Shown here: in pieces, positions 1 to 64,000 of the stretch
How the letters are laid out: every line of letters begins with the position of its first letter
Numbering within the stretch: position 1 is the first letter of the stretch
Source of the DNA: Rhodobacterales bacterium
GTDB lineage: Bacteria; Pseudomonadota; Alphaproteobacteria; Rhodobacterales; CAZPXZ01
NCBI GenBank assembly: GCA_965221505.1
Contig: CBDCSI010000001.1
Location: 172,504-236,503, forward strand
DNA: 64,000 nucleotides
Direction of reading: 5' to 3'
Made by a program: the position numbers and the translations under genes
The notes under the pieces: generated by a model
Seen by the model: the letters and a program-made list of their open reading frames with translations, nothing else
Database searches by the model: none
Told to the model about the DNA's origin: nothing

Positions 1-1
1 T

Positions 2-1318
2 CCCGGCGCGGAAATCGAGATCTTCGGCGAAGTCCAGAGCGACATCCTGCCCGCCCATGCGAGGGCGATGGGAATCGCGGTGATCTGGCAGGATCTGGCG
101 CTGTTTCCGCATATGAGCGTCGCCGAAAACGTCTGTTTCGACAGCATGGTCGGCAACCGGCCCCGTCTCGCCGCCACGGGTTCGATGCAGGCGCGTGCGG
201 CCGAAGTTCTCGAACGGCTCGAAGTGCAGCTGGACCTGGACGCCCGGCTGAACGCGCTGCCGATCGCCGAGCGGCAGATCGTCGCCATCGCCCGCGCCCT
301 GATGGGTTCCGCGCGCCTGATCTGCATGGACGAGCCGACCTCCTCGCTGACCCAGAGCGAAACCGACCGGCTGCTCGCGGTGGTGCGCACGCTCTCCGCG
401 CGCGGCGTGGCGGTGGTGTTCGTGAGCCACCGGCTCGCGGAGGTGCTGGACGTCGCGTCGCGGGTCACGGTCTTGCGCGACGGCAAGCTGGTCGGCGTCT
501 ATCCGACCGAGGGGATGACCCAGGCGCGGCTGGGCGAATTGATGACCGGCACGTCGCTCCGGCAGGAGGTGTCCGCTCGCGACCGCGAGGGCGCCCGGCC
601 GGTCCTGGAAGTCGAGGGGCTGACGCGACGGGGAGAGTTCGAGGACGTGTCGTTCGCGATCCGCGAGGGCGAGGTCCTGGGGCTGACCGGGCTCATCGGC
701 GCCGGCCGTACGGAACTGGCGCATGCCCTGATCGGCATGTCGCGTCCGGACGCCGGCGCGGTTCGGCTGAACGGGCGGGCGATTTCGCCGCGGTCCATAC
801 GCGACGCCATCGGCGAGGGCGTCGCCTACGTCTCGGAGGATCGGCTGTCGCTCGGCCTCATCCAGCCGCAATCCATCTCCGACAACACGGCGATCGCCGT
901 TCTCGGGCGGCTCGTCGGCCGCCTCGGGTTCCAGTCCGCGTCCCGGCAGAGGGACCTCGTCGCGAAGTGGGTAGACGGCCTCGCGATAAAGATCGGCATG
1001 CCGGAGCACCCGGTGTCCACCCTGTCGGGCGGCAACCAGCAGCGGGTGGTCCTGGCCAAGTGGCTCGCCACGGAGCCGAAGCTGCTGATCCTGGACAGCC
1101 CGACCGTCGGCGTGGACGTCGGCGCGCGCGCGGGGCTGTTTCGAATCGTCCGGCGGCTGGCCGACGAGGGCCTGGCGATCCTGCTGATCTCCGACGAGGT
1201 CACGGAGGTCCTGTTCCACAGCGACCGCGTCCTGCACATGGCGGACGGCCGCATCGTCGGGGAACACGATCCGCGCTCGACCGGCGTAAAGGAACTGGAG
1301 GCGCGGATCTATGCGTAG
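2..1318 (+). CDS. sugar ABC transporter ATP-binding protein (two-NBD RbsA/MglA type), 5' end cut by window edge
   Basis: The reading frame stays open to base 2, so the start lies outside the window. The protein shows an ABC signature (LSGGNQQRV) and Walker B (LLILDSPTVGVD) in the second NBD, plus the tail of a first NBD (LICMDEPTSSL). Its stop overlaps the next start. Confidence 0.9.
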   Translation, partial: PGAEIEIFGEVQSDILPAHARAMGIAVIWQDLALFPHMSVAENVCFDSMVGNRPRLAATGSMQARAAEVLERLEVQLDLDARLNALPIAERQIVAIARALMGSARLICMDEPTSSLTQSETDRLLAVVRTLSARGVAVVFVSHRLAEVLDVASRVTVLRDGKLVGVYPTEGMTQARLGELMTGTSLRQEVSARDREGARPVLEVEGLTRRGEFEDVSFAIREGEVLGLTGLIGAGRTELAHALIGMSRPDAGAVRLNGRAISPRSIRDAIGEGVAYVSEDRLSLGLIQPQSISDNTAIAVLGRLVGRLGFQSASRQRDLVAKWVDGLAIKIGMPEHPVSTLSGGNQQRVVLAKWLATEPKLLILDSPTVGVDVGARAGLFRIVRRLADEGLAILLISDEVTEVLFHSDRVLHMADGRIVGEHDPRSTGVKELEARIYA

Positions 1319-2297
1319 ATACCTGCGCGACAATCCGGTCGAAACCCGGCTCGCCGCGGTCCTCCTCGCGATGTTCCTGGCCCTGTCGGTCCTGTCGGAC
1401 CAATTCTTCACGCTCGGCAATCTCACCTCGTTGGCCAACAACAACGCGGTCAACCTGATCTGGGCGGTCGGTCTGCTCGTGGTGCTCGTCGCCGGCGGGA
1501 TCGACATCTCATTCGCCGTGGGCGCCTCGGTGGTCCAGTACGTGGCGGTGTATTGCCTCGGGGCGCTCGGGGGCGGCAACTGGCTGCTCGGATTTCTGGT
1601 TTGCGGGAGCATCGGAATCGGCCTCGGCCTGATCAACGCCTGGCTGATCCACGGGTTCCGGATCATCACCATCGTGGTGACCATCGCCACCTTCAACGCC
1701 TTCTTCGGCCTCCTCATGTTCTTCTCCAGCGGGCGGTTCATCTACGATCTTCCGAGCTGGTGGGTGAAGCGGATCTTCATCTTCGAGCACCAGTCGGCCA
1801 GCGGAACCTGGTCGGAGCTGAACCTGGCGGTCGGCGTGATGCTGGGCTGCGTCGCGGCGACCTGGCTGCTGATCCGGCACACCAATATCGGTCGTCAACT
1901 CTACGCCTTCGGCGACAATCCGGAGGGCGCGCGGCGCGCCGGCGTGAACATCGCGCTGATGCAGGCGATCGCCTTCGGCTGGATGGGGCTGATGGCCGGG
2001 ATCGCCGGGCTCATGCAGGTGAACATCGTCAAGGAGGTCGTGCCGAACGCCCTCTACGGCCGCGAGCTCGAGGTTCTGGCCTCGGTCGTGCTCGGCGGCG
2101 CCCGCCTCGGCGGCGGCAAGGGGTCGGTGCTCGGCTGCGTGCTGGGAGTGATGTTCGTCGCCGTCACCCAGAACGGGCTGAACCTGCTCGGGGTCTCTCC
2201 TTTCGCCTTCCAGATGATCATCGGGGGGGCGATCCTGATCGCCATCTCGACCTCCAACCTGGACTTCTCCTCCCTGCGGCGGAGGGACGCGTCGTGA
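1311..2297 (+). CDS. sugar ABC transporter permease (RbsC/AraH-like)
   Basis: 328-aa polytopic hydrophobic protein. ATG 1311 overlaps the upstream stop by 8 nt. It sits in an operon with an ATPase and a second permease. Confidence 0.9.
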   Translation: MRRYLRDNPVETRLAAVLLAMFLALSVLSDQFFTLGNLTSLANNNAVNLIWAVGLLVVLVAGGIDISFAVGASVVQYVAVYCLGALGGGNWLLGFLVCGSIGIGLGLINAWLIHGFRIITIVVTIATFNAFFGLLMFFSSGRFIYDLPSWWVKRIFIFEHQSASGTWSELNLAVGVMLGCVAATWLLIRHTNIGRQLYAFGDNPEGARRAGVNIALMQAIAFGWMGLMAGIAGLMQVNIVKEVVPNALYGRELEVLASVVLGGARLGGGKGSVLGCVLGVMFVAVTQNGLNLLGVSPFAFQMIIGGAILIAISTSNLDFSSLRRRDAS

Positions 2298-3295
2298 CCG
2301 GGCTCTTCTCCGGCATCAACCGGCGATTCGGCCCGGAGACGCTGCCGCTGGTCGCCTTCCTGTTCTTCCTCGTGATCGCGTTCTCCTCCGCGACCCCGCG
2401 GTTCCTGACTGGGGCGAATTTCGGCTCCATCGCGTTCCAGCTGCCGGTGCTCGGCCTCCTCACCCTGGCCATGCTGGTCCCGATTCTCTCCGGGGGGCTG
2501 AACCTCGCGATCATCTTCACGGCGAACATGTCCGGCCTGACCCTCGCCTGGATCCTGATCGAGCTCGGCGGCCCGGCCGCCGGGCCGGGCGCGCTGATCC
2601 TCGGAATCCTGGCCGCGCTCCTCGTCGGCGCGGCGGCCGGCCTGGCGATGGGCCTGGTGATCGCCTATACCGGCGCCCACCCGATCCTGGTGTCGCTGGC
2701 GATGATGATCTTCCTGCGCGGACTGGGCGAGTTCCTGACCCGGGGCGGCGACATATCGGGTTTTCCGGACACGATGAACGTCATCGGGCACGGCAGTCTG
2801 CTCGGGATTCCGGTCCCTCTCCTGATCTTTCTCGGGGCGGTCCTGGTGTGGCAAGTCATGCTCCGGCACACGCGGCACGGGTTCTCGGTCTACATGATCG
2901 GCTCGAACATTCGCGCGTCCGAGTATTCCGGCGTGAACACCAAGCGTACGCTGACGCTGATCTACACCATATCCGGCGCCATCTGCGCCGTGGCCGGAAT
3001 CGTCATGGCCGCCCGGTTCAACTCGGTGCGGGTCGGGCACGGCGAGGCGCTGCTCCTGGTGACCGTGCTGGCCTGCTTTCTCGGCGGCGTCGATCCGTTC
3101 GGCGGATTCGGCCGCATGCTGCCGGTCACCGTCGCCCTGATCACGCTGCAGGTGCTCTCGTCGGGGTTGAACCTCCTCGGCGCGAACCAGCATCTCGCCA
3201 CCGCGGTGTGGGGACTGTTTCTCATCGTCGTCATGGTGCTGCGCTGGGCCGCCGGGCAGCTGCCGCTGTTTTTCGGCGGTCGATTGCGGGAATGA
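2294..3295 (+). CDS. sugar ABC transporter permease (second RbsC-like subunit)
   Basis: GTG 2294 overlaps the upstream stop (GTGA). The last 333 aa of ORF 1553..3295 are polytopic and hydrophobic. The upstream part of that ORF is Arg-rich and overlaps the previous gene in another frame. Confidence 0.85.
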   Translation: MTGLFSGINRRFGPETLPLVAFLFFLVIAFSSATPRFLTGANFGSIAFQLPVLGLLTLAMLVPILSGGLNLAIIFTANMSGLTLAWILIELGGPAAGPGALILGILAALLVGAAAGLAMGLVIAYTGAHPILVSLAMMIFLRGLGEFLTRGGDISGFPDTMNVIGHGSLLGIPVPLLIFLGAVLVWQVMLRHTRHGFSVYMIGSNIRASEYSGVNTKRTLTLIYTISGAICAVAGIVMAARFNSVRVGHGEALLLVTVLACFLGGVDPFGGFGRMLPVTVALITLQVLSSGLNLLGANQHLATAVWGLFLIVVMVLRWAAGQLPLFFGGRLRE

Positions 3296-3394
3296 CGGCA
3301 TGCGGCGAAGATTCCGGGCGGCGCCGGCGCTGACGGGAGTGAGCTTGGCCGGGCGCTTCGCGCGTCGGCAATAACTGGTGGAAAGGACAAGGCG

Positions 3395-4243
3395 ATGAAG
3401 GGATTCGGCGTTCACGCCAGCATGTGGACCATGAGTTGGGACCGGGACGGCGCCGAGCGGGCCGTCGAGGCCGCGATGCAGTACGATCTGGACTTCGTCG
3501 AGATCCCGCTCCTGAACCCGCCCGCGGTCGACGCGCGGCATACGAGGGAGCTCCTGGAGCGACACGAGATTCGGGCCGTCTGCTCCCTCGGCCTGCCGGA
3601 ATCCGCCTGGGCGTCGCAGCGCCCGGACGCGGCGATCGAATTTCTGGACGCGGCGCTCGCGAAGGCGCGGGACCTCGGCGCCGAGGCGCTCTCGGGAGTG
3701 ACCTTCGGCGGAATCGGGGAACGGTCCGGGCATCCGCCGAGCGAGGCGGAGCTGTCGAACGTCGCGCGGGTCCTGGAGGCCGCGGCGCGCCGGGCGCGAG
3801 AGCTCGATCTACTGTTCGGCATCGAGCCGGTGAACCGCTACGAGAACCACCTGATCAACACCGGCTGGCAGGCGGTGGACATGATCGAGCGCGTCGGCGC
3901 CGACAACGTCTTCATCCATCTCGACACCTATCACATGAATATCGAGGAGAAGGGCGCGGCCAACGGCGTGCTGGATTCGCGGGAGTATCTCAAATACATC
4001 CATCTCTCCGAGAGCGACCGGGGAACGCCCGGGGAGGGGTGCTGCGACTGGGACGAGGTGTTCGCCGCGCTGGCCGCGATCGGCTTCGAGGGCGGAATGG
4101 CGATGGAGAGCTTCATCAACATGCCGCCGGAGCTGGGTTACGCGCTGTCGGTCTGGCGCCCGGTCGCAGAGAGTCACGAGGCGGTGATGGGCAAGGGGCT
4201 GCCGTTCCTTCGCAACAAGGCCAGGCAGTACCGCCTGATCTGA
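3395..4243 (+). CDS. ketose 3-epimerase family protein (D-tagatose/D-psicose 3-epimerase-like, xylose isomerase-like TIM barrel)
   Basis: Motifs IEPVNRYENHLINT, HLDTYHMNIEE, HLSESDRGTPGEG and AMESF align with the metal-binding and catalytic segments I recall from Agrobacterium D-psicose 3-epimerase. The gene lies directly downstream of the sugar ABC genes. Confidence 0.85.
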   Translation: MKGFGVHASMWTMSWDRDGAERAVEAAMQYDLDFVEIPLLNPPAVDARHTRELLERHEIRAVCSLGLPESAWASQRPDAAIEFLDAALAKARDLGAEALSGVTFGGIGERSGHPPSEAELSNVARVLEAAARRARELDLLFGIEPVNRYENHLINTGWQAVDMIERVGADNVFIHLDTYHMNIEEKGAANGVLDSREYLKYIHLSESDRGTPGEGCCDWDEVFAALAAIGFEGGMAMESFINMPPELGYALSVWRPVAESHEAVMGKGLPFLRNKARQYRLI

Positions 4244-4250
4244 TCCGGCG

Positions 4251-4940
4251 CTACGTCTCCAGCGGCTCGACGCAATTCCGGTCGTCGACCGCGGGCGAAT
4301 TGACGCGGAGGCTGACCGGGTGGGCGGTCAGCGCCGGCGGCGGCAGGTCGTCGAGCGGGACCGACTCGGCCCTCAGCCAGGCGTCGAGCGCCTTCGGCGG
4401 CAGGACGACCGGCATCCGGTGGTGAATCCGCGCGACGGACGGGCTTGCGGCTCGGGTCAGGACGGTGAAGGTCTCGAGTTCGTCGCCGGGCTTGAGATGA
4501 GCGAGGGATCTCGGAACGGTGATCGGCCCGGGTACGGTCCAGCGCTCCCAAAGCCCGGCGAAGGCGAGAATGCCGCCGTCCTCGGGCTGAATGAGCCAGG
4601 GCTGGTGCACGTCGTCGCGCCTCGTCCATTCGTAGTATCCGTCGGCCGGCACGATGCAGCGCCTCCTGCGGAAGGCGGACCGGAACGACGGCTTGCCGGC
4701 GGCGGTTTCCGAGCGGGCGTTGATCAGACGGTTTCCGATCCTCGCGTCCTTCGCCCAGGTCGGGACGAGTCCCCAGCGAATCGTCGAGAGGGTGCGGCCG
4801 TCGCCGTCGGCGCGAACCACCGCGGCCTCCTGGGAGGGCGCGAGGTTGTAGCGCGGCGCGAGGTTGACGGCCGGGCCCGACAGGTCGAGGAGATCCCGGA
4901 CCTCCTGCCAGGAGAATCGTTGCGTGAAGCGGCCGCACAT
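4251..4940 (-). CDS. SOS response-associated peptidase (SRAP/YedK family, abasic-site processing protein)
   Basis: N-terminus is MCGRF (catalytic Cys2), followed by typical SRAP blocks (NARSET, PADGYYEW, FAGLWE, HHRMPVVL). Confidence 0.9.
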   Translation of the reverse strand: MCGRFTQRFSWQEVRDLLDLSGPAVNLAPRYNLAPSQEAAVVRADGDGRTLSTIRWGLVPTWAKDARIGNRLINARSETAAGKPSFRSAFRRRRCIVPADGYYEWTRRDDVHQPWLIQPEDGGILAFAGLWERWTVPGPITVPRSLAHLKPGDELETFTVLTRAASPSVARIHHRMPVVLPPKALDAWLRAESVPLDDLPPPALTAHPVSLRVNSPAVDDRNCVEPLET

Positions 4941-4993
4941 GCGGGCATTCTACTGGCGTAGCGCAGTGAGCGTGCGCTGGTTTGCGTAGCCGA

Positions 4994-5668
4994 TTATTTC
5001 TCGAAGACGCGTCGGAACCAATCGACGAATGCCAGAGCAGCGGGACTGTCGTGGCGGAAGTACCTCTTCCAGATTGCCGATCCGTAACGCAAACCGGGAT
5101 CTTCCTGCCAAGCGAGCCAAGCATGCAGGACAGCTTTCGGACGTTTGGCTTCGGGGAACTTCGCGCCATGGCTCCGAGCGGAATGTGTCGAGGAATCGGC
5201 GAACGGGAGGAGAGGATCTCCCTCGTCGACGAGAGTCTCCAGGAATTGCTCCAGAGTGCCCTCTCGCCGATTGTCTGGCATCAACCAGCAGCCTGTTCGC
5301 ACCCCATAGGCACCCGCATCGGCGACAAATCCAGTAACCGGGATCTCATTCGGCGGCTCGATTCCGACCCTTCGATACTGCGTGCATACTTCGCGCCAAC
5401 GATCTGCGGGATCGATATCCGCGTCCAGGACGAACGCAACCGGACGGCCGCCGCTAAGCCGAACGGCCGCACTTATCGACGAGAGCAAGTTGTCCTTGCC
5501 GTCTCCTGACGAGATTTGCGGGACGTTGGGGGCACTGGAGTCGGGCGGACTGCCCTTCCCCTCGATCCGGCACTTGATCTCGTGCTGGCCCAGGAGCGCC
5601 CGAATCGCGTGGGCATCGTTGGAGCCTTCGACGTACAGGATGGGGATGGGCCCTTCCGGATCGGCCAT
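4994..5668 (-). CDS. Toprim-like protein (DUF3226/DUF4435-like), partner of the upstream ATPase
   Basis: 224 aa. An N-terminal ILYVEGSNDAHAI (Toprim Glu) is followed about 70 aa later by FVLDADID (DxD), then WLMPDN and AWLAWQEDPG blocks that I recall from DUF3226-type proteins. Its ATG overlaps the ATPase stop (ATGA at 5668). GC is lower than in the flanks. Confidence 0.75.
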   Translation of the reverse strand: MADPEGPIPILYVEGSNDAHAIRALLGQHEIKCRIEGKGSPPDSSAPNVPQISSGDGKDNLLSSISAAVRLSGGRPVAFVLDADIDPADRWREVCTQYRRVGIEPPNEIPVTGFVADAGAYGVRTGCWLMPDNRREGTLEQFLETLVDEGDPLLPFADSSTHSARSHGAKFPEAKRPKAVLHAWLAWQEDPGLRYGSAIWKRYFRHDSPAALAFVDWFRRVFEK

Positions 5669-6768
5669 CAGCGGACCTCAATGTCCTGCTGAACGGCGAT
5701 CTTGATCTGGTCGCCTTCCAGACCGACTGCTTGCGGTAGCCTCCTGTCCAGCTTCTGGATTGTCACCTGATCATCGAATTCGGGGCGGGACCGCAACAAC
5801 GAACCAAGCGCCCGAACGCAATCGTAGCTGTGCGTGGTAGCGAAGACCTGAACGTTCAGATTTTCTGCCAGCTGCACTACCATCGACCACATACCTCTCA
5901 TGACCGTCCAGTGAAGGCCGGTGTCAATCTCGTCAACGAGCAAGACGCCGTCGGCAGATCCGACGAAAGCGAGCCGAAGGGCAAGGAGTCGCCGGATTCC
6001 GTCGCCGTAGGATCTAATTGGATACCGGCGCCCGCCGTTGCGCTTCCCCAGCACTATGCGGTTCTCCAATACACGAGTCGGCAAGAAATGAATGGAGTCG
6101 AGGTCAGGCTCCAGCAACTGCATGTCCTGGACGACCTCCGCTTCCCTTCCTGCCATCACGACCATGCTCCACATTTTGTCCATGGCGGCAGGATCGAAGG
6201 ATTCCAGCGTCAGGAAATGAACCGGCGTTCCAACCTGCCCGCGCCGGAACGCTCCGGGGACTAAATCATGCATCAACGCGCCGTCTTCCAGAACCGGAAA
6301 CACAGCGCTCTTCTCCGGTACGCCCGAATCGATGCTCAGTCCGGACGCCGGCACGACCACCTCTTCGGAGCCAGATAGCGTTCTCCGCTGCCGTCTCGCG
6401 AGTCTCAAATACCAGTCGTCCAATTCTTCGTCGATCTCTTCCGACGAGAGCATCGTAGCCGAGAGGGAGCGTTTGCAGTCGTCGGTCGACAGATCGAAAC
6501 TCGCTCCCGGCTCACAGGAATGGCCATGAAAAACGTGCGAAACGGTCACGAGGCGCTCCTGAGCGAAACGAGCGCTCATATCTCCCCGTCGCCTAAGGGA
6601 TTCGTACAGGACACGGAGGTTCCCTTCCGTTACCAGGAGCTCGACGGCTTCCAGGACCGAGGTCTTGCCGCTGTCGTTCTTGCCGACCAGGAGGTTCACC
6701 CTGGCCAAGTCAGCGAGACGGTACGAATCGAACCCCCGAAATCCGCGAAGGCCCAAGGTGCCTATCAT
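5668..6768 (-). CDS. ABC/AAA15-AAA21-type ATPase (OLD/AriA/AbiLi-like ATP-binding protein)
   Basis: Start chosen at ATG 6768 (MIGTLGLRGFRGF...), with GAGGA 7 nt upstream. Walker A is LLVGKNDSGKTS, Walker B is VLLVDEIDTGLH, and the H-loop is FATTHS. The 48 codons upstream in the ORF lack a coding pattern. Confidence 0.85.
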   Translation of the reverse strand: MIGTLGLRGFRGFDSYRLADLARVNLLVGKNDSGKTSVLEAVELLVTEGNLRVLYESLRRRGDMSARFAQERLVTVSHVFHGHSCEPGASFDLSTDDCKRSLSATMLSSEEIDEELDDWYLRLARRQRRTLSGSEEVVVPASGLSIDSGVPEKSAVFPVLEDGALMHDLVPGAFRRGQVGTPVHFLTLESFDPAAMDKMWSMVVMAGREAEVVQDMQLLEPDLDSIHFLPTRVLENRIVLGKRNGGRRYPIRSYGDGIRRLLALRLAFVGSADGVLLVDEIDTGLHWTVMRGMWSMVVQLAENLNVQVFATTHSYDCVRALGSLLRSRPEFDDQVTIQKLDRRLPQAVGLEGDQIKIAVQQDIEVR

Positions 6769-7162
6769 CGTTCGTCCTCGATTGTCGCATTCCGAATCTG
6801 CACCATCATAGTGCGGGTCGGGCTCGGCACTCGCCGGACCAGGACTAAGGAGACCGGTGGCATTACTGCGATACGGACGCGTCTTCGCGTTTCGAACAGC
6901 AACGTCGGACAATCCTCGACACGGTTGCCGGCGCCGATGGTTTCCGTCCGCATTCCGTCGCGGGAACCGAATGCCCTTCCGCCGGACGACAGCATGATCG
7001 TCCTTGCTGCGAACGCGGGCCGCACGACGCAGTTCCCGGTACTGCTCTCAACCGGGACGAGACCGCCAGCTTCCCGAACCAAAGCAGTGACGGACTGTAT
7101 CGGTCAGCGGAAATTGGCCGAGGAGGCCGGGCCGCAGCCGCACGACAGCCGCCGAACGCCGG

Positions 7163-8641
7163 CTACCGGACGAGAAACAGGGAGATCTCCGGAAACGCGA
7201 CCAAGAGGGCGAGAACCGCCAGCTGCAGGCAGATGAACGGCCCGAAGGACCGGTAGATGGTCACCAGGTCGATCTCCGGCGGCGTGACGCTCTTCAGGTA
7301 GAAGGCCGCCGACCCGAAGGGCGGCGTCAGGAACGCCACCTGCATGTTGACGCTGAACAGGATCCCGAACCAGATCGGATCGTAGCCGAGCTTGATCACG
7401 ATCGGCATGAACACCGGCATGGTCAGGAGCACGATGCCGATCCAGTCCATGAACATGCCGAGCGCGAGGAAGATCAGCATCATGATCAGGATGACGCCGA
7501 TGGGAGCGATATCGAGCGCGAAGATCAGGTCGGCGACGTATTTGTTGCCGCCGGAGAGGCTGTAGGCGCCGGCCAGGACCGTGGCGCCGAATGTCACCCA
7601 CAGGATCGTGCCCACCGAGCGGAAGGTCTGCTCCAGGCTCTCGAACAGCATGACGATGCCGAGTTCCCGGCGGATGGCGATGAGGACGAAGGTCGCCACC
7701 ACGCCCATCGCGGCCGCCTCCGTGATGCCGGTGACGCCGCCGTAGATCGATCCCAGCACGAGATCGACCACGATCAGGGGCGGCAGCAGCCCCCTGGCGA
7801 TCGGATAGCGGTCTTCCTTGCGAAGCAGGTAGACCAGGACCAGACCGATGGCCGCGCTCGAGAAGATGAAGAACGCGACCTGCTCCGTCGTGCCGACGCC
7901 GAACGCCCGCGCGATCAGGACAGCGACGCCGCCGACGGCGACCGGGGTCAGGTTGTAGGCGAGCTCCATCGGCGTCTCGAGCGACGCCCGCCGCGTGTCG
8001 CTGCCGTCGGTGCCGACCGTAATGGGAGCGAGGGACGGGTTCAGGCGGGTGCGGACGACGATATAGGCGATATAGGTGGCCGCGAGCATCAGGCCCGGGA
8101 CGAAGGCCGCGGTGAAGAGGGCGGTGATCGAAGTCTCGGTGATCAGCCCGAAAATGATCAGCACGACCGACGGAGGGATCATGGTGCCGAGCGATCCGCC
8201 GGCGCAGATGGTTCCGATCGCGAGGTGCTTGTCGTAGCCGAGCCGCAGCATCTGCGGCAGCGCGACGAGTCCGAGCAGGACGATTTCGCCGCCGATGATG
8301 CCCGACATCGCCGCCATGATGACCGCCATGACCGTGGTCACGATGGCGACCCCGCCCCGCATGCGACCGAGCGCGACGTTCAGGGCGTCGTACATGTCCT
8401 TGGCGATTCCGCTTCGCTCCAGGAGCGACGCCATCACGATGAAGAGCGGCACGGCGATGATCGCGTAGGTGATGGCGAGGTCGTACACCCGCTGCATCAC
8501 CAGGCCGAGGCCGGGCATCCCGAAGTTGAAGTAGATCACGATCGCGCCGAGCAGCCCGGTGGCGAAGCCGAGCGGCACCCCGGCGATCAAGAGGACGAAG
8601 ATCCCGATCAGCAGGAGAAGCGATAGCGTGCCGATGTCCAT
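7163..8641 (-). CDS. dctM: TRAP transporter large permease subunit
   Basis: Start at ATG 8641 (MDIGTLSLLLLIGIF...) overlaps the dctQ stop by 1 nt (ATGA). The 492-aa protein is polytopic. The upstream 178 codons of ORF 7163..9175 are Arg/Gly-rich and lie out of frame over dctQ. Confidence 0.9.
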   Translation of the reverse strand: MDIGTLSLLLLIGIFVLLIAGVPLGFATGLLGAIVIYFNFGMPGLGLVMQRVYDLAITYAIIAVPLFIVMASLLERSGIAKDMYDALNVALGRMRGGVAIVTTVMAVIMAAMSGIIGGEIVLLGLVALPQMLRLGYDKHLAIGTICAGGSLGTMIPPSVVLIIFGLITETSITALFTAAFVPGLMLAATYIAYIVVRTRLNPSLAPITVGTDGSDTRRASLETPMELAYNLTPVAVGGVAVLIARAFGVGTTEQVAFFIFSSAAIGLVLVYLLRKEDRYPIARGLLPPLIVVDLVLGSIYGGVTGITEAAAMGVVATFVLIAIRRELGIVMLFESLEQTFRSVGTILWVTFGATVLAGAYSLSGGNKYVADLIFALDIAPIGVILIMMLIFLALGMFMDWIGIVLLTMPVFMPIVIKLGYDPIWFGILFSVNMQVAFLTPPFGSAAFYLKSVTPPEIDLVTIYRSFGPFICLQLAVLALLVAFPEISLFLVR

Positions 8642-9234
8642 CAGTCGGCCCCTCCCGACCGCTTGCGCCGAAGTTTGGGTATCGAATCGACCAGCAGGTT
8701 GTTGACTGCCTGAACGGCGACCAGGGCGGTCACGATCAGCACCAGCGGCTTCACCGTGGCGGGGATCGGCGGATTCCAGAAGGTTCCGAAGCGCTCCCAG
8801 CGAATCAGCGTGTCCCAGGCGACCCCGATTCCGGCGACGATCATGGCCGCCGCGTAGCCGACCACGACCAGCGTGGACAGGACGTCGCAGCATACCTGCA
8901 GCTTCGGCGGCATGACGTCGTAGGCCGCCGTGATCCGGATATGGGCCCGGCGCTGCATGGCGTAGACGCCGGCGACGAGGAAGATCACGCTGCCGATCCA
9001 GAGCGTGAGCTCGTTGACCCAGAGCGTCGGGCTGAAGAATACGTAGCGCATCACCACCTCGTAGAAGGTGATGACGACCGCGACCGCGGTGAGCAGCATG
9101 GCCAGCCGGGAGACGAAGGCGTTGATGCGGTCGACGAAGGTGACCGTCTCGTCCGGCGGATGGCTGACCAGCCATCGGGCGAACGCCTTCGGAAGGCTCC
9201 CGGATTCGAGCAGCTTGCGCGTGTGTTCGTCCAT
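8641..9234 (-). CDS. dctQ: TRAP transporter small permease subunit
   Basis: 197 aa with four hydrophobic segments. It sits between the dctP-like and dctM-like genes. Confidence 0.85.
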   Translation of the reverse strand: MDEHTRKLLESGSLPKAFARWLVSHPPDETVTFVDRINAFVSRLAMLLTAVAVVITFYEVVMRYVFFSPTLWVNELTLWIGSVIFLVAGVYAMQRRAHIRITAAYDVMPPKLQVCCDVLSTLVVVGYAAAMIVAGIGVAWDTLIRWERFGTFWNPPIPATVKPLVLIVTALVAVQAVNNLLVDSIPKLRRKRSGGAD

Positions 9235-9285
9235 GGGGCCTGCCTCGCCGTCGAAGGCCGCCGCGATGCGGGGCTACGGGTAGAG

Positions 9286-9331
9286 ACCGGAGGCGCCGGC
9301 GCCCGCCTCAGGGCGTGCGGGCGCCTCCGGT
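9286..9331 (-). other. intercistronic stem-loop between dctP and dctQ (12-bp perfect stem)
   Basis: accggaggcgcc (9286-9297) pairs perfectly with ggcgcctccggt (9320-9331) across a 22-nt GC-rich loop. The element lies in the 111-nt dctP-dctQ spacer. Confidence 0.7.
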
Positions 9332-9345
9332 CGGGAGTCGTCGGA

Positions 9346-10365
9346 TCAGAACAGTCCGAGTTCTTCCATGAACGCCGTATGGCTGTCCACGACCGCTTCG
9401 GCCGCCGGCGACTTCGCCTTCCAGTCGATCCAGCGGCTCCGGGCGAAGTCGCGGAACGCCTTCCGGTCCTCGGTCGACCAGTCGTGCAGCGTAACGCCCT
9501 GGGCGGCGAGATCCTTGGCGGCGCGCTTGTCCTTGATCTCGGTCAGCATGGCGAGATTCAACGCGGTCCGGTAGAGCGCGGTCTCGACCATCCGCTGCAT
9601 GCTCGCCGGGAGCTTGCCCCAGGCGTCCTTGTTGCAGGCGAGGGTCTCGGTCGGCATGGAGTGGAAGCCCGGATAGGTCGCATGGGTCGCGACGTCGAAC
9701 AGGCCGAGCGACACGTTGGTGTTCAGCGTCGAAGCGTCGGCGCCGTCGACCACGCCGGTCCGGAGCGCGTTCGGAACCTCGCCGAAGTCCATCACCACCG
9801 GCTTGGCGCCGAAGGCGGCGAAGATCTCGGTCTCCAGTCCCGGCGGCGAGCGGAATTTCCAGTCTTTCAGGTTGTCGAAACTGGCCAGCGAACTGGTCGA
9901 GGAAAGCGACTCGTGCCCCTGCAGCCAGAGGCCGACGAGGTGCACGTTCAGCGGGTCGTAGAGATTCGACTGGACGACTTCCCGTCCGCCGCCGTGATGG
10001 AACCAGGCCAGGAACTGGTACGGCGTGTCGTAGCCGCCCATGATGTCGCCGGCGAACTGGAAGCCGGCGTCCTTGCCGACGTTGCCGGACGCGCCGGTCA
10101 TGTCGCAGTCGAGAATGCCCTGCGAAACCGCGCCGAGGGTCTCGTTCTGCGCGACGACCTCCGAGTTGTAGTGCATCTGGATCTCCAGCGCGCCGTCGGA
10201 CATGGTCTGCACGTCGTCGATGAACTGGCCGATCAGTTCGCCCGGCGTCGAGTTCGACGAGAAGTGCGTCTGTATGCGGAGCGTGTAGTCGGCGGACGTC
10301 GCCGGCAGGGCGAGAGCCGCTCCGGCAAGCGCCCCGGCCACCGAGGCCATCAGCGTTCGAGTCAT
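9346..10365 (-). CDS. dctP: TRAP transporter substrate-binding protein (DctP family)
   Basis: Signal peptide MTRTLMASVAGALAGAALALPATSA. AGGAGG lies 7 nt upstream of ATG 10365. It is the first gene of the dctPQM arrangement. Confidence 0.9.
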   Translation of the reverse strand: MTRTLMASVAGALAGAALALPATSADYTLRIQTHFSSNSTPGELIGQFIDDVQTMSDGALEIQMHYNSEVVAQNETLGAVSQGILDCDMTGASGNVGKDAGFQFAGDIMGGYDTPYQFLAWFHHGGGREVVQSNLYDPLNVHLVGLWLQGHESLSSTSSLASFDNLKDWKFRSPPGLETEIFAAFGAKPVVMDFGEVPNALRTGVVDGADASTLNTNVSLGLFDVATHATYPGFHSMPTETLACNKDAWGKLPASMQRMVETALYRTALNLAMLTEIKDKRAAKDLAAQGVTLHDWSTEDRKAFRDFARSRWIDWKAKSPAAEAVVDSHTAFMEELGLF

Positions 10366-10696
10366 TGTCGTTCCTCCTTTGGGAAATGGTCGGCCGGCAG
10401 GAATTGCCGGCCCGGGATCCGGTCAGTCCGGCGTGCCGGCCCGCGCCTGCGGCCGATGCGGGATCGGACGCGTCGCCGACGGGAGAATCTACCGCCGACG
10501 GATGCGATGGGCAGCCGGGGTACCGGAGTCGAACGCGGCGCCGGGCGTCCGGGCCGGTCGGCCCGAACCGTTCCCCGCCCCGCGAAGAGCCGGATACAAT
10601 CTGATTTGGCGGGCGGGCGCATCATCACACGGGCCCGGAGCGGTTGCAAACCGAACGCGCGGATCGCTTCTGCGCACGGCCCCACCGTCTTTCCCC

Positions 10697-11548
10697 TCAC
10701 GAATCCTGCCGCGCCAGCGCGGACAGGAACGCGTCGTATTCGCGATCCGGAACGGACACGGTCTCGGCCGGCCCCGGAAACCCGCCGCCGAGCGCCGCCT
10801 CCCGAAACCGCCGGAACGAAGCCACGCGCTCCGCTTCCAGCGCGCGCCGGATCGAGGCGAGATCGCCGAACGCCCGCGCGTGGCGCGGCCGCGTGTCGTT
10901 CTCGCCGCAGACGTCCTCGGCGAAGAGATACGCGACGTCCGCCTCCGCGCCGGAGCCGAGCGAGACGGTGACCAGCCCGGTGCGGGCCGAGATCGCGCCC
11001 ATGACCCGGTCGGGAATCACTTCCGCCTCGACCGCGAAGGCGCCTGCGTCCTCGAGCCGGCGGAACCGCCGGTAGAGCTCGATCGCCTCGTCGCAGGTCT
11101 TGCCGACGGCGCGCAGGCCCCCGATCCAGGTCGACTTGCGCGGCACCAGCCCCAGATGGCCCATGACCGGCACGTCTTCGCGCGCCAGCGTCTCGACGAC
11201 CCCGAGCGAGCGCTGGGTCATGACCGCGTCCGCGCCGACGGAGAGGGCGCGAAACGCTTCCCGGAGCACGTCGTTCGGCGTCGGGAAGTCGGCGAGCGCG
11301 ATCGCCGCGGTCAGAAACAGGTCTCTTCCGCCCTCCCGCGCGGCCGCCGCGTTCCGGGAGTTGGCGATGATCAGGTCGATGCCCGCCTCCCGCGCGGCGC
11401 AAGCCTCCTCGACCGAGTTCGCGGTGACCTGGGCGAAGCGGCGCTTCCCCTTCGCACGGCGCAGGTCGTCGACCGTAAGGTTGCGCGCCTCCGGGCCGCG
11501 TCCGCCCCAGGCGACGACCCGCCGCGTCGCCCCGGCCGGCTCCGTCAC
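10697..11548 (-). CDS. 3-methyl-2-oxobutanoate hydroxymethyltransferase (PanB) family protein
   Basis: GTG 11548 overlaps the upstream stop (GTGA). The 283 aa show PanB-like blocks (VPVMGHLGLVPR, AGAFAVEAEVIP, SLGSG). Its setting in a catabolic operon argues against a canonical pantothenate role. Confidence 0.8.
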   Translation of the reverse strand: MTEPAGATRRVVAWGGRGPEARNLTVDDLRRAKGKRRFAQVTANSVEEACAAREAGIDLIIANSRNAAAAREGGRDLFLTAAIALADFPTPNDVLREAFRALSVGADAVMTQRSLGVVETLAREDVPVMGHLGLVPRKSTWIGGLRAVGKTCDEAIELYRRFRRLEDAGAFAVEAEVIPDRVMGAISARTGLVTVSLGSGAEADVAYLFAEDVCGENDTRPRHARAFGDLASIRRALEAERVASFRRFREAALGGGFPGPAETVSVPDREYDAFLSALARQDS

Positions 11549-12423
11549 GACGGCGCCCCCTCGCCGAAGATCCGGGCGAAGAGCGGGGCGCACTGCCGGA
11601 AACCGGCCTCGTAGCTCCCGTCGCCGGGATGGTAGACGCTCTCGAAGGAGACGACGCCGTCGTAGCCGTCCTCCCGCATGGCGTCGGCGATCGGCTGGAA
11701 CTGGTCCGCCAGCTGTCCCTCGCCCATGGGCCGGATCTCGAGGCAGGAGCGCGGCGTGTCGACCCGGACGTCCTTGACGTGGACGTGGCCGAGATAGCCG
11801 CCCCGGAGCGCGTCGTAGCCGTCCGGCCAGGCTCGTTCGTGGCACCAGCACGCGTTGGCCGGATCCCACAGCACCCGCAGCGCGTCCCGCGCGTCCAGCT
11901 GGTCGATCAGGAGCCGGGCGGTGTAGCCGGAGTTGACCATGGTCCCGTTGCCGGTCTCGACGACCAGGCCGATCCCTTCCGCCCGCGCCAGTTCGACGGC
12001 GGGCGCGATCAGCGGCGGCACCGCGTCCCAGGCGCCCTTCGCGACGTTCCAGTCCTCGGCGCCGTTCCGGCCCCAGAGTATGGTTTCCTTGCGGGGCGAG
12101 AGAATGCGGACCAGGGGCGACCCGACCTCCTGCGCCATCTCGATCGTCCGCTTCAGCCCGTCCATCTGGGCGCGATGCGCCGCGTCTCCGGGCCGGTTCT
12201 CCCGCGTGAGCGACGAGAACACGTGGCGGGAGAGGCAGGGTACGCGAATTCCGCGCTCGTCCAGGAGCGCCTTCGCCCGCGCCCGCTCCTGCCGGTCGAG
12301 GTCGCCGACCTCCTTGTCCCAGACGAATTGCAGCTCGCCGTAGCGGATGCCGAACTCGTCCATCACCCGAAGCGCGGTTTCGAGATCCCGGCTGATGCCG
12401 TCGACGATCACACCGATCCGCAT
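11545..12423 (-). CDS. sugar phosphate isomerase/epimerase (xylose isomerase-like TIM barrel)
   Basis: ATG 12423 (MRIGVIVDG...) has GGAGG 7 nt upstream. The ORF-track TTG 12441 is the alternative start. Typical family blocks are present (LVVETGNGT, HVHVKD, VSFESVY). Confidence 0.85.
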   Translation of the reverse strand: MRIGVIVDGISRDLETALRVMDEFGIRYGELQFVWDKEVGDLDRQERARAKALLDERGIRVPCLSRHVFSSLTRENRPGDAAHRAQMDGLKRTIEMAQEVGSPLVRILSPRKETILWGRNGAEDWNVAKGAWDAVPPLIAPAVELARAEGIGLVVETGNGTMVNSGYTARLLIDQLDARDALRVLWDPANACWCHERAWPDGYDALRGGYLGHVHVKDVRVDTPRSCLEIRPMGEGQLADQFQPIADAMREDGYDGVVSFESVYHPGDGSYEAGFRQCAPLFARIFGEGAPS

Positions 12424-12437
12424 GCCGGCGCCTCCCG

Positions 12438-13328
12438 TCAACGCAGCTCGGCGCCGACGATGTCTTCCAGGATCCGGGTGACGACCCAGTTGTCGCCCTC
12501 CGGATGCCGCGACTTGCCGGCGGTGAAGAGTTGCATGGCGGCCGAGGCCGTGAACAGCGGCACGTCGAGCGACCGCGCGAGATCGAGCGAGATCGAAAGA
12601 TCCTTGTGCATGGTGGAGATGTGGCTGCCGGTGCCGACGAATTGGCGCTCGACGACGCGTTCGAGCGCGCCCACGGACGCCGCGCAGCCGGCGCTGGAGC
12701 CGCGCACGACCTCGAGCAGCGTCTCGCCCCGGATTCCGGCCTTCGCCGCCAGCGCGGCCGCCTCGAAGGTGGCCCCGAAGACCGCGCCCATCAGCGACTG
12801 CAGGACCGCCTTGACGGTCTGGCCCATGCCCGGCGCGTCGCCGACGACGTGGACGACGCCGGAGATCGCTTCCATGGCCGGACGCGCCGTCGCCAGCGCC
12901 GCGTCGGATCCGGCGGCCATGAGTACGAGCGTGCCCGCCTGTGCGCCGGCGAAGCCGCCGCTGACCGGCGAATCGACCATCCGGACGCCGGTGCCCTGCA
13001 GCCCCCTCGCGACGGACCGCGCCTCGTCGGGCCGAACCGTCGCGGTGAGCACGACGACGGACCCGAGCGGCATGACGGCGGCGAGCCCGTCGTCGCCGAG
13101 TACGGCGGAGTGCGCCTGCTCGCCGTTCATGACCATGACGAAGGCCGTCGCGCAGTCCTTTCCGGCGTCGGAAGCGGAGGCGGCCGGGATTCCGCCGAGC
13201 GCCGCGAATTCCGCCGTCCGCACCGGGTCGGGGTCGTATCCGGCGGTCTCGAATCCGGCCGCGATCAGGTTCCGGGCGATGCCCGAACCCATGTTGCCGA
13301 GGCCGATCACCGCCGCGCGCTTCGTCAC
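12438..13328 (-). CDS. NAD(P)-dependent oxidoreductase, 3-hydroxyisobutyrate dehydrogenase family
   Basis: GTG start. Rossmann motif AAVIGLGNMGSGIARNL, with the family core DSPVSGG and a conserved Lys segment (GQTVKA). Confidence 0.9.
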   Translation of the reverse strand: MTKRAAVIGLGNMGSGIARNLIAAGFETAGYDPDPVRTAEFAALGGIPAASASDAGKDCATAFVMVMNGEQAHSAVLGDDGLAAVMPLGSVVVLTATVRPDEARSVARGLQGTGVRMVDSPVSGGFAGAQAGTLVLMAAGSDAALATARPAMEAISGVVHVVGDAPGMGQTVKAVLQSLMGAVFGATFEAAALAAKAGIRGETLLEVVRGSSAGCAASVGALERVVERQFVGTGSHISTMHKDLSISLDLARSLDVPLFTASAAMQLFTAGKSRHPEGDNWVVTRILEDIVGAELR

Positions 13329-13383
13329 CGCGCCGTCTCCGCCTGCCCGAAGCGCCGGAGCGGGTCGCGCGGCTCCCGCACGG

Positions 13384-13716
13384 TCACTCCGCTCCTCCCG
13401 CCGATCCGATCCGCACGTGCACGAAGCCGTCTTCCACCTTCGTCTCGTAGGTCCGGAGATCGATGCAGGCGGGGGCGCTCTTCGCCTTGCCCGTGCGGTA
13501 GTCGAACCGGCCGTTGTGCTTCGGACACTCGATCACGTCGTCGATCACCAGTCCGTCGGCGAGATGGGCGTGTTCGTGCGTGCAGGTGCCGTCGGTGCAG
13601 TAATAGCTGTCCGACGGTGATCGGTAGACGGCGTAGGTGCGTCCCGCGTGGTCGAAGCGGATCACGTCCTCGGGTTCGATCTCGTCGGCCGGGCAGGCCC
13701 GGATCCAGTCGGTCAT
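13384..13716 (-). CDS. Rieske (2Fe-2S) ferredoxin, MocE-like
   Basis: 110 aa with CTH-x16-CPKH cluster ligands (CTHEHAHL...CPKHNGRF). Its ATG overlaps the upstream oxygenase stop (ATGA). Confidence 0.9.
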   Translation of the reverse strand: MTDWIRACPADEIEPEDVIRFDHAGRTYAVYRSPSDSYYCTDGTCTHEHAHLADGLVIDDVIECPKHNGRFDYRTGKAKSAPACIDLRTYETKVEDGFVHVRIGSAGGAE

Positions 13717-14777
13717 CGGAAGGCTCCCGTTTCTGCCGGGGCGGGGGACGGCCGGGCGCCGGGCGGCAGGCTGCGCTCGACGAAATAGGAGGGATCCCGA
13801 ACCTGTTTCAGAAGCGCCGGGATCAACTCCCGATAGGTCTCGACGAGACCCCGATACGGCCGCGGCATGTCGTGCTTGACCGCCTCGTGCAGCGCCGGCA
13901 GCGCGTGGAACGGCACCATCGGAAACATGTGATGCTCGATGTGATAGTTCATGTTCGAGTAGACGAACCGCAAGACCGGGTTCAGATACACCGTCCGGGT
14001 GTTGAGCCGGTGGTCCGGGACGTTCTCCGCCAGGCCCGCATGCTGCGTCGCGGCCGTCACGTGGTGCAGCCAGGAACCGTAGAAGGTGGGCAGGCCGATC
14101 AGCATGAGCGGAAGGAGCGTCTCCCAGACGACCGAGGCGGCCGCCGTTCCGGCCAGGATCAGGACGTGCGCCCGTCCGGTCCAGTAGACCTTCCGGCGCT
14201 CCGATTCGGGAACGTACTCGCGCTCGTCCGGCGAGAGCCCGCCGGCGGCGTGGCGGAGCATCCGGCGAACCTCGGTCAGGCCGGTCTTGAGATACAGGAG
14301 GTTGAGGACCATGCCGCGCACGTCCGGCGGCCGGGGGAACGCGATTTCGGGATCGCGTCCGACCACGATGGTGTCCGTGTGGTGGCGGGTGTGGCTCCAT
14401 CGCCATGCGTAGGGATTCTTGAGCGCCAGAAACGACGCGAGGTGATAGAAGGCCTCGTTGATCCAGCGGGTGCGGAACGAGGTTCCGTGCGAGCACTCGT
14501 GCCAGCGCGACTCACCGCCCGACGCGTAGAGAACTCCGTAGACGGCGAAGAGGGGGACGGCCAGCCAGGGGTCGCCCCAGGAGAGCGCCGCGGCCGCGCC
14601 GAAGGCCGCCGTGGCGCCGAGCCACAGCGCGTAGTTGCCGAGCGCCGGCCAGTCGCTCCGGCGCATCAGCGCCTTGAGTTCCTTGCGCGGGATCGGGCAC
14701 TGGTACCAGGCCTCGTGCGGAATGGCGATCGCCGGCTCGGCGCCGGCGAGCCGGTACTGGGTCGCTGCAGCCGTCAT
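13713..14777 (-). CDS. fatty acid desaturase-family di-iron oxygenase, MocD-like
   Basis: Start ATG 14777 (MTAAATQYRL...). Three His boxes are present (HECSH, HTRHH, HIEHH) along with membrane segments. The rest of ORF 13713..16169 is antisense to the LacI gene and Arg-rich. Confidence 0.9.
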   Translation of the reverse strand: MTAAATQYRLAGAEPAIAIPHEAWYQCPIPRKELKALMRRSDWPALGNYALWLGATAAFGAAAALSWGDPWLAVPLFAVYGVLYASGGESRWHECSHGTSFRTRWINEAFYHLASFLALKNPYAWRWSHTRHHTDTIVVGRDPEIAFPRPPDVRGMVLNLLYLKTGLTEVRRMLRHAAGGLSPDEREYVPESERRKVYWTGRAHVLILAGTAAASVVWETLLPLMLIGLPTFYGSWLHHVTAATQHAGLAENVPDHRLNTRTVYLNPVLRFVYSNMNYHIEHHMFPMVPFHALPALHEAVKHDMPRPYRGLVETYRELIPALLKQVRDPSYFVERSLPPGARPSPAPAETGAFR

Positions 14778-14912
14778 CCGGAGTTCTCCCCGGTTGTCCT
14801 CCCTGCGGGGATTGGAAAGAACGTCGCAGCCGAATGCAAGCCGAATTTGCAATTCTATCCGAACCGGGCGAGAATTCGGGATAGTTTCTATCCGGGAAGC
14901 GGGGAAGCGCAG

Positions 14913-15935
14913 ATGGGCCGGCCGACGCTCCAGGAGATCGCCGAGAGATGCGGACTGAGCGTCGCGACAGTCGACCGGGTGCTGAACCGGCGCAGGCGGG
15001 TTCGCCCGGCGACCGAGAAGGCGGTGCTGGCGGCGGCCGAGGCGCTCGGGTTCCGCTCCACGCCGCAGCAGCGACGGCGGATGAACGCCCTCGCGCCCCG
15101 GGTCGCACTCGGCGCGCTCCTGCAGAAACGGAGCAAGCCGTTCTACCGCCGGCTCGGAGCGCAACTGCGGAGCGCGAGCGAGCGGCGCGACGATATCCGG
15201 GCCGATCTGACGCTGGAGTTCGTCGACGCGCTGGCCCCCGGTCCGATCGTGCGATCCATGCACCGGCTCGCGGAGCGGGTCGACGCCCTGGCGGTCGTCT
15301 CCATCGACCACCCGCTGGTCGCCGACGCGGTGTCGGCGCTGGCCGAGCGCGGCGTTCCGGTGGTGTCGCTCCTGAGTCCGCTCGCCTCGATGCGGACGGT
15401 CGCCCATGTCGGGGTCGACGGGCGCCGGGACGGCCGGATCGCCGGCTGGGCCATGTCGCGTTGCGTGCGCGCCCCCGGCGAGATCGGCGTCCTGATCGGA
15501 AGCCATCGCTACCGCGGACACGAGGACCGCGAGGCCGGGTTTCGCTCCCGGCTCAGGGAACAGGGCGACGGGTTCCGGGTGGTGGAGTCGATGACCTACC
15601 TGGACGACGACGAGGGCGCCTACGGCACCGCGCTGGAGCTCCTCGACCGGTGGCCGTCCCTGGCCGGGGTCTACGTCATCGGCGGCGGCGGCGGCGGTGC
15701 GCTGCGGGCGCTGGAGGAGAGCGGCGGCGCGGGTCGGATCGCCGCGGTCTGCAGCGAAATGAGCCGCGAGGTGCGCGAGGGGCTGATCTCGGGAGCGGCG
15801 GACTTCGCCACCGCAACCCCGATCCCGGAACTCGCGACCGCGTCGGTGGAGGTCCTGGCGCAGGCGGCGCTGGAGCCCGAATCGGTCGAATCGGTGCTCC
15901 TGCCGAGCCGGATTCACATCTCCGAGAACGTGTGA
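14913..15935 (+). CDS. LacI family transcriptional regulator
   Basis: ATG 14913. N-terminal HTH PTLQEIAERCGLSVATVDRVLN is followed by a periplasmic-binding-like effector domain. It is divergent from the oxygenase operon. Confidence 0.9.
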   Translation: MGRPTLQEIAERCGLSVATVDRVLNRRRRVRPATEKAVLAAAEALGFRSTPQQRRRMNALAPRVALGALLQKRSKPFYRRLGAQLRSASERRDDIRADLTLEFVDALAPGPIVRSMHRLAERVDALAVVSIDHPLVADAVSALAERGVPVVSLLSPLASMRTVAHVGVDGRRDGRIAGWAMSRCVRAPGEIGVLIGSHRYRGHEDREAGFRSRLREQGDGFRVVESMTYLDDDEGAYGTALELLDRWPSLAGVYVIGGGGGGALRALEESGGAGRIAAVCSEMSREVREGLISGAADFATATPIPELATASVEVLAQAALEPESVESVLLPSRIHISENV

Positions 15936-16480
15936 ACGGAGCCGGTCCTCGCGACCGGTCGAGCGCGATCGACGATCACGCGGGAGTCCGGTCGCCAGTG
16001 CCGCAGGACGTGCACGAGGTCGCCGGGCGCGAGGCTGACGCAGCCGGCGGTCGGGCGTCCGAGCGGGTCCATGACGTGAAGGAAGACGGCGCTGCCCTCG
16101 CCGGCGACCGTCGGGCGGCGGTTCCAGTCGAGGACGACGATCAGGTCGTAGACGCGTCCCGACAGCCAAAGCGCCTCGTGGCGGAATCCGTGCGGCCGGC
16201 GGACGAGCCGGTTGTATTCGGGATCCCGGGGATCGTCCGACCAGCCGTCGGCGAGGCGCAGGGGGCGGACGGGAAGGCAGGTCTCCGGGGGCGGGATTCG
16301 GTCCGGGCGATACAGGACGAGCTCGGCCCGGTGGGCTCCGACGGGCGTTCCGCCGTCGCCCTCGCGCTTCTGCGTCGCGGCGCCGGAGCGTCCGATCCGG
16401 CAGGGGAAGCGGCGTCCGAGAAACCGCGCGGCGGAGCCTCGCACGAACAGGTCCCGCGGGCTTCGGGCCCTGGGCCTCAC
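15914..16480 (-). CDS. L,D-transpeptidase (YkuD) family protein
   Basis: Catalytic His...Gly-Cys signature FLHVMDPLGRPTAGCVSL. GTG 16480 overlaps the upstream stop (GTGA). Confidence 0.8.
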   Translation of the reverse strand: MRPRARSPRDLFVRGSAARFLGRRFPCRIGRSGAATQKREGDGGTPVGAHRAELVLYRPDRIPPPETCLPVRPLRLADGWSDDPRDPEYNRLVRRPHGFRHEALWLSGRVYDLIVVLDWNRRPTVAGEGSAVFLHVMDPLGRPTAGCVSLAPGDLVHVLRHWRPDSRVIVDRARPVARTGSVHTFSEM

Positions 16481-17589
16481 GCCGTTTCGCTCCCGCGCCG
16501 GCGCTTCGCCTCGAGGTAGCGGACGTTGTGGGGATTCTGCCCGAAACCGTGCGGCAGGACCTCCGCGACCTCGACGCCCGCGGCGCGTACGGCGTCGGCC
16601 TTCTCCGGGTTGGACGTCATCAGCCGGATTCGTCCGACGCCGAGGAGCCGGAGAATCTCGGCCGCCACGCCGAATTCCCGCTCGTCTTCCGCGAATCCGA
16701 GCCGGCGGTTGGCTTCGTAGGTGTCGAATCCCTGGTCCTGCAGCGCGTAGGCGCGCATCTTGTTGGCCAACCCGATCCCGCGGCCTTCCTGTTGCAGCAC
16801 GACGACGACGCCGCCCTCCCGCGTCGCCCGGTCGATCGCCGCATGAAGTTGCGGCCCGCAGTCGCAGCGCAGCGAGTCCAGCACGTCGCCGGTGTAACAG
16901 GAGGAATGGACCCGAACCGCGGGCGCCTCGCTCTCGCGCAGCGGGCCGAACTCGAGAGCGAGATGCTCTTCTCCCGAACCGCGTTCGCGAAACAGGTGGA
17001 CATGGGCGTCCTCGCAGGACCGGACCGGCATGCGGGCGGAAGCGACGCGTTCCACCGTAGGGCGGGGTTCGGGACCCTCGAGCGCGCTCCGCGGCACGCC
17101 GAGGGCGCGCCGCAGCGGGCCGGCGAGGCGTCCGCGCGGATGCGCGACCAGGGCCGCGCCGAGAAGTCCCGACCGGCGCGTCAGCGCCAGCGCCAGGACG
17201 GCGTCGGCGGGACTGCCGCTCCGGCGCGTCGGGAAGGGCCCGCGCAGCGGCCGGTCGAGGTCCCGCGACGGATCGGCGAGGGCGGCGAGATAGGACGCCG
17301 TCGCGTCGGGTTCGACGGGCACGCGCGCGAGGTCGCCGTCGTAGACCCGGATGCGTAGCGTCTCGGCCCGCTGCCGCGAGAGCGCAAGGTCGATCGCGTC
17401 GCCGCAGGCGTCGCGAATCGCGGCGAGCCAGCGCTCCTCCGCGAGCTCCGCCGCTAGCGCCAGCGCGGCGGGTTTCCCTCCGCCGGTCAGGCGAACCGGG
17501 TGTCCGAGGCGCAGGGCGCCGCGGGCTTCCTCCAGGACGTCCTCCCGCCCGAAGAGCGGGCGGGCGGCGGAAGCGCGCTCGACCGTCAT
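16477..17589 (-). CDS. ribA: GTP cyclohydrolase II with ~190-aa N-terminal extension
   Basis: ATG 17589. The C-terminal half carries the RibA zinc/GTP motifs (VRVHSSCYTGDVLDSLRCDCGPQL, QEGRGIGL, YEANRRLGF). The remainder of ORF 16477..20385 is antisense junk. Confidence 0.85.
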   Translation of the reverse strand: MTVERASAARPLFGREDVLEEARGALRLGHPVRLTGGGKPAALALAAELAEERWLAAIRDACGDAIDLALSRQRAETLRIRVYDGDLARVPVEPDATASYLAALADPSRDLDRPLRGPFPTRRSGSPADAVLALALTRRSGLLGAALVAHPRGRLAGPLRRALGVPRSALEGPEPRPTVERVASARMPVRSCEDAHVHLFRERGSGEEHLALEFGPLRESEAPAVRVHSSCYTGDVLDSLRCDCGPQLHAAIDRATREGGVVVVLQQEGRGIGLANKMRAYALQDQGFDTYEANRRLGFAEDEREFGVAAEILRLLGVGRIRLMTSNPEKADAVRAAGVEVAEVLPHGFGQNPHNVRYLEAKRRRGSETA

Positions 17590-17642
17590 GCCAGCACTCC
17601 CGAATCGTTGACCGGCTCGCCGCGCGGCGCTACCGGTGAGGC

Positions 17643-18305
17643 ATGCCTGCCAGACGCCTCGTATGGATCGCGGTCGGGGACTCCGTTCTCCGCGAGGTTC
17701 TCGTGGAGCAACTGGACGACACCCCCGGCCTCGAAGCGCTGGACGGCGGCGCCGGGGCCGGCCGCATGCCTTCGGGGCCGCTGCCGGACGCGGCGCTGGT
17801 CGACGCCGACCGGCTCGAGTCGTATCGGGACGGGCCGGTTCCGGCGATCGGAATCGGGCGTCCGGCCGCGGCGGGGGATCCGGTCCTCCGGCTTCCCTTG
17901 CGCATCGGCGACGCGGTCGCGCGGATTCACGCCGCCGTCCGGGCGAGCCGGGACCGCCGGGCCCGGTTCCGCGTCGGCCCGGCCGAATTCGACCATCGCG
18001 AGCGGTGCGTGCGGTCGGCGGGCGGCCGGACCGGCACGTTGACCGCGATGGAATCGGAGATGCTGCTCCACCTGTGCCGGTCCGGGGCGCGGGCGGCGAC
18101 GCGGGACGAATTGCTGCGCGCGGTCTGGGGCTATTCCGCCCTGGCGGAGACCCATACGGTCGAGACTCATGTCTGGCGGTTGCGCTCCGTTCTGGATGAA
18201 GCCGGCTGCGGCGGGATCCTGCGACGGGACGAGGGAGGGTACCGTCTCGATCCGGCCGCGGTTCCGCTCCATGATACCGGCCGGGAGCCGACGGACGGAG
18301 GCTGA
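17643..18305 (+). CDS. OmpR/PhoB-type winged-helix transcriptional regulator with degenerate receiver domain
   Basis: The C-terminus has a trans_reg_C pattern (LTAMESEMLLHL...TRDELLRAVWGY...THTVETHVWRLR). The N-terminal domain lacks the usual DD pocket and the conserved T and K residues. Confidence 0.8.
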   Translation: MPARRLVWIAVGDSVLREVLVEQLDDTPGLEALDGGAGAGRMPSGPLPDAALVDADRLESYRDGPVPAIGIGRPAAAGDPVLRLPLRIGDAVARIHAAVRASRDRRARFRVGPAEFDHRERCVRSAGGRTGTLTAMESEMLLHLCRSGARAATRDELLRAVWGYSALAETHTVETHVWRLRSVLDEAGCGGILRRDEGGYRLDPAAVPLHDTGREPTDGG

Positions 18306-18359
18306 GGGAGGACTCGGCCCGAGCGGAACGGCGCGCGAACGACGCCGGGCGGCCGGAGT

Positions 18360-21300
18360 TCAGGCGGTCGCCGACGCCGCGTCCGCGTCCGAGAGGGGGC
18401 GTTCGAGGCGCTCGATCCGCTCTTTCGGACAGACCTGCCAGATCCGCGCCAGGGTGCGGCGCCAGGCTTGCAGCAGATCCCGCGCCAGGGGCGACCCGGT
18501 GGCCTCCGCATGCGCTTCTACGAGGTTGCGCAGGACGGATTCCCAATATGCGGATTCGACCCGAACCGCGATCACCGTGTCCCCGTTCAGGCGCTCGAGG
18601 AAGTCTCCCTCGTCGTCGAGTACGAACGCCATGCCGCCGGTCATGCCGGCGCCGAAATTGTCGCCGACCCGGCCGAGCAGCGCGACGGTGCCGCCGGTCA
18701 TGTATTCGCAGCCGTTGGCGCCGCAACCCTCGACCACGGCTTCGGCTCCGGAATTGCGCACCGCGAAGCGTTCTCCGGCCTGGCCGTTGGCGAACAGGCG
18801 GCCGCCGGTGGCGCCGTAGAGCACCGTGTTGCCGACGATGGTGTTCTCGTGCGGGACGAGAATCGAGTCCAGCGGCGGGCGGAGGACGATCTCGCCGCCG
18901 GAGAGGCCCTTGCCGACGTAGTCGTTGGCGTCGCCGCGCACGTCGACCCTGAGTCCGGCCGCGCCGAAGGCGGCGAGGGACTGTCCGGCCGAGCCTTCGA
19001 GCCGGATCGTCAGATGTCCCGGCGACAGGGGACGGTCCCGGCCGAATCGGCGCACGATGTGGGACGACACCCTCGTGCCCACGGCCCGCTGCGTGTTTCG
19101 CACGGTGTAGGAGAGGTCCATCTTCCGCCCGTCGCGCAGGAACGGCTCGGCGTCGCGCAGGATTTCGGCGTCCAGCGTGTCCGGCACCTCGACCCGGTGC
19201 GCGTGGCGGTCGCGCCGCAGCGAAGACGCGTCGGCCTTCTCGATTCGCGTGAGAAGCGGGCTGAGATCGAGGTCGTCGAGATGGGGGGCGCCGCGGCTGA
19301 CCTGTTCGAGGAGGTCGGTGCGGCCGACGATCTCGTCGACGGAGCGGACTCCCAGCGAGGCCAGCAGCTCCCGCACCTCGCCGGCGAGCAGCGTGAAGAA
19401 ATTCACCACCCGCTCGGGCGTGCCGGCGAATTTGTCTCGCAGCTTCGGATTCTGCGTACAGATTCCGACCGGGCAGGTGTTGGAGTGGCACTGGCGCACC
19501 ATGATACAGCCCATCGCGACCAGCGCGGCCGTGCCGACCCCGTACTCCTCGGCGCCCATCATGGCCGCCATCGCCACGTCGCGGGCGGTCCGGACGGAGC
19601 CGTCGGTCCGAAGGATCACCCGCTCGCGCAGGTCGTTCAGCGTCAGGATCTGGTGCGCCTCGGAGAGGCCCATCTCCCAGGGCAGGCCGGCGTGCTTGAT
19701 CGAGGTCTGCGCCGCGGCGCCGGTGCCGCCGTTGTGGCCGGAGATCAGGATGATGTCGGCCTTGGCCTTGGCGACGCCGGCGGCGATGGTTCCGACCCCG
19801 GTCGAGGCGACCAGCTTCACGGTGACCCGGGCGACCGGATTGATCTGCTTCAGGTCGAAGATCAGCTGGGCGAGATCCTCGATCGAATAGATATCGTGAT
19901 GCGGCGGCGGCGAAATCAGGCTGACGCCCGGGGTCGAGTGCCTGAGCCGGGCGATGGTCGGCGTCACCTTGAAGCCCGGCAGCTGGCCGCCCTCGCCCGG
20001 CTTGGCGCCCTGCGCGACCTTGATCTCGATCTCGTCGCACGCGTTCAGATACGCCGCGGTGACGCCGAAGCGACCGGACGCGATCTGCTTGATCCGCGCG
20101 GCCCGGTTCTCGCCGTCCTCGGAGTTCAGGGTTCGCTCCAGGTCCTCGCCGCCCTCGCCGGAATCGGACTTGGCGCCGATCCGGTTCATGGCCACGTTGA
20201 GGGTCTCGTGCGCCTCCGGACTCAGGGCCCCGAGCGACATGCCGGGGGTGACGAACCGGCGGCGGATGGAGGCGACGGACTCGACTTCCGAAAGCGGCAC
20301 CGGATCCCCGGCGGTGCGGAAGCCGAGCAGGTCCCGGAGATGCGTCGGCGGCATGTCCTGCAGCCGTCCGGCGAAGCGGCGCCACAACTCCATGCTTCCG
20401 CTCGCGCAGGCCGACTGCATGAGATGCATGCCGCGCGCGTCCCAGGAGTGCGTCTCGCCCCGCGCGCGGGCCTTGTAGAAGCCGCCGATGGGCAGCGCGA
20501 CGGCGTCCGTGCGGAAGGCGCGCGCATGCGACGCCAGCGCGCTTCGCTCGATGCCGGCGAGGCCGATCCCGGAGATCCGGCTCGCGACCCCCGGAAAATA
20601 CTCCGAGACCAGCGCCCGCGAGAGCCCGACCGCCTCGAAGTTGTAGCCGCCCCGGTAGGACGAGACGACCGAGATGCCCATCTTCGACATGATCTTGAGG
20701 AGGCCCTGCTCGGCCGCCTCGCGGTAGCGGTCGAGGCAGGCCGAGAGCGAGAGCCCGCCGAACAGCCCCCGGCGATGGCGGTCGGCGACGCTCTCCTGCG
20801 CGAGCCAGGCGTTAACGGTGGTCGCGCCGCAGCCGATGAGGACCGCGAAGTGATGCGGATCCACGCATTCGGCGGAACGCACGCCGATCGAGCAGAAGGT
20901 CCGCAATCCCTGCCGCACCAGCCAGCCGTGCACGGCGCTGGTGGCGAGGATCGCCGGAATCGCGGCGCGGTCGGCGTCGATGCGCTCGTCGGTCAGCACC
21001 AGGTGGGCGACCCCGGCCCGGACCGCGTCCTCGGCGTCGGTGCGGATCCGGTGCAGCGCGGCGCGAAGCGCGTCCGCCCGGCCGTCGGCCGGGAACAGGC
21101 AGTCGAGCTCCCGCTCCTCGTCGCCGAAGGCGCGGCGCATCTCGGCGAATTGCTCGTTGAGGACGACCGGGCTGTCGAGCAGCAGGTTCTCGGTCTGCGA
21201 CTGCCCCTCGTCGAGCACGTTCTTCAGGTTGCCGAAGCGGGTGTTCAGGCTCATCACCCGGTGTTCCCGGAGCGGATCGATGGGCGGGTTGGTCACCTGG

Positions 21301-22913
21301 GAGAAGTTCTGCCGGAAGAAGTGGCTGAGGGGGCGGTGCAGGTCCGAGAGCACCGCCAGCGGCGCGTCGTCGCCCATGGAACCCACGGCCTCCTTGCCGT
21401 CCTCCGCCATGGGGTGAAGAACCGTCTCCAGCTCCTCGATCGTGTAGCGCGCGGCAATCTGCATGCGGCGGAGTTCGCCGGCCTCGAGACGGGGCGACTC
21501 GACGGCGCCGCGAACCCGGGGCGAGAGATCCACGATATGGGCGGTCCATTCGCGGAAGGGCCGGGAGGACGCCAGGGTCTCCTTGATCTCCCGGTCGCGG
21601 CGGACGACCCCGTCCCGCAGGTCCACGCCGAAGATCTGTCCCGGACCGAGACGGCCGTTCTCGACGACCTCCGCGTCCGGCACTGCGACCATGCCCGTTT
21701 CGGAGCCTGCGATGGCGAGGCCGCCGGCGGTGATCTGGTAGCGCATGGGCCGGAGCCCGTTCCGGTCCGTTCCGGTGACGACCCAGCGGCCGTCCGTCGC
21801 GACGATCGCCGCGGGACCGTCCCAGGGCTCCATGACGGCGTTGGCGTAACTGTACAGGTTGCGCCACTCGTCGGGCATGGCGGTGGCCTTCTTGGACCAG
21901 GCTTCGGGCAGGAGCAGGGTCTTGGCCATCGGCGCGTCGCGGCCGGCCCGGACGAGGAGCTCGAAGACCGCGTCGAGCGCGCCGGAGTCGGACGCGCCGG
22001 GGGGGATGACCGGCTTCACGTCGTCGGCGCGGGCGCCGAATCCCTCGTGCGCCAGGCGGATCTCGTGGGACTGCATCCAGTTGGCGTTGCCCCTGACCGT
22101 GTTGATCTCGCCGTTGTGGGCGAGCGCCCGGAACGGCTGCGCGAGCCACCATTGCGGAAAGGTGTTGGTCGAGTAGCGCTGGTGGAAGAGGGCGTAGCGC
22201 GACTCGAACCGCTCGTCCTGAAGGTCGGGATAGAACGCCGCGACCTGCTCGGCCAGCATCATTCCCTTGTAGACCACCGAACGGCAGGAGAGCGAGCAGA
22301 CGTAGAACTCGGCGACCCGCGCGGCGGCTGCGCGCGATTCCATCCGGCGCCGGGCGAGATAGAGCTGCCGCTCGAACCGTTCCGGCTCGATTCCGACGGG
22401 CCCGGCGACCATGATCTGCGCGATCTCCGGCCGCGTGGCGTCGGCCTTGGCGCCGAGCACGCCGACCTCGACGGGAACGTGGCGCCAGCCGTAGAGCGAA
22501 TAGCCGAGGGCGAGCATTTCCGACTCGACGATCGACTTGCAGGCTTCCTGCGCCGCGAAGTCGGATCTCGGCAGGAAAATCTGTCCGACCGCCAGCCGCC
22601 CGTCCTGGGGAACGTGTCCGGTCTTGCGGATCTCGTCGTCGAAGAACCCGGCCGGAATGTCGAGATGGAGGCCGGCGCCGTCGCCGGTGCGTCCGTCGGC
22701 GTCGACCGCGCCCCGGTGCCAGACGTTGCAGAGCGCCTCGATTCCCTTGTCGACCACTTCCCGCCGCGGCGTGCCGTCGATCGCGGCGACGAAGCCGACG
22801 CCGCAGGCGTCGCGGTCCAGGATCGGCGGGTGTCCCGGCGCGGAGGACAGGCGGCGACGGAGCGCGCGCTCGCGGGAGGCCCAGTCGGGCGGAAGGCTCT
22901 TGCTCGAACTCAT
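18360..22913 (-). CDS. gltB: glutamate synthase large subunit
   Basis: ATG 22913 overlaps the gltD stop (ATGA). The N-terminal amidotransferase Cys lies in DACGVGF, and FMN/Fe-S and GXGXG domains are recognisable across 1517 aa. Confidence 0.97.
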   Translation of the reverse strand: MSSSKSLPPDWASRERALRRRLSSAPGHPPILDRDACGVGFVAAIDGTPRREVVDKGIEALCNVWHRGAVDADGRTGDGAGLHLDIPAGFFDDEIRKTGHVPQDGRLAVGQIFLPRSDFAAQEACKSIVESEMLALGYSLYGWRHVPVEVGVLGAKADATRPEIAQIMVAGPVGIEPERFERQLYLARRRMESRAAAARVAEFYVCSLSCRSVVYKGMMLAEQVAAFYPDLQDERFESRYALFHQRYSTNTFPQWWLAQPFRALAHNGEINTVRGNANWMQSHEIRLAHEGFGARADDVKPVIPPGASDSGALDAVFELLVRAGRDAPMAKTLLLPEAWSKKATAMPDEWRNLYSYANAVMEPWDGPAAIVATDGRWVVTGTDRNGLRPMRYQITAGGLAIAGSETGMVAVPDAEVVENGRLGPGQIFGVDLRDGVVRRDREIKETLASSRPFREWTAHIVDLSPRVRGAVESPRLEAGELRRMQIAARYTIEELETVLHPMAEDGKEAVGSMGDDAPLAVLSDLHRPLSHFFRQNFSQVTNPPIDPLREHRVMSLNTRFGNLKNVLDEGQSQTENLLLDSPVVLNEQFAEMRRAFGDEERELDCLFPADGRADALRAALHRIRTDAEDAVRAGVAHLVLTDERIDADRAAIPAILATSAVHGWLVRQGLRTFCSIGVRSAECVDPHHFAVLIGCGATTVNAWLAQESVADRHRRGLFGGLSLSACLDRYREAAEQGLLKIMSKMGISVVSSYRGGYNFEAVGLSRALVSEYFPGVASRISGIGLAGIERSALASHARAFRTDAVALPIGGFYKARARGETHSWDARGMHLMQSACASGSMELWRRFAGRLQDMPPTHLRDLLGFRTAGDPVPLSEVESVASIRRRFVTPGMSLGALSPEAHETLNVAMNRIGAKSDSGEGGEDLERTLNSEDGENRAARIKQIASGRFGVTAAYLNACDEIEIKVAQGAKPGEGGQLPGFKVTPTIARLRHSTPGVSLISPPPHHDIYSIEDLAQLIFDLKQINPVARVTVKLVASTGVGTIAAGVAKAKADIILISGHNGGTGAAAQTSIKHAGLPWEMGLSEAHQILTLNDLRERVILRTDGSVRTARDVAMAAMMGAEEYGVGTAALVAMGCIMVRQCHSNTCPVGICTQNPKLRDKFAGTPERVVNFFTLLAGEVRELLASLGVRSVDEIVGRTDLLEQVSRGAPHLDDLDLSPLLTRIEKADASSLRRDRHAHRVEVPDTLDAEILRDAEPFLRDGRKMDLSYTVRNTQRAVGTRVSSHIVRRFGRDRPLSPGHLTIRLEGSAGQSLAAFGAAGLRVDVRGDANDYVGKGLSGGEIVLRPPLDSILVPHENTIVGNTVLYGATGGRLFANGQAGERFAVRNSGAEAVVEGCGANGCEYMTGGTVALLGRVGDNFGAGMTGGMAFVLDDEGDFLERLNGDTVIAVRVESAYWESVLRNLVEAHAEATGSPLARDLLQAWRRTLARIWQVCPKERIERLERPLSDADAASATA

Positions 22914-24346
22914 GCTGCAGTCCTCAATTCCGTAGCGGCGCCGAGTCGCCGGTGAATCGCCTCCGCCGCCTCGCGTCCGTCGCGGATGGCCCAGACCACC
23001 AGCGACGCCCCGCGGACGACGTCGCCGGCCGCGTAGACGCCCTCCATGCTGGTCTTTCCCGTGCGGACGTCGGCGCGAACCGTGCCCCAGCCGGTCAGCG
23101 CCGGCGCGTGTTCGCCCCACAGTGCCGCGAAGTCTTCCGGATCGAAGCCCAGCGCCTTGACCGCAAGGCCGCATTCGACGTCGAACAGGCCGCCTTCGAC
23201 CGGTTCGGGGGCGCGGCGCCCGGTCCGGTCGGGCGGGCCGAGCTGCATCTGCTGGGCGCGAATCGCGGCGACCGAATCGTCCCCGGCGAACGCCTTCGGC
23301 GCCGATAGCCACTCGAAGCGGACGCCCTCTTCCTCCGCGTGGAACACTTCCCGGCGGGATCCGGGCATGTTGCTGCGGTCCCGCCGGTAGAGGCAGCGGA
23401 CCGAGGCGGCGCCTTGCCGTACGGCGGTCCGGACGCAGTCCATGGCGGTATCGCCGCCGCCGATCACGGCGACGTGCCGGTCGCGGGCGTCCAGGACGCC
23501 GCTGTCGAAGGCCGGCACCCGGTCGCCGAGGCCCTTCCGGTTCGAGGCGGTGAGAAAGTCGATCGCCTGCACGATCCCGCCGAGTCCGGAGCCGGGTCCG
23601 CCCAGGTCGCGAGCCTTGTATACGCCGGTAGCGAGGAGAACCGCGGAGTGCCGGGCACGGATCTCGCCGAGGCCGATATCCGTGCCCACGTTACAATTCA
23701 TCCGGAAGTCGACGCCGCCCTCCGCCAGCAGTTCGACGCGGCGCAGCACCGCTTCCTTGTCCAGCTTGAAATTCGGGATTCCGTAAATCAGGAGCCCGCC
23801 GGCGCGGTCGTGGCGGTCGTAGACGACGACCCGGTAGCCCCGGCGCCGGAGCGCGTCGGCCGCCGCCAGTCCGGCCGGGCCGGCGCCGACGATTCCGACC
23901 GATTCGAGCCGCTCCAGCGGCGGGGCGGGGGGGCGCACCCAGCCCTTTTCCCATGCCGTTTCGGTGATGTAGCGCTCGATGGCGCCGATGGTGACGGTTC
24001 CGTGGCCGGACTGTTCGATGACGCAATTGCCTTCGCACAGCCGGTCCTGCGGGCAGATTCGCCCGCAGATCTCTGGGAAGGTGTTCGTCGCCTGCGAGAG
24101 TTCGTAGGCTTCCTCGAGGCGGTTCTCGGCCGTCAGCTTCAGCCAGTCCGGGATGTTGTTGTGGAGCGGACAATGGGTCTGGCAGGCCGGAACGCCGCAT
24201 TGCGAGCAGCGAGCGGCCTGCTCGGCCGCGCGCTCGGCCGCATACTCTCGGTAGATTTCGCCGAAATCCTCGCGACGCGCCTCGGCCGCCCGCTTCTGCG
24301 GCATGGCGCCGGGGGTGTCGACGAAGGCGAGCATTCTTGCGGGCAT
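22910..24346 (-). CDS. gltD: glutamate synthase small subunit (NADPH)
   Basis: ATG 24346 has GGAGA upstream. Cys clusters (CSQCGVPACQTHCP, CGRICP...CEGNC) and two dinucleotide folds (GAGPAGLAAA, VIGGGDTAMD) are present. Confidence 0.95.
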   Translation of the reverse strand: MPARMLAFVDTPGAMPQKRAAEARREDFGEIYREYAAERAAEQAARCSQCGVPACQTHCPLHNNIPDWLKLTAENRLEEAYELSQATNTFPEICGRICPQDRLCEGNCVIEQSGHGTVTIGAIERYITETAWEKGWVRPPAPPLERLESVGIVGAGPAGLAAADALRRRGYRVVVYDRHDRAGGLLIYGIPNFKLDKEAVLRRVELLAEGGVDFRMNCNVGTDIGLGEIRARHSAVLLATGVYKARDLGGPGSGLGGIVQAIDFLTASNRKGLGDRVPAFDSGVLDARDRHVAVIGGGDTAMDCVRTAVRQGAASVRCLYRRDRSNMPGSRREVFHAEEEGVRFEWLSAPKAFAGDDSVAAIRAQQMQLGPPDRTGRRAPEPVEGGLFDVECGLAVKALGFDPEDFAALWGEHAPALTGWGTVRADVRTGKTSMEGVYAAGDVVRGASLVVWAIRDGREAAEAIHRRLGAATELRTAA

Positions 24347-24434
24347 CGAGCTGTCTCCAGGCGGATGGAGGCGAAAGGACCGGGGTCTCGGCACCGAAGG
24401 AACTGGGGGCGGCCATGTTAACCGATCTAGGCTA

Positions 24435-24462
24435 CCCATACAAGACAGTACTATTGCCGTAA
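24435..24462 (-). promoter_or_regulatory. candidate gltDB promoter (TTACGG-16 nt-TATGGG on minus strand)
   Basis: It lies in the only AT-rich patch upstream of gltD. The hexamers were read by eye and there is no experimental support. Confidence 0.25.
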
Positions 24463-24638
24463 AATTCGGATGTCTGCCCGCCGGTCCGAATTGGGTTTCT
24501 GAGTTTCGAAAAAAGTATGGCAGTACCTATGTCATAGTAGCCCGGTCCAGCCTGGTGGCGTTGGCAGTGCGACGACCGACGAGACCGGTCGTATGGAATG
24601 CGTCCGCGGATTCGCCGGCTTGCGGGTACGAGCGGGGG

Positions 24639-25745
24639 CGATTCGGACCGCCGGGTCCATGCGCCGAACTGCACGGGACGGGGCGGGTATTGCAGGCCGG
24701 CGGCATCGCTCTGCACAGTCGGAGGGCGATTCCGACGACACTGAGACAGATTCCGGCAACATTGAGACAGCGTTCGTCACCTTCAGCGATATTCGCTTGC
24801 GTTTGCGTCGAACGCTCCGGTCTACCGGGGCCTGGGACCGGGACCGGGGCCGGTTTCGCAGGGAGTCCTCGCAGACCGACGGCCGGCAGCGCGAGCGACG
24901 GCGATTCGGACTGCCGGGTTCGGGCGCCGAATTGCACGGGACGGGGCGGGTTTTGCAGGCCGGCGGCATCGTTCTGCACGGTCGGAGGGCGATTCCGACG
25001 GCACTGAGACAGATTCCGGCAACATTGAGACAGCGTTCGTCACCTTCAGCGATATGCGCTTGCGTCTGCGTCGAACGCTGCCGTCTACCGGGACCTGGGA
25101 CCGGGACTGGGGCAGGGTTCCCAGGGAGTTATCGTTGACCGACGGTCGGAAGCGAGAGCGGCGGCGATTCGGACTGCCGGGTTCGGGCGCCGAATTGCAC
25201 GGGACGGGGCGGGATTTGCAGGCCGGCGGCATCGTTCTGCACGGTCGGAGGGCGATTCCGACGGCACTGAGACAGATTCCGGCAACATTGAGACAGCGTT
25301 CGTCACCTTCAGCGATATGCGCTTGCGTTTACGTCGAACGCTCCGGTCTACCGGGGCCTGGGACCGGGACCGGGGCCGGTTTCGCAGGGAGTCCTCGCAG
25401 ACCGACGGCCGGCAGCGCGAGCGGCGGCGATTCGGACTGCCGGGTTCGGGCGCCGAATTGCACGGGACGGGGCGGGATTTGCAGGCCGGCGGCATCGCTC
25501 TGCACGGTCGGAGGGCGATTCCGACGACACTGAGACAGATTCCGGCAATATTGAGACAGCGTTCGTCACCTTCAGCGATATTCGCTTGCGTTTGCGTCGA
25601 ACGCTCCGGTCTACCGGGGACCGGGACCGGGACCGGGGCAGGGTTCGCAGGGAGTTGTCGTTGATCGACGGCCGGCAGCGCGAGCGGCAGCGATTCGTAC
25701 TGCCGGGTTCAGGCGCCGAATTGCACGGGACGGGGTACGGGTTCG
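24639..25745. repeat. tandem repeat, 263-bp unit, four full copies plus a truncated fifth
   Basis: The anchor cgattcgga/cgattcgta recurs at 24639, 24902, 25165, 25428 and 25691, exactly 263 bp apart. Copies are near-identical over the first ~200 nt, and the last ~60 nt occur in two alternating variants. Confidence 0.95.
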
Positions 25746-26395
25746 GATTCCGCCCGTGACCGGCAGCAGCGTGTTTGGGGGACCCGATCGGGGAGGTGGG
25801 GGGATTCTTCGACGATCTGCACGACCGCAGCCGAGCGCCGTCCGGCGATCGTTGACTACGGACGGTCGGCCCGACCCCAGTTGCGCAGGCGGGCAGCCCG
25901 TCGCAATTCCGCCGCGTTCGGCCGACCGCGCGGACCGGGAGAGGAGTGTCCGCTGCGTGTCGCCTCGGGGCAGCGAATTTCAGGCAATTCAATCGCGGTC
26001 CGTCAGGTTGGCAATTTCATCTTTTGCTTCGCCCGCCACCCCTGCCGACGGGAGAAAAGGGCGCATTTCACTTCAGCGTATGCGCCGACAGGGACGTTCC
26101 TCGGTTCCAGGTCACTTCGTTGACCGACGACCAAGGAGTCCGCGCTTGATCGTGCGGATGTCAGTGCGCACACTTGTCCAGTTTCGGCGTGTGCCGCTAC
26201 CGTGCCCGGCAGATTGAGACCTGATCGGCCGCGACCAAGCGAGCGTCAACACGAAAGGTTCGACGGCCGCATCGACCGCCGTTTCGGTTCGCGGACGAAT
26301 GGCTCGTCCATGGACATGTCGAGCCTCGGGTCACAGTCGTCCGCATGTGCGATTCACGCGCCCAAGACAGAGGACCTCTTCAGCGGGGAATTGCA

Positions 26396-27838
26396 ATGTC
26401 TGCAGAACGGGTCGCGAGGGTCGTCGCGGCAGGCGAATCGGAAACGCTCGAGTTCAAGAGCACCACGGGGACGCGTCGAGAGGCGACGCAGACCGTCTGC
26501 GCGATGCTCAATCAGCGAGGCGGTCAGGTCCTGTTTGGTGTGACGCCGGACGGTCGAGTCGCGGGCCAGCAGGTGAGCGACCGCACCGTAGAGGAACTGA
26601 GCCGCGAGCTCATGAGAATCGATCCGCCCGCCTTCCCGACGATCGAACGGATTTCGGTGGGGGAAGGCCGCGAGGTCGTGGCCGTCACGGTAAGCCGTGG
26701 CCCGGCTGGCCCGTATATGTACCGGGGTAGCGCCTATCGGCGAGCGGGCAACACGACGGTCGTGACGCACGCCGAGGAGTATCGCAGGCTTCTCCTCGAA
26801 CGAATGCACAAGGAGCGACGCTGGGAGAACCAACCCGCCGAAGGATGGTCGATCGGCGACCTGGACGAGCGTCAGATTCGCCTCACTGCAGAGGAGGCCA
26901 TGCGCAGGGGCCGGCTCGAGGATCCCGGAACCCGCGATACCGGGGAGTTGCTGCGCGGCCTCGGCTTAATCCGGGATGGCGTCTTGTGGCGTGCGGCAGC
27001 GGTACTGTTCGGAAGCGAGGAGCGCCTGCGGTTCGACATGCCTCAGTGTCTGCTTCGCGTTGCCCGAATCAGGGGCGTTGCCCGGATGGAGTTTCTCGAT
27101 AACCGTCAGTTCCGCGGCAACGCGTTCGTTCTGCTCAGCGCCGCCGAACGCTTCCTGCGCGACAGTCTGCCGATCGCCGGGAGGTTCGAGTCGGGTCGAA
27201 TGGATCGGATCGACGAACCGCTCGTTCCGCCGTTGGCGACGCGCGAGGCGCTGGTCAATGCGCTGTGTCATCGAGACTACTCCGTTGGCGGCGGAAGTAT
27301 CGGTGTGGCGCTATACGACGACCGCCTGGAGGTCACTTCGACGGGTAACCTGCCGTTCGGGCTCACGCCCGAGAAGCTGTTCGTGCCGCACGAGTCACTT
27401 CCCTGGAACCCGATAATCGCCGAAACGTTCTATCGGCGCGGCGTCATCGAGCGTTGGGGTAGCGGTACGCTGAAGATGGCGGCGACAGCCGTCGAGGCCG
27501 GTCTGCCGCGACCGGAAATCGTAGATGACGAGACTTGCGTGACGGTGCGATTTCGTCATCGCGGGTTCTTCGCTACGCATACCGGAACGATGCGCTCGAC
27601 GGGTCGTGCCGTAATCGAGCGGCGGGACTTGAACGAGCAGCTGCGGGGGATCGTAGACTTGCTGGGCCGGGCCGGGCGCCCGCTCTCGCTCCGCGAGGTC
27701 CATCAGGGATTGCCCGCACGCCTGACAGTCCGCCAGGTTCAGCGGACGCTTGCCCGCTTGCGGGACCTTGGCCTCGTAGCTGCCTCCGGTCGTGGCGCGT
27801 CGGCCCGTTGGAGCCTGAGTCGAGCTACCGCGCTCTAA
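26396..27838 (+). CDS. AlbA_2 (Schlafen-type) domain / HATPase_c_4 / C-terminal wHTH protein (RecG-like putative DNA-binding ATPase)
   Basis: ATG 26396 has GGGGA 7 nt upstream. The ESETLEFK block marks the AlbA_2 N-domain. HRDYSVGGGSIGVALYDDRLEVTSTG...ERWGSGTLKM marks HATPase_c_4. The C-terminus has a wHTH-like LSLREVHQGL...LARLRDLGLV. Confidence 0.85.
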   Translation: MSAERVARVVAAGESETLEFKSTTGTRREATQTVCAMLNQRGGQVLFGVTPDGRVAGQQVSDRTVEELSRELMRIDPPAFPTIERISVGEGREVVAVTVSRGPAGPYMYRGSAYRRAGNTTVVTHAEEYRRLLLERMHKERRWENQPAEGWSIGDLDERQIRLTAEEAMRRGRLEDPGTRDTGELLRGLGLIRDGVLWRAAAVLFGSEERLRFDMPQCLLRVARIRGVARMEFLDNRQFRGNAFVLLSAAERFLRDSLPIAGRFESGRMDRIDEPLVPPLATREALVNALCHRDYSVGGGSIGVALYDDRLEVTSTGNLPFGLTPEKLFVPHESLPWNPIIAETFYRRGVIERWGSGTLKMAATAVEAGLPRPEIVDDETCVTVRFRHRGFFATHTGTMRSTGRAVIERRDLNEQLRGIVDLLGRAGRPLSLREVHQGLPARLTVRQVQRTLARLRDLGLVAASGRGASARWSLSRATAL

Positions 27839-28077
27839 AGGTAGACTGCCATTCGGAGGGGCGCCCCGGTTGGCGGAGTCTTGCGCGCAGGGATTCCTGC
27901 GGGTCGACAAAGTCCTCTGCGTCTGTCGATACGGGGACATGAGCGTCCGAGCAGGTGCCTGTAGCGCGGATTCGCCGCAGGACCGCTGGCGCCAGCGTTC
28001 CCCTCGCAGGTCCGGCGGCCGGGGGCGGTCGAGGTCCACGCATCCCGAGGGGTCACGCAGGCAAGGGAGGGAGCGTC

Positions 28078-28881
28078 ATTCCGGTAGAACAGCTCGTCTT
28101 CCTTGCGCTGGTGCAGGGTCTGACCGAATTCGCGCCGGTGAGTTCCTCGGCGCATCTCGCGCTGACGCCGCTCCTCTTCGGCGGGGCGGATCAGGGTCTC
28201 CTGGTCGACGTCGCGGCGCATGCAGGCACGCTTCTGGCGGTGATGGCGTATTTCCACGGCGAAATGCGGCGAATGGTTCGGGGAGGCGGACTGCTCGTCG
28301 TCGGACGGTGGCGGGAGCCGGACGCGCGCCTCGCCGCTCTTCTCCTGGTCGGCACGGTGCCGGCCGTTGCGGTCGGCTTCCTGATCTGGATATTGGGCCT
28401 CGCGGAAGCGTTTCGCAGCGTGGAGGCCATCGCTGCGTTCACCGTTCTCTTCGCGGTCGCTCTCTATTGGGCCGACCGGCGGGGCGGCCGGGACAGGCAA
28501 TTTGCGGATTTCCGACTTCGGGACGCGCTCTGGGTCGGCGTGGCGCAAGTGCTGGCGTTTCTGCCCGGCGCAAGCCGGGCCGGCGTCGCGATTACGGCGG
28601 GAAGGGCCCTCGGGTTCGATCGCGTCGCCGCGGCCCGCTTCGCCTTCCTGCTCGCCGTTCCGACGATCGGCGCGGCCGCGACGCTGGGCGCGATCGAGGT
28701 CGTTCGCTCGGGCGAGGAATGGTTGCAATGGTCGGCCGCCTGGGTCGCGATCCTGGCCTTCGCATCGGCGCTCTGCGCTCTCTGGGTTCTGATGCGTTTC
28801 CTGCGCCGCTGGAGCCTGATGCCGTTCGTGATTTACCGCATCGCGCTCGGGGCGGGACTGCTGCTCTACGCCTGGTCCTGA
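28078..28881 (+). CDS. uppP: undecaprenyl-diphosphate phosphatase
   Basis: Motifs GLTEFAPVSSSAHL and PGASRAGVAITAG. The stop is certain but the start is not. AAGGGAGG sits 7 nt before ATT 28078. Canonical alternatives are GTG 27955 (41 extra Arg-rich aa) or GTG 28111 (which truncates TM1). Confidence 0.85.
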   Translation: MPVEQLVFLALVQGLTEFAPVSSSAHLALTPLLFGGADQGLLVDVAAHAGTLLAVMAYFHGEMRRMVRGGGLLVVGRWREPDARLAALLLVGTVPAVAVGFLIWILGLAEAFRSVEAIAAFTVLFAVALYWADRRGGRDRQFADFRLRDALWVGVAQVLAFLPGASRAGVAITAGRALGFDRVAAARFAFLLAVPTIGAAATLGAIEVVRSGEEWLQWSAAWVAILAFASALCALWVLMRFLRRWSLMPFVIYRIALGAGLLLYAWS

Positions 28882-28912
28882 CCTCACCGGCCGGACCCCG
28901 TTCGCCACGCGA

Positions 28913-29854
28913 CTATCGGCGTCCGGTCAGCTTCCAGTACTGTCCGCCCGGGCGGAAGGGTTCGAGATAGGTCGCGATGACGCCTTCTACCGCGACCGGT
29001 GCGATGCCCAATTCCTCGAGTCCGCGCGCTCCAGGCGCGACGACCGAGTCGCGGGTCAGCAATTCCACCTGGTCCGGCGTGATCGGCGCGTTGGGCAACA
29101 GGGAGGCGACGGCGGCCATGGGGCGGGCAATTCCGAACGGAATCGGCAGCACGGCGCGCCGGCGGTGGATTACCCGAAGCATGATCTGCATGAGTTCTCG
29201 AAAGGTGAGAACCTGCGGCCCGCCGAGTTCGTAGACCCCCTTCGCGTCGGCCCGCGACACGGCCCGAAAGATCGCCTCGGCCACGTCGTCCACGTGAACG
29301 GGCTGAAATCGGGTTTCCGCGCCGACGAGGGGAATCGCCGGCGCGATCGCCGCCATGCGGGCGAATCGCACAAAGAACTGGTCCCCTTCCCCGAATACGA
29401 CGGAGGGTCGAAGTATCGCCGCCTCGGGAAACGATTCGGCGACCCGGCGTTCGCCCTCCGCCTTCGACCGCGCATAGCGCGAAGCCGATTCCGGGTCGGC
29501 GCCGATGGCGGAGACGTGAACCAGGCGCGAGACGCCGAGTTCGGCCGCCAGGCGAGCGATTTCGCCGGCTCCCTCGGCCTGGACGGCGGCGAATCGCTGC
29601 TTGCCGCGCTCCTGCAGGATGCCGACCAGGTTGACCACCGCATCCGCGCCCTCGATCGCGCGGCGCAGCGAAGGCGCGTGCCGCACGTTGCAGGCGACCG
29701 GTTCCACCTGCCCGACGTCTCCCCAGACCCGAACGTCTCCGGCAAGGTCGGGATTGCGGGTTCCGACCCGTATGCGCCATCCGCTGCGCACGAAGCGGGG
29801 CGCTACGCGACGGCCAATGAAGCCGTGGCCTCCGATCAGAGCGAGGATCGGCAT
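28913..29854 (-). CDS. complex I NDUFA9-like / NAD(P)H-binding SDR family protein
   Basis: ATG 29854 (MPILALIGGHGFIGRRV...), an atypical-SDR Rossmann fold. The 313 aa match the alphaproteobacterial NDUFA9-like pattern (YARSKAEGE, RPSVVFG). Confidence 0.85.
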   Translation of the reverse strand: MPILALIGGHGFIGRRVAPRFVRSGWRIRVGTRNPDLAGDVRVWGDVGQVEPVACNVRHAPSLRRAIEGADAVVNLVGILQERGKQRFAAVQAEGAGEIARLAAELGVSRLVHVSAIGADPESASRYARSKAEGERRVAESFPEAAILRPSVVFGEGDQFFVRFARMAAIAPAIPLVGAETRFQPVHVDDVAEAIFRAVSRADAKGVYELGGPQVLTFRELMQIMLRVIHRRRAVLPIPFGIARPMAAVASLLPNAPITPDQVELLTRDSVVAPGARGLEELGIAPVAVEGVIATYLEPFRPGGQYWKLTGRR

Positions 29855-31307
29855 TCGACTTGTTCCGGAATTGCTGGGTCCGCACCTGCGGGGCTTGCCG
29901 CATCCTACCGCAGGGCAACGCTTCCGCAAGCGGTTTCGGGAGGGTTCCGACGTGCGGCGGCGCAACGGGAAGAGGAATCGTTCCAGGAATTGCGGGTCCG
30001 CGCCGCTTCGAACTCGAGGCATGAATTCGGCCGCCCCGGGGGCCAGTCGCCGTGCGGAACCGTTCTCTCCCGCGCCTACACTTTTTGGTCTGTCGCCATG
30101 GATCGCCGCAAGGGACTCCAGCGCGATCAGGCACACCACCCGTCTGGCGACGCAGCGACCGGACACTCGCATGCGCTGGCGCAGGGTCCGCTCCCGCGCG
30201 TCCGATGCCGGCGCACCCGATACTCCTGACCAGGTTGACGGCGTCTCGGAACCGGCGCGCTTTAGAGATTCTGCGAAGCGCCCAGTTCCCGAATCTCTCG
30301 TCCTGCCGACCGGAACGGCGCGGCCAGCCCCATGTCGCTGCAACCGCACGGCGGGCACGTCCCAAGGCGGGAAGCTCGATCCGAGACCGTGCGCCGAGAG
30401 CGGCGGTCGCCGGGGACGAGACCGTCGACACTGGCCTCGGTCTGGGCGTCCCGACAGAGGAGGCTCGGCGCGAGGATCGCCGGATTGACGGCGGGGAGTC
30501 GACGGCCTTCGAATTGCCGGGCCCGAATGCGTGACTCGGCCGACCGTTTCTCGAGTCGCACGGAATGCCATGCGAGGGCAATGATCGTCAACGAGATCGC
30601 TAATCCGGCGGACACGGGATCGCAGCCCGTCCCGGATTCCGGTTGCGGCAGAATCCCGCCGCCGCACCGATTCGAGGCCGGGTTCGCAATTTGGGGGCGT
30701 CGAGACACGGACGGCCCGGCCGCAGGACCCTTTGCGTCCGTGCGTCATGTGCGACGACGCGCGCCCGGGTCTCGGGAAGCGCTCAAGGGGCATCCGTCTG
30801 CGCCGTCCGGATCCGTGCCGCGACTCCTACCGAAACCTCTCGCTCGGAGGAGTTCCGGAGATTCTCTCGGCCTGGACTCGGCAAGGCCTGGCCGGAGATC
30901 CAGCCTCCCTTCCGTGAAGGAGTCGACGCAGGGGACCGTTGGCGGTAGCGTTGCCCGCCGGCCCCCGAATCGTGCGACCCGCAGCCGGAGAAATCATGAG
31001 CCGAATCGCTGCCCCTGTCGTTTCTCGCATGATTCGCACGGTGGCTGGGCATGCACGCGCGTCCCGTGCGTCGCGACCAGCGAGCCCCCTCGGGGCATCG
31101 GTCGCGCGCACGACCTGAAGCGTTCGCTCAGGCAGCCGCACGACAGGCGCCCCGGGGGGTGCGCTCGTAGCGATCCCGAATACTCGTTGCGGCACCGTCG
31201 TTCCTGACGGCCGCCGAGTCTTCGGCGGATCGAACGCTCAACTACATTCCTTCGCCGACTTGCGCGCCTGCCGCGATCGGCTAGAATGCCACTGAAGACG
31301 GTAACCG

Positions 31308-31772
31308 ATGGCAAACCAAAATACCGATACCCCCCGCCCGACAAGCCTGCTGGGCCTCGGCAGAGACACGATCGCAATTCTCGTCGGATTGGCCAGCATC
31401 GTAGCGATGATGTACTTGGATATCTCTCGTTCCAGAGTGCTGGAGGCCAACCTGCGCGAGGACATTGCCCTTCTCCGCGCCGATATGAGAGAGGACACGA
31501 ACAGCCTTCGCGAAGACATTTCCAACCTGGAGAACAGCCTTCGCTCTGATATGACGGACATGGAAGAACGCCTTCGCTCTGAGATGACGGACATGGAAGA
31601 ACGCCTCCGCTCTGAGATTACGGCAAACACGAACGATCTCCGCGCGGAGATGGCGGAGAGCAGACGAATCTTTCTGGACCGGCTCGTCGAGCAGGAAGGG
31701 CGAATCGCGCGTGTCGAGACGTTGCACGAAGAACCGAATCCGCACTCGCACGGCGACGTTGTCCCCCGCTGA
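31308..31772 (+). CDS. hypothetical membrane-anchored coiled-coil protein with 11-residue repeats
   Basis: One N-terminal TM segment (IAILVGLASIVAMMYL) is followed by repeated LRxDM/LRxEI units. GC is lower than the surroundings and the codon pattern looks coding. I recognise no family. Confidence 0.7.
   Translation: MANQNTDTPRPTSLLGLGRDTIAILVGLASIVAMMYLDISRSRVLEANLREDIALLRADMREDTNSLREDISNLENSLRSDMTDMEERLRSEMTDMEERLRSEITANTNDLRAEMAESRRIFLDRLVEQEGRIARVETLHEEPNPHSHGDVVPR
31539..31604 (+). repeat. 33-bp in-frame tandem duplication inside the coiled-coil gene
   Basis: cttcgctctgaKatgacggacatggaagaacgc occurs twice back to back (31539-31571 and 31572-31604) with one mismatch. It encodes LRSDMTDMEER / LRSEMTDMEER. 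Confidence 0.9.
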
Positions 31773-31921
31773 CCCGGCGGGTGTCCCTGCGCCTCGGGCC
31801 TCCGCCCGCAACCCGGGAATAGGTCCGAGTGCGCAGGAGGGTCGCTTGCCGTGCGGACGGATGCCGGTTGCGCCCGGCTGATCCCCGGTTTCGGAAGGAC
31901 GCAAGTCCTGCGCGGCGATTC

Positions 31922-31950
31922 TTGACAGGGCGCGACATTCGGGCTACTGA
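31922..31950 (+). promoter_or_regulatory. candidate tRNA-Leu promoter (TTGACA at 31922-31927, weak -10 near 31944-31950)
   Basis: A perfect -35 hexamer lies 44 nt upstream of the tRNA 5' end, but the -10 is poor. Confidence 0.3.
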
Positions 31951-31970
31951 AAGGGCCTGCGGTTCGGATC

Positions 31971-32057
31971 GCCCAGGTGGCGGAATTGGTAGACGCGCTA
32001 GCTTCAGGTGCTAGTGACCGCAAGGTCGTGGAAGTTCGAGTCTTCTCCTGGGCACCA
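31971..32057 (+). tRNA. tRNA-Leu (anticodon CAG), class II with long variable arm, CCA encoded
   Basis: The sequence folds by hand: acceptor GCCCAGG/CCTGGGC; anticodon stem CTAGC/GCTAG with loop TTCAGGT (CAG); variable arm TGACCGCAAGGTCGT; T-arm GGAAG-TTCGAGT-CTTCT; 3' ACCA. Confidence 0.95.
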
Positions 32058-32091
32058 CGCATGCCGGAAGGGTCAAGGGTCGCGAGGTCTC

Positions 32092-32715
32092 ATGCGGGTT
32101 CTGCTGCACGAGGGCGACCTCCCCGACGGTTTCGATCCGGGTGCGTCGGTGGCGCTGGACTGCGAGGCGATGGGCCTGCGGCACGCCCGGGATCGGCTGT
32201 GCCTGGTGCAGCTGTCGGCCGGCGACGGCGTGGCGCATCTCGTACGGGTCGCAAATCCGCCGGCAGCGGCGCCCAGGCTACGGCGCGTGCTGGCGGACGA
32301 ACGGATACTCAAGCTCTTTCACTTCGGCCGATTCGACATCGCGGCCCTCTATCGCAGCTACGGCGTGCTGGCGTCGCCGGTCTACTGCACCCGCATCGCT
32401 TCGCTGTTCGCCCGGACGTTTACCAATAAGCATTCGCTGAAGGTGCTGTGCGACGAGCTCCTCGGGATCGAACTCGAAAAGGAAGAGCAGTCGTCCGATT
32501 GGGGCAATCCCGAACTGACCGAGGCGCAGCTCAATTACGCCGCGGGCGACGTGTTGCATCTCCACCGGTTACGCGTCGCCCTGGATGCGATCCTGGAGCG
32601 GGAAGGCCGCCGGGAGCTGGTCGAGCGCTGCTTCGAGTTCCTGCCCTGGCGCGCGCGGATCGACGTGGAGGGCTGGGCGGACATGGATCTTTTCGCCCAC
32701 GGCGCCTCTCCATGA
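32092..32715 (+). CDS. rnd: ribonuclease D-like 3'-5' exonuclease (short DEDDy form)
   Basis: ATG 32092. Exo motifs are ALDCEAMGL, KLFHFGRFDIAAL and YAAGDVLHL. Confidence 0.85.
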   Translation: MRVLLHEGDLPDGFDPGASVALDCEAMGLRHARDRLCLVQLSAGDGVAHLVRVANPPAAAPRLRRVLADERILKLFHFGRFDIAALYRSYGVLASPVYCTRIASLFARTFTNKHSLKVLCDELLGIELEKEEQSSDWGNPELTEAQLNYAAGDVLHLHRLRVALDAILEREGRRELVERCFEFLPWRARIDVEGWADMDLFAHGASP

Positions 32716-32728
32716 GCGTCTCGGCGCC

Positions 32729-33724
32729 ATGAGGGCGGTCGACTCCGCCGCAGCGAATCTCGACGACGTCGCCGAAGCGAGGCGCGTCATTCGTGCGGAG
32801 GCGGCGGCGCTCGAAGCGCTGGCCACGCATATGCCGCCGGACTTTTCGGGGGCGGTGGAGCTGATTCTCCGCGCGAGGGGGCGAACCGTGGTCTCCGGGA
32901 TGGGGAAGTCCGGCCACGTCGGACGAAAGATCGCGGCTACCTTCGCGTCCACGGGTACTCCGGCTCAATTCGTCCACCCGGCGGAAGCGAGTCACGGCGA
33001 TCTCGGCATGCTCACGGCGGAAGACGTCGCCGTGGTCCTGTCGAACTCGGGCGAGACGCCGGAGCTGGACGACCTCGTCTCCCATACGCGGCGCTACGAG
33101 ATCCCGCTGATCGGAATTGCGACCGGACTCGACAACGCGCTGATGCGGGCGGCGGACGTCGCGCTGGCCCTGCCGTCGGGCGGCGAGGCCTGCCCGCTGG
33201 GCCTGGCGCCGACGATCTCCACCACGTCCACCCTCGCGCTCGGCGACGCGCTGGCCGTCGCGGTCATGCGCCGCCGTCGTTTCACGCCACGCAACTTTCG
33301 CATGCTGCATCCCGGCGGACGCCTGGGATCCCGCCTCCTCACGGTGGCGGACCTGATGCACACCGGAGCCGCGGTCCCGCTGGTCGGCGAGGACGCGCCG
33401 ATGTCCGAAGCGCTGCTTACCATGAGCGCCAAGGGTTTCGGCGTCACCGGCGTCACGAATGCCGCCGGGGTGCTCGTGGGGGTGATTTCCGACGGCGACA
33501 TCCGCCGGAACATGGACGGGCTGCTGGCGCGTACCGCCGGCGACGTCGCCACGCGGAATCCGAAAATCGTCTCGCCCGACGCGCTCGCGGCGGAGGCGTT
33601 GCAAATCATGAATGCGGGACCGGTCCTCTGCCTGTTTGCGACGGAACGGTCCGAGTCGGGAGAGGGTCCGGTCGCGATCGGGCTTCTGCACGTCCATGAC
33701 TGCCTCCGCGCCGGAATCGCCTAG
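32729..33724 (+). CDS. kdsD: arabinose-5-phosphate isomerase (KpsF/GutQ family; SIS + tandem CBS)
   Basis: ATG 32729. The SIS motif is VVSGMGKSGHVGRKIAATFASTGTPA, followed by two CBS-like segments. The gene sits upstream of lptCAB. Confidence 0.9.
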   Translation: MRAVDSAAANLDDVAEARRVIRAEAAALEALATHMPPDFSGAVELILRARGRTVVSGMGKSGHVGRKIAATFASTGTPAQFVHPAEASHGDLGMLTAEDVAVVLSNSGETPELDDLVSHTRRYEIPLIGIATGLDNALMRAADVALALPSGGEACPLGLAPTISTTSTLALGDALAVAVMRRRRFTPRNFRMLHPGGRLGSRLLTVADLMHTGAAVPLVGEDAPMSEALLTMSAKGFGVTGVTNAAGVLVGVISDGDIRRNMDGLLARTAGDVATRNPKIVSPDALAAEALQIMNAGPVLCLFATERSESGEGPVAIGLLHVHDCLRAGIA

Positions 33725-34313
33725 TCGCCGCCCGAGGCGGCCGTTCCAGCGATATGTGCGCGTCCTGTCCGCCCTGGCCGCCTTGCTGGCGCTCGCGATC
33801 GTCGCGACCGGGTATCTGAAGCTGGGGGTTCCCTCCGGCGCCGGGGAAGACGCCGAGGCGGCGCGCGACCGGCAGCGAATCGAGAAACCGGTCTACACGA
33901 CGCGGCTCGCGAACGGCGCGCTCCTGACGTTCTCGGCCGACTTCGCCATCCCGCTGGAGATCAGGCCCTCGGTCGTCGCGCTCTACGGCGTGTCCATCGA
34001 CGGAAAAAGCCAGGACGGCCGTCCGTTCTCGGCCCGCTCCAACCAGGGAACCCTGCGGATCGACGAGGGTCTGCTGGTCCTTCTCGGAGACGTGACGTCC
34101 CGAGGCCCGGCAGGCGAGCGGTTTTCGGGAACCGGCGTGACCCTGGAGACGCGAGAGGGGCGAATTCGGTCGGAGACGCCGGTGCGCATCGTATGGGGGC
34201 CGGTCGAACTGGAGGCCGGGGACATGCGGGTGGAGGATCGCGGCGAGGGATTGCAGGCCTGGTTTTCCAAGGGAGTGCGAATGGTGTATCGTGCTCCCGA
34301 CCGCGGAGGTTGA
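33696..34313 (+). CDS. lptC: LPS export system protein LptC
   Basis: ATG 33696 is inside the kdsD 3' end. It has a single N-terminal TM (VLSALAALLALAIVATGYL), a beta-jellyroll-sized periplasmic part and the conserved position before lptA. Start confidence is moderate. Confidence 0.7.
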   Translation: MTASAPESPSRRPRRPFQRYVRVLSALAALLALAIVATGYLKLGVPSGAGEDAEAARDRQRIEKPVYTTRLANGALLTFSADFAIPLEIRPSVVALYGVSIDGKSQDGRPFSARSNQGTLRIDEGLLVLLGDVTSRGPAGERFSGTGVTLETREGRIRSETPVRIVWGPVELEAGDMRVEDRGEGLQAWFSKGVRMVYRAPDRGG

Positions 34314-34331
34314 AAGGAGAGCGGGACGCGC

Positions 34332-34853
34332 ATGCACAGAATGCCATTCATCCCCTGGGTAGCGGCGGCCGCTTTCGCGGCGCTGGTTGCCACGCCCGCC
34401 GGCGCCCAGACGGCGGAGTCGGGCGTCGAAGAGAACGTGGTCGTCAACGCCGACCGCCTGCAACTGAACCAGGCGGACCGGACGGCGCTGTTTCAGGGCA
34501 ACGTCGTCGCGCAGCAGGGCAGCTTGCTGACCCTGAAGGCGAACGAAATGGAAGTTCACTACGGCGACGGAGCGAGTTCGCAGCCCGACACGCCCAACAT
34601 CGAAAAGATTTTCGCGTCCGGCGACGTGCACATCACGTTGCAAGGGGACACGGTGCAGGGCGAGGAGGCCGTCTACGACCTGGAGAGCGGATTGTTCGAG
34701 GCGACGGGAGGCGTCCTGCTGATCCAGGGCGGGAACGAGGTGCGCGGACAGAAGTTCACGGCCAATCTCCTCACCGGCTGGAGCGAGGTCACGGGCGGCG
34801 TCCGGGTGGAATTGACGCCCGTCAGCGGCGAATCGTCCGGAGCGAATCAGTGA
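34332..34853 (+). CDS. lptA: LPS transport periplasmic protein LptA (OstA-like)
   Basis: It has a signal peptide and OstA-N pattern (ADRLQLNQADRTALFQGNVV...MEVHY...ASGDV). Confidence 0.85.
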   Translation: MHRMPFIPWVAAAAFAALVATPAGAQTAESGVEENVVVNADRLQLNQADRTALFQGNVVAQQGSLLTLKANEMEVHYGDGASSQPDTPNIEKIFASGDVHITLQGDTVQGEEAVYDLESGLFEATGGVLLIQGGNEVRGQKFTANLLTGWSEVTGGVRVELTPVSGESSGANQ

Positions 34854-35692
34854 AGCGGGGTCAATTGCGCGACGTCTCCCGGGGCGGCGGTCGGGCGGCC
34901 GCGTCCGGCGGCCGGCAGCCGCCGCAGGAGAGGGGCGGCAAGCGGAAGGTCGTCCGGATCGATCCGGCGCAGACCGGCCTGCATGCCCGGTTCCTGCGGA
35001 AGTCGTTTCGCCGCCGCACGGTGTTGCGCGACGTGAGCCTGTCGTTGCGCCAGGGCGAGGCGGTCGGCCTCCTCGGACCGAACGGCGCCGGGAAGACGAC
35101 CTGCTTTCATCTGATCGCCGGCCTGCTGCATCCGGACGAGGGCGTGATCGCCGTGGACGGCACGGACGTCACGGGAATGCCGATGTACCGGCGCGCCCGG
35201 CTCGGCGTCGGCTACCTGCCGCAGGAAGCCTCCGTGTTTCGGGGCCTGTCGGTCGAGGACAACATTCGCGCGGTATTGCAGATCGCCGACATATCCGCCC
35301 GGCGGCGAAGCGCGCGGCTGGAGAACCTGCTCGGCGCTTTCTCGATCGCGCATCTGAGGCGGGCAGACGCCGGGTCTCTTTCCGGCGGGGAGCGCCGGCG
35401 TCTCGAGATCGCCCGCTGCCTCGCCAGTTCGCCGAGATATCTCCTGCTCGACGAGCCGTTCGCCGGCGTCGACCCGAAGATGGTCGGATTGATGCGCGAC
35501 ATCGTGGCGCATCTGAAGGACCGGGGGATCGGCGTGCTGATCACCGATCACAACGCCCGGGAGACGTTCGGAATCGTGGATCGCGCCTATGTGATCAGCG
35601 AGGGCGAGGTGATCTGCCAGGGCCGGGCCGAGGACGTGGCGAGAGACCCGGCCGTGCGGGAGCGGTATCTGGGCCAAGGGTTCGCGATCTGA
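34850..35692 (+). CDS. lptB: LPS export ABC transporter ATP-binding protein LptB
   Basis: GTG 34850 overlaps the lptA stop (GTGA). Walker A is GPNGAGKTT, the signature is LSGGERRRLEIAR, and Walker B is LLLDEPFAGVDP. About 40 aa form a basic N-terminal extension. Confidence 0.9.
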   Translation: MKRGQLRDVSRGGGRAAASGGRQPPQERGGKRKVVRIDPAQTGLHARFLRKSFRRRTVLRDVSLSLRQGEAVGLLGPNGAGKTTCFHLIAGLLHPDEGVIAVDGTDVTGMPMYRRARLGVGYLPQEASVFRGLSVEDNIRAVLQIADISARRRSARLENLLGAFSIAHLRRADAGSLSGGERRRLEIARCLASSPRYLLLDEPFAGVDPKMVGLMRDIVAHLKDRGIGVLITDHNARETFGIVDRAYVISEGEVICQGRAEDVARDPAVRERYLGQGFAI

Positions 35693-35773
35693 ACAGGCCG
35701 GTCGACTAGGCCGTTGCGGTAGTTCGACTGGTTTCGCCGCCGGATCGCCGTTTTGCCCCGCCGCCGGCGCCGT

Positions 35774-36019
35774 TCAGCCGCCGGCGAGCTTGGGCAGGAG
35801 CACCACTTCGCTCTCCGGCCGGATGGGCGCCAGCCACGAATCCCGGAATATCAGTCCGTCGACGGAGACCGATACGCCGCGCTCGATCTGGGGTTGCAGG
35901 CCGGGATGGGTCGCCACGAGCTGCTTCAGCATCTCGCCGATCGAGGCGGCGTCCACCTCGACCGTCTCCGCGCCGTCGGCAGCGGCTCGTAGCGACCCCC
36001 AGATCTGAACCTGGGCCAC
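35774..36019 (-). CDS. MoaD/ThiS-family ubiquitin-like sulfur-carrier protein
   Basis: 81 aa ending in ...KLAGG (C-terminal Gly-Gly). GTG 36019 lies 3 nt after the stop of the molybdoenzyme large subunit. Confidence 0.8.
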   Translation of the reverse strand: MAQVQIWGSLRAAADGAETVEVDAASIGEMLKQLVATHPGLQPQIERGVSVSVDGLIFRDSWLAPIRPESEVVLLPKLAGG

Positions 36020-36022
36020 GGA

Positions 36023-38281
36023 TCAGGCTTTCGCCGCCTCGAGGGCAGCCAGAATGCGCGGCGGCGACATGGGAATGTGCGTCATCCGGACGCCGGTCGC
36101 AGCGGCGACGGCGTTGGCGATGGCCGCCAGCGGCGGAACGATGGACGTTTCGCCCACGCCCCGGACGCCGTAGGGGTGTCCCGGATTGGGCACCTCGACG
36201 ATGACCGCATCGATCATCGGCAGGTCCGACGCGACCGGAATGCGGTAGTCCAGGAATCCCGGATTCTGCAGCCTTCCGTCCTCTCCGTAGACATACTCCT
36301 CGTTGAGGGCCCAGCCGATGCCCTGCACGGCGCCGCCCTGGAACTGCCCCTCGACGTAACTGGGATGGATCGCCTTGCCGGCGTCCTGGAACACCGTGTA
36401 GCGGAGCACCTTGATCGCGCCGGTCTCGAGGTCGGCCTCGACGTCCACCATGTGGGTCGCGAAGCTGACGCCCGCGCCTTCCGCGTTCACCTCGGCATGC
36501 CCGGCGATCGGCCCGCCGGTGTTGCCGGAAGCTGCGGCGATTTCGGCGATGGACAGCGGCTCGTGCTCGCCCGCGTTCGGGCCTGCCGGGCGCGCGGTGC
36601 CGTCCGCCCACTCGACCGCCTCGGCGGGAATCCCCCACATCAGCCCGGCCCGGCTGCAGAGCTTCCGGACGGCGTCCTGCGCGGCGCGGATGGTCGCGAT
36701 GCCGCCGGCGAAGGTCACCCTCGAGCCGTCGGTGACGTCGTTGAATCCGAGCGAGGCCGTATCGGCGATGTTGCAGCGGACCCGGTCGTAGGGAATTCCG
36801 AGCTCCTCCGCCGCCATCAGGCTCATCGACGCGCGCGAGCCGCCGATATCGGGGTTGCCGGTGGTCAGCCCGATCGTTCCGTCCTCGTTCACGTTGAGCG
36901 TGGCGCAGGTCTGTCCGCCGAAGTTGAACCAGAAGCCGCAGGCGACGCCGCGTCCCTGGTTGGGACCGAGCGGCGCGGCGTAGTGCGGATGCGCCTTCGC
37001 CGCCTCGAGCGTGGCCCGGAGGCCGATGGTTCCGAAGGTGGGACCGTAGGACGCCCGGCTGCCGTCGCTGGATGCGTTCTTCAGCCGCACCTCGAGAGGA
37101 TCGAGGCCGAGCTTCTGGCAAAGCTCGTCGATGACGCTCTCCGCGGCGAACGCGCCCATGGGCGCGCCGGGTGCGCGGTAGGCGGCCTGCTTGGGCCGGT
37201 TGGCGACGACGTCGTACCCGGTGGTACGGACGTGTTCGAGGTCGTAGGGCGCGAAGGCCGCCATCGCCCCGAGCGACACCGGCGATCCGGGCCAGGCCCC
37301 GCCCTGGAAGCGGAACTCCGCGTCCCCGGCGGTGATTCGGCCGTCCCGCGTCATGCCGACGCGGCAGTTCGCGCTGGTCGAGGAGGTCGGCCCCGAAGCC
37401 CGGAACACCTCCTCGCGGCTCATGGTCATCTTGACCGGGCGTCCGGCCTTGCGGGAGAGGGCGAGCGCCACCGGCTCCAGGAACACGGTGGTCTTGCCGC
37501 CGAACCCGCCGCCGATTTCGGACGCGGTGACCTTGAGCTTGCTGACCTCGATCCCCAGAAGGGCGGAACACATGGTGCGGACCATGAAGTGACCCTGGGT
37601 GCAGCACCAGAGGTCGGCCTGTCCGTCCGGCCCCATGGAGGCGAGACAGGAGTGCGGCTCGATGTATCCCTGATGCGCCGCCTCGGTCAGGAAGGACCGT
37701 TCGACGACGAGGTCGGCCTCTTTCAGCCCCGCCTCGACGTCGCCGTGACCGAACTCGCATCGCGACGCCACGTTCGGCCCCATGCCTTCCGGCACGGTCT
37801 CGTCGGCCAGTCCGTCGTGGAGCGCCGGCGCGTCGGCCGCCATGGCGGCGTCCACGTCGGTCACGTGCGGCAGGACCTCGTATTCGACCCGGATGCGCTT
37901 CAGGGCCTCGCGGGCCGCCGATTCGCTCACCGCGGCGACGGCGGCGACCGCATGTCCGTCGTAGAGCGCCTTGCCGCCCGCCATGACGTTTTCGAGCACG
38001 GACGCCAGGTCGCCGGTCAGCCCGTCGACGTCGAAATCGGCGCGGGTGACGACCGCCTTGACGCCCGGCGCCGCCTCGGCCGCCGAGGCGTCGATGGATA
38101 CGATGCGCGCGTGGGCGTGGGGGCTGCGGAGCACCCGGCCGACCAGCATTCCGGCGAGCGTCGCGTCGGCGCCGAACCGGGCCCGTCCGGTTACCTTGTC
38201 GACGCCGTCCGGACGCACCGGCCGGGAGCCGACGGTCCGAAAGGTCTTCTGCGCTGCGATGGGGGTTTCGACGTTCATCAT
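36023..38281 (-). CDS. xanthine dehydrogenase family protein, molybdopterin-binding large subunit
   Basis: ATG 38281 (MMNVETPIA...) overlaps the small-subunit stop, with GGGAGG just upstream. The a/b-hammerhead and MoCo-binding domains are recognisable. The active-site region reads AYRAPGAP, which is not a CODH signature. Confidence 0.92.
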   Translation of the reverse strand: MMNVETPIAAQKTFRTVGSRPVRPDGVDKVTGRARFGADATLAGMLVGRVLRSPHAHARIVSIDASAAEAAPGVKAVVTRADFDVDGLTGDLASVLENVMAGGKALYDGHAVAAVAAVSESAAREALKRIRVEYEVLPHVTDVDAAMAADAPALHDGLADETVPEGMGPNVASRCEFGHGDVEAGLKEADLVVERSFLTEAAHQGYIEPHSCLASMGPDGQADLWCCTQGHFMVRTMCSALLGIEVSKLKVTASEIGGGFGGKTTVFLEPVALALSRKAGRPVKMTMSREEVFRASGPTSSTSANCRVGMTRDGRITAGDAEFRFQGGAWPGSPVSLGAMAAFAPYDLEHVRTTGYDVVANRPKQAAYRAPGAPMGAFAAESVIDELCQKLGLDPLEVRLKNASSDGSRASYGPTFGTIGLRATLEAAKAHPHYAAPLGPNQGRGVACGFWFNFGGQTCATLNVNEDGTIGLTTGNPDIGGSRASMSLMAAEELGIPYDRVRCNIADTASLGFNDVTDGSRVTFAGGIATIRAAQDAVRKLCSRAGLMWGIPAEAVEWADGTARPAGPNAGEHEPLSIAEIAAASGNTGGPIAGHAEVNAEGAGVSFATHMVDVEADLETGAIKVLRYTVFQDAGKAIHPSYVEGQFQGGAVQGIGWALNEEYVYGEDGRLQNPGFLDYRIPVASDLPMIDAVIVEVPNPGHPYGVRGVGETSIVPPLAAIANAVAAATGVRMTHIPMSPPRILAALEAAKA

Positions 38282-38757
38282 CCTGCCTCCCGCATGGACT
38301 GGGCCGCACTGTCGACAGCGCGGATAATCTTGTCGTAGCCGGTACAGCGGCAGAGATTTCCTGCCAGCCAGTACCGGATCTCGGTTTCGCTCGGCGACGG
38401 GTTCCGGTCGAGAAGCGCCTTCGCCGCCACCAGGAAGCCCGGCGTGCAGATGCCGCATTGCAGCGCCGCGTGTTCGAGGAACGCGGACTGCAGCGGATGC
38501 AGGTTCTCGCCGTCGGCCATGTTCTCGATGGTCTCGACCGAGCGGCCTTCCGCTTCCGCGCCGAGGACGAGGCACGAACACACGACCTCTCCGTCCAGGC
38601 TCACGCTGCAGGCGCCGCAGTCGCCGGTCGAGCAGCCTTCCTTGGTGCCGGTGAGGCCCAGGCGGTTGCGGAGGACGTCGAGCAGGGTTTCCTGCGGCTC
38701 GCAGACGAACTCGGTCGCGTCGCCGTTGACGGTCGACGTTACGTGGATCTGACTCAT
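38278..38757 (-). CDS. (2Fe-2S)-binding small subunit of the xanthine dehydrogenase family enzyme
   Basis: 159 aa with both cluster motifs (CSTGDCGACSV and CGICTPG...CRCTGY). It shows ATGA coupling on both sides. Confidence 0.92.
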   Translation of the reverse strand: MSQIHVTSTVNGDATEFVCEPQETLLDVLRNRLGLTGTKEGCSTGDCGACSVSLDGEVVCSCLVLGAEAEGRSVETIENMADGENLHPLQSAFLEHAALQCGICTPGFLVAAKALLDRNPSPSETEIRYWLAGNLCRCTGYDKIIRAVDSAAQSMREAG

Positions 38758-39623
38758 GCCCGTGCCTCCGCTCGCTCGAATGCAATCCTTGCCGCGCGGC
38801 GCGCCAGCACGCCGGCGACCTGCCGGCGGAACGCCACCGTTCCGCGCTTGTCGTCGATCGGACGGCACGCGTCGGAGCAGAGCGCGGCCATTCTCGCCAG
38901 CGCTTCGTCGCCGCCCTTGGTCCCGACCAGCGCCTCCCCGGCCGCCTCGACCAGGATCACGGTCGCCGCCACCGCGCCGAGCGCGACCCGGGCCGACCGG
39001 CAGGTTCCGTCGTCTCCGAGTTCGACCGACACGCCGGCCCCGACCACCGCGATGTCCATTTCGGTGCGCGGGATGAAGCGGAGATAGGCGTCCGCCGCCC
39101 GTGCGGGCCGGGCCGGAAGAAAGATCGAGGCGACGAATTCGCCGCTGCCGAGGGACGTCTGCCCCGGTCCCGTCGCGATCGAGCCGGCTGGGGCGTCGCG
39201 GGTGGCTCCGCCCGGGCCGGCGATGCGCACGGTCGCGTCCGCCGCGACCATCGCGGGTACGCTGTCGGCCGCCGGCGAGGCGTTGCAGAGATTGCCCGCC
39301 AGGGTCGCGCGGCTCTGAATCTGGGTGGATCCGACCAGGGCCATGGCCTCGACGACGCCCGGCCAGGCTTGCCGCAACCCGGCATGTCGCTCCATGACCG
39401 CGGACGGCACGCATGCGCCGATCCGGTAGCCGCCGTTTTCCTCCCGGATGTCGAGCATTCCGTCGATCCGTTTCAGATCGACGACGATCTCCGGTTCGAC
39501 GATACCCGAGCGGAGCTGCACCAGGAGGTCCGTTCCCCCGGCGAGCGCGCGCGCCTGACCCGAATCGGCCAGAAGGCGCGCGGCGTCCTGCAGGGTGTCG
39601 GGAGCTTCAAATTGTAGGGTCAA
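38754..39623 (-). CDS. FAD-binding (CoxM/XdhB-like) medium subunit
   Basis: TTG 39623 with GAAGGA upstream. The FAD-binding pattern is LAGGTDLLVQLR. Confidence 0.88.
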   Translation of the reverse strand: MTLQFEAPDTLQDAARLLADSGQARALAGGTDLLVQLRSGIVEPEIVVDLKRIDGMLDIREENGGYRIGACVPSAVMERHAGLRQAWPGVVEAMALVGSTQIQSRATLAGNLCNASPAADSVPAMVAADATVRIAGPGGATRDAPAGSIATGPGQTSLGSGEFVASIFLPARPARAADAYLRFIPRTEMDIAVVGAGVSVELGDDGTCRSARVALGAVAATVILVEAAGEALVGTKGGDEALARMAALCSDACRPIDDKRGTVAFRRQVAGVLARRAARIAFERAEARA

Positions 39624-41005
39624 GTGGCATTCCTTCCCTGCCGGAGCCCTCCGTCCCGGGGCGAGGCGCGATCCCCGCCCGCAGCCGGAACGGCCGCGAC
39701 GCCGAAGTCAGTCGAAAACGCGAACGGTCGCGCCCGGGACGACCCCCGGACTCCACCGCCCGCGGCTTGGCGCGGGTCGATCGGCACGGACGTTCGTCCC
39801 CGCCGTGCTGCGACAGGGGGTCCGTCGAGACGCGCGTCGGCGCCCGTACCGGCCCGTACGACCCGCGTTCGGGCCGGTTCCGTGCCCGCCGCGCCTGCGA
39901 CGGTCCGGACCGGCAGTCCAACCGTGGCCGCGACAAACGCCCTAGTCAGCGCTTCCCCGCACTTCGGGAGGCAGAGTGCCGCAAAACCGGTCGCAAGTCA
40001 ACGCCGGAGGGCCGAATCGAGGCTGCGCGGCCGGTCTGAAAGGAGGTCGCAGCCCCCGCATCGGGCAACGGTTCGGTTACGGACGCCGTCGTTCGGCGAT
40101 CCGGTACGACTGTCCCGAAACCGCTCGAGGGCGGCCTGCCGACCGCCGACAGCGCCGGGAATTGACCGAAACTGTCCCGAATACGTCCGTGCGATCGCGC
40201 GCCCAGGGAGATCGAAGCGGCAAGGGAGAAACGCAGGGTTCGACGTGTCGGAAGCTACGCGGTCTGCGAAGCTCCTCCCACGGCAGTTGCCGACGAGCGA
40301 CATCGTCGACGGTGAGCAGGATCGCGGTTCGGCACGATGGGTCGCTTGCGCCGCGCATTTCTCTACGGCTACCCTGCCAGGAGACGGGCCGATGCGCCGC
40401 GGTCGGCGGGGCGGACTGGAAGCGGTCGCTCGAAGCCGTGTGGCGGCCAGGCTGACCGTGGGATGCGCTGGCGAAGCCCCGCTCCGGGCTCCGGATGGCT
40501 GCAGCGCAAGATCGGCGTCGGGAACTCTGCGCGAGATTTCGAGCGGCGATGCGCGCGCATCCAGTACGCACTCGATCCCATGGACCGGGAAGACGATCGA
40601 TTCACGAAGGCGTGAGGACTCAAGTGCTACGGTGGCCGGTGGAGTTAGTGCGGCAGGAAGACGACAGGGTCCGCGGAACCGTACAGACCCGGACGTGCCG
40701 GACGCATTGACCGAGCGGGAAACGGGGACAGAAGCGAAGGTTCAGGCGCAGGATTGCCTGATCGCTGTACTCGGCGACCAGGTAAGGCGGGGCAGTCTAT
40801 CCATGAGCCGTCGCGGTCGCGAGGGCGGGCGACGGTGCCGCCGAACCCGAGAGCCACCGCAAGATGGCGCCTTGCGACGGATTGCGCGTCCAGGGCATGG
40901 GCGACTCCGAACTGGACGCGCGAATCGGCCGTTCCGAGAGTGCCGTGCGCCGCCCGATCGATTTCGACCGCCGCTCGAGGCGATGGAAGAGGAGATGCCG
41001 TTCTG

Positions 41006-41674
41006 ATGGAGATGATCGAGGTAGACAGCGCCGAGTGCGCCGAGTGGCGCAAGCGAAACGGAATCCCCGACGGTGCCGCATTGGTGTTTCAGGCGTTCGA
41101 TGTCCACGAGAAGGACGGCTCGCCCGAGGGGAAGCCTACCGGGAGGGTTTTCTTGTACGCCGTGGGAGGCATCCACCCGGACGGCGGGGTTGTCCTGGTC
41201 GGCTCGAACCGAAAGGAACCGCGTCCGGCGATGCGGGTGACGGACGGATGGGGCGACCTGGAGTCGACGGAGAAGCCGCCGGTAGACGAGAGGGAGTGGC
41301 GCATGCGGAACGGTATCCGCGAAGACGCCATGCTGGTATTCCAGGCGCTCGATCGCCAAGAAAAACACGGATCTCTGTTTGGGAATGCTGCCGGCAGAAT
41401 CGCTTTGGTCGCCGTGGCAGCCATTTACCTGGACGGCGGGGTCGTCCTGTTCGGCAACAATCCGAAGGAACCGCGCCCGGTGCTGCGGGTGACGGACGGG
41501 TGGGGCGACTTCGATCCGACGGAGGAGTCGGAGGCGGACGAGACGGAAGCGGAAGTAGCCTCACCGGAGAAGCCGGACGCGCCAAAGGAGCGCCGCCTCG
41601 TGCACGTATTCGGTCCGCTCGTCGAGGAGGCTGAGGGCGTGCCGCCGCAGGGGGATGCGCCGGAGAAACCGTGA
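41006..41674 (+). CDS. hypothetical protein with two tandem ~84-aa repeats and an acidic tail
   Basis: ATG 41006 with GGAGA upstream. The repeat period is 252 nt (aaggaacc at 41213 and 41465). Each repeat ends in KEPRPxxRVTDGWGD. I recognise no family. Confidence 0.7.
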   Translation: MEMIEVDSAECAEWRKRNGIPDGAALVFQAFDVHEKDGSPEGKPTGRVFLYAVGGIHPDGGVVLVGSNRKEPRPAMRVTDGWGDLESTEKPPVDEREWRMRNGIREDAMLVFQALDRQEKHGSLFGNAAGRIALVAVAAIYLDGGVVLFGNNPKEPRPVLRVTDGWGDFDPTEESEADETEAEVASPEKPDAPKERRLVHVFGPLVEEAEGVPPQGDAPEKP

Positions 41675-41890
41675 GAACGCCGCAAAGCCCGGTCTGTTCG
41701 GGTCTCGGCCTCGTGAAGGGCGCCAGTTCCGACACGGAAGCGATCAGCCGTCAGCGGTTGCAGATCGACCGAAAGACCGGGCGACCGCTCCAATTCCGGC
41801 CGACGCGCCGAAGCCTCGTCCGTCGCGTTCGAGCTTGCCCGGCACGCGGGAACGCTGGTGTATGCCGGCGCACCCGGGACCGACTTCCGG

Positions 41891-42461
41891 ATGAGTTTCG
41901 GCAATCTGGACCGGATTTTCGAGGTCGTCGAAGAAAACAGAGACGCGTTGTACGAGCCATTGGCGATTCTCGAGGTCAGCGTTTCCGACGGGCAGGACGC
42001 GCAGATCCGGCAACATGTCGACGCACCGACTTCCAATACCGAACTCCTCGAGAGCCGATTTTTTGCACGACGCGAAAGCGAGACAGCCCGACTTCCGGGA
42101 GCGTCGTCTCGGATTACACCGGGGCCTCGAACTGGCATTGAACACCAGCCTGGACGACCAGATCTATCGCATATTGACCGCATACGACGAATTCGGCACG
42201 CCGGCCCAGGCGACGTCTTCGCTCATCTCCGAGGAAGTCCTCCGGCTCTGTCGCATGGCCAACATGTCGAAGGCCCAGGGAGTCGGGAGGGTCAAGCTGC
42301 GAGGCGCCGCCCTCTTGCCCTTTGCCCATTTGATACCGCACACATATCCAGGAGGACTACGAGCCGGAAGTCCGGCGTATCAAGAAAAGCATACGGTAAA
42401 GGCATACGGTAGCTGTCGGAGAACGGCGCTCTCGACTTGCACCCGGATACGATCCCCCTGA
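41891..42461 (+). pseudogene. hypothetical gene split by a frame change at a T6 run (42059-42064)
   Basis: Plausible coding runs in one frame from ATG 41891 to the T run, then in the +1 frame from the T run to TGA 42459-42461. A T5 run would join them into a ~190-aa product. GC is lower than the flanks. Confidence 0.4.
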
Positions 42462-42763
42462 TGGAACGGTTCATGAGCTACGGCGAGGGTGAAGACGACG
42501 TCTGGGACAAGACGAACGTCAAATTGCAGTTGACGGCGGCCGCAGGCAGACAGATCGCGACCGACGAGCGGATTCTGGATCAACGCTTCGCCGAAGTGGA
42601 CAACCTCGCTGCGGATGTCCGCCAGCAAGCCGAAGCCTCCGACGCCTCCGCAGCCGAGGCCGTCGACTCCGCCCAAACGATCTCGTCGATCGTTGCCCGG
42701 ATAGGCATCGCGGGAATCCTGGCGGCCGGCCGGTGTTTCGGCGCCGGAGCCAGAGAAAGCTGA
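42461..42763 (+). CDS. hypothetical coiled-coil protein with C-terminal hydrophobic anchor
   Basis: ATG 42461 shares its A with the preceding TGA (TGATG coupling). The central region is acidic and helical, and the C-terminus is ISSIVARIGIAGILAAG. I recognise no family. Confidence 0.5.
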   Translation: MERFMSYGEGEDDVWDKTNVKLQLTAAAGRQIATDERILDQRFAEVDNLAADVRQQAEASDASAAEAVDSAQTISSIVARIGIAGILAAGRCFGAGARES

Positions 42764-42814
42764 ACCAGGCGCTCCAGCGGAAGGCCCGGACAAGCGAATG
42801 CGGCCGGCGGTTCC

Positions 42815-43864
<1,050 letters not shown>

Positions 43865-43869
43865 GGCGG

Positions 43870-44925
43870 CTACCCCTTCACCGCGCCGACCAGCAGTCCG
43901 CGGGCGATGTGTTTCTGAAGCAGGAACGCGAGCGCGATGACCGGCACGATCATGATCACGATCAGGACCGACATGTACCACCATTGCGGCCCGCGGGTGG
44001 TGTTCTGCGCCGTGACCAGGATGGGCATGGTCTGGGCGTCGGCGGTGGAGAGGAAGAGCGCGACCAGATACTCGTTCCAGGCGAGGATGAAGACCAGCAG
44101 CGTGGTCGCCACCAGGCCGCCGCGCACCAGCGGCAGCACGATGGTCAGAAGGATTCGGAACTTCGAGGCGCCGTCGATCTCGGCCGATTCCTCCAGGTCG
44201 AGCGGGATGCCGGCGAAGAAATCGCGCATCAACCACACCACGATCGGCAGGTTGACGACCGCGTAGGTGAGGATCATCGCCGCATGCGTGTCCAGGAGAC
44301 CGAGCTGCTGGAACATGATGTAGATCGGCAGCACCACCACGACCGGCGGCAGAATCCGGTTGGAGAGCACCCAGAACAGGATGTCGTTGTTGCCGACGGA
44401 GGTGCGGAACCGCTTGCCGAATCCTACGGCGAACAGGACGAAGAGGGCGACGCCGGCGGAAGCCGACGCCTGCCACGGCACGCCGGCCGCGACGGCGGCG
44501 ACGGCGGCGGCGAGCACGACGAGGAACCCGACCACGAGGCCCAGCTTGACCCGGTACTCGATGCGGGCGAGCGCGTAGGCCGCCAGCGCTCCGACGGCCA
44601 TCGTCAGGAGCGTGCTGAGGCTGGCGATGACGATCGAGTTCAGATACGGCCGGAAAGTGTCGTTGGCGATGTCGACGAAGATGTACCGCCAGGCGTGGGA
44701 GGACGGCGCGAAGTCGACGAAGGGGACGAACACCGGGCCGTCGTTCACGTGGATCGGCAGCTTGAAGGACGTCACCAGCACCCAGTAGAGCGGAAACAGC
44801 ACCACCAGCGTCCAGAACCCGAGCGCGGCGTAGACCAGCAGTCGGGGCACCGGCGCCATGGAGACGAGATCCCGCGGCTCGAACAGGCGGCGGAACCGGC
44901 TGCGGGGAGCGGACGGCGAAGTCAT
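43870..44925 (-). CDS. carbohydrate ABC transporter permease (MalG/UgpE-like)
   Basis: ATG 44925 overlaps the upstream stop (ATGA). The EAA-loop-like segment is LEESAEIDGASKFRIL. The protein is polytopic. Confidence 0.9.
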   Translation of the reverse strand: MTSPSAPRSRFRRLFEPRDLVSMAPVPRLLVYAALGFWTLVVLFPLYWVLVTSFKLPIHVNDGPVFVPFVDFAPSSHAWRYIFVDIANDTFRPYLNSIVIASLSTLLTMAVGALAAYALARIEYRVKLGLVVGFLVVLAAAVAAVAAGVPWQASASAGVALFVLFAVGFGKRFRTSVGNNDILFWVLSNRILPPVVVVLPIYIMFQQLGLLDTHAAMILTYAVVNLPIVVWLMRDFFAGIPLDLEESAEIDGASKFRILLTIVLPLVRGGLVATTLLVFILAWNEYLVALFLSTADAQTMPILVTAQNTTRGPQWWYMSVLIVIMIVPVIALAFLLQKHIARGLLVGAVKG

Positions 44926-46031
44926 CGGACCGGGGCCTCGTGGGCGCGGGTTCGCTGCGCCACCAGATTGAAGAACGAGACGCAACAGACCACCGCGACG
45001 AACATCAGCATGTAGCCGACCGCCGCCGACTGGCCGAGCTGCTGCGCGCGCCAGGCGATGAAGGCGTGCAGCGTCATCGACTCGGTGGCGATGCCCGGTC
45101 CGCCGTTGGTCAGGATGTTGGGCAGGTCGATGATCTTGAACGCCTCGATCAGGCGGATCAGGACCACCGTGGCGGCGACGGGCGCGATGGCGGGCCACGT
45201 CACGTCGCGAAAGACCTCCCAGCCGCCGGCGCCGTCGATCGTCGCCGCCTCGACCTGCTCGCGGGGCTGGCTCTCGATCGCCGCGAGAAGGACGATGAAC
45301 ATGAACGGCACCCATTGCCAGGTCTCGCCGATCAGCACGACCCAACGGGCGCCCCACGCGTCGGCGGCCCACGAGAATTCGCCGTAGCCGAGCGCCTGCC
45401 AGAGCGGCGCGAAGGGTCCCTTCGAGACGTCGGCGAGCATGCGGAAGGTGTAGCCGATCCCGACCGGGGTCACCATGAGCGGGATGAAGAAGACGAGCCG
45501 GAAGAAGGCGCGGCCGCGGATGCGCTGCGCACAGAGCCAGGCCAGGCCCAGGCCGAGCGCGAACTGGATCGACACGCCGGCGACGACGTAGAACAGGGTG
45601 GTGATCAGCGATCCGGGACCGGAACGCGTTCCGATGACGTCGAGCGCGATGGCCAGGAGGCCGAGGACGACCGTGGTGGTGACGAGCCGTCCGGCGCCGC
45701 CGATCACGCTTCGCGCCGGACTGCGGAGGTAGCGCCACCACCAGCGCGCGAACAGGGCGACGACCAGGGCGAGAATTACGCCGTCGACGATCGAGAAGGC
45801 GCCGAAGGTGCCGAGAAAGTGATACTGCTCGGAGCCGAACAGGAGCTTCCGAAAATGCCGCAACCCGACGAAGCGGATGTCGAATCCGCCCGGGGCGAGC
45901 TTGAAGCGCGAGACCGCGAGCCAGGCCGAGACGATCAGCGGAAAGAGCGAAAAGGCCAGGAGAAGCAATACGGCCGGCAACACCATCGCGCGCGGCGCGT
46001 GGCGCTCGAACCATTCGGCGCGGGAGTTCAC
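44922..46031 (-). CDS. carbohydrate ABC transporter permease (MalF/UgpA-like)
   Basis: 369 aa, polytopic, with EAA-like VEAATIDGAGGWEVF. Confidence 0.9.
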   Translation of the reverse strand: MNSRAEWFERHAPRAMVLPAVLLLLAFSLFPLIVSAWLAVSRFKLAPGGFDIRFVGLRHFRKLLFGSEQYHFLGTFGAFSIVDGVILALVVALFARWWWRYLRSPARSVIGGAGRLVTTTVVLGLLAIALDVIGTRSGPGSLITTLFYVVAGVSIQFALGLGLAWLCAQRIRGRAFFRLVFFIPLMVTPVGIGYTFRMLADVSKGPFAPLWQALGYGEFSWAADAWGARWVVLIGETWQWVPFMFIVLLAAIESQPREQVEAATIDGAGGWEVFRDVTWPAIAPVAATVVLIRLIEAFKIIDLPNILTNGGPGIATESMTLHAFIAWRAQQLGQSAAVGYMLMFVAVVCCVSFFNLVAQRTRAHEAPVR

Positions 46032-46127
46032 GGCTGGAGCGGCCTCATGCGGGCGCCCGGCGAGGGAGGGACGTTCCCTCGCCGGGCGGGGTTCCGGTAT
46101 CCCGGGCGGAAGCCCGGGGCCGGGGGG

Positions 46128-47612
46128 CTACTGGGCCCCGATGGAGCCGCGATAGGCGGCGAGCTGTTCGTCGACGCCGTTGTCCTCGTTCAGCTCGTTC
46201 CACGCTTCCTCGACGATCGCCATCATCGTCGCCGCGTCGATCTCGCCGGCCGCGAAGCGCGACAGCGCGGTGTCGAGCGCAACCTGCTGGTAGGCGCTGT
46301 TCTGCGGGATGCGCAGGTCGAGCGCCATGTTCGGGCTGTTCAGGCTGGCCTCGATCGCGCCGAGATAGGAGTCGGCCGCCTCGTCGCTCATCCCGGCGTC
46401 GCGCCACAGGTCGCGGTTGGAGAACTGCGAGATGCGGTACGGGTTGAAGCCGGTGGAGCCGATGGTCACGTCGACGTTCGACTGCGCGGGCTGCGAAAGG
46501 AACGAGAAATACTCGTAGGCGGCGCGCTGCACCGTCTCGTCGGCGGCCACGTTGATCCCGCCCGACCATCCGCCGAAGGCGGCGAACGGCGCGCGGTTCA
46601 CGCCGTTGATCGCATGCGGGCAGATCTCCGGCGTGCACTCCACGAGGGCTCCGGTGTCGCGGTCGAGAACGCTGCGGCTACCCGGCAGCATGATCGCGCC
46701 GGTCTTGTCGACCACCTTGGAGTTGACCGGATCGATCGAGAGCGTTCCGATGTCGCCCCAGTCGAGCGTGAGCGCGCAGCGCCCGGCGGTCCAGAGTCCC
46801 CGGGTGTCGCCGACGTCGAGGTTGAGCTCGTCCGGCGGGCCGAATTCCGTCGTCGCCGCGTAGATCTCGAGCGCCGCGGCGAACGCGTCGTTGTTGATCA
46901 GCGGTTTCATGTCGCGGGGATCGAAGAACGCGCCTTCGCTGGTCCCCTTGGCCTGCAGATACGCGGCCGCGATCGAGGTGATCATCCAGTAGGACTGCGC
47001 GTTGCGCTTCTTGGCGATGCAGGAGCCGAAGTCGGGCTCGCCGTCGCCGTTCATGTCCATGCCGTGCGCCGCCTCGGCGAAGGCGACGTAATCGTCCCAG
47101 GTCTCCGGCTCCGAGAGTCCGAGCTGCTCGGCCACGTCCAGCCGGTAGTAGACCATCTGGAAGTCGCCGTCGACGGTGATCAGATAGGTCCGCCCGCCGA
47201 AGCGCTGCGAAATCTCGTTGAAGAAGGGCGCGATGTCGTCGACCATCAGGGCGTCGTCGGCCTCGACCCAGTCGGTGAGATCCCTCAGATAGCCCGGCGC
47301 GATGAAGTCGACCGCCCACTGCGGCGCGAACACCGCGGCGTCGATGGAGTTCGTGCCCGCCGACCAGTCGGCCAGGAGCTTCGGATAGATGTCGGCGAAG
47401 GGAACCGTGATCACGTTGATCTCGGCGCCGGTCAGCTCCTGGAACGCCGGGGCGTGCTTCTGCATCGGGCCGGAGATGGTCGGGCCGGTGATGGTGAGAA
47501 TGTTGACGGTGACCCCGTCGAATTCCTTGGCTCCGGCGGCGGCAGGCAACAGCGCGACCGCCGCTCCGAGTACGGCGGCTCCGATGCCGGCGCGTATGCG
47601 GGATAGGTTCAT
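46128..47612 (-). CDS. ABC transporter extracellular solute-binding protein (family 1, sugar type)
   Basis: ATG 47612 (MNLSRIRAGIGAAVLGAAVALLPAAAGA) has AGGAG 8 nt upstream. It has a signal peptide and heads the transporter operon. Confidence 0.9.
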   Translation of the reverse strand: MNLSRIRAGIGAAVLGAAVALLPAAAGAKEFDGVTVNILTITGPTISGPMQKHAPAFQELTGAEINVITVPFADIYPKLLADWSAGTNSIDAAVFAPQWAVDFIAPGYLRDLTDWVEADDALMVDDIAPFFNEISQRFGGRTYLITVDGDFQMVYYRLDVAEQLGLSEPETWDDYVAFAEAAHGMDMNGDGEPDFGSCIAKKRNAQSYWMITSIAAAYLQAKGTSEGAFFDPRDMKPLINNDAFAAALEIYAATTEFGPPDELNLDVGDTRGLWTAGRCALTLDWGDIGTLSIDPVNSKVVDKTGAIMLPGSRSVLDRDTGALVECTPEICPHAINGVNRAPFAAFGGWSGGINVAADETVQRAAYEYFSFLSQPAQSNVDVTIGSTGFNPYRISQFSNRDLWRDAGMSDEAADSYLGAIEASLNSPNMALDLRIPQNSAYQQVALDTALSRFAAGEIDAATMMAIVEEAWNELNEDNGVDEQLAAYRGSIGAQ

Positions 47613-47977
47613 CGTATAGCTCCTCTTTGGTGTCAGAACTGTCATGCGGCCTTCCGGCCCGACGGACGTCGGACCCTCGCGCCGCGGTACGTCGTGAGTG
47701 TACGTCCTCTCCTGCCGTGCCTGGCCGGGAGAGTCGGCAGAGCGGTCGTCCGCTCCGGAAGCAATTCATACCGTGCGTCGGCCCGAAATGTAACCGCTTG
47801 GGGAACGGGACGCGCAGGGGGTCGGCGCAAGCGCAGTTTCCGGGGCAGGAACGCGGGGACGCGACGCGCGGCGGAAGGTCGACGCGACGCGTCGCCGCGA
47901 CCGGTCGGATCGCGGAACGCCGGGAGCGGTCCGCCGAACCCGCGCGCGGCGCCCGGCGGCCGCGAGGAGAACCGCGA

Positions 47978-49381
47978 TCAGGCGACCGGCGGCTTCCGAT
48001 CGGCCCACGGGCGCGCTTCCTCGAACGCCGCGGCGGCCCGGAACACGTCGACCTCGGACCAGGCCTTCGGGATCATCTGCAAGCCGACGGGCAGGCCGTC
48101 GCGCGTGAATCCGACCGGAAGCGACGCGCCGGGATGTCCGGTCAGATTGAACGGATAGGTGTAGGCGACCCAGGAGATCATGTTGGCGTCCGGCATCTGC
48201 GGGGGAAGGTTTCGCCCGACGTCGAAGGCCGGCGCCGGCAAGGTGGGCGAGACGAGCAGATCGTAGTCTTCCATGAAACGTCGGACGCGCTCGCGAAACT
48301 CGTAGCGTCGGAACACCTGCGCGTAGTACTCGTCGAGCGTCTGGTTCAGCGCGTCGGAGAGCACCTCGCGCACGCCGGGATCCAGCATTTCCGGCCGTTC
48401 GGTGATTACCGTGCGCAGCTTGGTTCCCACGCCGGCATAGAATTCCGCCATCCACATGTCGCTCGGATCCGAATCCATTACGGTGTCGACCAGCTCGACC
48501 TCGCAACCCAGCTCCTCGAACGTCGCGACGGCGCTCGCGCAAAGGTCAACGACCTCCGGCTCCGGCTTCGCGTAGCCGAGCGTAGGACTCCACGCGATCC
48601 GCATGCCCTCGATCGGCCGGTCGCACGCGGCGAGGAAATCCGGAACGGGTCCGGGCACGGAGAAGGGGTCGCGCCGGTCGTACCGGGCGATGGCGGAGAG
48701 CAGGAGGGCGACGTCCCGCACCGTCCGCCCGATCGGACCCACATGCGCCAGCGTCGGCGTCGCCGAGACCGGGTAGATCGGCACCCGCGCAAAATGCGCC
48801 TTGACGCCGAACAGTCCGGTCATCGAACTCGGGATGCGAACCGAGCCGCCGCCGTCGGTGCCGAGCGCGAACGGGGTGACGCCCGTGGCGACGCTCGCGA
48901 CGGCGCCCGCGCTCGACCCGCCCGGGGTCTTCGCGAGGTTCCAGGGATTCCTCGTGATGCCGCTCACCAGGCTGTCGCCCACCGGCTTGCACCCAAACTC
49001 GCTCGTGGTTGTCTTGCCGACGACGACGGCGCCCTCGGCCCGTACGCGCTCGACCGCGGGGGCGTCTTCGTCCGCGACGCTGTCGGCCATGGTCAACGAG
49101 CCGAAGGCGCATCGAACGCCGCCGACCGCGATCAGGTCCTTGACCGAAATCGGCAGCCCGTGCAGCAGGCCGGGTTCCTCGCCGTCCAGGACGGCGCGCT
49201 CGGCTGCCTGCGCCGCCTTGCGGGCCATCTCCTCGGTCACGGTGACGAAGCTGTTGAGGGCCGGTTCCACCTCCTCCATGCGGGCGAGACTGTGTTCGAG
49301 CGCCTCCACCGGCGACACTTCTCCCGAGACGATCAGCGACCGCAATTCGAGAGCGCTCTTGTACGCGAGATCGGATCCCAT
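47978..49381 (-). CDS. amidase (amidase-signature family)
   Basis: ATG 49381 with AAGGGAG upstream. AS-family Ser-cisSer-Lys region: GGSSAGAVASVATG...GTDGGGSVRIPSS. Confidence 0.9.
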   Translation of the reverse strand: MGSDLAYKSALELRSLIVSGEVSPVEALEHSLARMEEVEPALNSFVTVTEEMARKAAQAAERAVLDGEEPGLLHGLPISVKDLIAVGGVRCAFGSLTMADSVADEDAPAVERVRAEGAVVVGKTTTSEFGCKPVGDSLVSGITRNPWNLAKTPGGSSAGAVASVATGVTPFALGTDGGGSVRIPSSMTGLFGVKAHFARVPIYPVSATPTLAHVGPIGRTVRDVALLLSAIARYDRRDPFSVPGPVPDFLAACDRPIEGMRIAWSPTLGYAKPEPEVVDLCASAVATFEELGCEVELVDTVMDSDPSDMWMAEFYAGVGTKLRTVITERPEMLDPGVREVLSDALNQTLDEYYAQVFRRYEFRERVRRFMEDYDLLVSPTLPAPAFDVGRNLPPQMPDANMISWVAYTYPFNLTGHPGASLPVGFTRDGLPVGLQMIPKAWSEVDVFRAAAAFEEARPWADRKPPVA

Positions 49382-49501
49382 TGTCTTACTCCCTTGCGGC
49401 CCCGTGCGAACGGCCATGCGCTGCCGGCGTCCCGGCAGCGGGGCCGCCTGCGCGCCGGGGCTGCGCGCGGTCGCAGCCCCGACCGTTCCGGCTCTCGGCG
49501 C

Positions 49502-50203
49502 TCAGGTCTCGACGACGGCGAAGGCGCGCACCGGCGAACCCGAACCGCCCTTGAACTTCAGCGGCGCGCCGAAGAACTGGAACTCGCCGACGCCGACCAG
49601 CTCTTCGAGGTTGACCAGCCATTCGAAATGCGAAATGCCGAGGTCGCGGCATGCGCGGTGCTGCGCGAACAGGTTGTCCGTCGGCTTGTCGGTCGACGGC
49701 CCCTCCACCCCGTGCATGCGCGAGCCGCGCTCGTGCAGCCAGTGCGTCGCGTCCACCGTGAGCCCGGGGTTGGTCCAGCAGACCTTCCGGTCGGGGTAGT
49801 GGCGCGCGTGCAGGCCGGTGCAGAGCAGGACGATATGGCCGTCCACCCCGACGCCGGACGCCGCCTCCGCCTTGTCCATTTCCGCGGCGTCGATATCGCC
49901 GAGATCGGGAATGTGGCGCAGGTCGAAGCACACCGCCTTGCCCATGAACAGGTCGAGGGGCATTTCGTCGATCGTGGCCCCGTTCGGGTTCACGTGCCGA
50001 AACCCGTCGACATGCGTGCCCACATGATCGAGCATGCCGATGAAATTCGTCTGAAACGTCATGCGGTCCTCGGGCACGCCGAGGTTGAACGAAAGCGTGC
50101 TCTCGTGATCCAGCGCCTTCAGGTAGATCGGGCTCTGGAAGAGCTTGTGGGCCGGCATGTTGTCTTCGATCGTCACGCTCAGGTCAATGATGCGCTGTCC
50201 CAT
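49502..50203 (-). CDS. cyclase family protein (arylformamidase/kynurenine formamidase-like)
   Basis: A HVGTHVDGFRH metal motif is followed by a second His/Asp block typical of putative cyclases. Confidence 0.88.
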   Translation of the reverse strand: MGQRIIDLSVTIEDNMPAHKLFQSPIYLKALDHESTLSFNLGVPEDRMTFQTNFIGMLDHVGTHVDGFRHVNPNGATIDEMPLDLFMGKAVCFDLRHIPDLGDIDAAEMDKAEAASGVGVDGHIVLLCTGLHARHYPDRKVCWTNPGLTVDATHWLHERGSRMHGVEGPSTDKPTDNLFAQHRACRDLGISHFEWLVNLEELVGVGEFQFFGAPLKFKGGSGSPVRAFAVVET

Positions 50204-50306
50204 TCCGGGTTCCTCCTTCTTCTTGTCGGTTTCGATTGCGCTCGCCGGGCGTTCGCGCGGAAGCGGACGGCGTGCCGCGGATTCGGGGCGAGCGGACGGT
50301 CGCGGC

Positions 50307-51056
50307 TCATGCCGCCCGCCGTCCGAGGTAGGCGCGGACGACCTGCTCGTCGCGGGCGAGTTCCGACGCCGGGCCGCTCAACACGATCCGCGAGTTCTCG
50401 AACACGTAGCCCCGGTCCGCGACGCGCAGCGCCATCGTCGCGAGCTGCTCGACGAGCAGGATCGCGATTCCGCTGCGGTTCAGTCGCTCCAGGGCGGGGA
50501 ACATCGTCTCCAGCACCTTGGGGGCGAGGCCGAGCGACATCTCGTCGATCATCAGGAGTTCCGGGTGGCTCAGCAGACCGCGGGACAAGGCGAGCATCTG
50601 CTGTTCGCCGCCGGACAGGCTGCCGGCGATCTGATCGCGGCGCTCCTTCAGGATCGGAAACAGCTCGAACGCCCGGTCGAGATCCGAGTTCAGGGACTTC
50701 CGCTCCGCGCGATTGCGGCTGTAGGCGCCGAGAAGCAGATTGTCGAGGACGGTCTGGTCGGAGAAGATCATCCGGCCTTCGGGAACGAGGCAGACGCCCA
50801 TCTGTACGATCCGGTGGGTCGGCAGCCCGTTCGTTTCCCGGCCGCGGATCCGGACCCGGCCCCCCGACGGCCGGACGACGCCGGCGACGGCCTTCAGCGT
50901 CGACGACTTGCCGGCGCCGTTGTTGCCGATGATCGATACGAACTCGCCCGGCGCGACCCGGAGGGAGACGTCCCGTACCGCCTCGACGTGGCCGTAGCGG
51001 ACCGAGAGGTTCTCGACCTCGAGCAGCGGCGTTTCCGGTGCGGACGCGGAGGTCAT
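50307..51056 (-). CDS. livF: branched-chain amino acid-type ABC transporter ATP-binding protein (LivF-like)
   Basis: Walker A is GNNGAGKSS, the signature is LSGGEQQMLALSR, and Walker B is LLMIDEMSLGLAP. Confidence 0.92.
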   Translation of the reverse strand: MTSASAPETPLLEVENLSVRYGHVEAVRDVSLRVAPGEFVSIIGNNGAGKSSTLKAVAGVVRPSGGRVRIRGRETNGLPTHRIVQMGVCLVPEGRMIFSDQTVLDNLLLGAYSRNRAERKSLNSDLDRAFELFPILKERRDQIAGSLSGGEQQMLALSRGLLSHPELLMIDEMSLGLAPKVLETMFPALERLNRSGIAILLVEQLATMALRVADRGYVFENSRIVLSGPASELARDEQVVRAYLGRRAA

Positions 51057-52891
51057 GCGGGCGCGTCCTCCGCTTCTGCCGCGCCGTCGTCGTGGCGAAC
51101 CGAATCCAGCAGTTCCGTGCTGCCGAAATACGCTTCGATCACCGTGGGATCGCGCTGAATGTCCGTCGCCGGGCCGGAAGCGATCACCGCGCCGTAATCG
51201 AGTACGGTGACCCGGTCGGAGATCGCCATGACCAGTTCGACATGGTGCTCCACCACCATGATCGTGACGCCGTGCCGGGACAGTTCGACGATCAGCCGGC
51301 TCAGGTCCTCGATCTCGGACTGCGTGAGCCCCGCGGCGGGCTCGTCGAGAAGGAGCAGCTTCGGTTGCGTCGCGAGGGCGCGGGCGATCTCGAGCTTGCG
51401 CTGATAGCCGAAAGGAAGGTTACGGGCCTTCTCTCCGGCATATGCGGCAAGTCCGACGAAGCGCAGCAGCTCCAGCGCCGCCTCCCGATGCGCCTCGTCT
51501 TCCCGGCGTTGCGCCGGCGTACGCACGAGGGTCGCGAAGAATCCGTTGCGATATTCGTTGTGGAACGCGGTCCATACGTTGTCGAGAACCGTCATCTCGG
51601 CGAACAGCTCGGTGTTCTGGAACGTCCGGGCGAGGCCCCGGCGCGCGAGCTGGTGGCTCGACAACGCGGTGGTGTCCTCTCCGAGGAATTCGACGCGGCC
51701 GGTCGAGACGCGGTAAATGCCGGAGACCGCGTTCAGGAAGGTGGACTTGCCGGCCCCGTTCGGGCCGATCAGCGCGTAGATCGCGCCGCGCTCGACCGAG
51801 ACGTCCACGTCGTCCAGCGCCGCGAGGCCGCCGAATTGCACGCCCAGCCCCCGCGTCTCGAGGCAGGCTCCCGCGCCGCTCGCACCGGAAAGGAAACCGT
51901 CCAGACTTCCCGGTTCGCCGGTTTCGGAGGGTTCGGATCGACGACGGCCGCGGAACCGGCGAACCCCCTCCTCCACGCTCCCGACGATCCCCCGCGGAAG
52001 GAAGAACATCACGATGGCGAGCAGCGCGCCGTAGGCGAATTTCTGCCATTCGCCGAGCTGTTGCAGCGCCTCCGGCAGGTAGCTGAGGATGCCGGCCCCG
52101 ACGATCGGTCCGAACACGGTGCCGGAGCCGCCGAGGATCACCATCAACAGGAAACGGATCGAGTCGCCGAAGGAGAAGATGTCCGGACTGATGTACTTGT
52201 TCAGGAACACGTACAACACGCCCGCGGCGCCTGCGGTGGTCGCCGAGAGGACGAAGGCCAGGGTGCGGATGCCGGTGACGTTGATTCCGATCGAACGGGC
52301 CGCCACCTCGCTCTGGCTCGACGCGAGCATGGCGCGGCCGTAGCGCGAGCGCATGACGTTCAGGTTGACTGCGAACGCGGCGAGCGCGCACGCCCCGACC
52401 ACGTAGAAATACGACTTGAAGTCCAGCGGCAGGCCGAGCAACGTCGGGTGCGGCACGTCGGAGATTCCGACCCAGCTCCCGGTCAGGGAGTCCCATTCGA
52501 TCGCGACGTTCTCGACGATGATGCCGAAGGCGATGGTGACCACGGCGAGGTAGACGCCGCGAACGCGCACGGTCGGGTAGGCGAGGAGCACGCCGAACGC
52601 TCCGGCCAGCGCCATGCCCAGGAACATGCAGGGAACGAAGCCGACCCCGGCCCGCGTGGCGAGGATGGCCGCGGTGTAGGCGCCGATCGCGTAAAGCCCG
52701 GCCTGGCCGAGCGAAACCAGCCCGGTGTAGCCGACGAGCACGTTCAGGCCGAAGGCGATGATCATGTAGGTCAGCGCCAGCGTGTAGAACCGCAGCGCGT
52801 ATTCGTTGCCGGCGATCTCCGGCATGGCCAGGATCGCTACGGCCGCGACCGCGGCGAACGCCCAGTAGCCGTGCCGCGCGATCCGGCTCAT
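51053..52891 (-). CDS. fused LivM-like permease / LivG-like ATP-binding protein
   Basis: ATG 52891 overlaps the livH stop (ATGA). The N-terminal ~330 aa are polytopic. The C-terminal NBD carries GPNGAGKSTF, FGYQRKLEIARAL and LLLLDEPAAGL. Confidence 0.9.
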   Translation of the reverse strand: MSRIARHGYWAFAAVAAVAILAMPEIAGNEYALRFYTLALTYMIIAFGLNVLVGYTGLVSLGQAGLYAIGAYTAAILATRAGVGFVPCMFLGMALAGAFGVLLAYPTVRVRGVYLAVVTIAFGIIVENVAIEWDSLTGSWVGISDVPHPTLLGLPLDFKSYFYVVGACALAAFAVNLNVMRSRYGRAMLASSQSEVAARSIGINVTGIRTLAFVLSATTAGAAGVLYVFLNKYISPDIFSFGDSIRFLLMVILGGSGTVFGPIVGAGILSYLPEALQQLGEWQKFAYGALLAIVMFFLPRGIVGSVEEGVRRFRGRRRSEPSETGEPGSLDGFLSGASGAGACLETRGLGVQFGGLAALDDVDVSVERGAIYALIGPNGAGKSTFLNAVSGIYRVSTGRVEFLGEDTTALSSHQLARRGLARTFQNTELFAEMTVLDNVWTAFHNEYRNGFFATLVRTPAQRREDEAHREAALELLRFVGLAAYAGEKARNLPFGYQRKLEIARALATQPKLLLLDEPAAGLTQSEIEDLSRLIVELSRHGVTIMVVEHHVELVMAISDRVTVLDYGAVIASGPATDIQRDPTVIEAYFGSTELLDSVRHDDGAAEAEDAPA

Positions 52892-53763
52892 ACCTTGACC
52901 ACGTCCTTGCGGCCGAAGAGGCCCTGCGGCCAGATCATCAGGACGAGGATGACCAGGCTGAATCCGACGGCTTCCCTCGCCGCGGTGCTGATGTAACCGT
53001 CGACGAACTTTTCGATGACGCCGTAGAGCAGGCCGGCGACGACCACGCCCGGCGCTCGCGTTATGCCGCCGATGATGGCCACGGCGAAGCCCTTGATGCC
53101 GAGCAGCAGGCCCATGGTCGCGGAGGCCTGGACGACCGGTGCGACGAGGATCCCGGCAATTCCTCCCAGGGCGCTGGCGAGGCCGAAGGAGAAGATCGCG
53201 ACGGCGGAGACGTTGATGCCGACGATTCCCGCCGCTTCGCGGTTGAAGGCCACCGCCCGCATCGCGCGGCCGAGTTGCGTGCGACGCTGGAAGACCGTGA
53301 GCAGGATCACGATCGCCACCGCGGAGACGGGAATCAGCAGCTCCTGCGGATAGACTCCCGCCCCGAGCAAGACCACGGGGGTTTCGACCAGCGGGGACGG
53401 CAACGGGCGGGCGAAGGCGCCGAAGCCGATCGTCGCGTAGCTCTCCAGCATGATGCCGATCGCGATCGTGGTCAGCATCCACCCGATCGATTGCGCCTGC
53501 GCGGCGAAGGGTCGAATGGCGACGCGTTCGAGCGCCACGCCGAAGATCACGCTGCACGCGATCGCCAGCGCGATCGCCGCCGGCATCGAAATCCCCTGGT
53601 CGAGGAGGACGATGGTGATCACGGCGCCGAGCATCAGCGTGTCGCCATGGGCGAAATTCACCGCCCGTGCCGCGGACCACATGATGTGGAACCCGATCGC
53701 GACGAGCGCGTAGACGCCGCCGATGGCCAGACCGGCGAGAAGATACTGGACGACGGCACTCAC
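52888..53763 (-). CDS. livH: branched-chain amino acid-type ABC transporter permease (LivH-like)
   Basis: GTG 53763 (VSAVVQYLLAGLAIGGVYAL...) gives the canonical LivH N-terminus. ATG 53796 is the alternative start. Confidence 0.88.
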   Translation of the reverse strand: MSAVVQYLLAGLAIGGVYALVAIGFHIMWSAARAVNFAHGDTLMLGAVITIVLLDQGISMPAAIALAIACSVIFGVALERVAIRPFAAQAQSIGWMLTTIAIGIMLESYATIGFGAFARPLPSPLVETPVVLLGAGVYPQELLIPVSAVAIVILLTVFQRRTQLGRAMRAVAFNREAAGIVGINVSAVAIFSFGLASALGGIAGILVAPVVQASATMGLLLGIKGFAVAIIGGITRAPGVVVAGLLYGVIEKFVDGYISTAAREAVGFSLVILVLMIWPQGLFGRKDVVKV

Positions 53764-53864
53764 GGAGTCACCACAACTGCACCCGGTTCCGCGCAAACGG
53801 GCGGCGCGGCCGTCGCCGGCTCGCGCCGCCCGTTCGGTTTACGCGCTCCGTCGAGCGTTCCGGC

Positions 53865-55052
53865 CTACTGGCACGGCGTCTGGTCGAGCGGCAGGAGCTT
53901 GCCGTCGTACCACGCGGTCAGCTTGTAGGCTTCGGGTAGGATCGCGTCGTGCCGTTCCTCGGTACGCTCGAAGGCGGGACTGTAGTCGGTGACCAACCCT
54001 TCGTGATTCACCTCGAAGAGAGCTTCGTAGACCTTGGCCCGGTCGAAGCTGCCGGCGGCCTCGATCGCTTTGGCGATGATGTGGACCGCGTCGTACGCGT
54101 TCGCCACGCCCGAACCCATGCGAATCTCCTCCTGGCTGCCGATGTCGAACCGCTCCTGCATGCGGGCGTAGAGTTCCTGCGCCTTCGGTTCGAGTTCGCC
54201 CATCCAGGAATAGGTCTGCATGATCAGGGCGCAGTTGGCCAGTTCGCCGGCGAGTTCGCCCAGATTGCCGGCAAAGCCCCAGGCGCCGATCACGACCGGA
54301 TCCCAGCCGATCTTCTGCATCGAGCGAAGGATCTGGTTTCCTTCGCGATCGAGGCCCCACATGATGACGGCTTCGGCGCCTGCGTCGCGCAGCCGGATCA
54401 GCTGCGGGGTCATGTCGGTGTCTTCCCAGTTGAAGGTTTCCGCGCCGACCTCCTCGAGTCCGTTCTCGGCGAGCGCGTTCTGGAGATCCGGATAGGCGCC
54501 CTTACCCCAGCCGGTGTTCTCGTACATGATGCCGATGCGGCTGTTTGCGGTTCGCTTGATCGCCTCGGCCACCAGGAACTTGGTCACCCACCGGTCCTTC
54601 GCCGATACCCGGAACATGTAGTTCGGGTCGCGCTCGTTCTCGATTACCTTGGTGTTCGCGGCGATGACGCCGACATAGGGCATTCCGATTTCGTGGATGG
54701 GATCGCGTTGCGCCAGCGCCACCGTCGAGTGATAGCCGCCGATCATCGCCACGCAATTGTCCGCCAGACCGATGCGGCGAACGTTGTCGACGCCGCGCGG
54801 CGGAGCGCCTGCGTCGTCGTACTGGATGAACTCGAGCTCCTGCCCGAGCACGCCGCCCGCGGCGTTGATGTCTTCGACCGCGAGTTCCGCTCCCATGCGG
54901 ATCGCCTTGCCGCCGAAGGCGGCCGGGCCGGTTACCGGTCCGGAATTTCCGATGCACGCGTTGGCCTCCTCGGCGATCGCGCCGGCGGGACCGAGCGTGC
55001 CGAGCAGCGCGACGGTTGCGGCCGCAATTACGGGCCTGCTGTAGCGTTTCAT
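53865..55052 (-). CDS. Leu/Ile/Val-binding-protein-family substrate-binding protein (LivK-like)
   Basis: ATG 55052 has GGAGG 6 nt upstream. The signal peptide is MKRYSRPVIAAATVALLGTLGPAGAIA. It heads the operon. Confidence 0.9.
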   Translation of the reverse strand: MKRYSRPVIAAATVALLGTLGPAGAIAEEANACIGNSGPVTGPAAFGGKAIRMGAELAVEDINAAGGVLGQELEFIQYDDAGAPPRGVDNVRRIGLADNCVAMIGGYHSTVALAQRDPIHEIGMPYVGVIAANTKVIENERDPNYMFRVSAKDRWVTKFLVAEAIKRTANSRIGIMYENTGWGKGAYPDLQNALAENGLEEVGAETFNWEDTDMTPQLIRLRDAGAEAVIMWGLDREGNQILRSMQKIGWDPVVIGAWGFAGNLGELAGELANCALIMQTYSWMGELEPKAQELYARMQERFDIGSQEEIRMGSGVANAYDAVHIIAKAIEAAGSFDRAKVYEALFEVNHEGLVTDYSPAFERTEERHDAILPEAYKLTAWYDGKLLPLDQTPCQ

Positions 55053-55458
55053 GTCGTTCCTCCCCTGTTCCTGCCTCGCTCCGGCCGACGAACGGGCCGA
55101 AACCGCAGGGTCTTGTCGGTTTCCCATGTCTTATCCGAGTATTGATCCGTGCGTCAAGTGTTTCAAACCCAACGGAGCGATTTCGGGGAAATCGGGGCCG
55201 GTGTTCGGCAGACCGGGCTGCGAGGCGTAGCGTTGCCGGCCTCGTTCCTGCGAGCGGCTTCGTGCCGCAGCGGCGGAGCGGCTCGGGGGGTGAGAGCGAG
55301 TTCCACGGGATACCCGTCGTGCCGCTGCGGGGACGGATCCCGTCGAGAGGGCTTTTCGGCTCGTGGCCGCGTATCGGATTTCGGCGGCGGGGTGCGGGCT
55401 CCCGTCCTCGTGCTCTGCCCGGCCCGCCGTCGACGCCGATCCCGGCACGCTCTCCGGC

Positions 55459-58400
55459 TCAGCGGAATTGCCGCGCCATGGACCGCATTGTCCGGCGCAT
55501 TCCCGGCACGGACATCCCGTCGAGCAACCCGCTCAGATCCGTCATGCGCCGTGCGACGACATGGATGACTTCCCCCTGCCGCTGGAGCCGGCCGTGGACG
55601 AGAAGCAGGCGGGAGGCCACCGCCGCAGGCCGGTAGGCGTCCAGGACGTCCGGCCAGACGATCGCGTTGGCCGAGCCGGTTTCGTCCTCCAGGGTGACGA
55701 ACATCACGCCTCGCGCCGTGGCCGGACGCTGGCGCACGATCACCAGGCCCGCCACCCGGACCGGCGCGCCGTCGCGTAGGTCTCGCAACTCTCCGGCACG
55801 GGCGGTGCGCAGGAAATGCCGCGCCGTCTCGCCGTCTTCGCGGAGCAGGGCGAGCGGATGGCGCCGGAGGCTGAACCCGGTCGATACGTAGTCGGCCGCA
55901 ATTTCCTCGCCGGGTCCGGCCAGGGGCAGAAGGCAAGGCTCCTCCGCCTCTTCGGCCAGTTCGTCGAGTTCCGCCGCAAGTCCGCCGGACGGTTTCGCGG
56001 GGAGGAGCGCGGCGGCCCAGAGCGCTTCGCGCCGCGACAGGCCGACGGAGGCGAAGGCGTCCGCTTCGGCGAGCCGCTCCAGCGCCTTGCGTTGCAATCC
56101 GGCGCGACGCTGCAGCGCGGACAGGCTGCGGTAGCCGTTGCCGCGCGCCTTGGCGACGGCGTCCGCGTCCTCCCGCGTCATGCCGCGAATCTCCCGGAAT
56201 CCGATCCGGATCGCCATGGAGCCGTCGTCCGCCGGCTCGAGGGCCGAATCCCAGACGCTGCGGTTGACGTCGACGGCGCGGACCTCCACGCCGTGCTCCT
56301 TCGCGTCCCGGAGGATCTGGGCGGGCCGGTAGAACCCCATGGGCTGGCTGTTCAGGAGCGCACAGGCGAAGGCGGCGGGGTAATGGCGCTTGAGCCAGGC
56401 GGAGGCGTATACCAGCAGCGCGAAGGAGGCGGCGTGGCTTTCCGGGAAGCCGTAGTCGCTGAAGCCCTCGATCTGCCGAAAGCAGCGCTCGGCGAATTCC
56501 TGCGGATAGCCCCGCGCGGTCATGCCGCCGACGAATCGCCCGCGGAATTGTTCCAGCGCCCCGTGGCGCCGCCACGCGGCCATGGAGCGCCGCAGCCGGT
56601 CCGCCTCGTCGGGGGTGAATCCGGCCGCGACGATCGCGACCCGCATGGCCTGCTCCTGGAAGATCGGCACGCCGAGCGTCTTGTCGAGCACCTTGCGGAG
56701 TTCCTCGGAAGGGTAGGTCACCTTCTCCTCGCCGTTCCGGCGCCGGAGATAGGGGTGCACCATGTCGCCCTGGATGGGGCCGGGGCGCACGATCGCGACC
56801 TCGATGACCAGATCGTAGAATTGGCGCGGGCGGAGCCTCGGCAGCATCGACATCTGCGCCCGGCTCTCGACCTGGAACACGCCGACCGCATCCGCCTTGC
56901 AGAGCATGCGATAGACGGCGGGGTCCTCCGGCGGGAGCGAGGCGAGGGACAGCTTGCGCCCGTGGCTTTCCCGGATCAGGTCGAAGGACTTCCGGATGCA
57001 TCCCAGCATGCCGAGGCCGAGGACGTCGATCTTCAGGATGCCGAGCGCGTCGAGGTCGTCCTTGTCCCATTCCACGACCGTGCGGTCCTCCATCGCGGCG
57101 TTGGCGACGGGGCAGAGATTGTGCAGCGGCCGCCGGGTGATCACGAAGCCGCCCGGATGCTGGGAGAGATGCCGGGGGAAGCCGGCGAGTTCCCGGGCGA
57201 GGCGCAGCGTCAGGGAAATGCGCCGGTCGCGCGGATCGAGGCCGGCTTCGCGCAGGCTGGCTTCCGAGAAGGGATCCTCCCGCCGGAAATTCGCCGCGCG
57301 CGAGAGCGTGGCGAGGACGTCCTCGCCGAGACCCAGCGTCTTGCCTACGTCCCGGAACGCGCTGCGCGCCCGGTAGGTGATCACGGTGGCGGCGAGGGCG
57401 GCGTGCTCGCGCCCGTATTTCCGGTAGACGTGCTGGATGACTTCCTCGCGCCGCTCGTGCTCGAAATCGACGTCGATGTCGGGAGGTTCCTTGCGTCCGC
57501 GGGAGACGAAGCGCTCGAACAGGAGATCGAATCGCGCCGGATCGACCGCGGTGACGCCGAGGCAGTAACAGATGGCGGAGTTGGCTGCGGAACCCCGTCC
57601 CTGGCACAGGATGCCGCGGCTCCGGGCGAACCGCACGATGTTGTGGACCGTGAGAAAGTAGGGAGCGAAGCCGAGTTCGGCGACCAGCGCGAGTTCCTGC
57701 TCGACCTGGGCGCGGACGTTCGCCGGCATGCCGCCCGGGTAGCGCGACCGCGCGCCTGCGTAGGCCTCCCGGCGCAGGGCCTCGTCGGGAGACTCGCCCG
57801 GAGTGGGGTCGACGGGATATTCGTAGGCCAGGTCGTCGAGGGAGAAGGCGAGGCGCTCCGCGATCTCGACGCTTTGCGCCACGGCTTCGGGAAAGGCGGC
57901 GAAGAGGCGCTTCATCTCCGACGCGGACCGGAGGTGGCGTTCCGCGTTGGCGAACAGCCGGAATCCGGCTTCGTCGAGGGTGACGCCTTCGCGGATGCAG
58001 GTCAGCGCGTCCTGGAGCGGACGCCGTCCCGGGTCGTGGTAATGCACGTCTCCGGTAGCGACCAGCGGCGCGCCGATGCGCCGGGCGAGGCGGTCGAGCC
58101 ACGCGAGCCGCTCCGAATCGTCTCCCCGGTACAGATAATGGCCGGCCACATGGGCCCGGCCGGGGAAGAGTTCCGCCAGCCGGGTCGCGAAGGCCCGGAA
58201 GCCCTCGGCGTTCTCCCGGAGCGGATCCGGCGGCAGGGCGACGGCGATCTGGCCTTCGGCATGGGCCGGAAGGTCGTCGAGGGAGAGTCGGCATTCGTTC
58301 TTGGCGCCGCGCAGCTTGCCGAGCGTGAGCAGCTTCGAAAGCCTCTCCCAGGCGGGCCGGTCCGACGGAAGGCAGAGCAGGGCGCCGCCGCATGCGAGAT

Positions 58401-58620
58401 CCAGCCTCGCTCCCGGCAGCAGGCGGACCTTCGCCTTCTGCGCCGCGGAATGCGCGCGGACCAGCCCGGCGACCGTGCTGCGGTCGGTGACGGCGATGGC
58501 CCGGTGGCCCAGCTCGGCCGCGCGTTCGACCAGTTCCTCCGGGTGCGAACTGCCGCGCAGGAAAGAGAAGTTGCTCGACGCCTGAAGCTCGACGTAGTCC
58601 GGCTCCTGCGCCTGCGTCAT
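55459..58620 (-). CDS. dnaE2: error-prone DNA polymerase (DnaE2/ImuC)
   Basis: ATG 58620 overlaps the imuB stop (ATGA). The N-terminal PHP domain reads YVELQASSNFSFLRGSSHPEELV. The product is 1053 aa. Confidence 0.95.
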   Translation of the reverse strand: MTQAQEPDYVELQASSNFSFLRGSSHPEELVERAAELGHRAIAVTDRSTVAGLVRAHSAAQKAKVRLLPGARLDLACGGALLCLPSDRPAWERLSKLLTLGKLRGAKNECRLSLDDLPAHAEGQIAVALPPDPLRENAEGFRAFATRLAELFPGRAHVAGHYLYRGDDSERLAWLDRLARRIGAPLVATGDVHYHDPGRRPLQDALTCIREGVTLDEAGFRLFANAERHLRSASEMKRLFAAFPEAVAQSVEIAERLAFSLDDLAYEYPVDPTPGESPDEALRREAYAGARSRYPGGMPANVRAQVEQELALVAELGFAPYFLTVHNIVRFARSRGILCQGRGSAANSAICYCLGVTAVDPARFDLLFERFVSRGRKEPPDIDVDFEHERREEVIQHVYRKYGREHAALAATVITYRARSAFRDVGKTLGLGEDVLATLSRAANFRREDPFSEASLREAGLDPRDRRISLTLRLARELAGFPRHLSQHPGGFVITRRPLHNLCPVANAAMEDRTVVEWDKDDLDALGILKIDVLGLGMLGCIRKSFDLIRESHGRKLSLASLPPEDPAVYRMLCKADAVGVFQVESRAQMSMLPRLRPRQFYDLVIEVAIVRPGPIQGDMVHPYLRRRNGEEKVTYPSEELRKVLDKTLGVPIFQEQAMRVAIVAAGFTPDEADRLRRSMAAWRRHGALEQFRGRFVGGMTARGYPQEFAERCFRQIEGFSDYGFPESHAASFALLVYASAWLKRHYPAAFACALLNSQPMGFYRPAQILRDAKEHGVEVRAVDVNRSVWDSALEPADDGSMAIRIGFREIRGMTREDADAVAKARGNGYRSLSALQRRAGLQRKALERLAEADAFASVGLSRREALWAAALLPAKPSGGLAAELDELAEEAEEPCLLPLAGPGEEIAADYVSTGFSLRRHPLALLREDGETARHFLRTARAGELRDLRDGAPVRVAGLVIVRQRPATARGVMFVTLEDETGSANAIVWPDVLDAYRPAAVASRLLLVHGRLQRQGEVIHVVARRMTDLSGLLDGMSVPGMRRTMRSMARQFR

Positions 58621-60155
58621 CCGAACAGGCCCTCGAGGCGCCATCGGCCGTCTCGCGAGTCGCGTGCGAGCCAGAATCGCCGGCCGGCGGTGTCCTCCAC
58701 GCGGAACCGGTCGCAGGAGCGTTCGGCGGTCTTGCGCCACCAGGGCGCGGCGATGCGCTCGGCTTCTCCGGCATGGGCGATTTCCCAGAGTTTGCCCCGC
58801 CAGACGAAGGAGCGCGGCGGCCTCGCCGACTCCGCGGACGCCGTATCCGCGGGCCGGACCGGCTCCGGGGGCGCGAGGAGCCGCAGGGGGCGCTCCGGCG
58901 TTCCCGGCCAGTCCTCCGGTTCGGGAACGCCGTCGGGAGTGTCGGCGGCGGCGACGGGGAGGACCTGCTCCTGCGGGGAGTGGGACGGGCGGAGCATGGT
59001 CCACACGACGTTCTCGCGGCCGAGGCGGCCGGCGAGCCGGTCGATCAGGCCGGAGCAGTCCCCTCCCGCGCCGCCCCGCATCGCGGCGCCGCCGGCGGGA
59101 AAGGCCAGGGCCGTGCCGTCATGGGGTTCGGTTTCGACGGCGTGAAGCCGCATTCGCTCGATGCCGAGGCCGGGGTCGACCCGCTCGATCCGCGGCGCGA
59201 ACAGGCTGCCGATGTGGGTCGGGTCGCGGGTGGGCCGGGAGGTGCCGATCTCGATCCGCTCGCGGCTGCCGTCGAGGCGCAGAACGGAGAGCCGGAGCCG
59301 GCGGGCGCCGAGCCGTTCGTTCCGGAGGCGCCGGGAGAGGCGCATGAGAAGAACGCCGAGACTCGCCTGCACCCCGTCGCGGACGGCAAGCGCCGGAAGG
59401 AAGTCCATCTCCGCGGCCACGGGGGCGTTCCAGGGCAGGGTCCGGACCGGCTCCGGGCGCCGCCCCATGGCCTGGTCGAGGCGCTCCAGGACCGGATCTC
59501 CGAAACGCGAGGCGAGGGAGGCGCGCGGAACGTCGGCGAGGGCGCCGACGGTGGCCAGGCCGAGCCGCTGCAGCTTCAGCGCCGTGTCCGGGGGCAGCCG
59601 GAGCGCCGCGACCGGGAGCGGACGGAGGACGCGCTCCTGGGAACGGGGGGCCAGGATCGGGGCGCCGGGGTCGCCGGCGAGCGACCAGGCCCATGCCGCG
59701 CCGGGAGTGTCGGCCAGGGCAAGGCGGGCCGTCAGCTGCCGGTCGGCGAGACAGCCGGCGACCGACTGCAGGAGTCCCGCTTCCCCGCCGAAGAGATGGC
59801 AGCAGCCGGTGACGTCGAGAAAGAGGCCCCCCGTCGCGGGCGGCGCCGTCGGGTCCAGGCCGGCCCAGGGGGTGAAACGCCGGCAGCGCCGGGCCAGCGC
59901 TTCGAGGAATTGGGCGTCTTCCGCCGGATCCAGCGCCACGGCCGCGATCCCGGGCAGGACGGCGCGGGCGTCGGCGAGAGGCTGGCCGGGTTTGACGCCG
60001 TCGCGGGCGGCCGTGCGGTTGAGGGCGAGAACGCAGAGCTTGCCGCGCTGCGAACCGACGACGGCGAGAGGGCGGTTCCGCAGTTCGGGCCGGGCCGGGA
60101 TCAGGCGGTCCAGGCCGGGATGGGGCATGCGGACGTGCAGGATGCGTCGGCGCAT
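58617..60155 (-). CDS. imuB: ImuB, Y-family polymerase-like protein of the mutagenesis cassette
   Basis: ATG 60155. A Y-family-like N-terminus lies between imuA and dnaE2. The upstream part of ORF 58617..60935 overlaps imuA in another frame. Confidence 0.9.
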   Translation of the reverse strand: MRRRILHVRMPHPGLDRLIPARPELRNRPLAVVGSQRGKLCVLALNRTAARDGVKPGQPLADARAVLPGIAAVALDPAEDAQFLEALARRCRRFTPWAGLDPTAPPATGGLFLDVTGCCHLFGGEAGLLQSVAGCLADRQLTARLALADTPGAAWAWSLAGDPGAPILAPRSQERVLRPLPVAALRLPPDTALKLQRLGLATVGALADVPRASLASRFGDPVLERLDQAMGRRPEPVRTLPWNAPVAAEMDFLPALAVRDGVQASLGVLLMRLSRRLRNERLGARRLRLSVLRLDGSRERIEIGTSRPTRDPTHIGSLFAPRIERVDPGLGIERMRLHAVETEPHDGTALAFPAGGAAMRGGAGGDCSGLIDRLAGRLGRENVVWTMLRPSHSPQEQVLPVAAADTPDGVPEPEDWPGTPERPLRLLAPPEPVRPADTASAESARPPRSFVWRGKLWEIAHAGEAERIAAPWWRKTAERSCDRFRVEDTAGRRFWLARDSRDGRWRLEGLFG

Positions 60156-60160
60156 GGGGT

Positions 60161-60847
60161 TCACGCGGTCTGCGCGACGGCGTGGGGCGCTTCCGCGAGG
60201 CGGATGCGGCGGAGGCCGGCATGGAAGTCCACGAGCCATTCCCGGGGAGCGGAGCTGCGGTGGCGCAGGAGCGTGAGACGCCAGCGCGGCCCGTTCCCGG
60301 CGGAGGGCCGGGAGGCTGCGAGCCAGCGGGTCGCCGCGGCGCTGGCGGGGAGGGGATCCCGAAACGGGCGCAGCAGCAGAAGCGGGCGCATTTGGCGGCG
60401 GGCGGCGAGTTGCAGGCGCCGCGTCTCGGCGAATCCCGGCGGCTCCACGCTCCCGGCGGCTGCGGCGAGGCCGGAGTCCCGGAGGCCCTCCTCCAGGGCC
60501 CAGAGGGTTTCGTGAGCGTTGCGGCAGCGGGCGAGGAGAAGCCGGTTCGGCGGGCAACCGTAACGAGCCAGGCCGGGCGGAAAGAGGTCCGTTCCGCAAT
60601 CCGCCCAGAGCAGGGGGCCGGGGTCGTGAGCGAGGAACCGTCCCGCGACGAAGGCGAGGAAGGCGAGCGCGGCCGCGTCGGCCGGATTCGGACACAGGAA
60701 CTCGTGCAGGGCGCCGCGCGCCATGCCGCCGGACAGCGCGGCGTCGATCTCGGGAGTTCCGAGCGGGACGAGACTGTCCGCTTCGGCCTGTCCCTGGACC
60801 TGGCCGATTCGGCGGCGGAGCGCGATAATGGATTCGTCGGAGGACAT
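60161..60847 (-). CDS. imuA: ImuA, RecA/SulA-like protein of the mutagenesis cassette
   Basis: ATG 60847 (MSSDESIIALRRRI...). The conserved GGMARGALHEF block is present. An SOS box lies 14-28 nt upstream. Confidence 0.85.
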   Translation of the reverse strand: MSSDESIIALRRRIGQVQGQAEADSLVPLGTPEIDAALSGGMARGALHEFLCPNPADAAALAFLAFVAGRFLAHDPGPLLWADCGTDLFPPGLARYGCPPNRLLLARCRNAHETLWALEEGLRDSGLAAAAGSVEPPGFAETRRLQLAARRQMRPLLLLRPFRDPLPASAAATRWLAASRPSAGNGPRWRLTLLRHRSSAPREWLVDFHAGLRRIRLAEAPHAVAQTA

Positions 60848-60860
60848 GCGTCGGAATATA

Positions 60861-60875
60861 GAACAAAATGCGAAC
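60861..60875 (-). promoter_or_regulatory. alphaproteobacterial LexA (SOS) box GAAC-N7-GAAC
   Basis: gaacaaaatgcgaac is read directly from the sequence. It sits just upstream of the imuA start in an AT-rich patch. Confidence 0.8.
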
Positions 60876-62042
60876 ATTGCGCAAACACAAGGTTGGCGAC
60901 GCGCTGCCGAATCGGGAAAATCTTCGTTCTGCCAATGAGTTAGGACAGAAATCGGCAGATTGGCCGGTCGGGCGGCGTCATCCGTTCGGACCGGCGGCTT
61001 CGCATCCGGCGGAGCGTGCCTTCGCGGCGCTGCAAGGCGTCCCTGGAGAGCGGGATTTACGTTCTGCGATACGGAACGCCAACCGGTAGCCCGCGTGCCC
61101 GTCTCGACCGTCTGCGGCAGTGCGAGTTCCGGTGTCGGTCGGCCGCTTCGCCGGGAGCGACCTACGCCGGTTCGGATTCGGTCGCGAACGAGCCGTCACG
61201 GTCGAAAAGGCGGGAGGGGGGCCGCAGGCGGGCCCGACCCGCGTCGCGTTTTCGAAACGGTTGCGGTCCGTCGCGCCGTGGCGTGCGCGTTCCTGGCGCT
61301 TGCGTCGGGGAGCCCCGGGGAACGGGCCGGCGGCATCGTCCGGCGGCACCGACGACGGGGGCCTCGTTGCGGCCGGGACGGAGCGGGCCGATGGGGGGCG
61401 GTGCCGGGCGGCGGCCCTTTCCCGCCAGGCTCGACAGGGCGCGAGGATTCCACGATCGCGATTCGACGAAGGAGGCGCGAGACCCGGACCGTATGACGCG
61501 TGCAGGGAGTGCCGCCTGCGCTGTCGGCAGGCTCCGGGGCGGCGAGGATTCGCTTCGAACGGGCGGCACCCCGGGCGGGTTTCGCCATCGGGGATGCCGC
61601 TCCCGTCTCCGTGCCTCAAGGCGGGAGTCCGGGGAAGCGGAGCGGTTCTCGGGTTCTGCGGGATCCGTCTCCCGTAGTCGGGAGCCGAGAGTTGCGCCGG
61701 GGCAAGCGACCGGGCGACATGGGCTGCGCTCGACCGTGGCAAACGCCGATGCCCGAGTCGCCCTTCCGTGCGATGGGCGCCCCCTCCAGACCGAGCGGTT
61801 CCGGAAGTGCCGGACGATCGGTCGGCATGCGTTATGCCGGAGACGGCCGGTGCAGCGAGCGGAGCGCGGATGCCGAGAACGAGGAAACGACCGACGACGT
61901 CCCCGAGGAGAGACGTCAAGGCAACCCATGGCCATATTGTCCGTTTGACTCGCCAGAATCGCGCCGAGTGTGGGGCTGGATTGAAGGCTACGATGAAGTC
62001 AGGGACCGACGCCGGTTCCAATCTTGATCAGGAGGAAGCGAC

Positions 62043-63089
62043 ATGAGACGATTCGCTAGATCCGCACTGGCTTGCTCGCTGGTTGCGTACGTTGCGCTCG
62101 GTCTGTCGAACGCCCAGGCTCTCGTGACCGCAGAGACAAATGGCGTGGGCAACACGAGCGACGTTCCCCTCGTTCTTCCGAATGAACTGCTGCGCATCGG
62201 TATCTTCGTTGCGGGTGTAGACAGAACGTACGTCCAGGACATGGCGAAGGAAGCGGAATCGATCGAGAGCCGGAGCGAATACGAGATCGAGATCTTCGAC
62301 GCGGGGGATAGCGCGACTCTCCAGAGAGCCCAGCTTCGGGATGCACTCGTCAACCGGAATTTCAACGCTTGGTACGTCGTTCCCGTCGACCACGCCCGAT
62401 TGTGCGACGTTCTCGCGGACGAAGTGACGGCAGCCGGAATTCTCGCGATGACCTCCGTGACCGCTACCTGCGCGGGCGTCGGGCTCCGGTCCGAACCCGA
62501 ATCCTTTCCCATATACTTCGATTCGGATGCGCATGGCATCTTGGACGAACTCTGGCGACGGAGTTTGGAAATCGCCAAGAATCCCGCATTGGCCGAAGTT
62601 CCGTCCCGATGGGTCGCCATAGGCAATCCCGACTTGCTGGACGAAGTACTGGAAGGTCTCAAGACCTTTGGGCCTCCGCAAATCCGGAGAGCCGCGACAC
62701 GGGCGGAAGCGCTCTTGATCAGCGATTCGACGGATGACGAACCCGATCGTGCGGAAGTGTACACGAAGGCCGAACTTGTCGCATATTTCCAAAACGTTAC
62801 CGTCGGAGATCTGGTCGTCCTATCCAGCCCGGAAGCCGCCCCGATCACCGTAAGCGCGCTGGAGAGCGCAGGACGCGACGGACTCCCGGGCGATGACCCT
62901 GCTTCCGGTGGTGGAGACGAACCGGGGCCGCCGATCGCGGGCCAGGAACGGCCCTCTACCAGTCTGACGCCTGCGGAGTTGGTCAGGGGGGCGATCGACG
63001 CGCTGATCCATTCATGGGAGACGGCGTTCGATACTCGAGCTCGAATTCCGGAGAGCGATTTCCCCTTCCATGAGGGTCATAGTCTGTGA
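62043..63089 (+). CDS. hypothetical secreted protein, N-terminal half resembling a type I periplasmic binding fold
   Basis: AGGAGG lies 7 nt before ATG 62043. It has a signal peptide ending in ...SNAQA. The IGIFVAGVDRTYVQDM...FDAGDSATLQRAQLRDAL...VVPVD pattern resembles RbsB-type binding proteins. GC is lower than the flanks. Confidence 0.6.
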   Translation: MRRFARSALACSLVAYVALGLSNAQALVTAETNGVGNTSDVPLVLPNELLRIGIFVAGVDRTYVQDMAKEAESIESRSEYEIEIFDAGDSATLQRAQLRDALVNRNFNAWYVVPVDHARLCDVLADEVTAAGILAMTSVTATCAGVGLRSEPESFPIYFDSDAHGILDELWRRSLEIAKNPALAEVPSRWVAIGNPDLLDEVLEGLKTFGPPQIRRAATRAEALLISDSTDDEPDRAEVYTKAELVAYFQNVTVGDLVVLSSPEAAPITVSALESAGRDGLPGDDPASGGGDEPGPPIAGQERPSTSLTPAELVRGAIDALIHSWETAFDTRARIPESDFPFHEGHSL

Positions 63090-63520
63090 TCGGGTGCGGC
63101 ACACAGTTGTGACAGCGCCGTCCTGTGCTGAATTGGCCATGCCGGAGACCGCACAGTTCAGCCTGTTCTCGCGTTCTCCGCGAAGCGCGAGACGACCGGG
63201 GGAATACGCTGCGCAGAAACGCGAATTGACTGTGCAGCGATGGGAACGAGGACGAAGAGAGCGACGGGACGATCGACAAAGCGATTCCTGCGTCAGGACC
63301 GACGCCGTGGCGCATCGGGATCGCGTTGCCGACTTGCGTCAGAATTCCGCAATGCGCGAATGCGTCCGATCAGGATGGCAAGGGCCTGCAGGAAGGGAAA
63401 TTCGGGATCCGACCCCTCACCGGGAAAACCGCGTCACTTCCCTTCCTCGCCCACGACTGCAAGACGAACGCGAATCTATTCGACGTTGCCTGTCGGAATT
63501 CTCCCGTTCCCGTCATCCGG

Positions 63521-63802
63521 CTACTCGTTGCCGGCGCGAAACGCTTCCAACTCCGCCTTGCGGTAGAATACCACAGGAGGCACCCCAAGCGCCTGGGCGA
63601 TCAAGAGCAGGGTTTCGTCGCTGGGAGTCGTCTCGTTGCGCTCTGTTCGGCCAATTGTCGCCACTGAAATCCCGTGGCTTCCAGATCTCTTGCGGTTGTC
63701 GATCAGGTCAATTTCCCGGGTCAGCTCCTCTTGCGTTAGACCCCGGCGTTTTCTCGCTTTCCGGATCAGGCTTCCGTCCGGTCGTGGCATTTTGATTGAC
63801 AC
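63521..63802 (-). CDS. XRE-family helix-turn-helix transcriptional regulator
   Basis: GTG 63802 lies 6 nt after GGAGGA. The HTH is LIRKARKRRGLTQEELTREI...VATIGRTERNETTPSDETLLLIAQALGV. Confidence 0.85.
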   Translation of the reverse strand: MSIKMPRPDGSLIRKARKRRGLTQEELTREIDLIDNRKRSGSHGISVATIGRTERNETTPSDETLLLIAQALGVPPVVFYRKAELEAFRAGNE

Positions 63803-64000
63803 GGGAATCCTCCATTTGTTCAGGCTACAACTTGTATTTCGCTACGTATCCGCGCGACTTCGAAGCAAGCGTGCGAAGGCTCGGTCTGCGTAGCGCGCAT
63901 CGGCTCGCGACCTAGAGGGGGTAACAGTGGACACCGTACGCACTGGCGTCCATTGACGGCAGAATCGACTCGAACATCAAGTCGATAATTCCTCCGGGCG

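Follow-up and report, generated by a model that had tools for sequence, protein, structure and literature searches.

What is a tandem array of 263-bp units doing in the DNA between gltD, a gene of glutamate synthase, and a gene for a Schlafen-like (AlbA_2) protein? A sequence-only reading of this locus had put forward three possible roles, namely an array of small structured RNAs, a protein-binding array and a recombination-prone satellite. We analyzed the array in its setting, a 64-kb stretch of DNA referred to throughout as the window. The structure of the units, the searches for relatives and the comparison of the locus with those of related bacteria, taken together, fit the last of the three roles best.

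Structure of the repeat array

Tandem Repeats Finder detected a single array with a period of 263, 4.2 copies, 92% matches, 0% indels and a score of 1883, so that position, period and approximate copy number are those given by the sequence-only reading (Table 1). The four copies were found exactly 263 bp apart in a repeat search of the window, and a 44-mer taken from the unit occurred four times in the window against an expectation of 0.00 from 100 dinucleotide shuffles. The array is a real repeat, confirmed by each of these measures. The anchor cgattcgga, which had been described as recurring every 263 bp, does so in four copies, whereas the fifth, at 25691, reads cgattcgta. The last copy, which had been said to break off after about 50 nt, stops after 55 nt.

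Table 1. Features of the array and of its surroundings (positions in the window)
Feature	Position	Strand	Basis or remark
gltD (glutamate synthase small subunit)	22910..24346	-	Pfam Fer4_20 + Pyr_redox_2; P0001 100% identical over 478 aa
Native gltD upstream region	24347..24604	.	Lower GC; two palindromic boxes conserved in relatives
Palindromic boxes	24438-24456, 24519-24537		Similar GACAGTA..TACTG boxes in intergenic L001, L002, L008 and L009
13-nt exact direct repeat CGCGGATTCGCCG, left copy	24605..24617	+	11 nt ahead of array
Tandem array	24629..25735	.	4 full units + 55-nt fifth copy
Full 263-bp units u1-u4	24629-24891, 24892-25154, 25155-25417, 25418-25680
21-bp direct sub-repeat x2, GATTCCGACGGCACTGAGACA / GATTCCGGCAACATTGAGACA	25254..25296	+	Period-21 rows of Tandem Repeats Finder
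Sub-repeat pair in every unit	24728-24770, 24991-25033, 25254-25296, 25517-25559
Canonical G-quadruplex motif GGGGCCTGGGACCGGGACCGGGG (GGGG, GGG, GGG and GGGG separated by CCT, ACC and ACC)	25353..25375	+	Regex scan
G-quadruplex motif, one in each unit	24827-24849, 25090-25112, 25353-25375, 25616-25638	+
Partial fifth copy, 55 nt	25681-25735		All likeness to unit ends after 55 nt
Spacer, 660 bp, non-repetitive, non-coding	25736..26395	.	Between array and AlbA_2 gene
AlbA_2 (Schlafen-like) + HATPase_c_4 gene, 480 aa	26396..27838	+	Pfam; P0121 100% identical over 480 aa
bacA/uppP (undecaprenyl-diphosphate phosphatase)	27955..28881	+	74% identity to L002 BacA at 28048-28881 (tblastn)
13-nt direct repeat, right copy	27965..27977	+	126 nt past AlbA_2 stop codon, upstream of bacA

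Alignment of the four full units gave pairwise identities of 90.1-94.7%. The units vary at 33 sites, every one of them a substitution, and the length of the unit has been strictly kept. Within the first 61 nt, changes private to one unit occur mostly in u1, the unit at the edge of the array. The GC skew of the array is positive, at 0.11-0.16.

The last 63 nt of the unit exist in two alternating versions, as had been noted from the sequence. Units u1 and u3 are identical in this tail (0 differences) and u2 and u4 carry the other version (9 differences), the two versions differing at about 7-11 of the 63 positions. The alternation does not extend into the body of the unit, where u1 pairs with u4 and u2 with u3 at positions 81, 110 and 165, giving an ABBA pattern in the body as against an ABAB pattern in the tail. 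An ancestral higher-order unit of 526 bp, proposed earlier on the strength of the alternation, is therefore consistent with the last 63 nt only; the body groups differently, and the 526-bp register, at 93.9% identity, is hardly an improvement on the 263-bp register, at 92.5%. Because tail and body group the units differently, duplication of one 526-bp dimer is insufficient to explain the array, and gene conversion or unequal exchange is needed.

Coding signal and relatives of the unit

GC content by codon phase is flat over 24340-26260, with differences between phases mostly of 0.2 or less; the phases differ by 0.25-0.5 in gltD, in bacA and in most of the AlbA_2 gene. The long stop-free segments found in six frames at 24435-26214, joined into one 2177-aa query, had 0 matches among 5.8 billion protein clusters. 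The self-match was also absent from this search, indicating that no gene has been called at 24435-26214 in the source genome. A 255-aa stop-free frame had a sole match among 1.84 billion representatives searched with phmmer, P0241, which is the translation of an unrelated tandem repeat of 53 aa. The alignment was split into 20 short stretches, and the match was rejected as spurious. The array is non-coding. Both of the long open reading frames that had been reported to run through it (24303..25007 and 25054..25533) are present, and the assertion that it cannot encode a repeat protein is upheld by the flat codon-phase signal, by the want of a true protein relative and by a unit length that is not a multiple of 3.

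Relatives of the unit were sought at the level of DNA and RNA. Three exact 22-24-mers (ATTGAGACAGCGTTCGTCACCTTC, CACTGAGACAGATTCCGGCAAC and GGCGCCGAATTGCACGGGACGGGG) had 0 matches in GTDB representative genomes, JGI metagenomes and IMG/VR, and genome, metagenome and viral collections likewise had 0 matches to a degenerate 42-mer based on the sub-repeat pair. The 526-bp dimer matched nothing among plasmids (72,556) and phages with blastn in 'distant' mode. An nhmmer profile of the four units returned nothing at E<=10 from the masked window and ten related loci (L001-L010), and no further copy of the unit was found in the 64-kb window by 44-mer count, repeat search or nhmmer. Rfam 15 gave nothing at the gathering score over the whole window and nothing at E<=10 over 24300-26400. 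Derivation of the unit from flanking sequence was considered and rejected, the only matches being of 7-13 nt and at chance level. A literature search yielded no precedent for the 263-bp unit or for an array linked to AlbA_2.

The unit is apparently an orphan, one of a kind. The repeat had been called unusual for a bacterial intergenic region, and it is unusual in just this sense, being without a relative in the collections searched. The earlier view that the array is not a CRISPR, REP or IS element also agrees with our results, and the check that had been proposed, for identity with a known mobile element or RNA family, found no match in Rfam or among plasmids, phages and genomes.

The segment between gltD and bacA

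The neighbors of the array had been correctly described as gltD on the - strand and an SLFN_AlbA_2 + HATPase_c_4 gene on the + strand, both recognized by Pfam. The start of the latter gene had been placed at 26345, in error for 26396. gltB lies behind gltD, and the best named GltD matches are from Rhodobacterales at about 70% identity. The bacA/uppP product reached at best 266.5 bits against NCBIfam undecaprenyl-diphosphate phosphatase models, under the curated cut-off of 284.

In six of six relatives' loci (GltD identity of 85%, 84% in two loci, 83%, and 79% in two loci) gltD faces bacA/uppP across about 190-490 bp, as against about 3.6 kb here. The closest relatives, those with a GltD 85% identical, are without the whole insertion. 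Nucleotide homology to the relatives ends at 24372 and resumes at 28087, within bacA. Judged by the two shared palindromic boxes, the native region upstream of gltD extends to about 24540; the relatives' intergenic sequences are too diverged for their alignment to fix the exact junction at the empty site. At a larger scale, the window is collinear with the related locus L002 from 13132 to 36254 with three exceptions, namely the gltD-bacA block, a second stretch of additional sequence at 29900-31918, and a gene for a peptidase S58 that L002 alone has.

The additional DNA is bracketed by a 13-nt exact direct repeat. Its two copies start 3360 bp apart, with the array, the 660-bp spacer and the AlbA_2 gene between them, and the window has no third match, even when 1 mismatch is allowed. 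The probability that at least 13 nt are common to both flanks by chance is about 0.0006 (5000 dinucleotide shuffles). No terminal inverted repeat around the array was reported by the repeat search. The presence of an extra block relative to the relatives, together with the bracketing repeat, indicates that array, spacer and AlbA_2 gene form a 3.36-kb insertion. Bracketing of this kind is the hallmark of integration at a shared short sequence, or of target duplication. That the array lies within a lineage-specific insertion bracketed in this way had been missed by the sequence-only reading.

The AlbA_2 gene itself differs from its surroundings, with a GC3 of 75% as against 85-91% in gltBD. Its closest homologues are 68-71% identical and scattered over many genomes, and DNA homology to them begins exactly at 26396 and stays within the open reading frame. 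In four of four homologue contexts (L004-L007), all of them defence islands, the AlbA_2 homologue shares 4 bp with the 3' end of a Type ISP restriction gene, or of a truncated remnant of such a gene, the two overlapping; a large tandem repeat is present in none of the four. At the present locus the usual Type ISP partner is absent, and the array and other non-coding DNA, 2 kb in all, occupy its position. A tblastn search with four Type ISP proteins revealed no credible trace of such a gene in 24347-26395, the only matches being scraps with E>=0.009 obtained with composition correction off. An origin of the unit from a lost Type ISP gene was rejected because the same search gave no credible remnant. 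PADLOC matched the AlbA_2 protein only weakly, to Ago-associated Schlafen-like parts. The AlbA_2 gene was probably acquired horizontally, as its composition and the distribution of its homologues suggest, and probably lost its usual upstream partner.

The 660-bp spacer shows neither codon periodicity nor similarity to the unit. Its open reading frames had no Pfam match, nhmmer detected nothing similar elsewhere in the window or in L001-L010, and both spacers used as nhmmer queries gave nothing at E<=1. The array occurs in none of the relatives' gltD loci and in none of the AlbA_2 homologue contexts, and so it is a conserved companion of neither gene.

Origin of the array and comparison with known systems

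On balance, the array is likely to be a non-coding, minisatellite-like tandem repeat that is specific to its lineage and lies in acquired DNA, and it is most probably without a dedicated sequence-specific function. It is found at the left edge of a segment of about 3.36 kb inserted in the short gltD-bacA intergenic region. Its layout can be written as (R+M)x4+R, where R is the first 55 nt of the unit, and this is the product to be expected from recombination between short flanking direct repeats. A 263-bp segment may thus have been amplified by unequal recombination or replication slippage. The copies would then have diverged by 5-10%, and patchy gene conversion or unequal exchange would have reshuffled them to give the ABAB tail and the ABBA body. 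The likely effects of the insertion are that the gltD promoter lies about 2 kb away from the acquired gene and that the locus is variable in copy number, G-quadruplex-containing and prone to recombination. Four of the nine canonical G-quadruplex motifs of the 64-kb window fall in the array, all of them on the + strand (regex scan). A hairpin at the unit start was rejected as a structural driver; DNA fold z-scores there lay between -0.95 and +1.28, and neither u1 nor the fifth copy retains the hairpin.

Direct repeats of 263 bp are deletion-prone in bacteria. That four copies diverged by 5-10% are nevertheless present could hint at upkeep by selection, and this counts against the satellite reading. 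The uneven distribution of substitutions, the zero indels among the 33 variable sites and the period of about 25 helical turns were also counted against it.

These same features bear on a different reading, which we regard as unlikely, namely that the array is a cis-acting protein-binding array. Each unit would offer a pair of 21-bp repeats and a third GATTCSGRC motif, all in one orientation, for cooperative loading of a protein. The protein is possibly the adjacent AlbA_2/HATPase_c_4 product, acting through its C-terminal winged-helix region, and the putative effect would be that the protein regulates the acquired gene or insulates it from the divergent gltD promoter. The 21-bp sub-repeats, each equal to two helical turns, are indeed present in every unit, and they lie in its least variable core (positions 62-164), which has 4 variable sites as against 12.9 expected (P=0.0007, for a window chosen post hoc); the tail has 14 as against 7.9 expected. 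The array contains 12 GATTCSGRC motifs, three per unit and on the + strand only. Indels are absent, and at 10.5 bp per turn the 263-bp period is close to 25.0 helical turns. In addition, an inverted repeat akin to the unit motif, ATTCGGA..TCCGAAT, is found near the gltD promoter at 24464-24491, with a 15-nt inverted match to the unit start at 24477-24491. However, the copies of the motif all descend from one duplicated unit and hence are not independent, and patchy gene conversion produces uneven substitutions equally well. Furthermore, the four loci of close AlbA_2 homologues are without a comparable array or motif, and 660 bp separate the array from the gene start.

A broader proposal is that the array, as a repeated RNA or as a DNA docking site, is the functional partner of the AlbA_2/HATPase_c_4 gene in place of a Type ISP enzyme. 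Tandem repeat and protein would in that case make the 3.36-kb cassette a new two-part module, with a layout like that of a type III toxin-antitoxin locus and units seven times longer. We consider such a partnership improbable. The conserved core, the strict unit length and the helical phasing are compatible with it, and none of them gives it positive support.

In its RNA form the proposal makes the units repeated non-coding RNAs that partner the Schlafen-like protein, as a type III toxin-antitoxin-like or RNA-protein defence pair replacing the Type ISP gene. A gene of defence-island type does follow the array on the same side, and the + strand of the array is G-rich and nearly stop-free, a feature that is compositional only. 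Nevertheless, the earlier suggestion of an array of small structured RNAs found no support. One unit folds no better than its shuffles (z-scores of -1.05 for the + strand and +0.17 for the - strand). RNAalifold detected 0 compensatory changes among the 80 (+) and 73 (-) pairs predicted for the four units, a comparison with little power for four similar copies, and several of the pairs are disrupted in one unit or another. A scan of 24200-26500 gave neither a sigma-70-like promoter nor an intrinsic-terminator-like site, and so there is no terminator-like hairpin in the 660 bp of unrelated sequence that separate array and gene. There is no Rfam match, the AlbA_2 protein is not an endoribonuclease of the ToxN/AbiQ type, and the 263-nt units contrast with the short repeats of type III antitoxins (PMC5086642). 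On this evidence we judge an RNA partner to be very improbable. With four copies and no relatives, missing covariation is weak evidence against an RNA.

An error of assembly, either the expansion of a single or double copy or the collapse of a longer array, would be compatible with the fact that the array is known from a single assembly and is carried by no second genome. Artefactual duplication yields identical copies, however, and the mosaic of differences at 33 positions, with most of the private changes of the first 61 nt in u1, therefore argues against an artefact. The 2.79-Mb source contig and the long-read-style names of related contigs, which come from ENA assemblies of the same type, also suggest that long reads spanned the 1.1-kb array, and we attach very little probability to an error of this kind. 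A coding remnant decayed beyond recognition, for example of the lost Type ISP gene or of a repeat protein, would suit both the Type ISP gene or fragment that is always immediately upstream of AlbA_2 homologues and the long stop-free stretches through the array, but it is hardly credible given the E>=0.009 scraps from tblastn, a codon-phase signal that appears nowhere in 24340-26260, a unit length indivisible by 3 and the lack of a protein relative in any frame.

If the array is only a satellite, its value is modest, as a clean case of a tandem repeat of large size (263 bp) that has persisted in the chromosome of a bacterium. It marks a small acquired cassette in which the usual pairing of Type ISP and AlbA_2 genes has been broken, and it would be a good copy-number marker for an uncultured lineage. 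The candidate role of the 21-bp core as a binding platform or RNA for the Schlafen-like protein, whose family is poorly understood in bacteria as to its role, would, if true, carry greater weight.

Among known systems, the type III toxin-antitoxin loci resemble the present one in that a tandem array precedes a gene of defence-island type and shares its orientation. Type III antitoxins are 'short repetitive nucleotide sequences', and in toxIN, cptIN and tenpIN the short repeats are followed by a Rho-independent terminator and then by the gene for a ToxN-type endoribonuclease, all in one operon (PMC5086642). The locus described here differs in its 263-nt units, in its 0 terminator-like sites in 24200-26500, in the 660 bp between array and gene and in the family of the protein, which is SLFN_AlbA_2 + HATPase_c_4 and not of the ToxN/AbiQ/CptN/TenpN type.

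Plasmid iteron and centromere-like arrays consist, like the array, of helically phased direct repeats with a short candidate binding motif in each; sopC of F, for instance, has 12 repeats of 43 bp. The array differs from them in its much longer period, in the absence of an adjacent rep or par gene and in the lack of any match among the 72,556 plasmids. It has gltD, the AlbA_2 gene and bacA as neighbors, and the region is collinear with the chromosomes of relatives. CRISPR arrays combine repeats with unique spacers, whereas here the whole 263-bp unit is repeated and the tail has two versions only. IS, MITE and REP elements are also a poor match, with no dispersed copies in the 64 kb, the 10 related loci or the public collections and no terminal inverted repeat. 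As for the Type ISP-coupled AlbA_2/HATPase_c_4 genes, the gene beside the array is a member of this group at 68-71% identity, but no trace remains of its partner, whose position is taken by 2 kb of non-coding DNA.

The array adds a new orphan to a known class of sequence, the bacterial large tandem repeats or minisatellites. Intergenic tandem repeats of this class serve in MLVA typing, for which one scheme is that of PMC4045669. Like a bacterial minisatellite or VNTR the array consists of imperfect head-to-tail copies (period 263, 4.2 copies, 92% matches, 0 indels) in intergenic DNA, it can be explained by slippage or unequal recombination, and it needs no product. It is neither a coding repeat nor a known RNA, having no codon periodicity, true homologue or Rfam match. 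In many VNTR families, MIRU for one, copies are spread over several loci, whereas the 263-bp unit is without a relative wherever searched. The units of typical bacterial VNTRs are about 10-100 bp long, and as 263 bp is several times that length, the array is better named a large tandem repeat or macro-minisatellite.

A bracketed block next to the gltD upstream region

The 263-bp array, its spacer and the AlbA_2 gene together form a 3.36-kb block that is bracketed by two exact copies of a 13-nt sequence, CGCGGATTCGCCG, and is missing in all relatives compared. The direct repeat could have originated as an att-like core, as a target duplication or through microhomology-mediated integration. No integrase or transposase gene was found within the block.

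Each unit of the array carries one canonical G-quadruplex motif with 3-nt loops. Only nine motifs of this type occur across the 64 kb of the window; four of them are in the array units, and none is on the minus strand.

Upstream of gltD lie two palindromic boxes with the pattern GACAGTA-N-TACTGTC. They are conserved in the gltD upstream regions of two relatives (L008 and L009), and the remaining intergenic DNA is unalignable. The boxes probably form an operator for a gltDB regulator.

Repeats and other features of the window, and AlbA_2 homologues at other loci
Feature	Position	Strand	Location
Palindromic boxes	24438-24456; 24519-24537		upstream of gltD
CGCGGATTCGCCG	24605-24617; 27965-27977		flanks of 3.36-kb block
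G-quadruplex motifs	24827-24849; 25090-25112; 25353-25375; 25616-25638	+	array units
Tandem repeat, 33 bp x 3.8	31531-31657		ORF 31308-31772 (+)
Adjoining direct copies, 252 nt each, 73% identical	41042-41545
AlbA_2/HATPase_c_4 homologues	6001-7443 in each		L004, L005, L006, L007

Variation elsewhere in the window

In the relatives' loci L002 (7577-8674) and L003, bacA and the epimerase gene are separated by a peptidase S58 gene, which is missing from the window (corresponding site, 28881-28925) and from L009 and L010, a distribution indicating that the bacA neighbourhood has seen several small gene gains and losses. The ORF that holds the 33-bp repeat is 154 aa long, and the repeat translates into 11-residue units. 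This ORF belongs to a stretch of ~1.4 kb, found in the window and missing from L002, that lies immediately upstream of a tRNA gene (31971-32054). The 252-nt copies are probably a duplicated protein domain, because their length is a multiple of 3.

The AlbA_2/HATPase_c_4 gene and its paired homologues

The window gene (26396-27838) is an orphan, in contrast to its close homologues: in all four contexts examined, the 3' end of a gene for a Type ISP restriction enzyme overlaps the homologue by 4 bp. No mention of this conserved gene pair was found in the literature searched for it. The Type ISP gene is full length in L004 and L006 and truncated in L005 and L007; all four pairs sit in defence islands with AbiEii, RelE, Fic and integrases.
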